NCBI GenBank assembly: GCA_963808215.1
Contig: CAWEEY010000012.1
Location: 20,409 to 84,408, forward strand
From: an uncultured Actinomycetota bacterium
GTDB lineage: Bacteria; Actinomycetota; Actinomycetes; Streptosporangiales; Streptosporangiaceae
Length of the DNA stretch: 64,000 bases
Direction of reading: 5' to 3'
Shown: one piece after another, positions 1-64,000 of the stretch
Layout: every line of letters starts with the position of its first letter
How positions within the stretch are numbered: position 1 is the first letter of the stretch
Notes under the pieces: generated by a model
The model's database searches: none
Told to the model about the DNA's origin: nothing
What the model saw: only the letters and a program-made list of their open reading frames with translations
Translations under genes and position numbers: made by a program

Positions 1-1431
1 CCCCCCGACGCTGACCGGCACGCCGACAGCCGCACGGACGCCAAACTCGCGGGCGGCCTCGGCGAGCGGGCCCGAGGAGTCGTCGTAGTTGTCGATCCGC
101 TCAGGCCGCTGGGACTCGAACACCATTGTCTGCAGGTTCCGCCCGCCGAGGCTGGCCTCGGCGCCGACGGGGAAGGCAGCGCCGGCGCTGCTCCATGCCG
201 CAGCTACCGTCCCCGAGCTGTCAGGGCCGTACCGGTGCATCGTCGCGTAATCGGCGCGCACCAGCCGCCCGGCTTCCTCGGTGACCGCCGTGAGCACCTG
301 CGCGGGCGGCGCCGCCTCGGCTACCAGCGTCGCAACGCGCCGCAGCGCGGCCTGCTCCTCGGCGAACCCGCGCAGCTCCACCCGGGCCTGGGCGTTAGCG
401 ATCGCGGTCGCGGCCAGCTCGGTGAACCCGGCCAGCCGCGCTTCGGTGCCGGCGGCCAGCGGCTCCCGCGTGGACGCCACGAACATACAGCCCCACGGCC
501 GCCCCTCGACACTGACCGGCGCGCCGGCACCCGCGCGGAGGCCGATCCCGAGGGCGTTCTCGGCGCCTGGGCCTGAGGCGCCGGCGTAGTCGTCGATCCG
601 CGCCGCCCGGCCGGTCTGGACCACCAGCGTGTTCACGTTCCGCCCGCCGATGCTCCACCGGGTGCCGACGGGAATGGAAGCGCCGGTGCTGCTCCACGCG
701 GCAACCACCGTGACCGTGCCGTCGGGGCCGTACTGGTTCATCGTCGCGTAATCGGTGTGCAGCAGGCGCCCGGCTTCCTCGGTGACCGTGGCGAGCACCT
801 GCGCCGGCGGCGCAGCGCTGGCCACTAGCGTCGCCACCCGCCGCAGCGCCGCCTGCTCCTCGGCGAACCCGCGCAGTTCCACGCGGGCCTGGGCATTCGC
901 GATCGCGGTCGCGGCCAGCTCGGTGAACCCGGCCAGCCGCGCCTCGATGCCGACGGGCAGCGGCTCATCGCGAGATGCCACAAGCATGACGCCCCACAGC
1001 CCGCCCTCGACGCTGATAGGCACGCCGGCCCCCGCGCTGAACCCGAACTCGCGTACGGCTTCGGCGGCCGGGCCCGAGGCATGGGCGTAGTCGTCGATCC
1101 GCGCCGCCCGCCCCGTCTGGAACACCAGCGTGTTGACGTTGCGGCCGCCGATACTCCACCGGGTGCCGACGGGGAAGGAAGCGCCGGCGCTGCTCCACGC
1201 GGCAACCACCGTAATCGCGCCGTCCGGGTCATACCGCGCCATCGTTATGTAGTCAGCGCCCAGCAGCCGCCCGGCTTCCTCGGCGACCGCGGCGAACACC
1301 TCCGCCGGCGGCGCAGCGCTGGCCACCAGCGTCGCCACTCTCCGCAGCGCCGCCTGTTCCCCGGTGATCCGGTCATCGCCGGCTCGCCCCGGCAAGGCCG
1401 CCATCTCATGGAGTGTATCCGGGGCCGGCAT
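1..1431 (-). CDS. Multi-GAF-domain protein, N-terminal part (3' end runs off the window); at least three in-frame GAF repeats of about 167 aa
   Basis: The minus frame is open from position 1 up to the stop at 1441-1443. The first ATG is at 1431 (alternative 1404). The translation repeats EEAGRLL..DY.TM..YGPDG....AAWSS.GA..PVG.R...GGRNV...V.QTGRAARIDDY. The GGCTTCCTC landmark recurs at 279, 780 and 1281, a 501-bp period. The ORF track omits it because it is truncated by the window edge. Confidence 0.75.
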   Translation of the reverse strand, partial: MPAPDTLHEMAALPGRAGDDRITGEQAALRRVATLVASAAPPAEVFAAVAEEAGRLLGADYITMARYDPDGAITVVAAWSSAGASFPVGTRWSIGGRNVNTLVFQTGRAARIDDYAHASGPAAEAVREFGFSAGAGVPISVEGGLWGVMLVASRDEPLPVGIEARLAGFTELAATAIANAQARVELRGFAEEQAALRRVATLVASAAPPAQVLATVTEEAGRLLHTDYATMNQYGPDGTVTVVAAWSSTGASIPVGTRWSIGGRNVNTLVVQTGRAARIDDYAGASGPGAENALGIGLRAGAGAPVSVEGRPWGCMFVASTREPLAAGTEARLAGFTELAATAIANAQARVELRGFAEEQAALRRVATLVAEAAPPAQVLTAVTEEAGRLVRADYATMHRYGPDSSGTVAAAWSSAGAAFPVGAEASLGGRNLQTMVFESQRPERIDNYDDSSGPLAEAAREFGVRAAVGVPVSVGG

Positions 1432-1509
1432 TCTGCCTGGTCAGGCGCCCAGTTTGGTGATGTGGCAGGTCCAGGGGCGCCCGAACGTCGACGTGAAGTC
1501 GTCGTTCGG

Positions 1510-2000
1510 CTACAGCCCCTGGCCCGCGGGAACATCCAGTTTCGAATGGTCCCACGAGATGATCTTCACCGGCTCGACAATGTAGCCGAATCGCTTGCGC
1601 GCCGCGCTGGCCACGTAGTCCTTCACGGCGTCGTCAGCGGCCGCGGAGCTTGCCGCCGCGCCAGCCGCGCCAGCCCGGCGAGCGCGTTTCCCATCACCTG
1701 GCCAACGCCAAGACCGATCTGGTACACAGCGTCCGGATCCGTGATCGTTTCCACGGTGCCCTGGATCTGCACGCCGCGCAGGTCGAAGTACGCATCCCCG
1801 GTCTCCACCAGGCAGCTGATGCGGGGGTCGCGCGCCAGGTTCAGCGCCTTCTGCGAAGTCCGGTATGTCCAGAACGCGATCTTGCCGTTGACCAGGGTGT
1901 AGTACATGGTGACCAGGTGCGGGTAGCCGTCCGGGCTGATCGTCGCTAGCTGTACCTTGCGGCCGGCAGCGAGCATCTCCGCCACCTCGGCGTCGCTCAT
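1510..2000 (-). CDS. PPOX-class F420-dependent (pyridoxamine 5'-phosphate oxidase family) protein; reading frame broken near 1640-1690
   Basis: ORF 1623..2099 with internal start MSDAEVAEML at 2000. The family C-terminus (KRFGYIVEPVKIISWDHSKL) is encoded in another frame at 1510-1620. Confidence 0.7.
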
Positions 2001-2026
2001 CCGGACCCGGTCGCGCTGTTTAGGCA

Positions 2027-2984
2027 CTACTGGCCCCCGCTGGTCTGGCTGGCGCCAAAGCCGATCGTGTCGCTCGCCAGCGCCAGGGTGTCCTCGCACA
2101 GGAACCCCGCGCCTGACGGCCCGGTCTCAAATCCCGCCAGGGCCGCCGCGATCGCATCCGGCGTCCACATCCCGTCGGCTGATCCATAGTCTTTGGCCAG
2201 GAACGTGGTCTTCACGGCCGGCGGTGCCATCACGGCGGCGACGCCGCCGTGGACGACGAAGACCTCGCCGTTGATGTTCGCCGCGGCCGGGCTGCACAGG
2301 TAGGTCACCAGCGGTGCAACGTAGTCCGCGCTCAGCGGGTCTGGCCCCGACTCCGGCGCCGGCCCCATCAGGTCGCCGGTCATCGCCGTGCGGGCCCGCG
2401 GGCAGATCGCGTTGGCGCGCACTCCGTACCGGCCGCAGCTGCGCGCGATCGTCAGCGTCAGCGCGGTGATCCCGCCCTTGGCCGCCGCGTAGTTCGGCTG
2501 TCCGGCCGAGCCGAGCAGGAACGCCTCGGATGAGGTGTTGACGATCCGGGCGTAAACCGGACCTCCGGCTTGCTTGCTCTGCTCCCGCCAGTACGCGGTT
2601 GCGACCTGGCTGGTGAGGAAGTGCCCGCGCAGGTGAGTGCGCAGCACGAGGTCCCACTCCTCCGGCGACATCGAGAAGATCATGCGGTCGCGCAGCACGC
2701 CCGCGTTGTTGACCAGGATGTCCAGCTGCCCGAACTCGGCCAGCGCGGTCGCGAGCAGATCGCGGGCCGTGGACGACTCCCCGATGTCGCCGGCGCTGAC
2801 CACAGCGCTGCCCCCGGCCGCTGCTGATCTCGGCCGCGACACCCTCGATGGCGTCGCCTGGCAAATCGTTCAGCACCAGGCTCGCGCCGGCCGCGGCTAG
2901 CGCGCGTGCTTCAGCCCGGCCCAGCCCGTTCCCTGCTCCGGTCACGATCGCGACACGACCGTCCAGCCTTATCCCGTCCGTCAT
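2027..2984 (-). CDS. SDR family oxidoreductase, split over two frames (shift near 2815-2835)
   Basis: The N-terminal Rossmann motif IVTGAGNGLG is in ORF 2127..2984. NNAG, the catalytic Ser and YAAAK are in ORF 2027..2842. Confidence 0.8.
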
Positions 2985-3002
2985 CTGGTGTCTCCTTCCC
3001 CG

Positions 3003-3767
3003 TCAGTAACCCGGCCCGGACAGCATGCCGCCGTCGACCACGAACTCGCTGCCCGTGCAGTACGAGGACTCATCCGAGGCCAGGTAGACGACCAGCGGAG
3101 ACACCTCCGACGATTTTGCGAACCGGGAGATCGGCAGCGACCGCATGAAGCCTTCGCCGTCGCGGACATCGGTGAAGGACTCGAACGCCGTCGCCGTCAT
3201 GGTCGTCATGATGCCGCCCGGGTGCACGGAATTGACCCGGATTCCGAGCTTGCCGAGTTCCTGCGCGGCCGACCTGGTGACGCCGCGGATGCCGAATTTG
3301 CTCGCGCTGTAGGCAGACATGCCCGCCGCGCCGGTGAACCCCTCGACGGACGAGATGTTGATGATCGAGCCGCCGCCGGCAGCGGTCATCGGCTCGATTA
3401 CGTTCTTGACGCCGAGCCATTCGCCAATCAGGTTCACGTCGATGACCTCGCGGAACTCCGCGAGTGTCATGTCAGCGATCTTCTTGTTGCGCAGGATGCC
3501 AGCGTTATTGACCAGCACGTTCAGCTTGCCGAAGGCGCCCGTGGCAGCAGCCACCGCTGCTGCCCAGTCCGTTTCGCTGGTCACGTCGTGGTGAACGTAG
3601 CGGCAGCTGTCCTCGCCGAGCTCAGCGGCCAGTTCCTTGCCCTTGTCATCGAGCACGTCGCCGAGCACCACTTTCGCGCCCTCGGCGACGAAGTGACGCG
3701 CGTGCGACTTGCCCATTCCCCTGGCGCCGCCGGTGATCAGCGCCACCTTCCCGTCGAGACGCGCCAT
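3003..3767 (-). CDS. SDR family oxidoreductase, 3-alpha(or 20-beta)-hydroxysteroid dehydrogenase-like
   Basis: Start MARLDGKVALITGGARGMG at 3767, preceded by GGAGAGG. Motifs NNAG and YSASK are present. The frame is intact. Confidence 0.9.
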   Translation of the reverse strand: MARLDGKVALITGGARGMGKSHARHFVAEGAKVVLGDVLDDKGKELAAELGEDSCRYVHHDVTSETDWAAAVAAATGAFGKLNVLVNNAGILRNKKIADMTLAEFREVIDVNLIGEWLGVKNVIEPMTAAGGGSIINISSVEGFTGAAGMSAYSASKFGIRGVTRSAAQELGKLGIRVNSVHPGGIMTTMTATAFESFTDVRDGEGFMRSLPISRFAKSSEVSPLVVYLASDESSYCTGSEFVVDGGMLSGPGY

Positions 3768-3864
3768 CGTCACCTCTCCGATCCCTGTCCGTGCGGGCGG
3801 TTGCGGCCTCGCCCGGTCGCCTGGGGAGGCGACGCGCCAGGATGCCAGCATGCCGTCGGTGTTG

Positions 3865-3878
3865 ACCAAGCGCTTGCT
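3865..3878. promoter_or_regulatory. KstR2-type operator ACCAAGCGCTTGCT, upstream of the SDR operon
   Basis: Exact match to the published mycobacterial KstR2 consensus ANCAAGNNCTTGNT. It lies about 100 nt upstream of the SDR start at 3767. A second inverted repeat, CTTGG-TGA-CCAAG, follows directly. Confidence 0.6.
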
Positions 3879-3996
3879 TGGTGACCAAGGCTAACAGGGC
3901 GGCCAGATCCTGCGAAGGGGTCGGGATGCCGACGGCCGTGCTGGCACGACCGAGACACGCCGGTCCCGCCGCCCCGCACCGCGAGGGCCAGGCTTC

Positions 3997-4867
3997 TCAG
4001 GCCGTAGCGAGTATCCCGCCTTGCAGCGAGGGAGCCTGGGTGGCGTGCGGGATAGCGATGTCGATGGGTTGGTCGAACCGAGTTGATGGTCTCGGTGAGC
4101 GTGATCCTCGCATTGAACGTCCGCTCGGCCACGCGGTACTGCTTCAGCTGACCGCCCGGCCCGATCCAGAGCACGTAGTGGATGTCGCCCACGATGAGGC
4201 TGGCGAGCGGAGCTACGCAGAGCGCGCAGCTTGCTGGGCAGCAGGGAGAGCGCGACCGCCGGCGCGACGGACACGACGTACCTGGAGGTCAGACGCCGTC
4301 CACTGACTGCTGGCCGGCGAGGCGTGAGTGACCAGCGGCCAAGATCAGCCTGGCCTGCGCCGTCGGATCGGCGTTTCGCAACTCCGGCACCAGCGTCGTC
4401 CGGTAGACCCGCGGCAACGGCACCCTGATCCAGGTCCCAGGTTCGCTCCCCGACTCCACGTAGATGGCCTTGCCGGTCACGATCGCCGATAGCTGCACCG
4501 TCTGGCCACTGGCCGTAATAGTGAGCTGCTCGGCTATGCGCAACGGGGTCCGCTGCATCTGCACTTGACCAGTCAGTGTCACCCTCATCGGACCGTTGAC
4601 GTGCTCGCGGAACGAAGCCGACATGGTGCGAGCATTTGCCGTTTGCCGTTCGGCCTGGGTGACATCGAGCTCCGGCGGTGGCGGGGTAGCAGTCCGACTC
4701 GCGGACGGCGTAGTGGCTGGCGCGGTCTGCGGCGGTCCCGCCAGCACCCGATTGGACGGCATCTCAACCAGCGAGCAGCCTGCAGTCAGTGTGGCAAGGA
4801 CTACCACGCTCACGACGGGTGGCGCGCAACTGCGCAGCAGCCGAACTAAGGCGTTACCCATCCCCAT
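3997..4867 (-). pseudogene. Putative lipoprotein, frame-disrupted (at least 3 frame changes downstream of 4289)
   Basis: ORF 4289..4903 carries a signal peptide and lipobox (LATLTAGC). Protein-like sequence continues in the other frames (VSVAPAVALSLLPSKLRAL / GDIHYVLWIGPGGQLKQYRVAERTFNARITLTETIN / FDQPIDIAIPHATQ) down to the stop at 3997-3999. Confidence 0.5.
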
Positions 4868-4950
4868 CCCCCACCACCAGGCAAGATCCGCCGATAGCGG
4901 CAACGGTAGCCGATGGCGCCAGCCGCGGGCGGATGTTATGACAAGTGGCT

Positions 4951-5613
4951 CTATCGCGTCTTTACCCGGCTCGGAGCCGGGCTGGCGATACCGTCGAACA
5001 GCAACCGCAGCAACGCGTCCACAACCTGATCCGTGCTGAAGCCGGCCGCCTCTCGCCAGTTCATCGGCAGCCAGAGAATGTCTCGCAGCAGCCGGTACGT
5101 GAGCTTGACGTCCAGGTCTTGCCGGAAGACACCAGCCTGCTTGCCCCGCTCCAGCTGGCCAATCCAGATCCGCTCGATCTCGCGCAGGTCCTTGCGCAGG
5201 TAAGCGAACCGGGGCTGGGCGGCGAAGTACGACCAGTCGTTCTGCAGCATCGTCAGGGCAGCGTGATGACGCGCCAGCGTATGGCTGCTCGACCGCACAA
5301 TGCGCGCAAGTACCTCGGCCGGGTCGCCTCCGGCGCTGGCCGCCGTGCGGTAATCGGCGAGCACATCGTTCAGGAAGCCGGACAAGATCTCGTCGCCGAT
5401 CGACTCCTTCGAGTCGAAGTGGTGGTAGATACTCCCGGACAGGATTCCGGCCGCCTCGGCGATCTCACGGACGGTTGTCGCCCGGAAGCCCTTCTGCGCG
5501 AAGAGCTCCCCGGCGAGCCTGATCATGTCCGCTCGCCGCTGCGACCGCACTCCGCCATTGCCAGCCGGCCCGGTGGCCCGTTCTCCGGACTGGCTCTTGC
5601 GGGTCGTGCTCAT
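4951..5613 (-). CDS. kstR2: TetR family transcriptional repressor, KstR2-like
   Basis: Start MSTTRKS at 5613. GFRATTVREIAEAAGILSGSIYHHFDSKE and QPRFAYL...FRQDLDVKLTYRLLRD closely resemble M. tuberculosis KstR2 (recalled from memory). A cognate operator lies upstream. Confidence 0.8.
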   Translation of the reverse strand: MSTTRKSQSGERATGPAGNGGVRSQRRADMIRLAGELFAQKGFRATTVREIAEAAGILSGSIYHHFDSKESIGDEILSGFLNDVLADYRTAASAGGDPAEVLARIVRSSSHTLARHHAALTMLQNDWSYFAAQPRFAYLRKDLREIERIWIGQLERGKQAGVFRQDLDVKLTYRLLRDILWLPMNWREAAGFSTDQVVDALLRLLFDGIASPAPSRVKTR

Positions 5614-5644
5614 CGCGTCATTATGGCTGGTGAACCGCCAGCCT

Positions 5645-5658
5645 CCCAAGCGCTTGCT
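5645..5658. promoter_or_regulatory. KstR2-type operator CCCAAGCGCTTGCT, upstream of the kstR2-like gene (probable autoregulation)
   Basis: The CAAGCGCTTG palindrome core lies 32-45 nt upstream of the start at 5613. The 15-nt string CCAAGCGCTTGCTTG is identical to the one at 3866-3880. Confidence 0.6.
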
Positions 5659-5676
5659 TGTTTAAGCCCGCGAGCG

Positions 5677-6420
5677 CTAGCTGCTTGCCGGATAGCTCGC
5701 CGCCAGGGCCGCGCCCGCCTGATCGGCCAGGGCGACGGCGACCAGCAACTGCTCGCGGCTCGGCCGCGCGGCCGGGTCTGCCTGCATCAGGAACCGGCCT
5801 TGCAGCCTTCCGCCGCTCTCGACCAGCAATTCCGTCCCGGCGCCGGCCGGCAACCCGTCTGCCTGGACGTCATATGGCCGGCCATCGACGATCACCTGAC
5901 CATCGTGCTCCAGCCGGCCTGGCCTGCCGAGACCCGCGACGCCGTACTGGAACTCGCACGAGCGCAGCAAGAGAAGCTGCGTCAGCGACGCGGCGATCCG
6001 GGCGATGAGCGCAGACGGTGAATCACCGGTCGCGACCGCCCTGGCGGCGTCGTTGATGCCGTCCAGGTAGCCGGCACGGCGGCTTGCCACCGCGTGCTGG
6101 CGCCGACCCCAGACCGCGATCTCAGTGACCGCGGCCCCGATGACCAGCAGCAGCACGGTGGTCTCGATGTCGGCTGCGCGGGTAATGGCGAACTGCTCGT
6201 ATGGCCGCGTCAGGAAGAAGTCGAACCAGGCGGCCGCCGACACCGCAGCGACATATCCGGCCAGCCGGTTACCGGCCGCGGCCACTGCCACGACAATCAG
6301 GATCATCGCCAGTGCCGCACCGGTATCGGCAAAGCTGGCACGGAACGGCACGAGGATCGCCGCGAGCGCGAGGGGCGCCACCAGCCCTGCAGCCACGGCC
6401 AGGCGATCACGGCTCAGCAT
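5677..6420 (-). CDS. DUF4118-type membrane protein (KdpD-like sensor transmembrane domain)
   Basis: Start MLSRDRL at 6420. Four hydrophobic helices are followed by a soluble C-terminal domain. Confidence 0.65.
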   Translation of the reverse strand: MLSRDRLAVAAGLVAPLALAAILVPFRASFADTGAALAMILIVVAVAAAGNRLAGYVAAVSAAAWFDFFLTRPYEQFAITRAADIETTVLLLVIGAAVTEIAVWGRRQHAVASRRAGYLDGINDAARAVATGDSPSALIARIAASLTQLLLLRSCEFQYGVAGLGRPGRLEHDGQVIVDGRPYDVQADGLPAGAGTELLVESGGRLQGRFLMQADPAARPSREQLLVAVALADQAGAALAASYPASS

Positions 6421-6619
6421 CGCAGCTCCTCCCGGGGCCCTGGGCACGTCTTCCGGGCCATGGGCATATCAGAAGCGGGGTCGGCCACGGAGGCCTCAGT
6501 GCCAGGGTATTCCGGGCTGCGCGCGATCGGGATCGCCTGGCCGCCAGCTCATGCAGAACCCATGCACAGTCCAGACCCTGACCCATGCACGGGCCAGACC
6601 CTGGCGGGCCAGCGCAGCG

Positions 6620-7819
6620 TCAGCCGGCTGCTGGCGGATGGTCCGGCCGGCCGCGTACCAGCGCGGTCAGCAGGTGACGCGCCGGACCGACGCCGATGAG
6701 GGTCGCCAGGCAGATGGCGGCGAGCAGCGCGTATGGCACGAAATCGGTTGTGGCCTGTGCAATCGCCCCACCCCCTGCCGCCGCTATGGCCTGGCCGCTA
6801 GCCCAGGCCAGGTTGCCCAGGCCGAATGCCAGGCCCTGATTGAGCTTGAGCTGGTCGGCACCACCGCTGAGCAGGGTCATTGCGGGCGTGAAGACCGTTC
6901 CGTAGGCCGGCATGCCGACGATCAGCAGAGCAATGAGCAGCGCCGCTGGCGTCAGCACCGGCGCCAGCAGGCTGACGATGACCGCCGCCGTCAGCGATAT
7001 CCGAATTGGCATCAGCGGGCCCCGGCGGTCGGCAAGCCGGCCGCTGAGCGGTGCCAGGCCGGTCTCGATCGCGGCCGAGGCGAGGAACGTGAACCCGATC
7101 AGCGGCGCACTGACGCCGAGCCCCCCGAGGCGCAGCGGTGCCAGCACGTCGATGACGCCGAACGCCAGGCCCGCCAGCATGGTCAGCCACATGCCTGCGC
7201 TAACGTTCACGTTCCGCAAGGCGGGCCAGGCAGCCCGCAGGCCCTGCGGCTCGCGCTCACGCGGGCTTGCCACTGCGAACGAGGCAATCATGAGCAGGCC
7301 GCCGGCCACCGCAGCGGCGGAGAAAGCCGGACCGGTCCCGACGCGGCTAGCGACCGCGCCGACGACCGGGCCCAGCAGCGCGCCACCCACGGCTGCGCCC
7401 ATGGCGGCGCCTATCAGCTCGCCGCGACGGGCGGGCGGAGCGGCGGTGGCCAGCCACGCCATCCCCGCCGCCCACGTGCAGGCACCGCCGAGCCCCTGGA
7501 CGAAGCGGGCAGCATCCAGGATGGCCGGTGCCGACGCCCAGCCGAAAACGAAGGTGGAGGCGATCATCAGCAGCAGGCCGAGCAACACCACCGCGCGGTC
7601 GCCGATACGGGCCACCAGGACGCCGCCCGGAAGCGCACCGACAAGCGTGCCGAGCGGATAGGCGGCTACCAGGATGCCTGCCCCGGCTTTCGTCAGCCCG
7701 TCGACGCGCGCGTAGTGCGGCAGCAGGGGCGTCAGCGCGGTGAAGAAGATCGTGTCCACCAGGACCAGGGCGCAGACGAACAGCAACAGCGCCCGGAGCC
7801 GGGCCGGCAACTTCGGCAT
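6620..7819 (-). CDS. MFS transporter
   Basis: Start MPKLPARL at 7819, in frame within ORF 6620..8368. About 12 TM helices with typical MFS loop motifs. The upstream 180 codons of the ORF are Ala/Pro-rich and non-coding-like. Confidence 0.85.
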
Positions 7820-7937
7820 CCCGCCGAGGCTATCGCAAGGCTCGCAGCCAGCGGATCGCGCAAATCCCTGAGCAGGGCGGGAACCGCGCACTGGGTCCGG
7901 TCGTCCAACCCACGCAGGCTTAGGAAGTGAGGGCAGC

Positions 7938-8639
7938 ATGCAGGGACAAGGGCTTGGCCCGCTGGCAACCGTAGTGGCGGGGCTCATGCTGACAGCAGCA
8001 CTGGCGGCGTGCGGATCGGCCGCGGCGCCTCCGTCGGCAGCCGCCGGGTCGGTCAGCCAGGCTGCCGGGGCCGGCTCCGGGTACGGCTCCTTGCCCAGCC
8101 GCCAGGCGGCCACGACCGCTACCCAGGCACGGATACTCGCGGCGGCAAGGCGGGTAAAGTGCCCGGCCGACGGTAATGGCGTGATCAGCGCTCCGGGCCG
8201 TGGCCAGCCGGCCGAGCCGATCCCGGCCGGTTTCAGGCCAGTCGCCGTTGTCGAATGCGTCAGGGTCCCTGTGATGGTGCCTATCGCCGGAACCCCGATC
8301 GTGGAGCTGCGCCGCGTGGCTGTCGCTGGCCTCGGCCGGCTGCTAGCGGCGCTCCGCCTGCCGTCCACACCGCGATCGCGGGGTCTCGTCCCGGCCTGCC
8401 TGATGCCGGTCGCAGCTCTGCCGTCGATCGTGCTTATCAGCGCCGCTGATCAGCTCGTTCGGCCCCGGGTTCCGATCGGTCTTTGCGGGGAACCGATCGT
8501 GCCGGTGCTGGCCAGCCTCGCCTCGCTGCACTGGCGGACGCTCAGCGCCACGAAGGGAGTCTCGGTTGGCCCTCACCTGCGGGTGCAGGGCAGCCCTTTC
8601 CCGAACATGACGCCAGCGATCAGCGGTCCCCAGTCGTAG
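7938..8639 (+). CDS. Putative lipoprotein
   Basis: Signal peptide plus lipobox ([10 protein letters not shown]). Divergent from the MFS gene. Confidence 0.6.
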
Positions 8640-9205
8640 CTGGCACCGCCGTAGCAGGCACGTAGGTAAGCAGGACGACACCGGTGCTGAACGTCCGGGT
8701 GCCGGTGAGGGCCAGGCTGGTCTCCGGGACATCAGCGAACAGTTGCTGACCAGGGCCGTGCGTAACCGGCACTATCCAGATCCGGAACTCATCGACCAGC
8801 CCTTTCGAAACTAGAGTCCGGTCCAGCGGCCCCGTTCCGTACTTAAGAAGGTAGTTACCCGGCTGATCCTTGAGCTCGGCTACCTGCCGCGGCCACGTCG
8901 CCGGATAGCAGCGTCGCGTTCCAGCCGAGCTCGGTGAGGGTGGTCGAGGCGACGTACTTGGGAATGGCGTTCATCGCCGCGACGAAGCCGGCCATCGGGC
9001 CGGGCTCGCCCTCCGCCATCGCGATGTAGGCAGCCGACAGACCCTGGTATGTCTTGCGGCCGAGCAGCAGCGCATCAGCGCCGAAGAGCAGCTCACGAGA
9101 GTATTCGCCCGGCTCGGGACCGAACAGGTAGCGCGGCCCCCAGTCCTGCGGGGCCCCGATGTCCCCGCCGAGCGTGACGAACGTCGACTCGATCAGCTTG
9201 CGCAC
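8620..9205 (-). CDS. Dihydrofolate reductase family protein (RibD C-terminal domain), frame broken near 8880
   Basis: ORF 8855..9205 (MRKLIESTFVTLGGDIG...LLLGRKTYQG). It continues in another frame as AELKDQPGNYLLKYGTGPLDRTLVSKGLVDEFRIWIVPV...VVLLTYVPA, ending at the stop at 8620-8622. Confidence 0.75.
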
Positions 9206-9217
9206 CGCTCTCCCTCA

Positions 9218-9772
9218 CTAGTTGCGGACCCTGTACCGCAGGATCGTGACCGAGCCCGCGAGGCGACTGCTGATCGGCTCAAGTTCGACGCGAGCCAGCT
9301 CGCCCGGCGAGTACAGCGGCGTACCGTCACCGAGCAGGACCGGCAGGACCATCAGCAGGAGCTCATCGACCAGGCCATGCTGCAGGCACTGGCGGACTAC
9401 GTCGGCTCCGATGATCACCAGGTCCTTAGCCCCGGCAGCCTCGCGAGCCGTTGCGACTGCTGCCTCGATGTCGCCGGACAGGAACGTGACGCGCGCGGGC
9501 GACGCGGCCGGGGGCGGCTCATGGGTGAGCACGAAGACCGGCCCGTCCCATGCGCCGCCGTAGGCCTCGCCGCTCGGCTTGCCGGCGTCCCGCTGACCAA
9601 CGTCGTAGCTGCGGCGGCCAGACAACATCGCCCCGGTGGCCGCGACGATGTCCGGGAACTCATCCGGGGTCGTGTACTCGAATACCCAGTCCATGTCGTG
9701 ATCGGGCCCGGCGATGAAGCCGTCGAGTGACATTGCCGCCTGAACCACAACGCGGCCAGCTGCCGTAGTCAT
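9218..9772 (-). CDS. Dihydrofolate reductase family protein (RibD C-terminal domain)
   Basis: Intact 184-aa ORF. AMSLDGFIAGPDHDMDW...GRRSYD...LVDELLLMVLPVLLGDG is typical of the family. Confidence 0.85.
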   Translation of the reverse strand: MTTAAGRVVVQAAMSLDGFIAGPDHDMDWVFEYTTPDEFPDIVAATGAMLSGRRSYDVGQRDAGKPSGEAYGGAWDGPVFVLTHEPPPAASPARVTFLSGDIEAAVATAREAAGAKDLVIIGADVVRQCLQHGLVDELLLMVLPVLLGDGTPLYSPGELARVELEPISSRLAGSVTILRYRVRN

Positions 9773-9790
9773 CGTCTGCTGCCCCGCTTC

Positions 9791-10258
9791 TTACAGCGAC
9801 TTGCGCAGCAGCGAGTCCAGCTTGGTGAACGAGCTCTCCCAGCCCGCCTTACTGTCCGCGCCGAGCGCCTCAGTGAACGGGCCCTGGCGCAGCTCGAGCC
9901 TGGTCTTGCCGCCGGGCTCGGCGTGGAACTCCAGCCGCAGCCTGAACCGCATGCTGCCGGTGGTGCCGGGGATGCCCTCGACGTCTTGGTGCCCCACGAG
10001 CAGTTCGTTCTCGACGACCTCCGTGAGGGTGGCGTCGATGGGGCTGCGGACGGTCGGGTCGTCATCGCTGACCATCACAAGGCGCTGGTAACCGCCAGGC
10101 CTCGCGTCGATCTGGACACTCTCATAGGGCACTGAGAAGCCCACCGGGCCGAACCACTGACCCAGCTGATCGGGGTCAACGAAGGCCCGGTAGACCAGCT
10201 CAGGCGGGGCATCGAAGATGCGGGTCAGGCGGATCTCGTGAGTGGCTTCCTTGGTCAT
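9791..10258 (-). CDS. SRPBCC / AHSA1 (activator of Hsp90 ATPase homolog 1-like) domain protein
   Basis: Intact 155-aa ORF (RIFDAPPELVYRAFVDPDQLGQWFGP). Its start overlaps the arsR-family stop by 4 nt. Confidence 0.85.
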   Translation of the reverse strand: MTKEATHEIRLTRIFDAPPELVYRAFVDPDQLGQWFGPVGFSVPYESVQIDARPGGYQRLVMVSDDDPTVRSPIDATLTEVVENELLVGHQDVEGIPGTTGSMRFRLRLEFHAEPGGKTRLELRQGPFTEALGADSKAGWESSFTKLDSLLRKSL

Positions 10259-10662
10259 CGGTCTGTCCTTTCGGTTCGTGCTGCTGGTTTCGTAGCTGAC
10301 TTGGCCGGGGACCCGGCCCGGGTGTCAGATGCCCGATCTTGCTGGACGCGATGCAGGTGCGCGTCCAGCCGGTCGAAGCTGGCATCCCAGAACACCCGGT
10401 AACGCTCCATCCAGTCCGTCGCCTCCTTCAGCGGAGTCGCCTGGAGGGAGCTCGACCGCCACTGTCCGGACCGGCTTCGGGAGATCAGGCCGGCATGCTC
10501 GAGCACCTTCAGGTGCCGGGAGATGGCCGGCATGCTGATCGAGAACGGCTCAGCCAGTTCCGAGACGGTGGCATCCCCGTCCGCAAGCCGGGCAAGTATC
10601 GCCCGCCGGGTTGGGTCCGCCAGCGCCGCGAAGACCACGCTGAGCTGATCCTCGGATCTCAT
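10255..10662 (-). CDS. ArsR/SmtB family transcriptional regulator
   Basis: ALADPTRRAILARLADGDATVSELAEPFSISMPAISRHLKVLEHAGLI. Shine-Dalgarno AAGGTGG upstream. Confidence 0.9.
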   Translation of the reverse strand: MRSEDQLSVVFAALADPTRRAILARLADGDATVSELAEPFSISMPAISRHLKVLEHAGLISRSRSGQWRSSSLQATPLKEATDWMERYRVFWDASFDRLDAHLHRVQQDRASDTRAGSPAKSATKPAARTERTDR

Positions 10663-10663
10663 T

Positions 10664-10694
10664 TAACCACCTTGTTAATTAACCAGTGCGTTAA
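10664..10694. promoter_or_regulatory. Nested AT-rich inverted repeats (TTAAC...GTTAATTAAC...GTTAA), candidate ArsR-family operator
   Basis: Perfect 10-bp palindrome GTTAATTAAC at 10674-10683, flanked by TTAAC (10664-10668) and GTTAA (10690-10694). It sits immediately upstream of the arsR-family start. Confidence 0.4.
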
Positions 10695-10857
10695 ACGTAG
10701 TCTCCTGCCGCCAAGGTGTCAAGCGGAAGCGCTTGAAGCCGATCTGACCCGATCCGTCGCCCCAGAATCCGCCACGGCGTTGCAATCCGGACACCACCGG
10801 AGTAGGAAACCAGCGTGGGGGGCGACGCGTCTCACGGCGGCTGGTCAGCGTGCACGA

Positions 10858-13800
10858 GTCGAACTGCGTCTCGCCGGTCCGTTCGGAGTAATGAGCGACG
10901 GCGCCGAACTGGTTGCGCACCAGATCGGCAGCCGCAAATCTCGCCTGCTACTGAAGCTGCTCGCGGCGGCCCGGCCCGCGCTGCTGAGCTGCGACCAGAT
11001 AGCCGAGGTGCTCTGGGATGGCGCGCCGCAGCCTGGCGCCGACCGAAACATTGCATCACTGATCAGCAGGCTCCGCGCAGTCCTCGGTGCCGACATCATC
11101 GAGGGCGGCAGGACCGGTTACCGGCTCGGTGACGAGCCAGCCGTTTCAGTCGATCTGGATATCGCGGCGCGCCTGTGCGATCAGGCGGAGCGCAAGCTCG
11201 CTTCCGCCCCCGCCGTTGCGCTGGCTGCCGCGGGCCGGGCGGCCGAGTTGCTCGGCGATGGGGTGGCGATCGCGGACGAGCCGTACGCGGACTGGGCGGA
11301 CGTCGCGCGCCAGCGGCTCAGCACGCAGCTGCGGCGAGCGCGGCTGACAGCGGCGCAGGCGGCCCTGGCGACCGGCGACCCGGAACAGTCCGCGCGTTAC
11401 GCCGAGGCGGCGATCGCAGCCGACGGCCTGGACGAGCCGGCGCACCGCCTGTACATGTCGGCGGTCGCGGCGAGCGGCGAGCACGCGCGGGCGCTGCTTA
11501 TTTATGAGGCGCTCCGGGAGCGCCTCGCGGCCGAGCTCGGGACGGATCCGTCGCCACCGACCCGTGACCTGCATCTGGCCATCCTGCGCGAGGAACCCCG
11601 GGCGACGGCACACGGGCCGGGAACGGGGCGGCAGGCCGAACTGCCGCCAGCTTCGGCGCGGCCGCCTAGAGGAGCTGCCGGGGCCAGTGCTCGTCGGCCG
11701 CGCACGCGAGGTCGCGGAGCTGCGCGCAGCCTGGAGCCGGGCCGCGGCAGGCGAGCCGAGTGTCGTAATGATCGTCGGCGAGGCCGGGATCGGCAAGACG
11801 GCGCTGGCCGAGCTCATCGCGGCCGAGGCAGCTGGGGACGGCGCAACCGTACTCAGAACTCGCTGCTACGAGACCGAGCGCTCACTGTTCCTGCAGCCGA
11901 TCGTCGAGGCACTGGATCCCGTTGTCAGCCGGATGTCCGCGGCTGAGCTGCGGGACATGCTCGGCCAGCACGTCGCTGCGGCGGCTGCGGTCCTGCCGAC
12001 GGCGGCTGACCTGCTCGGCCCCCTGCCGCCTGACCACGGCACCGCTGAGATCGAGCGAAGGCGAGCCTTCGACGCTCTGACCACTCTGCTGCGCGCTCTG
12101 GCCCGCCGCCATCCCGTGCTGCTTGTCGTGGACGACCTCCAGTACGCCGGCCAGTCGACCGTCGAGCTCCTGCACTTCCTCGGCCGCCGGCTGTCGGGCT
12201 CCCGGCTGCTGGTCGTGTTCACGGTGCGAGCCGAGTACTCAGCCGACGTCGGGGCCGCGCTCGAAGCGGTCGCCGTGCCGCTCGAGGTCGGTCCGCTGGA
12301 TCGCGACGCCGTGGCCAAGCTAGCCAGCGACGCCGGCCAGGGCTCACTCGCCGCCGACATCCTGCACCGCACGCGCGGCCACACGCTGTTCGTGGTGGAG
12401 GTTCTGCGAGCGTTGCGCGGCGGGGAGGAGGGCGTGCCCTCGTCCCTGCGCGCGACGGTCGTCGCACGCGTGCGCCGGGCCGGAGCGCCAGTCGAGGCGG
12501 CACTGCGAGCCGCCGCCGTGCTCGGCAGCGCAGTCGACCCGCTGATGCTGGGCGCGCTGCTGGGCCTGACCACGGCGGCTGCTGTCGAGCGGTGCGAGCA
12601 GGCCCTGTCGGCCCGCCTGCTCGTCGTAAGCGGGCGGCACTACGAGTTTGCCAACGACCTCATCCGCGAGGTCATGTACTCGACCACGCCCGAGCCAACC
12701 CGGCTGGCCTATCACCGCGGGGCCGCCGATCTGCTGACTGCCCAGCCCGAGGCGCTCGCCGAGCACGCGGCCGCGTGCGGCGACTGGCAGCGGGCGGCCC
12801 GCGCCTGGCTGGTCGCCACCGAAACGGCCATGCGGCGGTTCGCGGCATCCGACGCGGCGCTGCTGGCCACCAAGGCACTGGACGCGGCCGACCGCGCAGG
12901 CGCGGCCGAGGTCGCCGTCCGAGCCCAGATCGCACGCGGCCATGCGCATGAGATTATGGGCGACCACCGGGCCGCACTCGCAGACTTCACGGCAGGCGCG
13001 GACCAGGCCCGCGCGATTGGGGACCGGCGCCAGGAGATGTACGCGATGCGCGAACTCGGCGGTGATACGCCAGTCGCCCTCGGTCTCCCGATCACGTTCT
13101 GCGAGTCCCACCTGGCGGCCGGCCTGCGGATCGCCGAGTCGCTCGGTGACCGCGGCACCGAGGCGGACCTGCTCAGCCGTCTCGCGATCGTTGCCGGCAA
13201 CCGGTTCCAGTTCGACGCCGCGCTGAATCTCGGGCGTCGCGCGGTCGCGGCCGCGAGGGCGACCGCCGACGAGCACGCTCTCATCACAGGTCTGGACGGG
13301 CTTAAGGGCGCCTACCTAAATGTCGGCGACGCAGCCAGCCTCGGCCCGCTGCTGGCGGAACTCTTGCCGGTGGCTGCAGCGGCACGGCGACCTGGTGCAT
13401 GTTCAGTGGGCCGAGTTCGACTCGGCGTTCCTGGCGTTCGCGGCCGCGGACTGGGAAACGGCGGAGGCACGGATCCAGGCGGCATTCTGACGAACCGTCG
13501 CAGTGGCTATCCCTCCTGGGCTGGCTTGTACGCCGCGCACCTCGGCCTCATCGCCAGGCTGCGCGGCCGTGATGCGGACGCTATCCAGGTCGGCCGGAAC
13601 GCGCTAGCTATCGCCGACCAGCACGGTCACAGCTGGTCGATCGCGGTCGCGTCGGCCGCGCTCGGCTCGACGCTGCTGGTGGCCGGGGCAGCGGACGAGT
13701 CAACCGCATTGTTCGAGCACGGCCTCAGTGCAGCTGAGACAGACGGAACCGAGTCCTATGTGCTGCGCTGCCTGGCCCCGCTCGCCTACGTAACGCGTTC

Positions 13801-14167
13801 GCCAGACCTGCTGGAGCGCGCAGGCGGGCTGCTCGCACAGGCTGCCAGCAAGACAGGCGCCTGGATTCCCGGCTATGAGACGCACCTCGCGGTGGCCAGC
13901 GCCTGGCGAGCGCACGGCGAGCCGGAGCGCGCCCGCGAGGTACTGGCACCGCTGCTGGCAGTCGCAGAGCGGACTCCGTGGACGCCAGTGCTGGCCGAGG
14001 CCCTGCTCGTCGACGCGAGCGCGCTGACCGCGCTCGGTCGCCAGGCCGACGCCAGTGCTGCGCTACGGCACGCCGCCCGGCTCGCGGGTGACCATGGGAT
14101 GCCGAGGGTGGCGGCAGACGCGACGGCAGCCCTCCGCGTTGTCGCCAAGCGCACCGCCGGCGGTTAG
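10858..14167 (+). CDS. SARP/AfsR-like regulator (OmpR-type wHTH + BTAD + NB-ARC/AAA ATPase + TPR), read across three frame changes
   Basis: VELRLAGPFGV...BTAD lies in ORF 10339..11946. Walker A (GEAGIGKT), DDLQ and the TPR-like C-terminus lie in ORF 11504..14167, with a shift near 11650. A further pair of shifts lies at about 13370 and 13487. The true start is uncertain: the first ATG is at 10891, but homology extends to about 10858. Confidence 0.75.
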
Positions 14168-14428
14168 ATCAGCTCGGCCAGGCTGGCAGCCGCCCGGCTG
14201 GCGCCATCGGTCTCGACCGGCTGATACCTGACCGGACGCCCGATCTCCGCGGCGATGGCCGCAGCCAGCGCGCGAGTGCACGATCGGGTCGGTCGGAGCG
14301 AAGACGACGGCCGGCCTGCCCTGCCCGAACACCTCGTAGGAGACCTTCACGCCGTCCCGCTCAACGAACCCCTCAACGTCGGGATATCTCGCTCGCACGG
14401 CCCCGAGTTGGGCCAATTTAGTGCGCAA
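14164..14428 (-). pseudogene. Deletion remnant of an alpha/beta-hydrolase-glycosyltransferase paralog (N-terminal ~50 aa joined to C-terminal ~33 aa)
   Basis: RARYPDVEGFVERDGVKVSYEVFGQGRPAVVFAPTDPIVHSR resembles the N-terminus of the gene at 16366. After a frame change, AAAIAAEIGRPVRYQPVETDGASRAAASLAELI resembles its C-terminus. Confidence 0.5.
14363..14402. repeat. 40-bp perfect direct repeat, copy 1
   Basis: AACGAACCCCTCAACGTCGGGATATCTCGCTCGCACGGCC, identical to 15130-15169. Confidence 0.9.
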
Positions 14429-14518
14429 GTCAGGAGTGCCGGAGATCGCTTCGGTGCCTGGCGTACGTCATCGGGCGACAAACCTGAACCACACCAGCGC
14501 GTCGTCCGTCGCAGAAAC

Positions 14519-14980
14519 ATGAAGAAGCCCGCGCTGATCGTGCTGATATGCCTCGTTGTCCTGGTCGGCGTAGCCGGCTGCTCTTCCACCCTGCCGTCTG
14601 TCGCCGAGGTCACTGGCTTCACATCAGTCCCGGGCCCGGCGGCGTTCTCGGCGCGTTTGGGCCCCGTCACGGTCCGCGTAGCCGGAAAGGACGCCAGCCG
14701 GCGCGCAGAACTGGTGAGCCAGCTTCCCACCGTGTCGCAGGCGCAATGCCACGAGCCCCTAGGTCTGATGTACCGGATCGCCTTTGGCGCTGGCTCAGTC
14801 GCGCAGTCGAAGGAAATCGTCGAGGGTTACCAGTGCGCCGCAGCGGTGAGGGTTGCGGTCGCAGGGAAGGCCAGCTCGTGGCGACGAGACGCTCACTGCG
14901 CGCTGATCCGGGCCGTGCGGCACGTGCTGCCAGGTCGGGCGAAGGCAACGCAGAGCCTTGCCATCGGATGCGGCAGCTAG
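14519..14980 (+). CDS. Putative lipoprotein
   Basis: MKKPALIVLICLVVLVGVAGCSS signal peptide and lipobox, in frame within ORF 14255..14980. Confidence 0.7.
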   Translation: MKKPALIVLICLVVLVGVAGCSSTLPSVAEVTGFTSVPGPAAFSARLGPVTVRVAGKDASRRAELVSQLPTVSQAQCHEPLGLMYRIAFGAGSVAQSKEIVEGYQCAAAVRVAVAGKASSWRRDAHCALIRAVRHVLPGRAKATQSLAIGCGS

Positions 14981-15129
14981 CTGGAAGTTGCCCGCGAACG
15001 CAGTCGTGCGGGGGACGGGGCCTCTCTGCGGGCCAGGATTTAGTGCGCAACTTCAGCCAGTCCGAACGGCGAACCCGCAGGTCAGCAGCTCGCAGAATCG
15101 ATCCACGGCAAATCGTGGCCCAAGTCGGG

Positions 15130-15169
15130 AACGAACCCCTCAACGTCGGGATATCTCGCTCGCACGGCC
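15130..15169. repeat. 40-bp perfect direct repeat, copy 2
   Basis: Identical to 14363-14402. On the minus strand it encodes the orphan peptide AVRARYPDVEGFV. Confidence 0.9.
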
Positions 15170-15313
15170 GCCTCTCTCTGACGCTGGACCGGCCCCTCTG
15201 GCCACGTTCCCTCATTACGCACCCGGCCGTTGCAGCGCGATTGCAATGCCACTGAAACAGCCGGGCACAGCATGGGCGTCGATGGAACGAAGCAGCACCC
15301 TGGGAGGGATCGC

Positions 15314-16369
15314 ATGGCCATCGACAACGACAAGCTTCAGGAGTTTCTCGGCAAGTTCGTCAGCGATCTCGGCGCGACGGTATCGGCCGCCAGCGTCGTG
15401 ATCGGGCACAATCTCGGTCTGTACAAGGCGCTGGCGGGCAAGCCCGCTACGGCCGAGGAACTCGCGAACCGCACGGACACGAATCCGCGCTATGTGGCCG
15501 AGTGGCTGCGCGGTCAGGCGGCCGGCGGCTATATCTGCTACGACGCAGCCAGCGACAGCTACTCGATGACGGAAGAGCAGGCCTTCGTGCTGACCGACCC
15601 AGACGGCCCGCTCTACGCGCCCGGGGCATTCATCCTGGCGCTCGGCGCGCTGAAGGCGGAGCCGCGCATCACCGAGGCATTCAGGACCGGCGACGGCATG
15701 GGCTGGCACGAGCACGACACCAACGTGTTCGTCGGCTGCGAGCAGTTCTTCCGCAATGCCTACATCGGCAACCTGATCTCGTCGTGGATTCCGTCGCTGA
15801 CGGGCGTCGAGGACAAGCTCCGCGCCGGCGCGACGGTCGCCGATGTCGGCTGCGGTCTCGGCGCCTCGACGATCCTGCTCGCGCAGGAGTACCCGAACTC
15901 GCAGTTCACGGGCTCGGACTACCACACCGGCTCGATCGAGCTGGCACGCAAGCGAGCCGGTGACGCCGGCGTCGCTGACCGGGTCGACTTCGAGGTCAGC
16001 TCCGCGTCGGCGTTCTCCGGTGCCGATTACGACCTCGTCGCGACGTTCGACTGCCTGCACGACATGGGCGACCCGCTCGGGACCGCCCGGCATATCCGCG
16101 AGGTGCTCAAGCCGGACGGGACGTGGCTGGTAGTGGAGCCGGCCGCGGCCGACGACGTGGCTGGCAACATGAACCCGGTCGGGCGCGCGTACTACAGCTT
16201 CTCGACGCTGCTGTGCGTGCCGAATGCGCTCTCCCAGCCCGGCGGCTACGCACTCGGCGCGCAGGCCGGTGAGCCCGCGATCAGGCAGGTTGCGACCGAC
16301 GCTGGCTTCACCCGGTTCCGCCGTGCGGCCGAGTGGCCGTTCAACATCGTCTACGAAGCGCGCCCATGA
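15314..16369 (+). CDS. Class I SAM-dependent methyltransferase with an N-terminal winged-helix-like domain
   Basis: Start MAIDNDKLQEF at 15314 after GGGAGGG. SAM motif VADVGCGLGAST. Confidence 0.85.
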   Translation: MAIDNDKLQEFLGKFVSDLGATVSAASVVIGHNLGLYKALAGKPATAEELANRTDTNPRYVAEWLRGQAAGGYICYDAASDSYSMTEEQAFVLTDPDGPLYAPGAFILALGALKAEPRITEAFRTGDGMGWHEHDTNVFVGCEQFFRNAYIGNLISSWIPSLTGVEDKLRAGATVADVGCGLGASTILLAQEYPNSQFTGSDYHTGSIELARKRAGDAGVADRVDFEVSSASAFSGADYDLVATFDCLHDMGDPLGTARHIREVLKPDGTWLVVEPAAADDVAGNMNPVGRAYYSFSTLLCVPNALSQPGGYALGAQAGEPAIRQVATDAGFTRFRRAAEWPFNIVYEARP

Positions 16370-18514
16370 CGACGACCGAACCTGTAGCGGCGACCGCGGG
16401 CCAGTCTGGCCCGCCGGTCGCCGCCGGGCGCGAGCAGAGCCGGGCGCGCTACCCGGACAGCTCCGGCTACATCAAGCGCGACGGAGTGCGGCTCTACTAC
16501 GAGGTCTACGGTTCTGGCGAGCCGACCGTGTTCCTGCTGCCGACGTGGTCGATCATCCACTCACGGCACTGGAAGATGCAGATCCCCTACCTTGCCCGGC
16601 ACTGCCGTGTGCTCACCTTTGACGGTCGCGGCAACGGTCGCTCGGACCGCCGCCGGGCGCCGGATACGAGAGAGGACGGAGTTCGCCGCGGATGCGCTGG
16701 CGGTGATGGACGCAACCGCAACGGAGAGCGCGGTGCTCGTGTCACTCTCGGTCGGCGCGCAGCGCGCCCTGATCCTCGCGGCTGACCATCCGGATCGCGT
16801 GGCCGGGGCGGTGTTCATCTGCCCGGCGCTGCCACTGGCATCGCCGCTGCCTGACCGCACTCGGTATCCGTGGGATGAAGTGCTGCCCACCGACGAGGGC
16901 TGGGCGAAAGATAACCTCTACTACTGGCTGCGGGACTACCGCGGCTTCCTGGAGTTCTTCTTCTCCCAGCTGTTCACTGAGCCGCACTCGACCAAGGCGA
17001 TCGAAGACTCCATCGGCTGGGGCCTGGAGACCACCGCCGAGACCCTAATCGCGACCGAGATCGGCAGCGGCCTGGACGAAGCGGCGGCCCTCGGGCTGTG
17101 CGCAAAAGTTCGCTGTCCGGTGCTGGTCATCCAGGGCACGGAGGACGCGATCACCGGGCCTGGCCGCGGGGTCGCGCTGGCCGAGGCGACCGGTGGCGAT
17201 CTCGTGCTGCTTGAGGGGTCCGGGCATGGCCCGCACGTTCGTGACCCGGTCAAGGTCAACCTGCTGCTCCGGGACTTCGCCGTCCCAGCACGGACCTACC
17301 CGCGCTGGGTCCGCGGCAAGGCACGGCCCAGGCGCGCGCTCTATATCTCGTCGCCGATCGGGCTCGGCCACGCCCAGCGCGATGTGGCGATTGCTCATGA
17401 ACTGCGCAAGCTGCATCCCGAGCTTCAGATCGACTGGCTCGCCCAGCATCCGGTCACCAAGGTGCTGGAAGCGTGCGGCGAGCGCGTGCACCCTGCCAGT
17501 GCATACCTGGCTAGCGAATCGGGCCACATCGAGTCCGAGTCGGCCGAGCACGACCTGCACGCATTCCAGGCCATCCGGCGGATGGATGAGATCCTGCTCG
17601 CCAACTTCATGGTCTTCCGCGATCTCGCCCAGGACGAGCACTACGACCTGTGGATCGGCGACGAGTCGTGGGAACTCGACTACTACCTGCACGAGAATCC
17701 CGAGCAGAAGAGCACCGCCTACGCCTGGCTCACCGACTTCGTCGGCTGGCTGCCAATGCCCGACGGTGGCGACCGAGAGGCGTTCCTCACCGCCGACTAC
17801 AACGCCGAGATGATCGAGCACATCGACCGCTACCCGCGACTGCGTGACCGGGCCATCTTCGTGGGCGACCCCGACGACATAGTCCCGAACACGTTTGGCC
17901 CGGGCCTGCCGCCGATCCGTGACTGGACCGAGCAGCACTACGACTTCTCCGGTTACATCACCGGGTTCGACCCACGCCAGCTCGGCGACCGCGAAGCGCT
18001 CGGTTACGGCACGGACGAGCGAGTCTGCATCGTCACCGTCGGCGGCTCGGGAGTGGGCGGTCACCTGCTGCGGAAGGTGATCGCCGCGTTTCCCGAAGCC
18101 AAGCAGCGCGTCCCGGACCTGCGGATGATTGTGGTGGCCGGCCCGCGGATCGACCCAGCCAGCCTGCCAGCCCATGACGGGCTGGAGATCCGGCCGTACA
18201 TCCACGAGCTTTACCGGCACCTCGCCGCCTGCGACCTGGCGGTCATCCAGGGCGGGCTGACCACTGCGATGGAGCTAACCGCCAGCCGACGGCCGTTCCT
18301 GTACTTCCCGCTCCGGCACCACTTCGAGCAGAACTTCCATGTGCGCCATCGGCTGCAGCGCTACGGCGCCGGGCGGTGCATGGACTTCGAGACCACGGAG
18401 CCCGCCGACATCGCCGCCGCAATCGCCAGCGAGATCGGACGGAGGGTCGACTACCTCCCCGTTGCCACCGATGGCGCTGCGCATGCGGCTGGCCTGATCG
18501 CCGGCCTCCTCTAG
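16366..18514 (+). CDS. Alpha/beta-hydrolase fused to a GT1/GT28-like glycosyltransferase domain; 1-2 indels at 16650-16680
   Basis: The ATG at 16366 overlaps the methyltransferase stop (ATGA). The N-terminal hydrolase is in ORF 16333..16785. The rest is in ORF 16592..18514 (GSGHGPH, then ISSPIGLGHAQRDVAIAHEL...GGSGVGG...QGGLTT). Confidence 0.8.
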
Positions 18515-18520
18515 CGGCTG

Positions 18521-18547
18521 TGCCTGCCGCGGAGGGGGCGGCAGGCA
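18521..18547. terminator. GC-rich hairpin between convergent genes (10-bp stem, 7-nt loop)
   Basis: TGCCTGCCGC-ggagggg-GCGGCAGGCA. It lies between the stop at 18514 (+) and the stop at 18571 (-). There is no U-tract. Confidence 0.45.
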
Positions 18548-18570
18548 GGGCTGGTCCGCCTATTCGTCGG

Positions 18571-19084
18571 CTAGCGGACCTTGTCCAGCCAGGCCTGCGA
18601 CACCGACCCGAACGGCTCGACCCCGGCGGTAACGGCCGCCAGCAGCCAGGCCGCGGCCTTCTCGGCCTGGCTGACCACCTCCGGCGGATACCCGTAGCGC
18701 ACCTGATGCTCGGCGAATTCGTCCTCGTCGTCGACGAACACCCGACTGGTCTGGTCGCCAGCGCACCACGTCGAGGTCCAGGTCGATCATGGTGACCTCG
18801 TCGGGACCGCGCCACTGCGCCGGTGTCGAGATGTCGCAGTAAACCTCGGCGCGCGACGGCGGATCGTTGAACACCGCCGTCCACCACTGGCCGCCGGCCG
18901 GGATGAGCTGAACTGACGGCGCCTCGAAGCGGACCGGCGGCTCATTGCCGCGCTGCGCGGTGGCGCCGGACCGTGCGCCTAGCCAGATGCCGTGCTCGTC
19001 CTCGCCCAGGTACAGCATCGTCTGATGCCAATGCAGGCTGCCGTCGTACTTGGTGAACACCAGCCGCACGTCTCGACCCGTCAC
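18571..19084 (-). CDS. DUF402 domain protein, frame broken near 18765
   Basis: ORF 18560..19084 reads the N-terminal part (FTKYDGSLHW...MIDLDLDVV). The C-terminal part (VFVDDEDEFAEHQVRYGYPPEVV...) is in another frame, ending at 18571. Confidence 0.7.
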
Positions 19085-19115
19085 AGCGGCACCTTACCGA
19101 CGACTGCTAAGCCGC

Positions 19116-20264
19116 CTAGGCCATGTTGCGCGGATCGATACCGACACCACCGGCTGCGTTGCTGGCGTAGGCCGCGAGCGCAAACCGCAGCACGTCGACG
19201 GCCTGCTCACCGCTCCACATCAGCGGGCCGTCGCCCGTGCGCAAGTAACGCAGCCAGTGCCGGCCGGAGTCGCGGAAGCTGCTCGCCCAGTCGTCATCGA
19301 GAGCGTGGTATCCGCGCATCTCGCCGTCGGCGTAAACCTCGACGCTGGGCTGCTGGATGCCACGGGCCATGATGCGGTTGACCCGCGCGTAGCCTCTGGT
19401 GCCGGTGATCTCCCAGCGCTCGTCGTTGGTGTAGTAGTCCGAGCGCATATACAGGTCGGGCGCGAGGGTGATTTCCCAGACACCGCGGATGCCGTTCTCG
19501 TGCTCCCAGCCGATCATCGCGGGGGCGTCGATGTCGATCCCGGACCCGAACGACGTGGTGCCAATCCAGGCCCGCACCTCGCGCACGGGACCGAACAGCC
19601 ACAGCGCAGTCGACAGCTTGTGCCAGCCGTCATCGAACACCATGATCCCGCGGCCGATCGCTATCTGCTTCAGCTGCCACTCGAAGCTGCTCCACGGCAC
19701 GTCCCACCCGCCGCTGCCACTCCCGACCATCTTCAGGTGGTAACCAGCTACCTCGCCGATGTCGCCGGACTCGACCACGGACTTGAGCTTGCGGAGCGGC
19801 TCGTAGAAGAGGTAGTTCTCCATCACCCGCAGAACGCGGTCGTTTGCCTTCGCCGTGTCCAGGATTCGCTGCGCCGAGGCGAGGTCGTTGCACAGCGGCT
19901 TCTGGGCGTTCACGTGCCAGCCCTGATCGAGCAGCTCGAGGATCCCCTCCTCGTGCAGCGGGATCGGCAGGAGGCATTCCACCGCGTCGATGTCGATTCC
20001 GCTCGCCGCTAGCTTTGCCACGGACGGGAACGTGGCCGCGTCGGGCCAGTCCGCCTGGCGCTGGTCGCGGCGCTCCGGGTCCGGATCGACGAGCGCGACC
20101 ACCTCCACGTCTGGATTCGCGAGGTAGCCGCGCATGTTGAGGTCGTAGATCCGGCCTAGGCCGACGAACGCGGCCCGGACCGGGCGGTTGTAGGGAACGA
20201 ACGTCACCGTTGCCGTCTCCTCTCGGCGCCTTAGGTCGACCGAGCCGGGCACGGACCGGGACAT
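19116..20264 (-). CDS. Gfo/Idh/MocA family oxidoreductase
   Basis: Intact 382-aa ORF with an N-terminal Rossmann fold (AAFVGLGRIY...VVALVDPD). The start may be internal. Confidence 0.8.
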   Translation of the reverse strand: MSRSVPGSVDLRRREETATVTFVPYNRPVRAAFVGLGRIYDLNMRGYLANPDVEVVALVDPDPERRDQRQADWPDAATFPSVAKLAASGIDIDAVECLLPIPLHEEGILELLDQGWHVNAQKPLCNDLASAQRILDTAKANDRVLRVMENYLFYEPLRKLKSVVESGDIGEVAGYHLKMVGSGSGGWDVPWSSFEWQLKQIAIGRGIMVFDDGWHKLSTALWLFGPVREVRAWIGTTSFGSGIDIDAPAMIGWEHENGIRGVWEITLAPDLYMRSDYYTNDERWEITGTRGYARVNRIMARGIQQPSVEVYADGEMRGYHALDDDWASSFRDSGRHWLRYLRTGDGPLMWSGEQAVDVLRFALAAYASNAAGGVGIDPRNMA

Positions 20265-20355
20265 AGAGGTGCGCAGTGCTCGGATGTTACCGACAGCGAC
20301 GGCCCTCGCGCGAGAGGCACTTTCCGTGACAACTTGCGAACGCCACTCGCTCTAG

Positions 20356-20385
20356 TTGACAGCGTTAATCAACGCGTTGCATAAT
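20356..20385 (+). promoter_or_regulatory. Near-consensus sigma-A-type promoter (TTGACA-N18-CATAAT) with the inverted repeat GCGTT-aatc-AACGC in the spacer
   Basis: TTGACA at 20356-20361 and CATAAT at 20380-20385. It lies in a 40% GC island (24/60 by hand count over 20351-20410). Confidence 0.55.
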
Positions 20386-20433
20386 GAGTTTTGTAAACGG
20401 CGTAAACACAAGACCGGGCAAGGGGACACTTCA

Positions 20434-20643
20434 ATGAGCATCAGCATCCAGACCCTGAACGACACCATCATCGCTCTGATCACCACCGTCGGCATTGCCG
20501 TGGCGCTGTCGCTCGCGTTCCTCGCAGCCGGCGCCTTCGCGCAGCGCAGCCGGGCGCACGCCCGCGCGGCAGTTCGCACGGTCGCGGCGCCCGCTCCGCA
20601 CCCGACCCAGACCGACGATGTCCGCGAGCTGGTGCTGCGGTAA
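20434..20643 (+). CDS. Small single-pass membrane protein (69 aa), unknown function
   Basis: ATG at 20434, preceded by AAGGGGA. Hydrophobic stretch IIALITTVGIAVALSLAFLAAGAF. Confidence 0.5.
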   Translation: MSISIQTLNDTIIALITTVGIAVALSLAFLAAGAFAQRSRAHARAAVRTVAAPAPHPTQTDDVRELVLR

Positions 20644-20767
20644 GTCGCGCACTCTCGCCAGGAGCAGCAGAGCCGGGCTAGCCAGGAGCAGCAGTACCGC
20701 CACGAGGGACGACGCCGCCGGCGTCGCCCCTCGATGCATTCATCGGGCCCCTGCGCATGGCAGCGTC

Positions 20768-21742
20768 CTAGTCGCCTGCCGCGGACTCAGGCGGCGGCGG
20801 CAGCCCTGGGTGCCGTCCGTGACCGGCGCCCCTCGGACGGCGAGCCGTCCGCTGGTCAAATGGCAGACCCGCCCGATCGCCTGCGATCCGGAATAGCACT
20901 CCAGCCCAGGTCCGGAATGGACGCCACGCCTCGGCCAGCCGCTCAATCGCCTCGTCGTCGGGTGTGTCCGCCAGCCCGTAATAATGCCGCAGGTATCCGG
21001 CCAGCCACGGCTCGCCAAGCGCCAGCCCGTCAGTCACCCCGGTCGATCGCCCGTACACGAGCATCGAGTACACCGGGCCAAGGCCACTGATCTGCTGCAG
21101 CCACGGCAGCGCGCGGTCGGCCGGCATCGCACGCAGCGCCGCTACGTCGAGGTGCCCGGCGATCGCGGCGCGGGCTACCCCGTGAAGTCTGGCCATCCGC
21201 TGCTCATCGATACCTGGGAAGCTGGCAACGTCGAGCAGCCGGTCAGGCAACGGGAAGGCGTGCTCGGTCTGGCCAGCCAGCTCGAACGCGATCCCGGCTG
21301 CCTCCGATAGGCGCCTGTGCAGCGCCATAGCCTGCGCGCGATGCCGACGCTGTGACAGCACGGCCCAGGCGGCTGCCTCGTAGGGCGAATGAAAAAGCAC
21401 CGGGCGGTGGCCGGGGTAATCGGCCTGCATGCGCCCGAGCACGGGGTCGGCCCGACCCGCGGCGAGCCAGCCGGTGATGTCGGTGTCGATCGACAGGATT
21501 CGCCTGATCTGATTCACGGCGACCTGGATACTGGCGTCGCCATGGAGCTCCATGGTGAGGGCGCCTTCGGACTCCTGCCGGAGGACCGCTCCGGCGTAAC
21601 TGTCCAGGTCGTCGGCCACGAACGCGAGCCGCATCACGTCGGCGTCCGGCTGCGGGCGTCCTGCGTTCGGGCCGAAGCCGAACGACGCGGCAGCGGAGAA
21701 CGAGAACGGCCCGTCGACTGTGATCGTGATCTGCGTCGGCAT
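20768..21742 (-). CDS. DNA-3-methyladenine glycosylase 2 (AlkA-like, HhH-GPD) family protein
   Basis: Start MPTQITITV at 21742. SPYEAAAWAVLSQR...ISGLGPV... is typical of the family. Confidence 0.8.
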   Translation of the reverse strand: MPTQITITVDGPFSFSAAASFGFGPNAGRPQPDADVMRLAFVADDLDSYAGAVLRQESEGALTMELHGDASIQVAVNQIRRILSIDTDITGWLAAGRADPVLGRMQADYPGHRPVLFHSPYEAAAWAVLSQRRHRAQAMALHRRLSEAAGIAFELAGQTEHAFPLPDRLLDVASFPGIDEQRMARLHGVARAAIAGHLDVAALRAMPADRALPWLQQISGLGPVYSMLVYGRSTGVTDGLALGEPWLAGYLRHYYGLADTPDDEAIERLAEAWRPFRTWAGVLFRIAGDRAGLPFDQRTARRPRGAGHGRHPGLPPPPESAAGD

Positions 21743-21879
21743 GACGGCACCTGCCAAGGGAACGGGGTGAGCCGGGCTAAACCGCGGCCCGCGGAGCTGC
21801 AGTCGCCGAAGCGGCCTCGTTCCCTGGTATAGACCCTGCTACCGACAAAACAGCGCTACTCACAAAGAGCGGACGCTGG

Positions 21880-22279
21880 TCACGCGGAGCTGGCTGGCCC
21901 AGTTCGGCTGAAGGCCTCGTACTCGGCAGCCATCTCACGCAGCACAACCAGGCCTGCGCGCAGGGCCGCGACGCCGTCGGCCTTCAGGCGCCTGGTGAGT
22001 TCGTCATCGACCTGGGTCGCGGCCTGCCAGCCGGCAGTCGCGGCTGCCTCCCCGCGGGGAGTCAGGGCGTTCGGCCAGGACACCGTCACAGAAGGCGGCC
22101 CCGGCGCGGCTCAGGGCGACCAGGTGCGGGGCGTTCACGGCGCGCCAGCGGCTCTCGTGGTAGCCATTGCGGACCACCAGCCGCCGGGCACCCTCGCGGA
22201 CAATCTCATCGGTCAGCGACGGCGGGCGATCCTTCTCGCCCTCGTGGCCAGGGCAGCCGTCAGGGACTACGGCGAGCAT
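21880..22279 (-). CDS. Hypothetical protein with a MarR-like C-terminal helical segment, split over two frames
   Basis: ORF 22004..22312 (from MLAVVPDG at 22279) and ORF 21880..22089 (LTPRGEAAATAGW...LRAGLVVL). The assignment is weak. Confidence 0.35.
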
Positions 22280-22500
22280 CGGGTTGTACCTTCCCGACCG
22301 GTGAGCCGACACCGGCCAATGCTTGAGGCCGCCACTCGATCACCGGGGGAGGTACACCCCTCTCCGGCCGTTCCACATGTTTCAAGCATTGCTCTCTGAT
22401 CAACAAAGGCAACCTGTCACCTGTAGCTTCCGCCGGCAGGATCCGGTCCTGATCGCCTTGCACTACCAGGCTGCGGCAGCCGCCCGGCTCAGGCGGACCG

Positions 22501-23631
22501 CTAGAGCCTGCCGTTGATCGAGATCCTGGCGAGGGTCCGTCCGCCGTGGATGGAGCAGCCGCTCGCCGCCCAGGTGGCAGAGGTTCCGGGAATGCCAGCC
22601 ATTCCGCCGAAGAAGCCGACCGGCTCGCAGCCGGAACCGAACACCCAGCCTGACTCAGGCGTGTACCACTGCCCGCCCGTCTCATGCAGCCATGGCCCGG
22701 CCCAGACCCCGCCACGGCCGTCGGCTGCGGCGGGAGAAGCGCCGCCGATCGCTGGGACCGTATACCGCGCCCAGCGCCGGCCGTTCCAGTGGGCGACGGT
22801 CGAATCGGCCACCTGTCCCCACTGCCGGGCCGAGTAGCCGGTCAACCAAACATCCGCGGGCGAGTGCACGGCGATCGATGCGTCATACAGGGCGGGTCCG
22901 GGCACGCGCCGCCAGAACCCGCCTGCATACCGGTAGATCCGCTCAGGGGAGTAGTAGATAGAGGTCCCGCCGACTGCCCACAGGTCGGTATCCGCTGTGC
23001 CGCTGACATCATTGACGGCAGCAGGGATCGAGGTTGCCGCCCAGGCATTGCCGCTGCCCTCCCACATGGTGGTGACTTGCTGCCCCTTGGCGTTCTGAAC
23101 GGCCTCGCTGAGCCAGGCATCGTCGCGGCTGAACGCAACGCCCAGCAATGACCCGGCCGAGTTCCACGCGTTCGCGGGCGCGGCCGGCAACGGCACTATG
23201 TGCCAGCGGCCGCCGGCTCGATGCAGCGCGACGCCGGCGGTAACCTCCTGCCCGGCTGGAGGCAGGGCGTATCCGAAGATCCAGGGATCAGCCGGGTGGC
23301 CGGCGGCGATGGTCACTGGCGTGAAGTCGCGGATCGGCAACGCGGCCAGCTGCCACCGGCGGCCGTTCCAGTGAGCCGCGAATGCGCTGGCGTTCGTGTG
23401 CCCGCGCAGCCGCACGCCGGCCGCCCAGGCGTTATCCCGGCTGGTTGCCTCAATCGTGGTGAACGCGGCGGAGCCGGCAATGTCCGCCTGATAGCGCAGG
23501 TGCCAGTTCGGCCCGACGAGAAGGGGCTCAGGCGCGCCCGCGGTGGCCGCTAGCGAGGACGGCGCGGTACTTGCCAACGCTATGGCTGCCAGGCCCGCCA
23601 GCGGCAGGACGCGCCGCATTGTGCGTTTCAT
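22501..23631 (-). CDS. Secreted repeat protein (beta-propeller-like, recurring HWNGRRW motif)
   Basis: Start MKRTMRRVLPLAGLAAIALA at 23631 (signal peptide). The motifs AHWNGRRWQL, HRAGGRWHIV, YAGGFWRRV and AHWNGRRWAR recur. Confidence 0.7.
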   Translation of the reverse strand: MKRTMRRVLPLAGLAAIALASTAPSSLAATAGAPEPLLVGPNWHLRYQADIAGSAAFTTIEATSRDNAWAAGVRLRGHTNASAFAAHWNGRRWQLAALPIRDFTPVTIAAGHPADPWIFGYALPPAGQEVTAGVALHRAGGRWHIVPLPAAPANAWNSAGSLLGVAFSRDDAWLSEAVQNAKGQQVTTMWEGSGNAWAATSIPAAVNDVSGTADTDLWAVGGTSIYYSPERIYRYAGGFWRRVPGPALYDASIAVHSPADVWLTGYSARQWGQVADSTVAHWNGRRWARYTVPAIGGASPAAADGRGGVWAGPWLHETGGQWYTPESGWVFGSGCEPVGFFGGMAGIPGTSATWAASGCSIHGGRTLARISINGRL

Positions 23632-23691
23632 CGACCCCGCCGATCGCACTTGCCAGCAAGATTGGCGACATCATAAGCGCGCCCTTCTGGC

Positions 23692-24282
23692 GTGTCTAGG
23701 AACGTTATGTACATTCCGTTCCCGCAGGGTAGCGACGATCGCGGATGCCTTCAGCGCGATAGCTCACACGCGACCCGTTTCCGGGGAAGCGCCGAGCGGC
23801 GGGTGAGCCGGGCCAACTCCTACCCTGGCTGTGTGATTAGTGACGGGGATCCCTGGGCTGACCGCGAAGGGCCTTACTCACTCCCCAGGTATGTTACGGA
23901 GCAGCCCGCTAAGGACTTCTTCATCCCGTACGCGAACGACCCCGCCAAAGCCGAGGATCTGTGGTCAAGCTGCGCCGCACGTTACGCGGCCAGCAGGCGC
24001 GTGTACTCCCTGACCTACACACACAACGACCAGAAGATCGAAGTGCAGGTCGGCCAGGAGCGCAGGGTATACAGCCGCAGAGGCGGTCGCGGCGGCCACG
24101 TTCCCAGCACTGACTTCGATCGCCGCGGCAAGCGGGAGGGATCGACTGTGCTCGCCATCGTAGACGCCGGCGTCGTGATCGAGATCTGGTCCATGGCTAT
24201 GACTGGCAGATGGGCGAATCCGACAATCGTCGACCCCTGGGCTCTGGAGCGCATCCAGTATTTCAAGCCATCCGCGCCCTAG
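23692..24282 (+). CDS. Hypothetical protein (no family recognised); start uncertain
   Basis: 196-aa ORF with lower GC than its neighbours (35/60 over 23881-23940). Confidence 0.45.
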   Translation: MSRNVMYIPFPQGSDDRGCLQRDSSHATRFRGSAERRVSRANSYPGCVISDGDPWADREGPYSLPRYVTEQPAKDFFIPYANDPAKAEDLWSSCAARYAASRRVYSLTYTHNDQKIEVQVGQERRVYSRRGGRGGHVPSTDFDRRGKREGSTVLAIVDAGVVIEIWSMAMTGRWANPTIVDPWALERIQYFKPSAP

Positions 24283-24480
24283 CCGCGCCATTGTGCTCGG
24301 GCCAAGACGACGGCCTCGACACGGGCCGCGCCGCCCTGGTCGAGCAGGCAGCCAGCAACAGCGTCGAGCTGAGTGCCGGTCGTGCAGACGTCGTCTATCA
24401 ACACGACAGTCTCAACGTGGATCCGGACGGATTCCCTGACGGCAACCACAAGGCGCCGGTCAAAGCACTGTCGAGGTAGC
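24279..24480 (-). pseudogene. Truncated C-terminal remnant of a ComF-type phosphoribosyltransferase
   Basis: The minus strand reads ...VVLIDDVCTTGTQLDAVAGCLLDQGGAARVEAVVLARAQWRG*. About 70 nt are near-identical to 26420-26495. There is no start codon, and it begins right after the stop of the upstream gene. Confidence 0.6.
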
Positions 24481-25041
24481 TCAGCCGCAGTCGAGGACGC
24501 CGTAGAGATACCAGCCGGGGTTCAGCGCGGGAGCGATCAGCATCTTGGACGCGCCGTGACCTGACTGGTGCAGGCTGGCTGGGTAGTCGTGCCTGAAGTA
24601 GCAGATGTAGTCGCCACGACCGCTATCGAGCGTGCAATACCGCAGCTGGAGGTTCACCGCCTCCGATCGCATCTGCATCAGCTCGCGGTAGGACCCCGGC
24701 GTCGTCACGGCGTGCAGCGCCGCGGCGTCATGCCCGTTGTAGGCGCCGGCCAGGTAGATCATCGCCGAAGCCGGGGACCTGAAGCGCGGCCCGGTGTAGG
24801 CCGAGGCGGCAGGCGTCGACGTGCTGCCCGACGGGGAGGCCGCTCCCGGCGAAGCGGACACACTACTGACCGGACGCGTTGCCTGTGACTGCCGGGCTAC
24901 GACCTCCGTCGCGGATCGCGTGACCGCATGCGAACGGGCAGGTGCGGCTTGATCCCGCGAAGCCAGTCCGCATCCGGTTGCGGCGCTGACAAGTCCGGCG
25001 GCTAGACCCAAGAGTGCCAATCCTCGCAACGTGCTGTTCAT
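24481..25041 (-). CDS. Putative lipoprotein
   Basis: MNSTLRGLALLGLAAGLVSAATGCG signal peptide and lipobox. Ser/Pro/Ala-rich linker. Confidence 0.7.
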   Translation of the reverse strand: MNSTLRGLALLGLAAGLVSAATGCGLASRDQAAPARSHAVTRSATEVVARQSQATRPVSSVSASPGAASPSGSTSTPAASAYTGPRFRSPASAMIYLAGAYNGHDAAALHAVTTPGSYRELMQMRSEAVNLQLRYCTLDSGRGDYICYFRHDYPASLHQSGHGASKMLIAPALNPGWYLYGVLDCG

Positions 25042-25389
25042 CGTTAGTCCTTCGCATCCGTAGGTCGCCAGTTGGCGTTAGATGCGATCGTGCACGCCCG
25101 GTCAGTTGTCGGCCAAGGGGAAGTCTCCCCAGATTGGGATGGGGTCCCCATGGTCGTCTTGACTGTCCGGGTAGCGGAGACCCGCGGCTGAAGACGTCCA
25201 CAAGATCCCGCCGAACCGCTTGCAGCCGACGCGCACCGGGTCATCATGACCGGCCACGTCGTCGGCAAGCTGGCGCTGATCCCGTAGCCCGCGGGCCTTG
25301 GCCGGGCCTCGCCGGTGCTGCCACACTGTGTCCCGACCGGGAGCGGACAAACCCGGACGCACGGGCTGAAGTGCGAGGAAGGGACGAGC

Positions 25390-26232
25390 ATGCAGGATCT
25401 CGCGGGCAAGGTCGCGGTCGTCACCGGCGCGGCCAGCGGCATCGGGCTGGCGGTAAGCAGGCGCCTTGGCGGCGATGGCATGCGGGTCATGATGGCCGAC
25501 GTGGAAGAGCCGGCCCTCGCGACCGCGGCGAAGATGCTTGCGGCAGAGGGAATCGAGGTGGCCGTGGAGCTGACCGACGTCAGCGACTCAGGGTCGGTTG
25601 ACGCGCTCGCCCGAGCAACACTCGCCCGCTTCGGCGCGGTGCACGTCGTCTGCAACAACGCGGGCGTGGCGGGCGGCGGACCGAGCTGGGACATCCCGCT
25701 GTCGACCTGGAACTGGGTCATAGGCGTCAACATGTTCGGCGTCGTCCACGGGATAAGGGCATTCCTCCCTCATCTCATCGCTCAGGGCGAGGGCCACGTC
25801 GTCAACACCGCGTCGGTCGCAGGGCTGCTCGCCGCGCCGTGGCTCGGCCCTTACAACGCGAGCAAGCACGCCGTCGTCGCGATATCGGAGTCCTTGTACC
25901 ACGAGCTGGCGGCCATCGGTTCGCCGGTCGGGGTATCGGTGCTCTGTCCCGGCTTCGTGCGGACCAGGATCGGCGAGGCCGACCGCAACCGGCCGACCAG
26001 GTTCGCTGTCGCTGCCGGTCAGGAAGAGCCAGTTCACGAGCAGCTCAGGGAGGCACTGGCCGCGGCGACCGAGGCCGGTAGCGACCCGGCGGTCGTCGCC
26101 ACGGCCGTTCGGGACGCCATCGTCGACGGCAGATTCTGGATCCTCACCCACCCCGAGTTCGGTCCGCGAATCGTCGCCAGATTCGGCAGGGCAGCCGATG
26201 GGCGCAACCCCAAGCAGGCCGGGCTCGCCTGA
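25390..26232 (+). CDS. SDR family oxidoreductase
   Basis: Start MQDLAGKVAVVTGAASGIG at 25390. NNAG and YNASK are present. Confidence 0.9.
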   Translation: MQDLAGKVAVVTGAASGIGLAVSRRLGGDGMRVMMADVEEPALATAAKMLAAEGIEVAVELTDVSDSGSVDALARATLARFGAVHVVCNNAGVAGGGPSWDIPLSTWNWVIGVNMFGVVHGIRAFLPHLIAQGEGHVVNTASVAGLLAAPWLGPYNASKHAVVAISESLYHELAAIGSPVGVSVLCPGFVRTRIGEADRNRPTRFAVAAGQEEPVHEQLREALAAATEAGSDPAVVATAVRDAIVDGRFWILTHPEFGPRIVARFGRAADGRNPKQAGLA

Positions 26233-26358
26233 GCCCGGCTGCCAATCCCGCCGTGGGCTGCGACGGGGCGGCCTGGTTTCAATAGAGCTGCGCGGCCGGG
26301 AACATGTGTACCAACTCGACTCCGAGCGCTTGCTCGCAGTGTCGCAGGCATGGCTCAG

Positions 26359-27120
26359 CTATTTCGGCTGAGCGCTCGAAGCTAAGCGCCACGGGGCGCG
26401 AGCCAGGACTACCGCTTCGACGCGCGCTGCGCCGCCCTGGTCGAGCAGGCAGCCGGCAACCGCGTCGAGCTGCGTACCGGTCGTGCAGACGTCGTCGTAA
26501 ATCAGGATGAAGTTCCCGGCAGTCCGGCGCGGGTCCGGCACCATCAGAGCACTGCGCAGCTCATAACCGGTCGCCCGTTTCGACCAGGCCTGCGCGTCGG
26601 CTGACTTGAGCGTCGCCTGCGTCTTGATGATCGCGGGTGGCGACAAGGTATCGAACCGCCACCGCCCGGAAGCGTCGGCGCCCGCGGCGGCGGCCAGCAC
26701 AGCCTCCGCATGTCCGAACTCCTGGCCGCCGGGACCGGTGAAGCCCGGGTTCGCGACGATGAGCCCGGGCGGGTCGGTGGCCATGGTCTCGTCCAGCCAG
26801 GCCAGTAGCAGCCGGCCGAGCACGACCGCCCAGCTGCGGGTGCCGCGGTACTTGTAGGAATTGATGACCTGGCGCAGCGACCCGGACTGATAGCCGATCG
26901 CGTGGATCTTGCTGATGCGACGGCGCGGACTGCGGCACAGCTCGTTCGGGCATCCGCCCGCCGGATGGGGACGCTGCGAGCAAATCGGGCAGCAATCCGG
27001 GCCCGGCCGGCTTAACTGGCGGCTAGCGCAGGCGAGGCACATCCAGGCGGGCCCGTCACTGAAGTTCCCGCAGTCATGACACTCCGGGAACTCGGCCAGA
27101 CGCGGCAGCCAGTCGGTCAT
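26359..27120 (-). CDS. ComF family protein (double zinc-ribbon + type I phosphoribosyltransferase domain)
   Basis: Start MTDWLPRL at 27120. Cys clusters (CHDC...CLAC, CPIC...C..ELC). PRPP-binding loop ILIYDDVCTTGTQ. Confidence 0.8.
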   Translation of the reverse strand: MTDWLPRLAEFPECHDCGNFSDGPAWMCLACASRQLSRPGPDCCPICSQRPHPAGGCPNELCRSPRRRISKIHAIGYQSGSLRQVINSYKYRGTRSWAVVLGRLLLAWLDETMATDPPGLIVANPGFTGPGGQEFGHAEAVLAAAAGADASGRWRFDTLSPPAIIKTQATLKSADAQAWSKRATGYELRSALMVPDPRRTAGNFILIYDDVCTTGTQLDAVAGCLLDQGGAARVEAVVLARAPWRLASSAQPK

Positions 27121-27211
27121 AGTGCGACGACCGTAGCCGCTGGTGCCGACACTCGCCGTCAGCCAGACCCGACGCCGGTTGCCTCGCCTGCCCGTCGGAA
27201 GGGCGTGGTCG

Positions 27212-28712
27212 TTACCGCGGGCTTGCCCGCACGGGCAGGCCGGGCATCGCAGTTGGCACGAGGGCACTATCGCGAACCACGAAGCTGCCGTTCACCAGGA
27301 CGTGCCTGATTCCGCTTGACGGCCGGGTGGGCAGTGCGTAGGTCGCCTGGTCGCTAACTGTCGCCGCGTCAAAGACGACGATGTCGGCGTCGCAGCCCGG
27401 CTGCAGGCGGCCCTTGCGCCGCATCGCAGGAACGCGGTCCTGGAGCAGGCGCGCCGGAAGCAGGCTGCTGCGCCGCAGCGTCTCGGTCAGGCCAAGCGGG
27501 CCGCCGGCGCCCACAGGACCGCCGTGATCGGCGGCGAGCATCCGCAGTGCGCGGCTGAACGTGCCGAGGGTGCGCGGGTGCGTGATCGCACCCGCCGGGA
27601 GCGGCCACGTCATCTGGTCGGGAACGGGCCCTGGCCAGGTCAGCGGCATCGCGTCGCTGACCACTATCGAGTCAGGGAACACCAGCGACCGAAGCAGCAC
27701 GTCGAGATCGGCAGGGTCGTCCTCATCCAGCTGCCGGATGATCGCCAGGCCGCCCGGATCGGCCGCGCGCAGTTCCCGGAGCCTGGCCTCGTCAGCCACC
27801 CGCTCGCCTGTAGGCGCGTAGGTAAGGGAAGTCGGCGTCAGGTTGCGCTCGTGCAGCCGCTCGGGTGCAAGGAACGCCGCTCCTATGCCCGTCATCCCGG
27901 ACCCGTACGGATAAGCCTCGGTGGAGACGCGCGAACCAGCCGCCTGCGCGCGGCCGACGAGTTCCAGCACGCGGTCGATATGCCGATTCGAGGTGCTGTT
28001 GACGTGGCAGTAGTGCATCTGCGCGCCTGTCTCGGCGGCAGCGCGGACAATCTCCTCGGCGCCGTCGACAAGCGCATCCGGCGCCAGCTCGATCAGGTCG
28101 CGTGCGTGCGTGAAGGTCGGGACGTCTGCCTGCGCGGCCAGCGCGGCGACCCGCAAGTACTCATCGGGGTGCGTGCCAGGCGCGTAGCCCACCATCACGC
28201 CGATACCGAGCGCGCCGTCAGCCAGGTCGGCGGCGAGCCGGGTCAGGATGGCGCTGACCTGGCCGGGCGTGGCGGAACCCTGCCAGGCCGGTGTCGCGAT
28301 GTTGGCCAGGAACGTGTCGATCCGGCCGTCGAGGGCGACGCCGCCGACGGCCTCCATCCGGGCGAGCGCCCAGGATGCTGCGAAGCCGTAATTGACGGGG
28401 CGGCCCTCGGCCTTCGCGCGCTCGTAGGCGGCGGCTACCGGGGCGGCCCCGGCCTCGAGCTCGAGCGCGGTCGTAACCCCGTCGAGCGCGCGGAGCCGGA
28501 GGCCGGCCACATCAGCGGTATGGCTGTGCAGGTCGATGAACCCTGCCGTCACCACGTGCCCTGCGACGTCGACGTCCACTCTGGCCGCGCGGAAGCGCGG
28601 TCCCCACCTCGGCGATCTGACTGCCGGTGACGGTTACATCCCGGATCTCGTCCAGGCCCGTCTCAGGGTCGATGACGCGTCCGCCGCGCAGGACGATCTC
28701 AGGACTGGTCAC
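27212..28712 (-). CDS. N-acyl-D-amino-acid deacylase (D-aminoacylase) family amidohydrolase, frame broken near 28585
   Basis: GTG at 28712 (VTSPEIVLRGGRVIDPETG) in ORF 28512..28853. GFIDLHSH and the rest are in ORF 27212..28579. Confidence 0.8.
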
Positions 28713-29040
28713 GTTGCTGCACTCCGCTAACTCGCCGGCCGGTCGCGGCCGAGCGCGCCGCTGTGGCGTTGATCGAGGCAGCCACAGCGTGAGCGAGCGT
28801 CCGGTATTGCTCCTGCGTGATCTCTCCCCGGTCGTATGCCCCGGTAACGTCATCGAACGAGCCGGCTATGTCGGGCTCCGGATCGCGCTGGGCGGCAGCA
28901 GCGAGCTCCAGGTACGTTCGGGGTTCCGGCACTGCTGGGTCTGCCCAGGGTCGCTCGCGGAAGCGCAGTGCCACCTGGTCAAGGTTCATTGAGCCTGACC
29001 GCAAGGCTGCGATCAGGTCACTTACCTCAGTGCTGCTCAT
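28699..29040 (-). CDS. Small hypothetical protein (113 aa) translationally coupled to the zeta-toxin-like gene
   Basis: The ATG at 29040 overlaps the upstream stop (ATGA at 29037-29040). Its 3' end overlaps the amidohydrolase start by 14 nt. Confidence 0.6.
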   Translation of the reverse strand: MSSTEVSDLIAALRSGSMNLDQVALRFRERPWADPAVPEPRTYLELAAAAQRDPEPDIAGSFDDVTGAYDRGEITQEQYRTLAHAVAASINATAARSAATGRRVSGVQQRDQS

Positions 29041-30059
29041 CCATCGTCCTGTCTGCGCCATAGTCGACCGCCGACCGCGACGAGAACAGCGGCTCGGTCG
29101 TCCACCGAGTTGTCATACAGCGCCCAGGAGTCGAACCGGTCCTTGACGCTCTCGAAGTTCGCGCGATTCTTGTTACCCCAGATCTCATCGGCCTGCGAAA
29201 GTATCACTTCAGCAGGAACACACCGGCCGCCCATGCCGTTGCCTGCCCGATATGCGTCGTGATCGTTCCGGTGCCGAGCGTCCGTCCTCCTGACGCTGAC
29301 CTCAACTGGCACGTCGACAAACAAGCCTTCGATCCGCGAGTACCCGGCGCCCCGCAAGAAGTCGATGCGTTCACCGGCAGATGCATCCGTTGACATCGTG
29401 ATGTCCCAGATCACGTTCTTGCCGTCAGCGTGAGCCCGACGCGCAAACCGCTTAGCGATGTGGGAAGCCTCCTCGTGGACCAGATCAGACGCCTCCATGG
29501 GAGATAGTCCCTCGACTAACGGGACGAGGCCCCGGCTGGCCATCTGTTGCTTGATGCCATCCGGATTGATCATTAGATATCTGGACAGGTCGATGCCGGC
29601 GTGACTTGTCAGCACCGTCGTCTTGCCCGCGCCAGACAGGCCGCCCGCAACGATGGCCCGGCGTTCGCTTGGCACATCTGCTGCGGCCGCATACATGTCC
29701 GCGATGATCGAGTCATGCACAGCGTTGCGCTCGTCCGTCCACACTCGTCGCCTGGCGTCCGTCGTGTAGTGGCGGTTCGTCGCCAGACCCGCATCGACGG
29801 CGTGGCCTAAGCGGACCTTGACGTCGGCAACGTGCTGGGCGTGCTCGGCGTCGGTTAACGGGCGAACGCGGTCAGCCTCATGGCGCTCTCTGCTGTCGCG
29901 CGGCTTTGTGTCGCGCGGCGACTCGGCCCGATCGAGGTCAACGTACTGTGGCGAAGACGGATGGCCATGTGGTAGCTGATCCAATCGCCGCTCCAGATCC
30001 GGAGCAACTCTGTCGGGCCAGCGCTCAGCCAGGTCCATCTTGGAATCAGCAACGGCCAT
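29037..30059 (-). CDS. Zeta-toxin family P-loop kinase-like protein with an N-terminal extension (HPSSP motif)
   Basis: Start MAVADSK at 30059 after GGAGGG. Walker A GGLSGAGKTT. Zeta-like downstream blocks (INPDG, NVIWDITMS). GC is lower than the flanks (31/60 over 29161-29220). Confidence 0.8.
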   Translation of the reverse strand: MAVADSKMDLAERWPDRVAPDLERRLDQLPHGHPSSPQYVDLDRAESPRDTKPRDSRERHEADRVRPLTDAEHAQHVADVKVRLGHAVDAGLATNRHYTTDARRRVWTDERNAVHDSIIADMYAAAADVPSERRAIVAGGLSGAGKTTVLTSHAGIDLSRYLMINPDGIKQQMASRGLVPLVEGLSPMEASDLVHEEASHIAKRFARRAHADGKNVIWDITMSTDASAGERIDFLRGAGYSRIEGLFVDVPVEVSVRRTDARHRNDHDAYRAGNGMGGRCVPAEVILSQADEIWGNKNRANFESVKDRFDSWALYDNSVDDRAAVLVAVGGRLWRRQDDG

Positions 30060-30226
30060 GCTGACTTCCCTCCGGCGCCTGCTGCGATTGGAGTGACAGC
30101 AGTAGACGATAGGTCCATCACGGCGCCAATTCATCCTGGTCTGCGCAATAGTTGCTGGCGTTGACAAAGCGGCAGATCAGGCCGCGCCGCCGGAAACGAC
30201 CACCGAACTCCGGCCTCGCTGAGACG

Positions 30227-31707
30227 ATGGACGTCGTGCCGAGTGCCCGGCGTCCGATGCCCCGAAGTCGCAGCCCGCATCTGTTCGTGGTGCCTGACGA
30301 CGCTCAGCCAGCACTGTGGGACAGCCGGGAGCTCCGGCGCCTGGCCCGGCTTCGCCAGCTCGCACTCGACACGGGCGCGCCAGAAGAGGCAATCCGGCTG
30401 ATCGAGAGTGCCGCGACCGCGGACGAGGCCATGGCGGAGCTCGTCACGGCCGGACTGGTTCCTGACGAGCCGGATTCCTTCGAGGGCATGTTGTCGTGGT
30501 TCACGCCGCTGCTCGAGCCCGGCTGTGATCAGGTTGATGCCGAGGTCTGCGGCGGAGAGTTCGTCGGCGAACTGCGCCGTGCAGGCCCGGCCGACGCGGA
30601 CGTAAGCGAGGTCCTGAGCAACGTGCTCGAGCACCTGATCGAGTACGAGAGCCCAGAGGCGCTTGCCATGGCGCGGATCCTGGCGGCAGTCGGCCCGCCC
30701 GAAGTACGGGCGATCGCCGCGGACACAGCGAACCGCATGGTTGCGGGCGGACGGACGGACATGCCGTGGTCGGCCGGCCTGGGGCGGCCACGGCCGGGGC
30801 CGTGCTTCGGCTATGCCGACATCTACGGTGACCAGCGCTCGATCGTCGTCGTGTTCAGCTACGCGCGCAAGAAGCACGCCGTCGTCGTGCTGGTCGACTA
30901 TCTGCTCGGCGGCGGGATCAAGGACTGTTACCTGGTCGAATACTCGAGCAGGCTCCGCGACGAGTACCGCAAGGCGGGCGCCGACCCGGACCTGAGATTC
31001 AGCGACCTGGATGCCGAGACGGCCCGCGGGATTCTCGAGGAGGCATTGTCCAGGGACCCCTGCCCGGTCGAGCCTGACCAGATACAGGGCGTCGAGAACT
31101 ACATTGACCTGCTTCGTGCCCGTGTCGAGGTGCTCCCACGCCGCACGCGCTGCAACCGGGACACCGGCCACCCGGACAGCGGCCGCTGCGTCAACCACGG
31201 GCGCGCGAGGCAAGCGGCCGTCCGCGCGGAGGAATGTGCACCGGCTGAAGGTCACGCTGCGCGGCACCAAGCCATCCATCTGGCGACGGTTCGAGGTGCC
31301 GTCGGACATCCCGCTCGCCCGGCTCCACACGGTTATCCAGCTCGGCTTCGGATGGCAGAACTCGCACGTGTGGGTGTTCGAAACACCTGCCGGACGCTTC
31401 GGCAGACATGACCCTGAGCTCGAGATCCGCAGTGCCGCGAGCAAGAAGCTGTCCGCGGTGGCCGACTGGCCGGCCGACAAGATCCGGTACGACTACGACT
31501 TCGGTGCCGGCTGGGAGCACGACGTCGTCGTAGAAGCCGTCCAGCCAGCTGAACCCGGCGTTGCCTACCCCCGGTGCACGGCTGGCAGGCGAGGAGTACC
31601 GCCTGGGGACAGCGGCGGCAACCCGGGCGACGACCAGGACAACTTCGAGCCTCGATGCCACTAACGATGCCCTGGCCACGATCTCGAAGGTGCTCGTCAG
31701 GCGCTAA
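30227..31707 (+). CDS. Protein with an unknown ~330-aa N-terminal domain and a C-terminal pRiA4b ORF-3-like domain; at least 2 frame changes
   Basis: ORF 30152..31411 carries the N-terminal domain. ORF 31011..31664 contains LKVTLRGTKPSIWRRFEVPSDIPLARLHTVIQLGFGWQNSH...YDYDFGAGWEH...YPRC. The last ~18 aa (LDATNDALATISKVLVRR*) are in a third frame. Confidence 0.7.
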
Positions 31708-32051
31708 AGCAGCGAAAGCTCGCTGGTGACCGCGTCTATCTTGGTGTCCGGCGCCGGGCCGATAGCGCAACAGGTAGGGGTTCCCTCCGCTATCTGCGTC
31801 CGGCCGGCGTCATGGATCACCTGAACCGGCAACCCCGCGCCGCGTGCCTGCTCCGCGATGGCGTACAGATGCTCCTCGCTGCTTGCCCGCAGGACCACCT
31901 TGGGCTGCCCGTCGCGGAGCCAGGTCCTGAAGTCGACGGTGCCGAGAGTAGCTAGCACGGCGGCCACGGCTGCATGTGCGGCCTGTGCCGCTATCTTGCC
32001 GCGCCCCATGCCCAGATCTGCACGCACGACGAGCGTCAGCTTGGTCTGCAC
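31704..32051 (-). CDS. pth2: Peptidyl-tRNA hydrolase, PTH2 (archaeal/eukaryotic) type
   Basis: GTG at 32051. KLTLVVRADLGMGRGKIAAQAAHAAV...DAGRTQIAEGTPTCCAIGPAP...VTSELSLL matches the PTH2 family end to end (115 aa). Confidence 0.8.
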   Translation of the reverse strand: MQTKLTLVVRADLGMGRGKIAAQAAHAAVAAVLATLGTVDFRTWLRDGQPKVVLRASSEEHLYAIAEQARGAGLPVQVIHDAGRTQIAEGTPTCCAIGPAPDTKIDAVTSELSLL

Positions 32052-32127
32052 GACTGACACCGTATGCGGTACCCAGCGAAGCCGACTTATCGGCCAGCAA
32101 TCCTGTTCGATGCGCGAGACTGACAAC

Positions 32128-32727
32128 ATGACAAATTCGTGGGACGCCGCCTACACCGCCGAGTTGCCGGCGCCATGGGACATCGGCCATCCTCAGTCCG
32201 CCTTCGCCCGGCTTGCCGAAGCTGGTCGGCTGACCGGCCGTGTTCTGGATGTGGGCTGCGGCACCGGCGAACATGCCCTCCTGGCCGCAAGCCACGGCGC
32301 GGACGCGCTCGGCATCGACCTCGCCCCGGCCGCCATCGAGCAGGCCCGAGCCAAGGCCGCTCAGCGCGGCCTGGCCGTTCAGTTCACAGTCGGCGACGCG
32401 CTAGACCTCGACCCGCTCGGGCTGGCCGGCACCATCGACACGGTGATCGACAGCGGCGTCTTCCACGTCTTCAGCGACGACGACCGGCCACGCTACGTGG
32501 CCGGCCTCGCCTCGGTGCTGCGACCGGGCGGCATTACCTATCTGATGTGCTTCAGTGACCGCCAGCCGGGCGAGTTCGGCCCCCGCCGGGTCAGCCAGGA
32601 CGAATTGCGCGAGGCGTTCGCGGCCGGCTGGACCGTCGAATCGATCAGCGCGGACAGCTTCGAGATCAACCCGCTGCAGGGCGAGACGCATGCCCAGGCC
32701 TGGCTTGCCGTCCTGCGGCGCAATTAA
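32128..32727 (+). CDS. Class I SAM-dependent methyltransferase
   Basis: Start MTNSWDAAY at 32128. SAM motif VLDVGCGTGEHA. Confidence 0.85.
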   Translation: MTNSWDAAYTAELPAPWDIGHPQSAFARLAEAGRLTGRVLDVGCGTGEHALLAASHGADALGIDLAPAAIEQARAKAAQRGLAVQFTVGDALDLDPLGLAGTIDTVIDSGVFHVFSDDDRPRYVAGLASVLRPGGITYLMCFSDRQPGEFGPRRVSQDELREAFAAGWTVESISADSFEINPLQGETHAQAWLAVLRRN

Positions 32728-32966
32728 CCGCTTCCCCAGCCAGGCGATGGCGAAATCACGAGGAAAACTACTACCAGGTCCATCTTTTCCCACTCCCCCG
32801 ATGACTCCCTTACCGAGCCAGGAATATGGGAGTCCCCCCGTCACGACCACGATGAGGCATCGCTACCCGGCTACTGAGAAGTTCAACCTGCTTCGGAGCA
32901 GCACGCCAGGGGAACGGCGGTGGCATGCCATCGGGCCGCCCGCCCGCGGGCCGTAAGGTCGGTGCT

Positions 32967-33476
32967 ATGCAGACGTGGGACGCGATCACTGCCCGCCGCA
33001 ACGTCAGGCAGTTCACCGAGCGCAGCATCCAGGCCGCTGACCTGGACCGGATCCTCGAGGCCGGCCGCCGGTCACCGTCGTCGCAGAACTGGCAGCCCTG
33101 GGATTTTGTCCTGGTCACCGACCGCGAGCAGCTCCGCGAACTGTCGGGTGTCTTCTACGGCGCCAGCCACGTGGCGGGATCGGCCGCCACCATCGCAGTC
33201 GTCGGCCCGGCATCGGACAACGAGTTTCACCGTGCCCAGTTCGATCTCGGCCAGGCGACCATGAGCATGACCCTGGCCGCCGCCGACCTGGGCATCGGCA
33301 GCTGTCATGCAGGCGTCGCCGACATGGAGCTGGCCAGACGCGTACTCGGACTGCCCGCGGACCGGAACTGGGTCCTGCTGATCTCGCTCGGCTACCCGGC
33401 GGAGCGGCCGCTGACCCCGATCCTTAAGCCCAAGCGACGGCCGTTCGATGACGTCGTGCACCGCGGCCGGTGGTAG
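32967..33476 (+). CDS. Nitroreductase family protein
   Basis: Start MQTWDAITARRNVRQF at 32967. RSPSSQNWQPW motif. Confidence 0.85.
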   Translation: MQTWDAITARRNVRQFTERSIQAADLDRILEAGRRSPSSQNWQPWDFVLVTDREQLRELSGVFYGASHVAGSAATIAVVGPASDNEFHRAQFDLGQATMSMTLAAADLGIGSCHAGVADMELARRVLGLPADRNWVLLISLGYPAERPLTPILKPKRRPFDDVVHRGRW

Positions 33477-33501
33477 GCAACGGCCGGGGCGGCTGGCTCC
33501 G

Positions 33502-35175
33502 TCAGTGGCTGACGAAGCCGCGGCGCTCGGTCAGCAGCATGCTGGTCAGGGTCACAGTGTGGCGGGCGGCAGCGAGGCCCAGCCTCGATGGGCTGATCAC
33601 GTAGCTGATGATCCCGGCAGCGCTGGCGTGCCTGGTCGCGACATACCGGCCGTCCGCATAGATGCGCACTGGGTGTCCTGGCAGGAAGCCAGTCGCCACG
33701 AGCCTGGCGGTCGCGCCGCGCTTGATGCTGTCGGGGGTCACGGTCAGCGCCCTGCCGAGCCGGGCCAGGTCCGCTCGTGCGTGCGCCCGCGCAGCTGATT
33801 CCTCATGGCCGGCCTTTGTCGCAGCCACGAGCGACGGCACGAACGCCGGGGCGCTGACCGTTCCCCAGCCGCTCGCGACGTCGAACCCAGCCACGGCAGT
33901 GAAGCCAGGCACGACTGTTCCGCTCGGGAGGGTGAACGAGTCGCTGCCGCCGATGACATCCCGGATGCCGTCCTTGATCCCGGCCGGGCCAAGCGTGCCG
34001 TACAGGGCAGGATTGATCGGGCCGACGTCAGCCTTGTTCTGCTGGGTCGCCAGGGCGAGCACCCCGGCGAGCAGCGGCGCGGCCTCGGAGGTGCCGATGC
34101 TCCCGTCCATAGTGATGTCGGGCACCGACCGCATCCGGCTGGCCGTAATTCCCGCAACTCCCTTCTGGTAGGCGGGTCGCGCGAACACCCTGGAGAAGCC
34201 GGCTGCCGAGGAGCAGGTCACTGGCGCGGACGCGTACGGGTTGCAGGCAGTCCGCCACAACTTCGGCGGGCCGGCCAGCTTGTGGCGGCTGTTCACGACC
34301 GGAATGCTGCCGCCGACGGCTGTAGCCCAGGGCGAGTCGTCCCAGGTCGCGGAGTCCGGGAAAGCAGTGGTGTCACCGCACTGCGAACTTGCTGCCGGGA
34401 GGTTCTGCACCACTCCGCAGTCGCCGGTAGCAACGAGCAGCGGGATGCCAGCCGCGGCGGCTGAGAGTTCGCCTGGGTCCTGGGCAAGGATCTCGGGCCG
34501 CCCATCCCTATAGCTGGACTCGCCGGTCCCGTCGCTGATGGAGATCACGTTCGCCAGATGGTGGCGGGCGATATCCTCGACCGCCTTCATCATCTCAGGC
34601 GGTGCGACCTGACTGGCGGCGTCATCGGTGATCTCGGTGTCCGCGGGCGTCGCGGAGATCACGATCCTGGCGTAGGGCGCCATCAGGTGGACTGCGAGGA
34701 CGTCAAGGGTCAGCTCGCCGGACCAGGCCTGGCATGAACCGTAGCTGCCGAGCTTCACCATGCCAGGCGGGCATTTCTTCGGTAGCTGCCCGGCCGGGTA
34801 GATCGTGGCGATGTGCGGGTTCGGCAGACCATAGGCCTTGTCGAAGGCGTCGACCTGCCGGGTGATACCCGGATAGTTCCAGCCCTCGATAACCGCGACC
34901 GTCGTCCCTGCTCCATCGATGCCCTTGCGCCACAGTTCGCCGACGCCATAGCCGAAGACATCCTCGGTGCCTAGGTATTGCAGAGGCAGTTTCCTCATCC
35001 GGGCGAGCGCCTTGGTCAGCACCTTGATCTGTTCCGCCCTGGAGGGCACGTGTGCGACGGTCACGGCCGCCGCCGGGTGCTGGCCCGCAGCCGAGGCTTG
35101 CGCAGCCGGCAGCATGAGCGCTGCCGTAATGGTCGTCAGCAGCGCGAGCACCCGCTTCACCCTGGTACTGGGCAA
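33502..35175 (-). CDS. Secreted S53 (sedolisin) family peptidase with a C-terminal extension
   Basis: Signal peptide. SGELTLDV, FARPAYQ and GTSEAAP motifs. Intact 557-aa ORF. Confidence 0.75.
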   Translation of the reverse strand: MPSTRVKRVLALLTTITAALMLPAAQASAAGQHPAAAVTVAHVPSRAEQIKVLTKALARMRKLPLQYLGTEDVFGYGVGELWRKGIDGAGTTVAVIEGWNYPGITRQVDAFDKAYGLPNPHIATIYPAGQLPKKCPPGMVKLGSYGSCQAWSGELTLDVLAVHLMAPYARIVISATPADTEITDDAASQVAPPEMMKAVEDIARHHLANVISISDGTGESSYRDGRPEILAQDPGELSAAAAGIPLLVATGDCGVVQNLPAASSQCGDTTAFPDSATWDDSPWATAVGGSIPVVNSRHKLAGPPKLWRTACNPYASAPVTCSSAAGFSRVFARPAYQKGVAGITASRMRSVPDITMDGSIGTSEAAPLLAGVLALATQQNKADVGPINPALYGTLGPAGIKDGIRDVIGGSDSFTLPSGTVVPGFTAVAGFDVASGWGTVSAPAFVPSLVAATKAGHEESAARAHARADLARLGRALTVTPDSIKRGATARLVATGFLPGHPVRIYADGRYVATRHASAAGIISYVISPSRLGLAAARHTVTLTSMLLTERRGFVSH

Positions 35176-35241
35176 TGCGATCTCCTCGCGTCAGCCGCCG
35201 GGGTTTGCCGAAGTGTGCGCATTTAGGCCATGACGCGCACA

Positions 35242-36096
35242 TTACATACTGATCAGGACGATGCCCGTGGCGATCACCACTGCCGCGGCCACGCGCCGCT
35301 TGCCGAAGTCTTCGCCGAGCGCGACTAGGCCGATGAGCGCGCCGAATACCACGCTAGTCTCCCTGATCGCGGCGACCTCCGCGAGCGGTGCCATCGTCTG
35401 CGCCCACAGCACGACGCCGTAGGCCACGACGCACAGGATGCCGGCGAGCAACCCGCGCCGGGCGGTGAACCGTTCTCGCCACGCGCTCACTGGCCGGCGG
35501 ATCGCCGCAGCTACCGTCAGCGGGGGCCCCTGCAACGCGAACAGCAGTGCCGCGTATGCCCACGGATCGCCCGCATGACGGACACCGATGCCATCCACGA
35601 GGGTGTAAGCGGCGATCGTGAGACCGGTCAGGATGGCGGCGCCGACGGCCGGGCCGTCCTGGCGGGTTAGACGGCCAGCCGAGAGAGCCAGGCCCGTCAG
35701 GCCCGCAGCCAGCGTCGCGATCCCGGTCAGGGCAACCGCGCCGAGATGCTCGCCGACCAGGAAGTACGCACCTGCCGCGACGACGAGCGGCGACGTTCCC
35801 CGCGCGATCGGATACGTCTGGTTGAACGCGCCGAGCCGGTAGGAGTTCATCAGCGCCAGGTCATAGCCGACGTGGATGACCGCCGACGCAACAGCGAATG
35901 GGACCGCCGTCCGGTCCGGCAGCCCGGTGAGGCAGAGCACCACACCGCCGGTTACGGCCGATGCGACGCCGATCCAGGCAAAAGCCATCAGCCGGTCCTG
36001 GACCTGCTTCGCGATCGCGTTCCAGCCCGCATGCAGCGCGCCAGCGCCAATGACGGCCGCGATGATCGCAGGGGTCAGGTGCGGGTGCGGGCTCAC
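35242..36096 (-). CDS. EamA/DMT family transporter
   Basis: Intact 284-aa ORF with about 10 TM helices and the duplicated EamA architecture. Confidence 0.85.
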   Translation of the reverse strand: MSPHPHLTPAIIAAVIGAGALHAGWNAIAKQVQDRLMAFAWIGVASAVTGGVVLCLTGLPDRTAVPFAVASAVIHVGYDLALMNSYRLGAFNQTYPIARGTSPLVVAAGAYFLVGEHLGAVALTGIATLAAGLTGLALSAGRLTRQDGPAVGAAILTGLTIAAYTLVDGIGVRHAGDPWAYAALLFALQGPPLTVAAAIRRPVSAWRERFTARRGLLAGILCVVAYGVVLWAQTMAPLAEVAAIRETSVVFGALIGLVALGEDFGKRRVAAAVVIATGIVLISM

Positions 36097-36191
36097 AGAA
36101 CTGAAGTCACGGCGATTCCCCGGCGCGATGACGCGATAACGGCCATGATTCTATTGCGCACTAGCACATTAAGCGCGGGGCGGGAGTACTA

Positions 36192-37793
36192 GTGACGGAC
36201 GAAGTACTTGCCGCACAGGGGGCAGATGACGCGAAGCTGCTCAACCTGGTGCGGGCGGGGGACAGCGGTGCGTTCGTGCTTCTGCGGCAGCGGCACGAGC
36301 AAGCCGCGCGCAGGCTCGCCCGCGAGCTAGTCGGGTCGGCCGCCGAGGTCGATGATCTGATTGCGCAGACATTCGCCCAAGTGCTCGACGTGACGAGCCA
36401 CGGCGGCGGTCCGACCGATGCTTTCCGGCCGTATCTGCTCACAGCGCTGCGGCTGGCATGCGACGACGACGGCCTCCGGTCTGGGGGCTCCGACCCAGGG
36501 AAGGAAACGTCGCTGATGGCGGCGGCCTTCTTCGCGCTGCCCGAGCGCTGGATCGCAGTTTTGTGGCACACCGAGATCGAGTCAGCAAGCCCAGCCGACG
36601 TTGCGCCGTTGCTCGGGCTCGGCCCGGACGCTGTTGGGGCGCTCAGGCGGCGCGCCAGGGACGGCCTCCTCCAGACCTGCCTCCAGCTGCATGCCTCACG
36701 TGTCGGCCGCCCCGAGTGCAAGCCGGTGGCAGAACAGCTCGGTGCCTTCCTCAGAGACCCGGCGCCGGGGCCGGAGAGCGCGCTGGTGACCGAGCACCTC
36801 AGCCAGTGCGACGACTGCCGGGCGCTGTACGCCGAGCTGGCCGACGTGAACCTGGCGCTCCGCACATTGGTAGCGCCGGTCATCCTGGGTGGGGCGGCGG
36901 CAGCATACCTGTCAGGCGCGCAGCACGACACGGCAGCAGCCTCGGCCGCAGCGGCCACCGGGATAAGCATCATGGCACCCTTCGCGGCCGGTAAAGCCGG
37001 CCCAGGCGCCGGCCATACGCCGTGGCACAGTGCACCGGTGACGCGGCGCTCGCTGCAGCCGTTGCGTCTGCTCGCGGCGGCGGCGGTGGTCGCCGTTTGC
37101 GGCGCGGGCTTCGCAGTCTCCCTGGCGGGCCACGACACGCCGCTGGGGTCGGCGCACCATCCTCCGGCCGGAGCTTCCGGACCGGCACATCCGACCGGGA
37201 TTCTGTCTCCGACACCGTCACAGCGCGCAGCCGCCGTCGTCCCGGTTGTCTCGACCCGTGCGCCAAGCAGCACGCCCGCCGGGCCGCCGGCCGGCGCAAC
37301 GCCGACGGGCAGCACGCCGCCGGGCGCGTCCGTCACCGCCAGCTCGCCGCCCGCGGCGGAGCTGACGGCGAGCGTCAGCATCGCCGGGCAGCAGGCGCAC
37401 TGGCACGGCGCCCAGGTCGTCTTCCAGGTCAACGACACCGGCTCTGCGGCAACTGGGGAGCTGACCGTGTCGATTAGCCTTCCGGCCGGCACGTGGCTGT
37501 TCGGCGACCAGCACAGACACGGCGGGCGGCATGGGCACGGCGGAGACGGACACGGCGGCGGGCACTGGCACGGTCGGGACAGCGGCACATCGGACGGCGA
37601 CGGATGGTCATGCCAGCCGACCTCGACGGGGGCGAGCTGCGAGCACGCCGCGATCTCGCCCGGCGGCCAGGCCCAGGGAACGATCTACATCTGGATCTTC
37701 GGTTCGTCAGCCTGTGGCAAGTCCGTAGGCCTGACCGCGAGCAGCGGATCCTCCTCGGCCAGCGTGCAGTCTCCGCAAGATCTTCAGTGCTGA
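36192..37793 (+). CDS. ECF sigma factor fused to a zinc-finger anti-sigma-like segment, a TM helix and a Pro/Ser-rich extracytoplasmic domain (ECF52-like)
   Basis: Sigma-70 regions 2 and 4. HLSQCDDC (HxxxCxxC). TM helix LRLLAAAAVVAVCGAGFAV. His/Gly-rich tract HRHGGRHGHGGDGHGGGHWHG. Confidence 0.8.
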   Translation: MTDEVLAAQGADDAKLLNLVRAGDSGAFVLLRQRHEQAARRLARELVGSAAEVDDLIAQTFAQVLDVTSHGGGPTDAFRPYLLTALRLACDDDGLRSGGSDPGKETSLMAAAFFALPERWIAVLWHTEIESASPADVAPLLGLGPDAVGALRRRARDGLLQTCLQLHASRVGRPECKPVAEQLGAFLRDPAPGPESALVTEHLSQCDDCRALYAELADVNLALRTLVAPVILGGAAAAYLSGAQHDTAAASAAAATGISIMAPFAAGKAGPGAGHTPWHSAPVTRRSLQPLRLLAAAAVVAVCGAGFAVSLAGHDTPLGSAHHPPAGASGPAHPTGILSPTPSQRAAAVVPVVSTRAPSSTPAGPPAGATPTGSTPPGASVTASSPPAAELTASVSIAGQQAHWHGAQVVFQVNDTGSAATGELTVSISLPAGTWLFGDQHRHGGRHGHGGDGHGGGHWHGRDSGTSDGDGWSCQPTSTGASCEHAAISPGGQAQGTIYIWIFGSSACGKSVGLTASSGSSSASVQSPQDLQC

Positions 37794-38000
37794 TGCCCTG
37801 CTCCCGGCTATGAGCGCTCGGGTTCGGCGGCGCTGGGTGGTATGACCACGAACTGGACATAGCAGAAATCCTGCCGGACGAGCCAGTTCGTGGCAGGCTG
37901 GCCCCATCGGTGCCGTGCTGAGGCGGAGTGAGCACCAGGTACAGTGACGCGCGGCTGGATCATCTAGGCTGGCGGCCACCAAAAATCCGGAAGAAAACAG

Positions 38001-38255
38001 GTGAGTCAAGTGGTGAGTACAGTGAGTGCGCCGGGCAGGTCATCCAACCGCGCGCTGACGATTGTCCTAGGAGTTCTCGGAATCCTGGCGCTCATTGTCG
38101 GAGTGCTCTATATCGCCGGGGCCCTGAACTCTGTGCACTTCCTGGTAGGCAAGCACCATGGGGGAAGCCACACGGTGCGGGCCGCTGTCTCGTTCGTCGT
38201 CGGTATTGTGCTGCTGATACTCGCCTGGGCCGCCAACCGGTCCCGGTCCCGCTGA
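38001..38255 (+). CDS. Small two-TM membrane protein
   Basis: 84-aa ORF with two hydrophobic helices. Start uncertain (GTG). Confidence 0.45.
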   Translation: MSQVVSTVSAPGRSSNRALTIVLGVLGILALIVGVLYIAGALNSVHFLVGKHHGGSHTVRAAVSFVVGIVLLILAWAANRSRSR

Positions 38256-38332
38256 GGTCACGCCCGCTCCGGCTGGGGCCTTCGCCGCTGGGTGGTGCCC
38301 GCAGGCCGGAGGCCACCTGACCAGCTGTCCGG

Positions 38333-39956
38333 TTAGCGTCTGGTAGTCCGGGCGTGGCGGCCTGGCGGCCGCCGTGCCTTTCTCCTAGGGCTGCGCTGGA
38401 ACGCGGCCGCCGCGTTCCAGCGCAGGGCCCCGGCCAGATCGCGCGCGTGCTCGGCGGCCGTGTAGTCCTGCCGGGTTCTGGTCGCTTCCAGGGCAAGGTC
38501 CAGGTCGTGGCCGTACCGCCCGAGCACTACCGAGAAGTCCCGGTGCACTGGCTCAAGCAGGTCGTAGCCGAACGAGCGGTGCATCCCGCCGAACAGCGGC
38601 CGGTACAGCCGGGTCCGCTCATGCAGGCCGGAGGAGTGCGACATCGGATTCTTGCGCCGCTCGAGGACGTATTCGGGCAGCACGCCATCGAAGGCCCGCC
38701 GCAAGATCCACTTCTCCTGTCCGTCGCGGACCTTTAGCCCGACCGGCATCCGCATCGCCAGCTCCACGACCGCTGGATCGAGGTAGGGCACGCGCGCCTC
38801 GACGCCGTGGCCCATGCTGACCCGGTCCACCCGCTGCAGCTCGGTTCGGTGCAGGTTGCCGACCATGTGCACGAGCAACTGCTGCGATGCCGCCGCTGGG
38901 GTCCGTTCGTACATCGAATAGCCGCCGAACAGCTCGTCCGATCCGTCCCCGGTGAGCACCACCTTGATGCCGAGCTTCCGGGCGCGGGCGAACAGCGGCA
39001 CCGATACGACCGCATTGATGATGTCGCCGTACTCGGTCAGCTCGGACATCCTGATCGCCTCGCGGACATCGCCAGCATGGATGTCTGCGGGGCGGACGCC
39101 GATCACCTCGTGCTGGACACCGAGGTCGCCGCACAGGCGGCGGGCATACAGCAAGTCGTCGCTGCCGGGCGCACCGATGGTCAGCGCCACGCAGTCCGGG
39201 TGCATCTGCAGGACGTGCGCCAGCACGATCGCGCTATCGAGGCCGCCGGAGAGGATCACGCCGACAGTCAGGTCTGTGTCGACGCGGACCCGGATGCTGT
39301 CCTCTACCGCCAGCCGCAGGAGCTTCGCCGCCTCGGCCGGGTCGTCGACCGGCGGGAGGTCCGCGCCCAGGCGCATCACGTCCAGGTACGGCGCCAGGAC
39401 AGGCGCTCCGCCCGCCGGCTCGGCCCAGCCGTGCTGCCCTGGCGGCACCTCCGACACTGCAGCGCCCACTGGCACCAGCGCCTTCACCTCCGAGGCCAGG
39501 TACAGCTGGTCATCGCGGCACGACCAGTACAGCGGCTTGACACCGACCGGGTCGCGCGCCAGGTAGGTGCGCCCCGTCGCCCGCTCTGCGATCGCGAGCG
39601 CGAACTCGCCGCGGAACCTGCCGACCGCCTGCTCGCCCCATTCCGCGAACGCCTCAGCCGCCACCTCGGTATCGCTCTCGGTGCGGAACTGCCGGCCCAG
39701 GCCGGACAGCTCGGCGCGCAGCTGCCGGTAGTTGAAAATCTCGCCGTTGAAGCACAGAAGCCAGCGGCCGTCGGCAGACGGCCACGGCTGCACAGCCCGT
39801 TCCCGGTCAATGATCCGAAGCCGGCGCACGCCTGCTAGCAGGCTGCTCGTCGCGGACGATCTGCTCGACCTCCCCGCGTGGCTCAAGGGCGGACAGCATC
39901 TGGCGGAGCAGGCCTTCCTCTGCTCCGGCCCCGCTGATCAGCGCGATCCCGCACAC
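38333..39956 (-). CDS. Asparagine synthase (glutamine-hydrolysing)-like amidotransferase, frame broken near 39850
   Basis: GTG-TGC (M-C-GIALISG, Ntn Cys) at 39956, in the frame of ORF 39807..40331. The rest is in ORF 38333..39886, including the SGGLDS PP-loop. Confidence 0.85.
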
Positions 39957-39961
39957 TCGGC

Positions 39962-40983
39962 TCAGCCGCCTTTCTGCTGGTCGGGGATCAGGCGCAGGGC
40001 GCGGCCGGCGCCCGGCCGGATGCAGATGTGCCAGGCCTGGCCCTCGTCGACGACATTGATCTCGCCCGCGTGCTGCCGCTCGAGCAGCACCTGCTGCAGT
40101 GCCTCCGTCGGCCTCGAACTGGCGGAACCAGTTCATCTCGATGTCGGCCGCGTACCCGACGCAGTGCGCACTGGGCAGGAGCGCCGCGTACCCGAGGTCA
40201 CGGAGATGGAGCTGATGGGTGACACTTCGCGTCAGACTGGTGACCCATAGCCGCGGCGTGCCGGGTGGCGCAAGGCCAGCGAAGTCGGCGGCGATCTGGT
40301 TGAGCAGCACGATCAGCTGGCGCGCGCGCACACGCGAACCGCAGGCCCGCCGTCTGGGGCGCGCGGCCTGGCGCGGCCTTCCGCTCAGCCGACCGGGCGG
40401 CCCTGGCCGAGGAGCGTCGAGGCCTGCCGCCGGTAGCGGAAGAGCAGCTTGCCGTCGCGCCGGAGCGCGTCAAGGTCCAGCAGGTCAGTGGCGGCCCGCA
40501 CATCGGCGTCCGCCTGGTAGGCCGGCAGGTGACCCCACCAGAGCACGTCGATCTGGGAGAGCAGCGCGATCCGGATCATCGCGGGGAGGTTTCCCGCGGA
40601 GCTGCGTGGCGCTGTGCTGGTAAGACCTGACCTCGCGCAGCACTCGCCGCTGCGCCGCGTCCGGGCCCGCTGGCGTCGCCGAGAAGATCATCGTGAACTC
40701 CGGCTCGGACAGGCGCCGGGTCGAGGACTCGCTCGGCCGCCGCTGCTCTCGGGCACTCGCCGCGAGGACCAGCTAATTCCGCCAGCAGGTCGGCTACCGC
40801 CTCGCGGTAGGCGGCGACATCAGATATCCGCCGCGCCGCCCCGGCCGACAGGTCATCTGCCGCCGGCTCCCCCTTGAGCAACCACCCCGCCACAAGCACC
40901 CCCAGGCCGCGTAAGGCCGTTGCGCCCCCAACGCTGAGAACTGAGAGTAACAGGCACACGACGTAGCGTGAGCGATGTCGCAA
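39962..40983 (-). pseudogene. LAS/M15-like (VanY-type) peptidase-domain protein with an N-terminal TM segment; at least 4 frame changes
   Basis: Pieces lie in ORFs 40576..40983, 40485..40691, 40385..40579 and 39807..40331, plus an unlisted frame. Motifs SAHCVGYAADI (SxHxxGxAxD) and EGQAWH. Confidence 0.5.
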
Positions 40984-41085
40984 AAGGCGTTCCCGGCGGG
41001 CCCCCCTGATCCGCCGGAACGTTTCCGGGCCGGCTCCGGGATCTTCCCGATGGACCAGCCGCCCGTGCGCCGGCAGGCTGGCAGG

Positions 41086-42372
41086 ATGAACTCAGCGGTT
41101 GCCTCCCCGCTTGCTCAAATCATCGACTCGGCAGATGCGCTTCGGCGCATGCTGCGCGGACGTCGGGCGCGGTCCGTCGCCTACGCCTTCCTACTTACCG
41201 AACTTGCGCTAGTCATCGGGTTCGCGATCGCATACCGGCCGTTCGACCTGAACATCTACCTGTGGGGCGGCCGCGCCGTCACCCAGGGCACGCGCTTGTA
41301 CCTGGTGCAGGCCCACGCGAACTGGTTCACCTATCCGCCGTTCGCGGCAGCAGTGTTTACGCCGCTGGCCGCACTGCCGACTGTCGTCGTCGTGCTGGCC
41401 TGGGAACTAGCGTCGGTAGCGGCGTTCGCCTGGTCATGCGTGCTCTCACTGAAGCTGGCCGGCTGGCACCCGTCAAAGGCAGTGGTGGCTGCTGTTGTCG
41501 GCGCCGGGCTTCCTGCTGGAGCCCGTGTATCACACGCTGTTCCTGGGTCAGGTCAACGTGATCCTGCTGGCCCTGGTGATGACCGATGTCTGGCGGTGCG
41601 CCCGCGGACGGGCCGCCGGTCTCGGGCGTCGGCCTGGCCGCCGCGATCAAGCTGACGCCTGCGATCTTCATCGTCTTGTTCCTGCTGACCAGGCGGACCA
41701 AGAACGCAGCTGATCGCGGCCGGCACTTTTGTGACCTGCGCGCTGGTTGGCTACCTGGTCGATCCGAGCGCGTCGCGGCTGTACTGGACGCGGCTGTTCT
41801 ACGACACGACGCGGGTCAACGCCACCTACATCAGCAACCAGTCGCCGTACGCCGCAGCCGCCAGGATCCTGGGCGGAGTCAGCCATGTTGGCCCGTGGTA
41901 CCTGGCCATCTCGCTCATTCTCGGCGCGCTCGGGCTAGCGGTGGCCACCACGCTCGCCCGGCGTGATGACTGGCTTGGCGCGGCGGCTGTCACCGGAACG
42001 ACCAGCCTGCTGGTGTGCCCCATCTCGTGGACACATCACTGGGTCTGGATCGTGCCCGCTCTGATCGTGCTGCTGCGTGGCGGTATAGCGAGCCGGATAG
42101 CTGCGGCTTGCGGTTACCTGCTCTTCGTTCTGGCCCCGATGTGGTGGACGCCGTGGTCGTGGAACACGAGCGAGTCCGGCTTCCACGGGCTGATGACCCT
42201 GACAGCGAACTGCTTCCTGATCGCGGGCCTCGCGTTCCTGGCATACATGGCCGTCTACGCCTGGCGGCCGGAGACACGGCGGTGCGACGGCAGTGCACCG
42301 GCCTCGCCGGGCGCACCGGATCTGGCGTGCCTGGTGACGTCCGCGACCGCTCGAACGTTAGTCGAGATATGA
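41086..42372 (+). pseudogene. Glycosyltransferase family 87 (DUF2029) membrane protein; at least 3 frame changes
   Basis: Pieces lie in ORFs 40975..41655, 41495..41713, 41586..41966 and 41731..42372. TYPPFAAAVFTPLA and multiple TM helices. Confidence 0.7.
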
Positions 42373-42404
42373 CTTGTCGTGATGCGCTGGACGACGTAAG
42401 CTAT

Positions 42405-42414
42405 CGATATATCG
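42405..42414. promoter_or_regulatory. Perfect AT-rich palindrome CGATATATCG upstream of the padR-family gene
   Basis: It lies 32 nt upstream of the ATG at 42446, within TATCGATATATCGTGATCGTATCG. Confidence 0.35.
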
Positions 42415-42445
42415 TGATCGTATCGCGAGAGATTGGCGGGAGCAG

Positions 42446-43177
42446 ATGACCGCAGGAGCAGCTTTCGGGGCGTGCGACCTCGACGCGGGCCTAGCCGAGG
42501 CCCTCAAGTACGCGGGTGACGTCGCGACCAGGATCCGCGGCGGTATCCGGGCAATGGCAAGCGGCCACTCCCAGGGTGGCCCGTGGGCCAGGGACTTCGG
42601 CGGAGGGCACGGCCCCGGCCACTGGGGCGGCGGCTTCGGCGGACACCGCCGGACCGCGTGGTGGCCGGGCCCGCCGAGCGCGCCTCCGCCAAAGGCGGGC
42701 CGCGGTGACGTGCGCGCAGCGATCCTCGCGCTGCTGCAAGAAGGCCCGCGGAACGGGTATCAGATAATCTCAGAGATCGCGCAGCGCAGTGCGGGTGCCT
42801 GGCGGCCGAGCCCGGGCGCCGTCTATCCCGCCCTCGCTCAGCTGGCCGACGAGGGGCTGATCACTGATGAGAAGTCCGACGGCCGGCGCACGTACAGCCT
42901 GACTGACGCCGGCCGTGAGTACATTGCCGCGAATCCGGAGAAGGCGCGCGGGGCCTGGGAGTCGGCCCACCAGCAGGAGGCCTGGCAGCTACCGGGCCTG
43001 TTCGCCGAGGCGGCGCGGCTGGGCAGCGGGATCGTACAGCTCGCCCATGCGGGGACGCCTGCCCAGGTGCGGGCAGGCCGAGCAGCTTGCTGGAGCGAGA
43101 CCCGGCGTGAGCTTTACCGGATCCTCGCCGGCGACGCGGGCAGGACGACGAAGACACATGACGAGCAGGACAACTAG
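42446..43177 (+). CDS. PadR family transcriptional regulator with a Gly-rich N-terminal extension
   Basis: GDVRAAILALLQEGPRNGYQIISEI...AVYPALAQLADEGLI. Alternative start at 42554. Confidence 0.85.
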   Translation: MTAGAAFGACDLDAGLAEALKYAGDVATRIRGGIRAMASGHSQGGPWARDFGGGHGPGHWGGGFGGHRRTAWWPGPPSAPPPKAGRGDVRAAILALLQEGPRNGYQIISEIAQRSAGAWRPSPGAVYPALAQLADEGLITDEKSDGRRTYSLTDAGREYIAANPEKARGAWESAHQQEAWQLPGLFAEAARLGSGIVQLAHAGTPAQVRAGRAACWSETRRELYRILAGDAGRTTKTHDEQDN

Positions 43178-43207
43178 GGAAGACGGGGCAGGGCAGTGAA
43201 CGAGTAC

Positions 43208-43685
43208 ATGAGGGTCTCAGACGCCGACCGCGAACGAGTCGCGGAGCGGCTGCGCGAGCATTTCGCCGCGGGCCGGCTCACCTCCGAAGAGCTGGATGAG
43301 CGAGTCGCGGCCGCACTGGGCGCCAAGACCACCGGGGAACTGCGCGCTGTGATGGCCGACCTGCCCGAGCCGACGCCCGGCTGGCCCGCAGGCCGGGCAG
43401 GGACCGTCACCGCTGGGCGGCCGCCCCGCCTATGGCTACCGGCGCGGACCGCGGCTCCTGCCGCTGGCGCTGATCTCCTGCTTTTCGCCCTCCTGCTCTT
43501 TCACGGGGGGCGGATTCTTCTTCTTCGCGCTCTTCAAGATCGTCCTGGTGCTTTTCCTGGTAGCCGGCGTAGCTGGCATCCTCACGGTGGCGCGGTTCCG
43601 CCGCCGGGCGCGCCGCTACTGGCGATCCGGCGGGCCATCAGGTCCCGGCAACCACGGGCACCATGACGAGTGGCATGGCCAGTAA
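43208..43685 (+). CDS. DUF1707 domain membrane protein, frame broken near 43430
   Basis: MRVSDADRERVAERLREHFAAGRLTSEELDERV. The TM C-terminus (FFFFALFKIVLVLFLVAGVAGILTVA) is in another frame, ending at 43685. Confidence 0.7.
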
Positions 43686-44054
43686 CCCCACCCACGGGGG
43701 CTCCGCCCCCGTGAACCCCGCGGCCCCGCGGAACCAGCTGCTCGAAGTCCTGAATGAGAGCAACCACGTCAGGTTCGCGAGCTAGATCGACCAGTCGGCA
43801 CGCGAGTTGCTCCACGCTGCCGGACCCGATACTGAGACTGGCGATAGAGCGGCGGACTTTGGCGCCAACTTGCTCGAGGACATGGGATCAGCGGGGTCGC
43901 CAATCGCAACCGCCCTGCAGGTGCAATCGGCTCTCGCGGCACTCGCGCCGTCCTTGTCCACCCGGTCCTCGCGGCCATCCGCGCGGCCCAGCCCAATCCG
44001 GCTAGAACCAGGGACGTCGCGGCCGTGTCTCAGGGCGCACCGAAGGCTGCCAGT

Positions 44055-44459
44055 TCACGGCTCGGCGGGGAACTGGTCGCCGAACATGGGCAGCTCGCTC
44101 AGGGACTCGGTGCGGGTGGCCTCGTCCTCCCACAGGTCCCAATGCTCGGCGAGCTTGCCGTCCTGTATCCGTACCACGTCGGCGGTGATCATCGCGACCG
44201 GGATGCCGGTGCCGCTGAACCGGCCGTAGAGCATTACGTGCTCGCCGTCAGCGAGGATGACCTGGTTCTCATAGCGCAGTGTCTCCGGCAGGGACTGGAT
44301 GAGGTCGAACAAGCCGTCGCGGCCGGGGCCGATGTGCGCACTGTGCTGGATGTACTCCTGCGACCAGTATCGCGCGGCCGCGCCGTAGTCGCGCTTATTG
44401 AACAGGACATCAAAGGCTTCCATGACAAAAGCCTTGTTCCGATCTTCCTCTGTTGTCAT
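44055..44459 (-). CDS. SnoaL-like / NTF2-fold protein
   Basis: Start MTTEEDRNKAFVMEAFD at 44459. ...IQDGKLAEHWD. Confidence 0.8.
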   Translation of the reverse strand: MTTEEDRNKAFVMEAFDVLFNKRDYGAAARYWSQEYIQHSAHIGPGRDGLFDLIQSLPETLRYENQVILADGEHVMLYGRFSGTGIPVAMITADVVRIQDGKLAEHWDLWEDEATRTESLSELPMFGDQFPAEP

Positions 44460-44539
44460 GCTGTCTCCCTGCCGCCGGAAACTCATCGCCGGGACCGGCG
44501 GAGCCGAACCGCCGACTTTCCCATGTCAAGGTGGCCTAC

Positions 44540-44851
44540 CTAGCCGCAATCAGCGTGCTGGGCTGGTGCCAGCTTGCCGCTGCCGTCAACTTCCGCCATG
44601 GTCTTCTGCAGCGACCTGAGCGACGCTTCGCGCATCGCCAGAGCGTCGATCTCCCTGACCAGCCGACTGTTGGGCGAGGGCTCGCCGTCCCGGCTCCTGT
44701 CTGCCTCGTCCAGGACCTCTATGCCGAAGCGAGATACCCGCTCAGCTTCGTCCAGAGCGCCCCTGAGCAGCGCGAGTTCGGTTCCGGTCACTGTGACCTG
44801 GTACCCGCCGCTGGTTAGCTCCTCCACTGTTGCCACCTGGTTAACCTCCAT
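44540..44851 (-). CDS. Hypothetical protein
   Basis: MEVNQVATVEEL... within ORF 44540..45034. No family recognised. Confidence 0.35.
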   Translation of the reverse strand: MEVNQVATVEELTSGGYQVTVTGTELALLRGALDEAERVSRFGIEVLDEADRSRDGEPSPNSRLVREIDALAMREASLRSLQKTMAEVDGSGKLAPAQHADCG

Positions 44852-45054
44852 GTCGCAGTGACTCGTTCCGGTCCCGATGCCCTCCGAGGCGCGGGCACCC
44901 TTCGCGCCCGTGACATTCATGATTCCGTTGACGCCTTCTGGAGGCATCGTGGCGAACACCCCTTCTCCAGTCGGGCCACCCGGAGTCCTGGCCCACCTGC
45001 TAACCGGAAGAGGAACGCCTGCGAATCCAGGCAAGGTGTAATGAAATTCGGCAC

Positions 45055-46611
45055 CTAGTCGGGCGCGCGGGCGTCGCGATGAGGAGCGGATGGGCTGGGT
45101 TCGGCACGCTGCGTGGCTTCGGGCTGCCCTATGCGCTGCGCCGGATCGGCGGCGAGGTCGCGGCTGGCATTCTCCGACGGCCCGGCTGCTCCGGGTGGCA
45201 GCCCCGCCGTGTTGGGGTCGTGGAGCGGCAGTGTGATCTCCACGGTGGTGCCTTCCCCGGGCGGGCTGTCTAGGCGGAGGTGGCCGCCGAGCGCTTCGGC
45301 CCGGTCTTTGAGCCCGACCAGTCCGGAGCCGTCGCGGAAGCCGGCGCCGCCGCGCCCGTTGTCGCGGACTCGGACGTGCAGGACGCCGTCGCTTTCGGCC
45401 GCCTCAATCTCCGCGGCGGTGGCGCGGGCGTGCTTGGCGGCGTTGGTCAGTGCCTCGGAGACGGTGTAATAGGCGGCGGTCTCGACTGGCTCGGGCAGCC
45501 GTCCCGCCACCTGGATGCCGAGGCGGACCGGGATGGCGGATCGGCGGGCCAGCATCTTCAGTGCCGGGCGCAGGCCGCCGTCGGCCAGGATGGCCGGGTG
45601 CAGGCCGCGGGCGATCTCACGGAGGTCCTCCAGCACGTCGTCGAGCCCGGCGGCTACTTCGTCCAGTTGTTGCACGTGATCACCTGCCCCAGGAGGTGCG
45701 GTTGCCTGGGCGGCGCGCAGGTCCAGGGCAAGGGTGACCAGGCGCTGCTGGGCGCCGTCGTGCAGGTTGCGCTCGATGCGGCGGCGGGTGGCATCCGCGG
45801 TCGCGACGATCCGCGCGCGAGAGGCGGTCAGCGCGGCCTGGGCCTCGGCGTTGGCGATCGCGGCCACGGCCAGCTCGGTGAATCCGGCCAGCCGGGCTTC
45901 GGTGCCTGCTGGCAGCGGTCCTGCGCGGGAACCCACGAGCATGATGCCCCATAGCCGCCCCTCGGCGCTGACCGGCACGCCGACAGCCGCGCGGATGCCA
46001 AAGTCGCGGGCGGCCTCGGCGACCTGGCCCGAGACGACGGTGTAGTCGTCGATCCGCGCCGGCCGACGGGTCTCGAACACCATTGCCTGCATGTTCCGCC
46101 CGCCGAGCCGTGCAGTGGCGCCGACGGGAAAGGCTGCGCCGGTGCTGCTCCAGGTGGCAACTACCGTTATCGTGCCGTCGGGGTCGTACCGGTTCATCGT
46201 CGCGTAATCGGCGTGCAGTAGCCGGCCGGCTTCCCCGGTGACCGCGGTGAGCACTTCGGCCGGCGGCGCCGCCTGGGCGACCAGCGTTGCCACCCGGCGC
46301 AGCGCGGCCTCGGTCCAGGGGCCGTCTTTGTCCGGGACTTCGATCCGGGCGTAGTGGTCTGGGTTAACGGTGGCGCGGATGTGCTCGGTGCCGCCGCGAT
46401 GGGTGACCTCGGTAGTGCGTGGTCCAATGGTTCTGGGTGCTGGCGTGGTGAAGCCCAGCGGGATCCGCCCGTCCAGGTGCAGGCAGGAGGCAACCCCGAC
46501 CGTGGCTGCCGCGGCGAGCAGGCCGAGGGCGACGCCGCGATCCACCCCCGCGCGGCGCGGCCCTGGCTCGGTGGCCGTGATGCCCCGGCCGGTTCGAGTA
46601 ACACTGCGCAT
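45055..46611 (-). CDS. GAF-domain sensor histidine kinase (HisKA_3/NarL-type + HATPase_c)
   Basis: Intact 518-aa ORF. The GAF is paralogous to the repeats at 1-1431. H-box NLHDGAQQRL. ATPase domain G-box motif DNGRGG. Confidence 0.9.
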   Translation of the reverse strand: MRSVTRTGRGITATEPGPRRAGVDRGVALGLLAAAATVGVASCLHLDGRIPLGFTTPAPRTIGPRTTEVTHRGGTEHIRATVNPDHYARIEVPDKDGPWTEAALRRVATLVAQAAPPAEVLTAVTGEAGRLLHADYATMNRYDPDGTITVVATWSSTGAAFPVGATARLGGRNMQAMVFETRRPARIDDYTVVSGQVAEAARDFGIRAAVGVPVSAEGRLWGIMLVGSRAGPLPAGTEARLAGFTELAVAAIANAEAQAALTASRARIVATADATRRRIERNLHDGAQQRLVTLALDLRAAQATAPPGAGDHVQQLDEVAAGLDDVLEDLREIARGLHPAILADGGLRPALKMLARRSAIPVRLGIQVAGRLPEPVETAAYYTVSEALTNAAKHARATAAEIEAAESDGVLHVRVRDNGRGGAGFRDGSGLVGLKDRAEALGGHLRLDSPPGEGTTVEITLPLHDPNTAGLPPGAAGPSENASRDLAADPAQRIGQPEATQRAEPSPSAPHRDARAPD

Positions 46612-46631
46612 CTGCTGTCCCCCTTGTTCAG

Positions 46632-46826
46632 CTAGTGCCGGGCGGGCCGGTGTCTGGCCATCCCGACCAGGTCGCGCGCGTTGGCCGCAGTGCCGACCAC
46701 GTCGAACCCGGCGTCATGGAGGACGTGCACGATCCCTTCCCGGACGAAGGGCCGTCGCGCGCGCCCGCCGTGGTATTTGCGGGAGTCGGCATGAAGATCT
46801 CCTATTGTTTTGTCTTTTGCGGTCAC
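46632..46826 (-). pseudogene. Truncated N-terminal remnant of a NarL/LuxR-type response-regulator receiver domain
   Basis: ...FVREGIVHVLHDAGFDVVGTAANARDLVGMARHRP, then a stop after about 64 codons. No receiver C-terminal half or HTH follows. Confidence 0.45.
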
Positions 46827-48409
46827 CGCGGTTGTGCCGGCTCGGCGGCCACGGCGGGTGCCGGTTGCTGGGCGCCGGCGAGGTCGGCGCGCCGGACCCG
46901 GATCGCGGCGAAGTTGATGATCAGGGTGAGCAGCGCGATCCCGGCGGCGACCAGGAACCCGCGGCCGAACCCGGTGGCGAGGGCATGGTTGTAGATCGCT
47001 GCGGCCAGCGGCCCGCCCGGGTGCACCGGGTGCCCGGCCCGCGCGGCAGCGGCGGCGGCGTGGGCGGCCTGGGCGTGGCTGCTGTGGGCGACGACGGTCC
47101 AGGCGACGGTGCCGAGCACCGCAAGGCCGATGGAGCCGCCGGCTTGCTGGCCGGTGTTGAGCAGGCTGGAGGCCACGCCGGAGTCGGCTTCGGCGACGCG
47201 GTTCAGCGCGACCAGGGACAGCGTGACGAACAGCAGGGCGGCGCCGGCTCCGATGACCATGGTCGGGCCGAGCACCCCGCTGGCGTAGGTGTCGTGCTCG
47301 CTGATCCGGGACAGCCAGTACAGGCCGCCGGCGGCGGCCGCGGAGCCGGAGAGCAGTAGCGGGCGGGCGCCGATCCGGGGCACGAGCTGGGTGACGGCCC
47401 CGGCTCCGATGAGGAGGGCTGCGGTAAACGGGAGGTAGGCGACGCCGGTCTTCAGGGCGGAGTATCCCCAGACGGCCTGCATGAACACGGTGAGGAAGAA
47501 GAACATGCCGAAGATGAAGATGCCCACCCCGGCGTAGCTCAGGTAGGCGCCGGTGCGGTTGCGGTCGCGCAGCAGCCGTACCGGCAGCAGGGCCTGCGCG
47601 CTGCGGGTCTCGATCACCGCGAACGCGGCGAGCAGCACAGCGGCGGCGGCGAGCGAGGCGAGGACCTTGGCGTCACCCCAGTGGGAGACGCCGTTGGGGC
47701 TGGCGGCGGCGCTGACCAGGCCGTAGACCAGGGCGGCGATGCCGCCGGTGCCGGTGATGGCGCCGGGCAGGTCGAACCGGCCGCGGCGGCGCGGCGACTC
47801 GGCCAGCACCCGCGGTGCGGCCAGCGCGACCGCGGCGCCGATGGGCACGTTGACGAACAGCACCCACCGCCACGAGGCGTAGGTGGTCAGCAGGCCGCCG
47901 CCGAGCAGGCCGATCGCGCCGCCGGCGATGCTCATCGCGGCGTACACGCCGAAAGCCCGGGTACGCGGCGGGCCCTCGGGAAAGGTGGTGGTGATCAGCG
48001 ACAGCGCGGCCGGGGCGACCAGCGCCCCGCCGACGCCCTGCACCGCGCGGGCCGCGAGCAAAAAGGCCTGGCTGTCGGCGAACCCGCCGGCGAGGGAGGC
48101 GGCGGAGAACAGCAGCAGCCCGGCGATGAACATCTTCCGGCGGCCGAGCAGGTCCCCGGCCCGGCCGCCGAGCAGCAGCAGCCCGCCGAAGGTCAGCGCG
48201 TAGGCGTTGACCACCCATTCCAGGCCGGACCCGGAAAAGCCGAGCGCCCGCTGGATGTGCGGGAGGGCGACGTTGACGATGGTGGCGTCCAGCACCACCA
48301 TCAGCTGCGCGGTGGCGAGGACCAGCAGGGCCAGGCCCAGGCGCGGGCCGCCGGCGGCCACACCGCCCGGCGCGGTCGCCCGGGTGGCCCTGGATCGTGT
48401 TTCGGACAT
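46823..48409 (-). CDS. MFS transporter, DHA2 (EmrB/QacA, 14-TM) family
   Basis: Intact 528-aa ORF. LMVVLDATIVNVALP and GRAGDLLGRRK motifs. Confidence 0.9.
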   Translation of the reverse strand: MSETRSRATRATAPGGVAAGGPRLGLALLVLATAQLMVVLDATIVNVALPHIQRALGFSGSGLEWVVNAYALTFGGLLLLGGRAGDLLGRRKMFIAGLLLFSAASLAGGFADSQAFLLAARAVQGVGGALVAPAALSLITTTFPEGPPRTRAFGVYAAMSIAGGAIGLLGGGLLTTYASWRWVLFVNVPIGAAVALAAPRVLAESPRRRGRFDLPGAITGTGGIAALVYGLVSAAASPNGVSHWGDAKVLASLAAAAVLLAAFAVIETRSAQALLPVRLLRDRNRTGAYLSYAGVGIFIFGMFFFLTVFMQAVWGYSALKTGVAYLPFTAALLIGAGAVTQLVPRIGARPLLLSGSAAAAGGLYWLSRISEHDTYASGVLGPTMVIGAGAALLFVTLSLVALNRVAEADSGVASSLLNTGQQAGGSIGLAVLGTVAWTVVAHSSHAQAAHAAAAAARAGHPVHPGGPLAAAIYNHALATGFGRGFLVAAGIALLTLIINFAAIRVRRADLAGAQQPAPAVAAEPAQPR

Positions 48410-48473
48410 GACGGTTTCTCCCTAGGGTTGATTCGCTGTTCGGGGCGGCGCGGGCTGAGTCCCGCCCGGCGCC

Positions 48474-49125
48474 TCAGATGGCGGGTGCGGGCCTGGCGAG
48501 TGCTGCGGCGAAGAGCGGCTCCAGGGCGCGGCGGGCGATCTCGGTGTCGCCGTCGACCCTGCTGTCCCCGACGGCGTCGGTCACGGTCGTCTGGCCAGTC
48601 ATGAGGCTGTAGAAGGTGTCGGCGGACATGGTGACCACCGCGTCGCCATCCGGCGCCGGCCAGCGGCGGACGGTGAGCTTGCCGGCGTCGGAGCTGAGGT
48701 AGAAGCTCTCCGGTCCTACCCGGAGCTCGCACGTCTGCCCGGCGGGCAGTGCGCTCGGCCGGCGCGCCGGCCAGCAGTGCCCAGCCGGGCTGGCCCGCGT
48801 CGTCCTGGGACGGTTCCGGTCCGTAGCGCAGGCCCCAGTCCAGCAGCTCTTTGAGTGCGGGCTGCAGCGCCCGGCCGGCCTCGGTCAGCTCGTACACGGT
48901 CACGTCGGTCGGTGCCGGGAGGGTGCGCCGGGTGATGACGCCGGCGGCCTGCAGGTCCTTCAGGCGCGCTGCCAGGACGTTGCTGGGGATGCCCGGCAGG
49001 CCTGTGGCGAGGTCGCGGTAACGGCGCGGGCCCAGAATCAGCTCCCGCACGAGCAGGAGGCTCCACCGTTCGCCGACGACGTCCAGGGCTCTGGCGATGG
49101 TGCATGCCTGCCCGTAACTCTTCAT
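48474..49125 (-). CDS. HxlR-type winged-helix regulator with an SCP2-like C-terminal extension, frame broken near 48765
   Basis: CTIARALDVVGERWSLLLVREL... is in ORF 48301..49125. The C-terminus (CELRVGPESFYLSSDAGKLTV...DTEIARRALEPLF) is in another frame, ending at 48474. Confidence 0.75.
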
Positions 49126-49842
49126 GAAAGCAACGGTATACTTTATTTTTACAAGTGTCTACTCCATAATCCGCAGTCCCTGAGATGGGCGGTCTGGACG
49201 ATGAGGAGTGCTCTGTGACTGGCCCGGCGCACGACGGCTTGCTCGACGCGAGCGCCGTGGTTGCCGCCCCGGCCAAGAACCGGCCGGACGTTCGTCTTCG
49301 ACAAGGAGACGAGCACCGTAACGGTCACCCGAGTCGTCCCGGAGTGTCTGGAGACGCTGCGGCCTTGTGTTGTCCGAGCCGGTCGAGATGCTCGCCGACG
49401 ATCCGGCGGACCTCCTCGTTGCTCGCGCCCCGTGCCAGGGGTTCGGTGGCGTTCGGTTGGACGCGCCCGGCATGCTCGCCAGCAGCGACACGCCAAATGC
49501 CTGGTCCAGGTTCGCGAGCAGCCGGGCCCACGTTCTCAGGTCGGCGAAGGGCTGGTCGAGCAGCGCATGGAGAGCGGTAAGCCTGCCTGACGTCCAGGAT
49601 CGTGTCAATGACCTCGCTGAGCACATGGTTGAGGGCAGCGGCCGGATCGTCGCGCTGGGGCGGGCTCACGCGGGTAGTGATGCGGGCCGGCGGCCCCCGC
49701 ACGCGCAAGGCCAGGCTGCTGGGTTAAGCCCGGCCCGGCGGTCGGGGTGGCTGCCGCAGGCCTCGTAGCGGTTGCCCGCGCTTCCGGCGCCTCGGGCCGC
49801 GGTGCCCACCGGACCAGGGCCGGCATTCCCGGGCGCCAGTGC

Positions 49843-49943
49843 CTACCAGCGCCCGGCGGCCCGATCCCACCGCGCCCAGTGCCTTCGCCAAGTCCTTGTC
49901 GCCGAACGGGACATCAAGCTGCGCGGCAGTCGGCGCTTATCAC
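49843..49943 (-). pseudogene. DUF5710-like domain remnant with a frame break and an in-frame TAG
   Basis: The minus strand reads LDVPFGDKDLAKALGA, then after a 1-nt shift RWDRAAGRW*. The TAG sits where the family has WY. Confidence 0.4.
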
Positions 49944-50248
49944 CCGCGGAGCGGCCGCGCCGTTCAGTGGCGCCTGTTCGCGGCCGAGTCGCAGTGAGCC
50001 AGGCCGCCACGTTCGTCGCGGCCGTCTGCGTCGTTCTCGGACCCTGCATTGGTCGTGCTCAGCGACGAGGTCGACGCGAAGCTGTACCTGTTTTGATGGT
50101 GTCCGTTTGCGGTGATGGCAGCGATGATGGCCTCGAGGAACTGCCGCCATTCGGCGTACCGGTGCTGCTGTTCTGCAAGGAGGGCCGCGTCGGTTGACGC
50201 TCGTCCCCAAAAGCATGGCAATCGCGACCTCACCGTGCAGGCCGGATA

Positions 50249-50734
50249 CTAAAAGTGGCGGGCTCCGATCATGAAAGCCGCCATGGTGGCCGGCAGGTCC
50301 CCAACCACGCGCCAACGGTGGCGTGTTCCGTTCTGCACCACGACATCGCCGGGAGACAGCAACAACTCCGCGCCATCGTCGACCTCGACTACGAGGTTGC
50401 CGGAGATAAGGACCCCGAAATCCGTCGTGTCGGTCCTGTGCATGCCGGGTTGGTCGCCGTCCTCGATGTGCATCTCGGGAGTGGCTTCTGGTGCAACCAC
50501 GTCGAACTCCGGCAAGTACTTCGCCATGGTGAAGCGGATGCCACCTACGGACGGGAATATACCGGGCGCCGCCGGATTGTCCCCCGCGTTCGGGTAAGTT
50601 GCGGGCTCATCGGCACTCCAGAGGAAGGCGAGCTCTCCTAGGCCAGGGATGGCCATCGCGTCGACTTGCTCGTCTCGCACAAAAACAGCGCGACCCTCGG
50701 CGTCATGGCCGGTGACAACCTGGCGTACCTGCAT
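50249..50734 (-). CDS. Cupin domain protein
   Basis: Intact 161-aa ORF. ...HRTDTTDFGVLISGNLVVEVDDG...LSPGDVVVQNGTRHRW. Confidence 0.8.
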   Translation of the reverse strand: MQVRQVVTGHDAEGRAVFVRDEQVDAMAIPGLGELAFLWSADEPATYPNAGDNPAAPGIFPSVGGIRFTMAKYLPEFDVVAPEATPEMHIEDGDQPGMHRTDTTDFGVLISGNLVVEVDDGAELLLSPGDVVVQNGTRHRWRVVGDLPATMAAFMIGARHF

Positions 50735-50849
50735 TCCCTGTCTCCTTCGCGTACGGCTTGTTCATGCTCACCTTCCCCCCGGTAGGAGCATTGATGTCTT
50801 CGAGCAGGTAAAGCGGCGGGCCTAGGCACAGACCGCAGCTATCGGCGTC

Positions 50850-51170
50850 GCTGGCGGTCGGGCGCGGTCCCGCCAGCCGCATTTGCCCGGCGAAGCTCGA
50901 ATACGAAGGCCGTACCCCAGCGGTAACACCTCGCCCGACAGCGCTCTCGCCCAGATATATGCGGGTCATCTGCGAACCTGTCTGCCAGGTACGCGGCGAC
51001 GGGGTCAGCAGATCCGGCGCCACGCTGGCGCAGGCCCCGGTCCGCCGCTGCCCCAGCACATACACCCGGATCGTCTTGCGGTCACGGTTCACGTGGCGGG
51101 CGATCGCTGAGACCTACCGCCCCCGGTTTGCCACAGCCTGAACTTCCTCGTCTTCTCCCTGTGTGAGCAT
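50850..51170 (-). mobile_element. IS21-family-like transposase (IstA) N-terminal HTH fragment, with a nonsense codon and truncated
   Basis: The minus strand reads MLTQGEDEEVQAVANRGR*VSAIARHVNRDRKTIRVYVLGQR...SYSSFAGQMRLAGPRP. The TAG at 51114-51116 sits where homologues have Trp. No catalytic domain follows. Confidence 0.5.
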
Positions 51171-51882
51171 TGAGCCGGGCTCCCACGGCACCAGCGCCCA
51201 CAAGCAGGGCAGGATCGTCGAGAGAACGCCCTCGGCGGCGAGCGCGAAATCGTCGGCAGCCTCGGGACCCAGGTCGTCAAGTTCTCGACCAGGCCGCCGC
51301 CCGCACCGGGCTCTGCGACCACGAAGCAGCCCTTCTCCTCAACAGCTTCGAAGAACTAACCGCCACCGCCACCGTCCGGAACTGGCTAGTCCTCGGCGCA
51401 AGAAGGTTCGATGTGCGAGCTCGGTACCTCCGAGCCCGCGAGAGATGCCATACCCCCGAACCCCAGGGGACCCGCTCGCGTGTTCATTACATAGCTCAAC
51501 CAGGTGAAGTAACCCGGCTTGGCGGGCATGCCAGCAGCACTGACGTCCTGACGCGGAAGGACGGGCCGATACGTCAGCGGCCAGGCGCCGCTCGAACCGC
51601 GGCGACCTCTCAACTGCGGGCTCATGACCACGCCGGGCACAGGTCCTGATCACCGAATCCCCTGAAGGAGGATGGGGTATGAATGGCGACGCCAGCACCG
51701 GCGCCTGCTGCGTCACCGCATCGCGACGGCGGGCTGCCCGCAGGAACCGCGCCGACGGGAACCCGTTTAGTTGATCTTGACAACGGCGGGCTCTGCTGGC
51801 CTGAGCCCGCCGATGTGGCGGCCGGCGCAATGAGTGATGCGGACCAGCGGCACGCGGGTCTCGACAAGGAAGTACAAGGACA

Positions 51883-52617
51883 ATGAGCGAACAGCGAGAG
51901 CTGGAGGGCGTCACGGCCCTGGTCACAGGCGCTACTTCGGGAATCGGCAGAGCAGCGGCCGAGCAGCTCGGCCGGCACGGCGCCGACGTCATCGTGCACG
52001 GGCGCGACCCCACCCGCGGCGGGGCGGTGGCCGGCGCCATCACCGCCGAGGGCGGCACGGCCCGTTTCGCCGCCGCCGACCTCGACGCCCCCGCTCAGCT
52101 CGACGACCTTGTCCGGCAGGCCGGATCGGTCGACGTCCTGGTCAACAACGCCGGGTTCTCCTGGATCGGGCCGACCGCAGAACTCGAGGTGGCGACCTTC
52201 GACCGGCTCATCGCCGCCAACGTCCGGGCGCCCTACTTCCTCGTCGCTGCGCTGGCCCCGAAGATGGCCGCCCGCGGGAGCGGCAGCATCATCAACGTCG
52301 GCAGCCAGTCCGGGCAGATCGGCATGGCGGGCCTCGCCGCCGACAGCGCCACCAAGGGCGCGCTGGCGGCGCTGACCCGTTCCTGGGCGGCCGAGTTCAG
52401 CCCCGCCGGCGTCCGGGTCAACACCGTCGTCTCCGGACCTGTCTACACCGGCATCCGGCCCGACAGCGTGACCGAAGCCGTTGGCGCGACTACCCTCATG
52501 GCGCGCGCCGCGCAGCCCGATGAGATCGCCAGCGTGATCGTCTTCCTCGCCTCACCCCAGGCCAGCTACATCACTGGCGCGGTCCTCGCTGCCGACGGCG
52601 GCCGCACCGCCATCTGA
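51883..52617 (+). CDS. SDR family protein, atypical (DSATK in place of YxxxK)
   Basis: Intact 244-aa ORF. VTGATSGIG and NNAG are present. The catalytic-Tyr position is Asp. Confidence 0.9.
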   Translation: MSEQRELEGVTALVTGATSGIGRAAAEQLGRHGADVIVHGRDPTRGGAVAGAITAEGGTARFAAADLDAPAQLDDLVRQAGSVDVLVNNAGFSWIGPTAELEVATFDRLIAANVRAPYFLVAALAPKMAARGSGSIINVGSQSGQIGMAGLAADSATKGALAALTRSWAAEFSPAGVRVNTVVSGPVYTGIRPDSVTEAVGATTLMARAAQPDEIASVIVFLASPQASYITGAVLAADGGRTAI

Positions 52618-52792
52618 TCCGTCGCTGCGCAATGGCTGCGCCACCCGTGGCCCGGCAGCCACTCACAAGGGACCAGCGCCTACGGCGACAATTCGGGCCT
52701 GAAACCCATGAAGAGACCGAGCAGCGTTACGAGGTCAAGAGCAGCGATGATGCCGGCTATGTAGACGGCGGGGAAAGCACGGGGAGCGTCTC

Positions 52793-53527
52793 ATGAACCT
52801 ACAAGACCAGCGGGTGCTGGTGACCGGCGCGACCGCCGGAATAGGCCGGGAAACCGCCACGCTGTTCGCCCGCCGCGGCGCGACCGTGGTCATCACCGGG
52901 CGCGACCCCGAACGAGGAGCGCAGGCCGTCGCGGCGATCGAGGCCGAGGGTGGAAGCGCCGAGTTCATCGTCGCCGACCTGAACGACATCGCAGCGGTAC
53001 GACGCCTGGCCGAACAGGTCGGTGAGGTCGACGTGCTGGTGAACAACGCGGCCGCGCACCATTACGCTCCGACGCTGGAGCAGGACGTCGACTCGTTCGA
53101 CATGACGTTCGACGTCACCGTTAGGGCGCCGTTCTTCCTCACCGCAGCGCTGCTGCCAAAAATGATCGCCCGCGGATCGGGTGTCATCATCAACATCTCC
53201 GGCGCGTTGGCTTCGTCAGGCGACGTAGGCGGCGCGGTGGTCTCCGCCGCCGCCAAGGCGGCACTCGAATCATTCACCAGGTCCTGGGCCGTGGCCTTCG
53301 GCGCCCACGGGATTCGTGTCAACGCCATCGCGCCCGGGTCCACCCGCACCGACTCGGTCGTCGCTACACTCGGCGGCAGGTTGGAGCAGCTGGGCTCCGC
53401 GACGCCGTTGCGCCGGACCGCTGACCCGAGCGAGATCGCCGAGGCCATCGTTTTCCTCGCGTCGCCACAAGCGAGCTACATCACCGGCGCTACCGTGATG
53501 GTGGACGGCGGCTACAGCGCGATCTGA
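52793..53527 (+). CDS. SDR family protein, atypical paralog (SAAAK in place of YxxxK; NNAA in place of NNAG)
   Basis: Intact 244-aa ORF. VTGATAGIG. Its C-terminus (FLASPQASYITGA) is shared with the neighbouring paralog. Confidence 0.9.
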   Translation: MNLQDQRVLVTGATAGIGRETATLFARRGATVVITGRDPERGAQAVAAIEAEGGSAEFIVADLNDIAAVRRLAEQVGEVDVLVNNAAAHHYAPTLEQDVDSFDMTFDVTVRAPFFLTAALLPKMIARGSGVIINISGALASSGDVGGAVVSAAAKAALESFTRSWAVAFGAHGIRVNAIAPGSTRTDSVVATLGGRLEQLGSATPLRRTADPSEIAEAIVFLASPQASYITGATVMVDGGYSAI

Positions 53528-53735
53528 CAAATGCTTGCGCCAGAGTTGCGCGCTCAGCCTACCGGCGGCGCGAGATTCACCGGGACGAAGAGTACCGCGG
53601 AGGCGTGCTCGCCGCGGTGCCAGAAGCGCCTACAACGCTCACAGACTTAAGGCACTCCTAATACGCCGCGCGGCCCCACGCTCGAAGGAGGCTACCTCCT
53701 CCGAAGATAGGCCAGCGCCCAGAAAGCGGTGCGAC

Positions 53736-54156
53736 ATGACGCACGGCACAGCAGCAGGCTTCGCCCGGCGACACGTGGAGGAAATCATCTACGACCGCCG
53801 CTTGGATCTCGTAGACGAGCTCTACGCCCCAGACGCTATGTACAACGACCCCGTTGCCCCAGGCGGCACGGCCTGGGGCCGCCATGAGATCAAGGCCTTC
53901 TTCTCGGCGATTCTCCAAGCGATGCCTGATGTCCGCTTCACCATCGAGGACAACTTCGGGATCGCGGACCGCGGACCGTGGCCTGTGCCGTGGCACCATC
54001 AGTGCAACCCTGCGCGGCGACTTCGGCCCCCTCCCCGCCACCGGAAAGTCCGCCACCGCTCCCATTGCCGAGATCTTTCGGATCGCGGACGGGCAGATCG
54101 TGGAGGCGACCCCGATACGACGGCCGCCCACGGGGGCTCCGCTCCCCTGGGTCTAG
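53736..54156 (+). CDS. Ester cyclase / SnoaL-like protein, frame broken near 53970
   Basis: MTHGTAAGFARRHVEEIIYDRRLDLVDELYAPDAMYNDP... is in ORF 53535..54359. GTISATLRGDFGPLPATGKSATAPIAEIFRIADGQIVE is in ORF 53854..54156. Confidence 0.7.
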
Positions 54157-55010
54157 CTCTTGAGTATGTTCACGGCTCGGGCAATCACCAGCGCCCCGAC
54201 CGCGAGCGACACTGCGGACTGGACGAGCATGGTGAGCTTCGCCCATCGGGCCAGCGGCATCACGTCGGTGGGGCTGAAGGCGGTCGCATTGGTGAACGAC
54301 AGGTACAGGTAGTCAACGAAATGCGGCTCCCAGTCGGCGGGCGCCAGTTGCGGCGATGACATCTGGGGGAACAGAAAGTCCAGACTCCGTGAGGTAGCCG
54401 CAACGCGGCGGATCGGCCCGCCACGGTCGAATTCCCAGTACCACAGCCCGAACGCGATGACGTTAGTCGCCCAGATCGATGCGCCGGAGGCGAATAGTGG
54501 CCCTGCGGCGCCAGCCTTACCGTCCAGGATCGCCCGGATCAGTAGCACGGCCGACGCGGCGTTAGCAGCCGACAGCAGCAAGATCAGCACGATGCTGGCC
54601 GCGCGCATCGCGGTGCCCCCGCGCTCGACCCGGACCGGATCGGCGATGGTCAGGCCGATCAGCAGCGCTCCCTCCAGACTGGGCATCAGCCACTGCGGCA
54701 GCGGCTCGGTCAGATGCGGCGGGAGCAGGACCTGCAGGACAATCGCGGCGATAATGCTCGCGGTTATCGGCCAGCGCCGCTCGCCGCGCGTCGGGCGCAG
54801 CCACGCCGGGACAACGAAGCCCGGCACGCGGCCGGTGCCCAGCTGCTCTGCCTTGCGCACCCAGCCCTGCCACCCAGCTGGCAGTGGCAGCTCGGCGGGC
54901 TGCTGCGGCGGCGTGGCGGGCTGCTGCGGCGGCGTGGCGGGTTCCTGCGGCGGCTCGGCGGGTTCCTGCGGCGGCTCGGCGGGTTCCTGCGGCGGCTCTG
55001 AGTCTGTCAT
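54153..55010 (-). CDS. DUF1345 family membrane protein with an N-terminal Pro-rich heptad repeat
   Basis: Start MTDSEPPQEP at 55010, in frame in ORF 54153..55427. Hydrophobic core and ...FDFLYLSFT-like C-terminal region. Confidence 0.75.
   Translation of the reverse strand: MTDSEPPQEPAEPPQEPAEPPQEPATPPQQPATPPQQPAELPLPAGWQGWVRKAEQLGTGRVPGFVVPAWLRPTRGERRWPITASIIAAIVLQVLLPPHLTEPLPQWLMPSLEGALLIGLTIADPVRVERGGTAMRAASIVLILLLSAANAASAVLLIRAILDGKAGAAGPLFASGASIWATNVIAFGLWYWEFDRGGPIRRVAATSRSLDFLFPQMSSPQLAPADWEPHFVDYLYLSFTNATAFSPTDVMPLARWAKLTMLVQSAVSLAVGALVIARAVNILKS
54894..54998. repeat. Coding 21-bp tandem repeat x5 (two identical A units, three identical B units)
   Basis: GGCGGGCTGCTGCGGCGGCGT x2, then GGCGGGTTCCTGCGGCGGCTC x3. 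On the minus strand these encode PPQEPAE/PPQQPAT heptads. Confidence 0.95.
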
Positions 55011-55069
55011 TTGCTTCCCACCTTGCCCGGATGGACGGCGAACCTCACCTTCGCCAGGCGGCCGCAACG

Positions 55070-56623
55070 CTACCCCAGCGGCGGGACGGCAGCCTCGATG
55101 AGGTGCGGGCCGGGCTCGGCAAGCGCGGTCTGCAGCTGCCTGGCGAACTCGGCCGCTGTCGTCGCCCGGCTGGCAGGGACGCCCATGCCGGTGGCGAGCG
55201 CGGTGAAGTCGATGTCGGGGCGCGACAGGTCCAGCAGGCTCCTCGCAGTTGTCCCGGTGGTCAGAGCTCCGGTCCGCTGCAGCTCCATTGCGAGGATCGC
55301 GTACGAGCGGTTGCTGAAGATCACCGTGGTGATGTCGAGCTGCTCGCGCGCGTGGGTCCAGAGCGCGGACGCGGTGTACATGGCGCTGCCATCGGCTTCG
55401 AGCGCGAGAACCGGCCGGTCCGGGCAAGCGATCGCCGCGCCGGCCGCGAGCGGCAGGCCCTGGCCGATCGCGCCGCCGGTCAGGCTCAGCCAGTCGTGCG
55501 GCGGCGCACCGGCGGTCGCGCCGGGCAGGAAAATCCCGGAGGTGTTCGCCTCATCGCAGACGATGGCGCCCTCCGGCAACAGCGCGCCGATCACCTCGGC
55601 CGCCGTCTGAGCGGTCAGCTCGCCGTCCGGCAGGCCGGGCCGCACTGGCTGCTGCGGCGACGGCGCGGTACCTGGCGCGACAAGGTCGGCCAGCGCGGCG
55701 AGCGCGGCGGATACGTCGTCGCCAGGCTCGGCGAGCACATGCACCTGACAGCCGTCCGGCAGCGGCGTGCTGGGCTTACCGGGATAGGCGAAGAACGACA
55801 CCGGCGAAGTCGCTCCCGCCAGGATCAGGTGCCGCGCTCCGGCAAGCTGGCCGGCTGCGGCCTCCACCAGGTAGGCGAGCCGCTCGACGGCGGGAACGCC
55901 CGCCCCGCGCTCATGGCGCGCCGGGAACGTCTCGGCGATCAGCCTGGCTCCCGTCGCCGCCGAGATGCGGCTAGCGGAATCGAGCGCGGCGCGCCGAAGT
56001 CCGGTTCCGCCGAGCAGGATCACGGCCGTTTCCCCGCCGCGAAGCACAGTGGCGATGGCGCGCGTCACCTCATCAGGAACCGGCGCGGGTGCCCTGACCG
56101 CGGCAGGAGCTGCCGGTTCGGCGCCGGCAGTCCAGGTCACGTCGGCAGGGAGGATGAGCGTCGCGACCTGGCCGGGCGGCCGCAGCGCAGCGGCGACCGC
56201 CTCGGCGGCGTCCGCGGGCGCCTCGATGCTGCGCGAGCTGCGCCGGACCCAGCCGGACACCGATCCGGCCAGCGCGTCGATGTCGGCCTCAAGCGGCGCG
56301 TCGTACCGCTTGTGATAGCTGGCATGATCCCCCACGATCGCCAGCAGCGGCGTATGCGCGCGGCGCGCGTTGTGCAGGTTGGCGAGCCCGTTGGCCAGGC
56401 CGGGGCCTAGGTGCAGCAGCACGCTCGCGGGGCGGCGGGTCATCCGGCCGTACCCGTCAGCGGCACCGGTCGCCGCTCCCTCGAACAGGCACAGCACGCC
56501 GCGCATCGCGGGTACGGCATCCAGAGCCGCGACGAAGTGCATCTCCGAGGTACCGGGATTGGCGAAGCACGTGCTGACGCCGGAATCGACCAGCGTCCTG
56601 ACGACTGCCTCTGCTCCCTTCAA
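55070..56623 (-). CDS. Thiamine-pyrophosphate-binding enzyme (acetolactate synthase large-subunit-like)
   Basis: Intact 517-aa ORF. N-terminal TPP_enzyme_N (GAEAVVRTLVDSGVSTCFANPG) and a C-terminal TPP-binding region. Confidence 0.9.
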   Translation of the reverse strand: MKGAEAVVRTLVDSGVSTCFANPGTSEMHFVAALDAVPAMRGVLCLFEGAATGAADGYGRMTRRPASVLLHLGPGLANGLANLHNARRAHTPLLAIVGDHASYHKRYDAPLEADIDALAGSVSGWVRRSSRSIEAPADAAEAVAAALRPPGQVATLILPADVTWTAGAEPAAPAAVRAPAPVPDEVTRAIATVLRGGETAVILLGGTGLRRAALDSASRISAATGARLIAETFPARHERGAGVPAVERLAYLVEAAAGQLAGARHLILAGATSPVSFFAYPGKPSTPLPDGCQVHVLAEPGDDVSAALAALADLVAPGTAPSPQQPVRPGLPDGELTAQTAAEVIGALLPEGAIVCDEANTSGIFLPGATAGAPPHDWLSLTGGAIGQGLPLAAGAAIACPDRPVLALEADGSAMYTASALWTHAREQLDITTVIFSNRSYAILAMELQRTGALTTGTTARSLLDLSRPDIDFTALATGMGVPASRATTAAEFARQLQTALAEPGPHLIEAAVPPLG

Positions 56624-56775
56624 GTTGTCCTCCTTATCACCAGAGCGTCCCGCTGTGTCATATCACGACCGGAGGCCCGGCCTCTTGGCGCGGCTGGCCC
56701 ACCGCCAGGAGCCCCGGTCTGTGGCCCTGATCTAGTGTGGAACTGCAGGCGTTCGGACTCCCGGACGGAGGCAGC

Positions 56776-57276
56776 ATGGTCTTTGACCCGCATTGGGGCA
56801 TATCACCCGCCAGACGCGGTCAGATGCGCGCGTCCACGGCGGATCGAGAGAGCGCGATCGAGATCCTCAAGTCTGGCTTCACCGAGGGCAGGCTGACTCA
56901 GGAGGAGTACGGGGAACGGGTCGGGCTGGCCTACGCTTCGCGAACCTACGACGACCTGACGGCAATCACATGGGATCTTCCGGTTCCAGAGCAGGTGACC
57001 AGCCTGATCCGCCGGTCACCCGACGTCGGGCCTGAGCAGCGCCAGCTGAACGGGCTGGCTGTCTCGTCAGTCGTCCTGGCGTTCTTTCCCGGATTGCTCA
57101 GCGTGCTCGCGGTCGTACTCGGGCTAGCTGCCCGCACCCAGATCCGCGAGCACGGCGGTGAGGGTGCTGGCCTGGCCGGCTTTGGAATCGTCCTCGGGGC
57201 ACTGTCCTCGCTATTGTTCGCGCTCTGGCTGGTCAACTTAGGTCAGCAGGTGACAATGCGGTCGATTCAGCCCTGA
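56776..57276 (+). CDS. DUF1707 + DUF4190-type membrane protein
   Basis: RASTADRESAIEILKSGFTEGRLTQEEYGERV followed by two TM helices. Alternative start at 56824. Confidence 0.75.
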   Translation: MVFDPHWGISPARRGQMRASTADRESAIEILKSGFTEGRLTQEEYGERVGLAYASRTYDDLTAITWDLPVPEQVTSLIRRSPDVGPEQRQLNGLAVSSVVLAFFPGLLSVLAVVLGLAARTQIREHGGEGAGLAGFGIVLGALSSLLFALWLVNLGQQVTMRSIQP

Positions 57277-57867
57277 CGGCTCCAGAGCGGGCCCACGGTC
57301 AGCCACTCGATCTCCCAGCCCTCGAGCCGTCGCCGGTACAGAGCCCGCCGGGCCAGCCAGCACGATCCGGTGAGCACTGCAGCCAGCGCCGCTAGTGCCA
57401 TCAGCGTGTCGGCGGCTGCACGATCGCTGACCTGCCCCGCCGTCAGCGGTGGCATCTGCGGCTGTCCGACCCGATTCAGCCACACGGTCTGCCTGCTGCC
57501 CGCGCTCGACTTGGCAGCCGCAGGGACATCGCCAGTGTGCTGCTGACCGTCCACGGTCCACCGCGGCCGGCGTCCACGTCATCCAGGTGTTGGCACCGTG
57601 GTCGGACTCCGCTGGCCCCGGCACAGCGCGCAGGAGCACCGCCGTGACCGAGTGCCAGCTCAGCTTTGCATGCGCCACCGCCGCGTTATCCGCCTGAACC
57701 CACATTCCGGTCAGGCCAGCCACGACCGGGCACAGTGCCACGAACAGGCCGATTGCGGCGGGCAGCAGCCACCGCTGCATCAGGTCCGAGCGCGGGCGAA
57801 GCGGATTGCCGTCCAGGCCAAGCCTGCGCGTTAGATTCGTCCACCTCGTCCGGGGCATCGCCGCCAT
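57267..57867 (-). CDS. Rv1733c-like two-TM membrane protein, frame broken near 57555
   Basis: N-terminal part in ORF 57238..57987 (RRLGLDGNPLRPRSD...). C-terminal part in ORF 57267..57554 (...LARRALYRRRLEGWEIEW). Confidence 0.6.
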
Positions 57868-58037
57868 TGCCGCTCCACCGGCACCCTGGCCGCACCGTTG
57901 CGACCTGGTCCTTCTGCGATTGTCCCTCTCCCGGACCTGCTCTGCCACACTTACCGCGGCCTGGCGGGCGGCAGCGTGCCAGGCCACCCCCGTTCCCTCC
58001 CACGACGATCAGGTAAGGGAACGGGGTTGCCCGCGCT

Positions 58038-60163
58038 CATGCCTGCCGTCAGGTCGCGGTCGTTGTCGCGACCCGCGTGTCGTGATCGTGCCCCGGCCCG
58101 TGCCGGCCCGAGATCCCGCGGCCGAAGACGAACGTCTCGAACGGCGTCGTCGGCAGCGTCGTCGTGCCGGTGTGCAGCGGGGCCGGTCTCGTCGCTGACG
58201 GCCGGGATCGCGAAGTACTTGAAGGTGATCGTGGTCTCGCCGCGCCGGTGGCCGGGGTCGACGTCGAAGATCGCGTACCCGTAGGCGTCGCCGGCGTTGG
58301 TCGCCGCCGACCAGGGCGCGTCCTCGATCGAGTCGGCCGCGTTCCGGGTGAAGCCGGCCGCCTGCGAGCCGCTGATCGCGTTGCGCTCGGTGATGACCTT
58401 GGCCTGCGGCAGGCCGGTCGCGGTGTCGACGCCGTAGACGTTGGCCGGGCCGTCGGTGCCGCCGCCGCCGAGCACCAGGAACACGGTGCCCTGCTCGGTG
58501 TCCCAGGCCTGCTGCGCCGTTGTAGCTGACCGGCGTCGGTCGTCGACGACGTGCGGGCGCCGGGTGTTCACCGACTCGCCCTTGGTCTGGTCCGGGTTCG
58601 GGGAGGCGACCGTGCCGAGGTAGTCGGCGTCGTAGCCGCGGACCGGGTAGCTCCGCTCGTAGTCGTGCTCGTGCCCGGACAGGACCAGGTCGACCTCGTA
58701 CTTGTCGAACAGCGGCAGCCAGGCCTGGCGGATGCCGAGGTCGGAGCCGTTGCCGGGGAGCGAGGTCGACATCGCGCACTGGTGCATGAAGACCACGATC
58801 ATGTCGATCGACGGGTCCTCGCGGGCCTCGCGCAGCGTCGCGCTCGAGCCAGGTGCACTGGAGGTTCGGCGTTCCGCTGCTGAAGTCCGGCACCAGCGGA
58901 GTTGTTCGCGGCGTCCAGCTTGAGGTCGCCGGTGTAGCCGTGGTTGTAGGTGACGGTGCCGTTGGGGATCGCGGCGCCCGAGCTGGTCGGTCTCGGGCGC
59001 GGCGTTCGGCGCCGGAGTTGAGGTAGGCCGAGGCGCCGTCCTGGTAGATGACGTCGTCGGCGTCCAGCGAGATGAACTTCACGGTGCCGACCTGGAAGGC
59101 GTAGAAGTTGCCGCGCAGGCGGTTGCCGTCCCAGTTGGTCACGTCGTTGTCCGGCAGCAGGAAGCGGCTCAGGTAGTGGCCGTAGCCGTAGGGGCCGTTC
59201 CAGTAGTTGCCCGCGGCGCCCTGGGCGGCGATGCCGCCGGGCGCGTTGCCGGGCTGGCCGGCGTGGTTGCAGGTGCCGAACTCGGTCTCGTGGTTGCCGA
59301 GCGCGGGCATCCACGGGCGGTTCGCGGCGGAGCGGGAGAGTTGACGCCGAAGTCGCGCCAGACGCCGGGCGCGTTGAAGATGTCCAGGTTGGCGTAGCAG
59401 AGGTCGCCGTTGAGCAGGTGGAACAGCGGCGGCGCCGTTGCCGTCGCCGGGGTTCTCGATCGCGTTGACCGCGTAGAAGGCGTTGTCGCAGGACTCGTGC
59501 CACTGGTTGCCGCGACGCGTTCAGGTCGTAGGACGGTGTGGCGAGGTCGCCGTAGCTGGAGAAGCGGAACTTGGCGCGGCCTGCTGGCGCGGTCGTGAAG
59601 CTCGCGCCGGCAGTCGACGGGGTCGGGGCGGCGCCGTCGCTGACCTGGTAGTAGTACGTGGTGTCGGGCTCCAGGTCGCGGAGTTCGACGTGGTAGTAGT
59701 ACGTGGTCTGCGCGTTCAGCCCGTCGGTGAAGGCGACGCTCGATGCCTGCGGGTAGCGCTGCGTCACGTCGAGCGGCTGCGGCTCGGGAAGCTGGATGGT
59801 GCGTCCAGGATGCGCCGCGGTGATCGGCCGGGCCGGACCAGCTCAGGGTGGGCGCTGGCATCGGCACCGTGCCCGGCGAGAGCCAGGAGACGGTGACGTC
59901 GGTGGCCGGGTTACGACCCCAGGTCAGCCACAGCTGCTCGGGCGCCGTCGTGGTCGGCAGCGGGATCGTCGTGGTCGGCGGCCCGGTTGGCGGTGCGGCG
60001 GGGCCGCGAGCGCTGGGTCCGCTGCGAAGGCACCCTCGGCCACGCCCGACAGCCCGACTGCGGCGCCAACTACCACCACGCCGCTCAGGAACGTACGCCT
60101 GCTGAGGCCGCCCTCGGAGCCATCGGCGGAGTGGCTGCCTCCAAACATGCCGGAATCATCCAT
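58038..60163 (-). pseudogene. Tat-secreted purple-acid-phosphatase-like metallophosphoesterase; at least 8 frame changes
   Basis: Tat signal SRRTFLSGVVVVGAA in ORF 59924..60163. The motifs YGDLA, GDLCYANL, GNHE, VVFMHQ and SGHEHDYER are spread over ORFs 58799..59767, 59169..59867, 58009..59310 and 57951..58802, covering all three frames. Confidence 0.8.
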
Positions 60164-60271
60164 GGCTAGGACGCTAGGGAAGGCAGGTAAACCCGCCGTG
60201 ACCGCCGGGCGGCAGGTATGCCGCAGGGCGGATAATTCGCGTTAACGGCGCGCCGGGCCGCGCTGCTCGCG

Positions 60272-61303
60272 CTAGCCCTTGCAGAACGCGGCGAGATCGC
60301 GGGCGGTGTCCCGGCTGATCTCGGGGCAGGCAATCGTGAAGATCTCCGTGCCGTGCATCGTGCCCATGACCTGGCGGCACCGGGCGAGTACGCCGGCTTG
60401 CAGCAGCAAGCGGTAGAAGTTCACGCCCTCGTCGCGCAGCGGGTCGCACTCGTTGACGCTGATCACAGTCGGCGGGAATCCCTCGACGTCGTCGACTGTC
60501 GCGAAGGACGGCCAGGCAAGCGGATTGCGCTCGTTGAATGCCTCGATCCCGTAGCCGACCGCGCCGCGGTTGTTGTGCAGGTCAAGCAGGATGCCGTTGT
60601 TCTCGGTCGAGGATGGACATTCCGGGGTTGGCCACTGGCCCGAGATGTACGGGCACAACGCGTAGAGGCCCTTGATCAGGTCAAGTTCGCCGTCCTGCCT
60701 GAGCTTGAGGCCGGTCGCGAGCGCCAGGTTACCGCCGCCGCTCTCGCCCGCGACGATGATGCGCTCCGGGTCAATGCCCAGGTGGCCGGCGTTGGCCACG
60801 GCCCATTTCAGTCCGGATACGCAGTCGTTGAGCCCGGCCGGGAACGGCGCGATGTCAGGCGTCGACGACGGCACAACCGAGTTGCGGAAGTCGACCATCA
60901 CGACCGCGACGCCATTCGCCGCGATGATCTTGCCCCAGCCTCGGTACATGCCGTCGTAGCACGACAGCGACGCCATGCCGCCGCCATGGATGTAGTAGAC
61001 GCAGGCGACCGTCTCGTCGGTGTCGGGGCGGATGACCTGGAGGTTGATCGTGTTGCCGTCCGGAGCGGAGACGACCTTCTCCGAGTGCACCCGCAGCCCC
61101 GCGGACGGCGCGATGTCCTCGCTGTCGCACATGTCCATGAACGAGCGGAACATCTCGGACTGCTGGCGCGCCGCCTCAGAGTTCGCCTCGGCCACCAGCG
61201 TCTCCCGGCTGTCGACGTCCCCGCTGCTTTCGGAGGATATTCCGGCCAGCAGCACCTTGATACGAGGGTCCAGCCGGATATCAGCCGCGAAGTCGTAGGT
61301 CAT
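60272..61303 (-). CDS. Alpha/beta-hydrolase, hormone-sensitive-lipase-type esterase
   Basis: Start MTYDFAADI at 61303. HGGG oxyanion motif (YIHGGGM) and GESGGG nucleophile elbow. Confidence 0.9.
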   Translation of the reverse strand: MTYDFAADIRLDPRIKVLLAGISSESSGDVDSRETLVAEANSEAARQQSEMFRSFMDMCDSEDIAPSAGLRVHSEKVVSAPDGNTINLQVIRPDTDETVACVYYIHGGGMASLSCYDGMYRGWGKIIAANGVAVVMVDFRNSVVPSSTPDIAPFPAGLNDCVSGLKWAVANAGHLGIDPERIIVAGESGGGNLALATGLKLRQDGELDLIKGLYALCPYISGQWPTPECPSSTENNGILLDLHNNRGAVGYGIEAFNERNPLAWPSFATVDDVEGFPPTVISVNECDPLRDEGVNFYRLLLQAGVLARCRQVMGTMHGTEIFTIACPEISRDTARDLAAFCKG

Positions 61304-61462
61304 AGTGCGATTCTCCTCGCTCGCGCGGACCGGCCCGGCCCGCCGCGCGCCGTACAAGGTCGGTCAGGCGCGGCGCGGGACCAGATTGCCTTGCCTGGAG
61401 ATTAGTCGCGGCCCGGCGGCACGTCACCATGCCGCCGGGACAGGTTAGCTAGCTTAGCCGCG

Positions 61463-62282
61463 TCAGCTGGCTCGCTTGTAGGCGCGGACGGCGAGCGGGA
61501 CGAACACGATGAGGATCCCGGCCAGCCACGCGATGCTCTTCCACAGGTTGGCCTCGATCGGGCCGCCGAGTGCCAGCGCCCGCATGGTGTTGATGACGTA
61601 GGTGACCGGCTGGTTGTTGGCGAACGCCTGCAGCCAGCCCGGCATCGACGAGATCGGCACGAATGCGGAGCTGAGGAACGTGATCGGGAACAGCCAGATC
61701 AGCCCGAACGCCTGGACCGACTCCTCGTCCCCGATGGCGAGGCCAGTGAACGCGGCGATCAGGCAGATCGACAGCCCGAACACCGTCGCCAGCACGACCA
61801 TCAGGATCGCCGGTATCACGCCATTCTGGAACCGGAAGCCGACGGCGTAGCCCACCCCGACGACGATCAGGATGGTCACCAGCATCCGCCCGGTGTCGGC
61901 TACCAGCCGGCCCGTCAGCACGGCAGAGCGCGCCATCGGCATCGACCGCAGCCGGTCAATGACGCCCTTCTTCAGTTCCTGCGCCAGCGCGATCGCCGTC
62001 GCGAAGGTGGCGAACGCCGCGGTCTGCCCGATGATGCCCGGCATCAGGAAGTCCACGTAGGGGACCGCCCGGAATGTTGATCGCGCCGCCGAATACGTAC
62101 CGGAACATCAGCACGAACATCACCGGCTGGATCACGGTGAAGACCAGGTAGGCGGGCACCCGCGCCCAGACCAGCAGGTTGCGCCGGGCAATGACGAGGG
62201 TGTCGCTCACCGCCCAGCGGAATCGGGTGAGCAGACCCGGCTCGTCTGGCAGCGAGATCGTGGGTGCGGTTGCGGTAGTCAT
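61463..62282 (-). CDS. ABC-2 type transporter permease, frame broken near 62065
   Basis: The ATG at 62282 overlaps the ATPase stop (ATGA). The N-terminal part is in ORF 61956..62816 and the C-terminal part in ORF 61463..62056. Confidence 0.8.
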
Positions 62283-63309
62283 GACTTCGCCTTCGTCTCG
62301 TCGCGCTTCGAGCGCCGGCTCCGGCGGCGCTTGCCGTTCAGCTCTTCCTCTTCGGCCGCGTGCCCGGTTAGTGCCAGGAACACGTCGTCGAGCGACGGCC
62401 GCCGCAGCGCAAGGCCGTGGGTCTGCACGCCCGCGGCGTCCAGGGCGCGCACTCGCGTCAATGAGCGCGTCGGAGCCGCGGCCGCCAACCCCGACGCTCA
62501 CCACGCCGGTCTCCTTGTCGGCGTGCGGCTCGCCCTCGCCGACCGATCGCGATTGCGGTGACCGCGTCGCTGAGCCGGTTGCGGTCCGGAACGGTGAATT
62601 CGAGCACGTCCCCGCCAACGCGGCTCTTGAGCTCCTCGGCCGTCCCGGCCGCGATGACCAGGCCGTGGTCGATGACGACGATCTCGTCCGCCAGCTCGTC
62701 GGCCTCATCGAGGTACTGGGTCGTGAGCAGCAGCGTCGTCCCGCCCTCGACCAGCGACCTGATGATGTCCCACATGCCCAGCCGCGACCGCGGATCCAGC
62801 CCGGTCGTCGGCTCATCCAGGAACAGCACCTGCGGCCGGCCGACCAGGCTCGCGGCTAGATCGAGACGACGCTGCATGCCGCCTGAGTAGGTCTTGGCCG
62901 GACGGTCGGCGGCATCGACCAGGTCGAATTGCTCGAGCAGCTGAGCGGCCCGGCTGCGGGACTCAGGCTGGCTCAGGTGGTACAGCCGCCCGATGAGCTC
63001 GAGGTTCTCCCGGCCGGTCAGCTCCTCCTGGATCGCGGCCGACTGCCCGGACAGCCCGATCGAACGGCGGACCGCTGCCGCCTGGCGCACCACGTCCCGG
63101 CCGTCGACCAGCGCGCGGCCCTTGTCCGGCAGCAGCAGGGTGGTCAGGATGCGGACGGCGGTCGTCTTGCCGGCGCCGTTCGGGCCGAGGACGCCGAGCA
63201 CGGTGCCGCGCGGCACCGCAAGGTCGATCCCGCGCAGCGCGTGCACGTCGCCGAACGACTTCGTCAGGCCCTCGACCAGAATCGCCGGCCCTGAACTGTC
63301 CTGTGTCAA
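62279..63309 (-). CDS. ABC transporter ATP-binding protein (DrrA-like), two frame changes in the C-terminal part
   Basis: Walker [10 protein letters not shown], signature YSGGMQRRL and Walker B LFLDEPT are in ORF 62458..63375. The C-terminal tail is spread over ORFs 61956..62816 and 62279..62488. The TTG start at 63309 is tentative. Confidence 0.85.
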
Positions 63310-63471
63310 CGCAGTTCCCTCCCGAACGAAAGTCAGAGGATTGCAAACTACCCGGTGGGCGGTCCTGGCAGCCAAATCAATTACGCGTCGGCGGCCAGCT
63401 GAATGGCGGACTTCGCTGCGGGCAGAACGCGAGCTGCCCGCTGTGCGCCGCGGGGATTACTGCTGGGCGCG

Positions 63472-64000
63472 TTAGTGCTCGGCGGCCAGCGCCCTGACGC
63501 CGGCGACGAAGAGGTCGACGCCGAAGCTGTAGTGAAACTCCGGGTCGCCGCAGGACATCGGCAGGGCAGCTTCGACCAGGCACGGATAACGGTCGGGCGG
63601 CAGCAGCGCGAGCTGGACGTGCGTGCTTGCGCTGCTCCTCCGCCTTCTCGCGCCGGGCTCATCGCCGGATGGAAGCCCGGCTCGCTCATGACCAGCATCA
63701 GCCCGGTCCACAGCGCGCTGCGGGCAATCTCGGCCGCGTGCTCGGGATCGAATCCGCCGCGGCGCAGCACCGCAAGTGCCGTCTCTGACGCGACGAGCGC
63801 GGCGTCGCTCTGCTTCTCGCCTTCGAGGATGAGCTGCGAGGCGCACGGGTGAGCGCGCAGCACATGCAGCAGGGACTCAAGAAGGCCGCGCAGTCTGCTG
63901 GTCCCAGGGCGCCGACGGGATCGACGTCGGTATCCAGCTCGCTCCAGATCTGGTCGCCGAGCGCCGCGAGCAGCTCCTCCTTGTTCCGGAAGTGCCAGTA
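63472..64000 (-). CDS. TetR family regulator, C-terminal part (5' end outside the window), frame-disrupted
   Basis: YWHFRNKEELLAALGDQIW is at the window edge. LLHVLRAHPCASQLILEGE is in ORF 63381..63863. The C-terminus (YPCLVEAALPMSCGDPEFHYSFGVDLFVAGVRALAAEH) is in ORF 63472..63846. Confidence 0.6.

Follow-up and report, generated by a model that had tools for sequence, protein, structure and literature searches.

The four co-directional minus-strand genes at 26359-30059 of the 64,000-nucleotide stretch analysed here (the window) are present as a sequence-only reading had described them, and they are two independent gene pairs side by side, not one four-gene system. The four-gene system fails because the two pairs occur independently and merely adjoin. 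The first pair, a zeta-superfamily kinase followed by an overlapping small gene, is probably a toxin-first toxin-antitoxin (or toxin-immunity) cassette of the zeta/AvrRxo1 type, with a new partner family and placed in a variable slot; the kinase, its overlapping gene and their order are the supported part of the earlier reading. The second pair, an amidohydrolase and a ComF-like phosphoribosyltransferase (PRTase), lies outside the cassette, in a chromosomal backbone that is conserved in an uncultured clade of Streptosporangiales.

Organization of the locus

Direct inspection of the sequence bore out the gene layout. The ATG of the small gene lies on the TGA of the kinase (ATGA, 29037-29040), the GTG of the amidohydrolase at 28712 falls inside the small gene with an overlap of 14 nt, and 91 nt separate the amidohydrolase stop (27212) from the ATG of the ComF-like gene (27120). 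The Walker A motif GGLSGAGKTT of the kinase, its N-terminal HPSSP extension (GHPSSP, residues 32-37) and its good Shine-Dalgarno sequence (GGAGG, 8-10 nt 5' of the ATG) were found as well.

Table 1. Features of the locus, with positions in the window
Feature	Position	Strand	Basis
Second, partial copy of ComF (3' end)	24285..24395	-	direct repeat of 26386-26496, 86% identical
ComF-like protein, Cys-rich N-terminus and phosphoribosyltransferase domain, 253 aa	26359..27120	-	Pfam, NCBIfam, alignment
Amidohydrolase, PRK09061 subfamily (N-acyl-D-amino-acid deacylase-like), 499 aa frame-corrected	27212..28712	-	NF006560
Amidohydrolase +1 frameshift, one extra base in CCGCGCGGCC	28586..28589	-	tblastn, relatives
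Helical small protein, 113 aa, candidate antitoxin/immunity protein	28699..29040	-	pairing, AF2
1,471-bp cassette (kinase, small gene, kinase 5' leader)	28719..30189	-	blastn against relatives
Zeta/AvrRxo1-like P-loop kinase, 340 aa	29037..30059	-	Pfam, AF2, Foldseek, alignment
Gene of the PRiA4_ORF3 family, divergently oriented, next to the cassette slot	30152..31664	+	Pfam 1.4e-39

A kinase of the zeta superfamily

The kinase matched the Pfam family PF06414 (Zeta_toxin) with 55.8 bits (cut-off 22.3, E 5.4e-15), its residues 134-318 covering profile positions 17-197 of 199, and all listed homologues carry the same domain; AAA_33 was also matched. In the AF2 model (pLDDT 81.6), residues 1-62, which include the conserved motif RLxxLPxGHPSSP, are predicted to be disordered, and are followed by a helical extension (about residues 63-125) and the core (134-331). 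When this model was used as a Foldseek query, AvrRxo1, zeta and PezT filled the top 12 matches (probability 1.00, target TM-scores 0.5-0.62), with AvrRxo1 (4z8t_A) as the best (1.4e-8, 281 aligned columns) and zeta and PezT next.

The catalytic residues were found to be kept. In an alignment of the window protein with 20 homologues, K146, D167, K170, D219, T221, R262 and R279 are invariant among the 21 sequences, and T147 is nearly so (90% or more). An hhalign comparison with zeta (90% probability), whose residue alignment reaches kinase position 242, paired K146, T147, D167, K170, D219 and T221 with K46, T47, D67, K70, E116 and T118 of zeta, respectively, while R262 and R279 correspond to R158 and R171 by manual alignment only. 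The numbering used for zeta is consistent with the residues given in PMC4938570. The K46/T47/D67/K70 spacing is exactly reproduced as K146/T147/D167/K170. The zeta-family assignment made in the sequence-only reading is borne out by the Zeta_toxin match and these intact residues, and profile, residues and modelled fold all place the kinase in the zeta superfamily.

Zeta toxins phosphorylate UDP-GlcNAc (zeta/PezT as 3'-kinases), and AvrRxo1 phosphorylates NAD at the 3' position. Among the UDP-GlcNAc contacts of zeta, T118 and T121 are kept in our kinase as T221 and T224 according to hhalign, whereas E100 and R120 are changed to K203 and S223, and T128 has no confident alignment. Because of these two replacements, the kinase may use a substrate other than UDP-GlcNAc. 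AvrRxo1 keeps the catalytic Lys, Thr, Asp, Lys and Arg but not the UDP-GlcNAc contacts, and does not phosphorylate UDP-GlcNAc (PMC4938570).

The downstream partner protein

The start Met of the small protein is shared with its homologues, which form 252 clusters, and its AF2 model (pLDDT 79.7) consists of five helices. A PDB fold search with this model gave no match at E<=0.001, the Arc1 chain included. In Pfam, the protein fell into no known family and matched neither epsilon nor PezA; the matches to VbhA, SHOCT and DUF1707 were weak, with the VbhA antitoxin below the Pfam threshold. The Arc1 signature, KExFD(x25-27)(Y/L)ExxYY (PMC4938570), is absent from a 25-sequence alignment of the small protein, and no similarity to epsilon, PezA or Arc1 was detectable. 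Furthermore, no DNA-binding domain for autoregulation was found in it.

The small gene lies directly downstream of the kinase gene in 73 of 78 genome loci. Of the five other loci, four hold tandem cassettes with their own copy of the small gene, which brings the pairing to 77 of 78; in one exceptional locus the small gene lies 1.7 kb from the kinase. Kinase stop and small-gene start overlap in most loci, and the 4-nt overlap recurs in 36 of the 73. These results support the small protein as a conserved partner of the kinase, from a family outside Pfam. Such strict pairing with a small protein, coupled in translation, is the hallmark of toxin-antitoxin or toxin-immunity pairs.

Accessory behaviour of the cassette

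The homology of the window to its relatives L085 and L084 stops at 30190 and restarts at 28718 (blastn), and in L085, the closest relative, 58 bp stand in place of the 1,471-bp cassette; in L101, another gene fills the slot. Tandem arrays of two to four cassettes occur at L009, L013, L021 and L065, and at least four genomes have two or more copies at separate loci. Among relatives, kinase identity is 55-65%, lower than the 73-88% of neighbouring genes. The GC content of the cassette is 0.634 versus 0.690 for the window, and its GC3 is 0.71-0.72 versus 0.79-0.86 in all flanking genes; the lower GC noted earlier is thus real but limited to the kinase and small genes. The suggestion that this is accessory DNA therefore stands, given the presence or absence of the cassette between relatives, its low GC3 and its several copies per genome. 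At the border of the slot, the PRiA4_ORF3 gene is split in the window (30290-31144 and 31212-31619), and its 521-aa orthologue in L085 matches window frames +2 and +3 (tblastn).

Pair 1 (28699-30059) is self-contained and translationally coupled, and we propose that it acts as a module of the AvrRxo1/Arc1 type, in which the kinase, with ATP as phosphate donor, would arrest growth by phosphorylating a metabolite that contains a nucleotide, and the helical 113-aa protein would inhibit the kinase by binding to it. The cassette occupies a variable slot between the PRiA4_ORF3 gene and the amidohydrolase, pair 2 (26359-28712) consists of backbone genes, and any co-transcription into the amidohydrolase would be a by-product of position. 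A further step, which we put forward tentatively as a possibility short of a likely one, is that the cassette founds a large and so far unstudied actinobacterial zeta branch (more than 1,200 protein clusters) with a new downstream antitoxin/immunity fold, a substrate that is not UDP-GlcNAc but, as for AvrRxo1, perhaps NAD or a different nucleotide cofactor, and a switch in the N-terminal motif. The disordered RLxxLPxGHPSSP region might serve as this switch, for instance in phage defence or inter-strain conflict; both the tandem arrays and the variable slot would then be accounted for.

Alternative functions of the kinase pair

Other AAA_33/zeta-fold kinases serve metabolism, salvage or antibiotic modification, and the pair could consist of a kinase of small molecules or nucleotides that is not toxic, together with an accessory or regulatory subunit; we consider this unlikely. 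The AAA_33 match is consistent with this alternative, as are the large size of the family (55-65% identity over more than 100 clusters), the housekeeping neighbours (such as Ddl, HU and PntAB in L092) and the partner without an antitoxin-type DNA-binding domain. Moreover, L093 keeps one chromosomal site across deep divergence, with the same layout including the 14-nt overlap though its kinase is only 57% identical, indicating that inheritance of the cassette can be stable over long periods, and this would also suit a housekeeping role. However, the presence or absence of the cassette between near relatives, arrays of up to four cassettes, several copies per genome and a GC3 below that of host genes argue against it. 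In addition, the structure search ranked the three known zeta-type toxins first and not metabolic kinases, and the strictly paired, translationally coupled small partner is typical of toxin-antitoxin or toxin-immunity pairs.

The pair might instead be a secreted or contact-dependent effector with its immunity protein, of the polymorphic-toxin type, and not an intracellular addiction or abortive-infection module; this appears improbable. In its favour, the same N-terminal helical module and zeta kinase also occur inside much longer proteins (P0427, 962 aa; P0447, 864 aa; and P0442, 1,587 aa, which additionally has NUDIX), a related kinase is embedded in a phage 'minor head protein' PHROG, the tandem arrays resemble those of toxin-immunity genes, and AvrRxo1 itself is a secreted effector (PMC4938570). 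Nevertheless, no secretion, LXG/WXG or trafficking domain was recognisable in the 340-aa kinase, disorder is predicted over residues 1-62, and secretion-system genes were absent near the cassette in the loci examined.

Comparison with known systems

A close known counterpart of the proposed toxin-first cassette is AvrRxo1-ORF1/Arc1 (AvrRxo1-ORF2) of Xanthomonas oryzae pv. oryzicola, whose toxin ranked first in the structural comparison with the kinase model. Experiments have established AvrRxo1/Arc1 as a toxin-antitoxin pair, in which the toxin gene comes first and a partner of about 100 aa lies downstream (PMC4938570). As in that pair, our kinase has an N-terminal helical extension ahead of the zeta core, and the toxin-first order places a partner of five predicted helices immediately downstream (the 73 of 78 loci and the tandem copies). 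In contrast, no sequence-level similarity to AvrRxo1 was detected for the kinase (17% identity in the structural alignment), the small protein has neither the KExFD...YExxYY motif nor a fold match to the Arc1 chain, and the cassette shows no type III secretion context.

The kinase shares the Pfam Zeta_toxin domain and the fold (3q8x, 1gvn, 2p5t) with epsilon/zeta of pSM19035 and PezAT of Streptococcus pneumoniae. Unlike in these systems, the gene order is reversed, the upstream neighbour is the divergent PRiA4_ORF3 gene and not an antitoxin, and the cassette has no epsilon or PezA homologue; the zeta contacts E100 and R120 are not conserved, and the kinase has an extra 130-aa N-terminal region with GHPSSP. 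Two actinobacterial pairs also combine a zeta/AAA_33-type kinase with an antitoxin that is neither epsilon nor PezA: Rv0366c-Rv0367c, a non-canonical PezAT of Mycobacterium tuberculosis (PMC6362051), and the zeta-like pair of Mycobacterium sp. MHSD3, with a 195-aa toxin (PMC5728571). Their toxins are short and preceded by an RHH/ParD-like DNA-binding antitoxin, whereas the partner here is downstream, helical and without RHH.

'Orphan' toxins are numerous in surveys of zeta/PezT, with about 18% of them coming from Actinobacteria, and the 2023 PezAT survey sought new antitoxins only upstream of these (PMC10532202). Since that survey looked upstream only, the kinase family described here would count as orphan there. 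In a large actinobacterial zeta group, a partner of an unannotated family is instead strictly conserved downstream, resembling AvrRxo1/Arc1, the only toxin-first case characterised so far. Should this partner prove to be an antitoxin, some 'orphans' would need a new classification and the known antitoxin folds would gain a further one, and the question would arise of which substrate this zeta branch phosphorylates.

The amidohydrolase and ComF-like pair

The amidohydrolase matched Amidohydro_1/3 in Pfam, and NF006560/PRK09061 from end to end with 622 bits, the latter only as the frame-corrected 499-aa protein. Its reading frame switches between 28590 and 28585 (tblastn), where L089 and L085 show a one-base gap relative to the window, and the public gene call on the contig is the 455-aa remainder; the frameshift reflects an error in the assembly or else a mutation that recently inactivated the gene. 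In the ComF-like protein, C-x2-C spacing and invariant Cys residues led us to interpret the N-terminal region as a zinc ribbon; a DDxCTTG motif is also present. Of the profiles for the families named earlier, Zeta_toxin and Amidohydro_1/3 were thus recovered, whereas Pribosyltran/ComF matched weakly only: Pfam gave a weak Pribosyltran match, and the NCBIfam cut-offs were missed for GntX (40 bits versus 304) and comF (29.5 versus 233.6). The protein, whose N-terminus is Cys-rich, counts as a distant ComF-like PRTase and not as an equivalog; it is 67-87% identical among its best 120 homologous clusters.

The backbone comprises peptidase, nitroreductase, methyltransferase, PTH2, PRiA4_ORF3, amidohydrolase and ComF genes. 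Among 30 informative metagenome loci, 25 have the amidohydrolase immediately upstream of ComF. The amidohydrolase of the window is 86-88% identical to that of L084-L086, in which the backbone proteins are 85-88% identical and the cassette, with its kinase, is absent.

Independence of the two pairs

The sequence-only reading had proposed the amidohydrolase and PRTase as partners of the kinase, which could process or detoxify its nucleotide-sugar product or form a joint defence islet. The contiguous co-directional quartet in the window, at about 13 of 79 genome loci and in L087, L093 and L094 favours this, as does the 14-nt overlap of the small gene with the amidohydrolase start, also seen in L093. 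The small protein co-occurs with the kinase across gene neighbourhoods, but the amidohydrolase and PRTase co-localise with it inconsistently: both lie within 10 kb of the kinase pair in 26 of 79 genome loci, and 53 lack them. In those 26 loci the kinase-amidohydrolase spacing ranges from 350 to 5,617 nt; where both pairs are present, a MarR or SNF2 helicase gene often intervenes, and the cassette stands either after or before the SNF2 gene within the same block. In the reverse direction, the kinase is absent from 17 of 25 informative metagenome amidohydrolase-ComF pairs.

The defence islet fared no better, as none of the four proteins had a significant match in PADLOC-DB v2 (kinase, PbeC 0.005; ComF-like protein, ShosT 9e-6 and PsyrT 0.007, on the generic PRTase core). 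ShosTA consists of the PRTase toxin ShosT and a DprA-like antitoxin. The ComF-like protein shares a PRTase domain with it, and the weak ShosT match would be a point in favour of the islet, but this match (residues 161-242) spans the generic core only and no DprA-like partner is present; unlike ShosT, the protein is encoded by a highly conserved backbone gene beside the amidohydrolase, not by a variable defence gene. The four-gene module is largely refuted by the co-occurrence data and hardly credible, being contradicted by the separate occurrence of the pairs and the cassette-free closest relatives, with further arguments against it in the varying intervening genes and cassette position, the unlike composition of the pairs and the frameshift in this very amidohydrolase. 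Here, neither the contiguity and shared direction of the genes nor even their overlapping reading frames signalled a functional operon.

Outside the cassette, as a matter of context, the truncated ComF copy reported nearby is real (24285-24464); it matches by tblastn with 65% identity over 60 aa, and its translation finishes in ...DDVCTTGTQLDAVAGCLLDQGGAARVEAVVLARAQWRG followed by a stop.

Gene content of the locus

The four co-directional minus-strand genes described by the sequence-only reading are present as it placed them, with the ATGA junction, the 14-nt overlap and the 91-nt gap, in DNA of actinobacterial character (GC 0.69). Profile searches also upheld its assignments of the first and third genes. 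The kinase matched Pfam Zeta_toxin and AAA_33, and the amidohydrolase matched Amidohydro_1/3, while the frame-corrected amidohydrolase (499 aa) aligned end to end with NF006560/PRK09061 (622 bits). For the fourth gene the assignment stood in part, with a weak Pfam match to Pribosyltran and with NCBIfam ComF and GntX scores far under their cut-offs. A promoter scan found 0 promoters, and terminator-like sites numbered 1 against 1.7 expected, such a scan being uninformative in high-GC DNA; Rfam gave no support for an RNA element.

Features of the locus (window positions)
Feature	Position	Strand	Remarks
Lipoprotein-like ORF	24481-25041	-	between the ComF 3' repeats
SDR gene	25315-26232	+	between the ComF 3' repeats
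ComF 3' direct repeats	24285-24395 / 26386-26496		111 nt, 86% identical
Cys-rich PRTase (ComF-like)	26359-27120	-	start 91 nt past amidohydrolase stop
Amidohydrolase	27212-28712	-	GTG start at 28712, 14 nt within small gene
Small ORF	28699-29040	-	113 aa; ATG overlaps kinase stop (ATGA)
Kinase	29037-30059	-	340 aa; Walker A GGLSGAGKTT; GGAGG Shine-Dalgarno; GHPSSP near N-terminus
RLxxLPxGHPSSP motif	29961-30059	-	kinase residues 1-37
PRiA4_ORF3-family gene	30152-31664	+	frames +2 (30290-31144) and +3 (31212-31619)

The kinase and the small gene travel together

We collected kinase loci by a profile scan restricted to one genome per species, which gave 79 loci with flanks of up to 10 kb, and called their neighbours by tblastn with all proteins of the window. 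At 73 of 78 loci the small gene came directly 3' of the kinase, bearing out the proposed coupling of these two genes. Four of the five apparent exceptions are tandem arrays in which each kinase is matched by a small gene (L021, 555-12840, with four cassettes in 13 kb; two each in L009, 10001-12667, L013, 8589-11219, and L065, 8832-11364), and in the fifth, L070, the small gene lies 1.7 kb downstream. In 36 of the 73 loci the kinase stop and the small-gene start overlap by 4 nt, and in most others they are no more than about 16 nt apart. Another tandem array occurs in L092 (6605-9086), where the second kinase is followed by a DDE transposase, and at least four genomes carry two separate kinase loci. 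One kinase of the L013 array is frameshifted.

These related loci come from uncultured Streptosporangiaceae/Actinomycetota MAGs and from Actinomadura and Actinoallomurus. The kinase family comprises 1,257 clusters (E<=1e-5, among 8,000 candidates scored), the best 120 of which are all 54-65% identical and of similar length. Besides the small gene, all-against-all clustering of flanking ORFs, in which the shadow ORFs of high-GC DNA cause noise, revealed no neighbour common to more than 27 of 80 loci.

The amidohydrolase and ComF-like genes belong to a chromosomal block

Of the 79 loci, 59 of which extend at least 8 kb downstream, only 26 have the amidohydrolase within 10 kb of the kinase; where present, its start is 350 to 5,617 nt away from the end of the kinase gene. 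In about 13 loci the amidohydrolase follows the small gene directly, and in the rest the two are separated by a MarR gene, an SNF2 helicase of 1,140 aa or other genes. Where the amidohydrolase is present, ComF accompanies it in 25 of the 26 kinase loci, the contig ending first in the 26th, and PTH2 and/or PRiA4_ORF3 do so in 24. The amidohydrolase, ComF, PTH2 and PRiA4_ORF3 genes are thus one syntenic chromosomal block, into which the cassette of kinase and small gene is fitted either after SNF2 (PRiA4-SNF2-kinase-small-amidohydrolase) or before it (PTH2-kinase-small-SNF2-amidohydrolase; L029, L033, L041, L046, L047 and L088).

With 67-87% identity over its best 120 clusters, the ComF-like protein is much better conserved than the kinase, and its closest homologues (85%) belong to three loci, L084-L086, whose backbone proteins are 84-92% identical to those of the window. 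All three show the order nitroreductase, methyltransferase, PTH2, PRiA4_ORF3, amidohydrolase, ComF, with neither the kinase nor the small gene within 9 kb. DNA homology with L085 ends at window position 30190 and restarts at 28718, so that a 1,471-bp segment holding exactly the kinase and small genes stands in place of 58 bp. Furthermore, a metagenome scan with the ComF profile yielded 80 more loci, 30 of them with at least 3.6 kb upstream of ComF. The amidohydrolase lies directly upstream of ComF in 25 of these 30, at gaps of about 65-260 nt, and a kinase occurs anywhere upstream in only 8 of the 25; among the 17 kinase-free loci, PRiA4_ORF3 or PTH2 often adjoins the amidohydrolase. The PRK09061-type amidohydrolase and the Cys-rich ComF-like PRTase are also a tightly conserved pair in their own right (window 26359-28712; L084-L088, L093, L094-L160).

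Base composition divides the genes in the same way: GC3 is 0.72 in the kinase and 0.71 in the small gene, against 0.79-0.86 in all flanking genes, the amidohydrolase and ComF among them. Since the co-occurrence counts, the absence of the cassette from L084-L086 and GC3 all agree, the kinase with the small gene and the amidohydrolase with ComF are two independent pairs, which adjoin because the conserved block has a variable slot there and not because they form a functional operon. The four-gene module put forward by the sequence-only reading is therefore not borne out; of the co-occurrence it envisaged, that of kinase and small gene holds and that of kinase and amidohydrolase does not. The coupling to an amidohydrolase and a PRTase, which gave the locus its exceptional look, is unsupported.

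History and contents of the slot

L093 has a layout identical to that of the window, including the 14-nt overlap, with a kinase just 57% identical, and the layout is thus old in part of the clade. The cassette was probably lost in L084-L086. In L085, 15 nt of the 58-bp replacement match codons 2-6 of the kinase, with a score only some 3 SD over that of shuffled sequences, one of which scored higher. This is a weak hint of a deletion scar from loss of the cassette in these relatives; its ancestral presence is better supported by L093. Remnants of the cassette were sought in the other kinase-free loci and were not found, another gene occupying the slot instead. In L101 the gene between PRiA4_ORF3 and the amidohydrolase (6502-7340, minus strand; about 280 aa) is unrelated, and its product by eye looks like a glyoxalase/VOC-type protein. 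An SNF2-family helicase of 1,115-1,140 aa occurs in the slot of relatives, before or after the cassette (L002 2428-5850; L088 3966-7313); it is fragmented in L001 and L005 and absent from the window.

The kinase has a zeta-type fold and catalytic set

The AF2 model of the kinase has a mean pLDDT of 81.6, and blocks within residues 111-330 average at least 91. In the PDB, its fold comes closest to AvrRxo1-ORF1 (E 1.4e-8), with zeta toxin and PezT next and metabolic and polynucleotide kinases at E 1e-4 or worse; PDB sequence searches with the kinase profile gave nothing meaningful even at E<=10. The kinase profile aligned at 90% probability (hhalign) with a pSM19035 zeta sequence whose numbering agrees with the residues quoted in PMC4938570. 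Zeta K46, D67, K70, E116 and T118 correspond to the family-invariant K146, D167, K170, D219 and T221, T47 to the nearly invariant T147 (90% or more), and T121 is kept as T224. The UDP-GlcNAc contacts E100 and R120 are changed, to K203 and S223. The lid arginines R262 and R279, equated with R158 and R171 by manual alignment (the hhalign alignment ends at residue 242), are invariant in the family alignment. Profile, motifs and fold thus all place the kinase in the Pfam Zeta_toxin superfamily, as had been proposed.

A helical extension (about residues 63-125) precedes the Zeta_toxin domain in 9 of 10 homologues scanned against Pfam. Residues 1-62 are largely of low confidence (pLDDT <50 at 1-18 and 38-62), with a short helix at 20-27, and this N-terminus bears the conserved linear motif RLxxLPxGHPSSP, in which L22, R25, L26, H33 and P34 are invariant; a literature search for the HPSSP motif returned nothing relevant. 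Longer homologues of 864-1,587 aa (P0442, 1,587; P0427, 962; P0447, 864) carry the helical module that is N-terminal in the window kinase, together with the zeta kinase, at internal positions. In P0442 a NUDIX domain follows the kinase, a hint that the substrate of this branch may be linked to a nucleotide diphosphate. Kinase residues 105-262 also match positions 404-559 of the PHROG family phrog_16619, 'minor head protein' (1,440 positions; E 7.7e-9), so that a related kinase domain is built into some large virion proteins of phages.

The small protein

The small protein is the product of a real gene, with 252 homologous clusters and 14 invariant positions, and AF2 predicts five helices (pLDDT 79.7). 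It has no Pfam family, the scores for VbhA, SHOCT, DUF1707 and GvpG all lying under threshold; its resemblance to VbhA, SHOCT and DUF1707 appears to consist of two G-x-[IL/M]-[ST]-x-[DE]-[EQ]-type helix-turn motifs rather than membership. A PDB fold search gave nothing better than E=1.6, so the protein is not assignable to epsilon, PezA or Arc1, and the Arc1 motif is absent from it.

Relation to known systems and proposed function

In layout, the pair most resembles AvrRxo1/Arc1, a toxin-antitoxin pair shown by experiment in which the toxin gene comes first (PMC4938570), although the small protein is not Arc1. AvrRxo1 likewise keeps the catalytic set and not the UDP-GlcNAc contacts, and does not phosphorylate UDP-GlcNAc (PMC4938570). 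The window kinase differs from canonical epsilon/zeta and PezAT in that no antitoxin gene lies upstream of it and neither epsilon nor PezA has a homologue here. A 2023 PezAT survey reported many orphan zeta toxins and sought partners upstream only (PMC10532202), so that a kinase family with a downstream partner would have been missed; the actinobacterial zeta systems that we found in the literature all have short kinases, preceded by RHH/ParD-like antitoxins. The pair would represent a large and uncharacterised zeta-like family of toxin-first order, whose partner is new.

A conflict or addiction module would be in keeping with the traits of the pair: it is strictly coupled, present in some relatives and absent from others, and amplified in tandem, and it diverges faster and has an atypical composition. 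By analogy with AvrRxo1/Arc1 and epsilon/zeta, the kinase would be a toxin that arrests growth by phosphorylating a nucleotide-type metabolite, and the small protein would bind it and block the nucleotide or substrate cleft; toxicity, binding and substrate are what we infer from these systems. The serious rival, a non-toxic kinase with an accessory subunit, seems rather unlikely to us, and a minor rival, that of a secreted effector plus immunity protein, we consider improbable. As for the suggested defence islet, PADLOC gave no support for a known defence system, nor PHROGs for a phage origin.

Disrupted genes and a duplicated ComF end

Two genes within 3 kb are disrupted. The amidohydrolase reading frame is broken into two by one extra base in CCGCGCGGCC, near 28586-28589, relative to L085 and to L089, a close relative from a short-read assembly; the extra base would be either an error of the assembly or a mutation of recent date. 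The PRiA4_ORF3-family gene is split between two frames, against orthologues of 521-566 aa, with about 59 nt missing from the linker. In addition, the ComF 3' end is duplicated as a direct repeat with about 2 kb in between, and the downstream copy still translates to an end in ...DDVCTTGTQLDAVAGCLLDQGGAARVEAVVLARAQWRG*, which looks like an insertion with a regenerated ComF 3' end. A comparable ComF fragment lies at 10975-11094 in L088.
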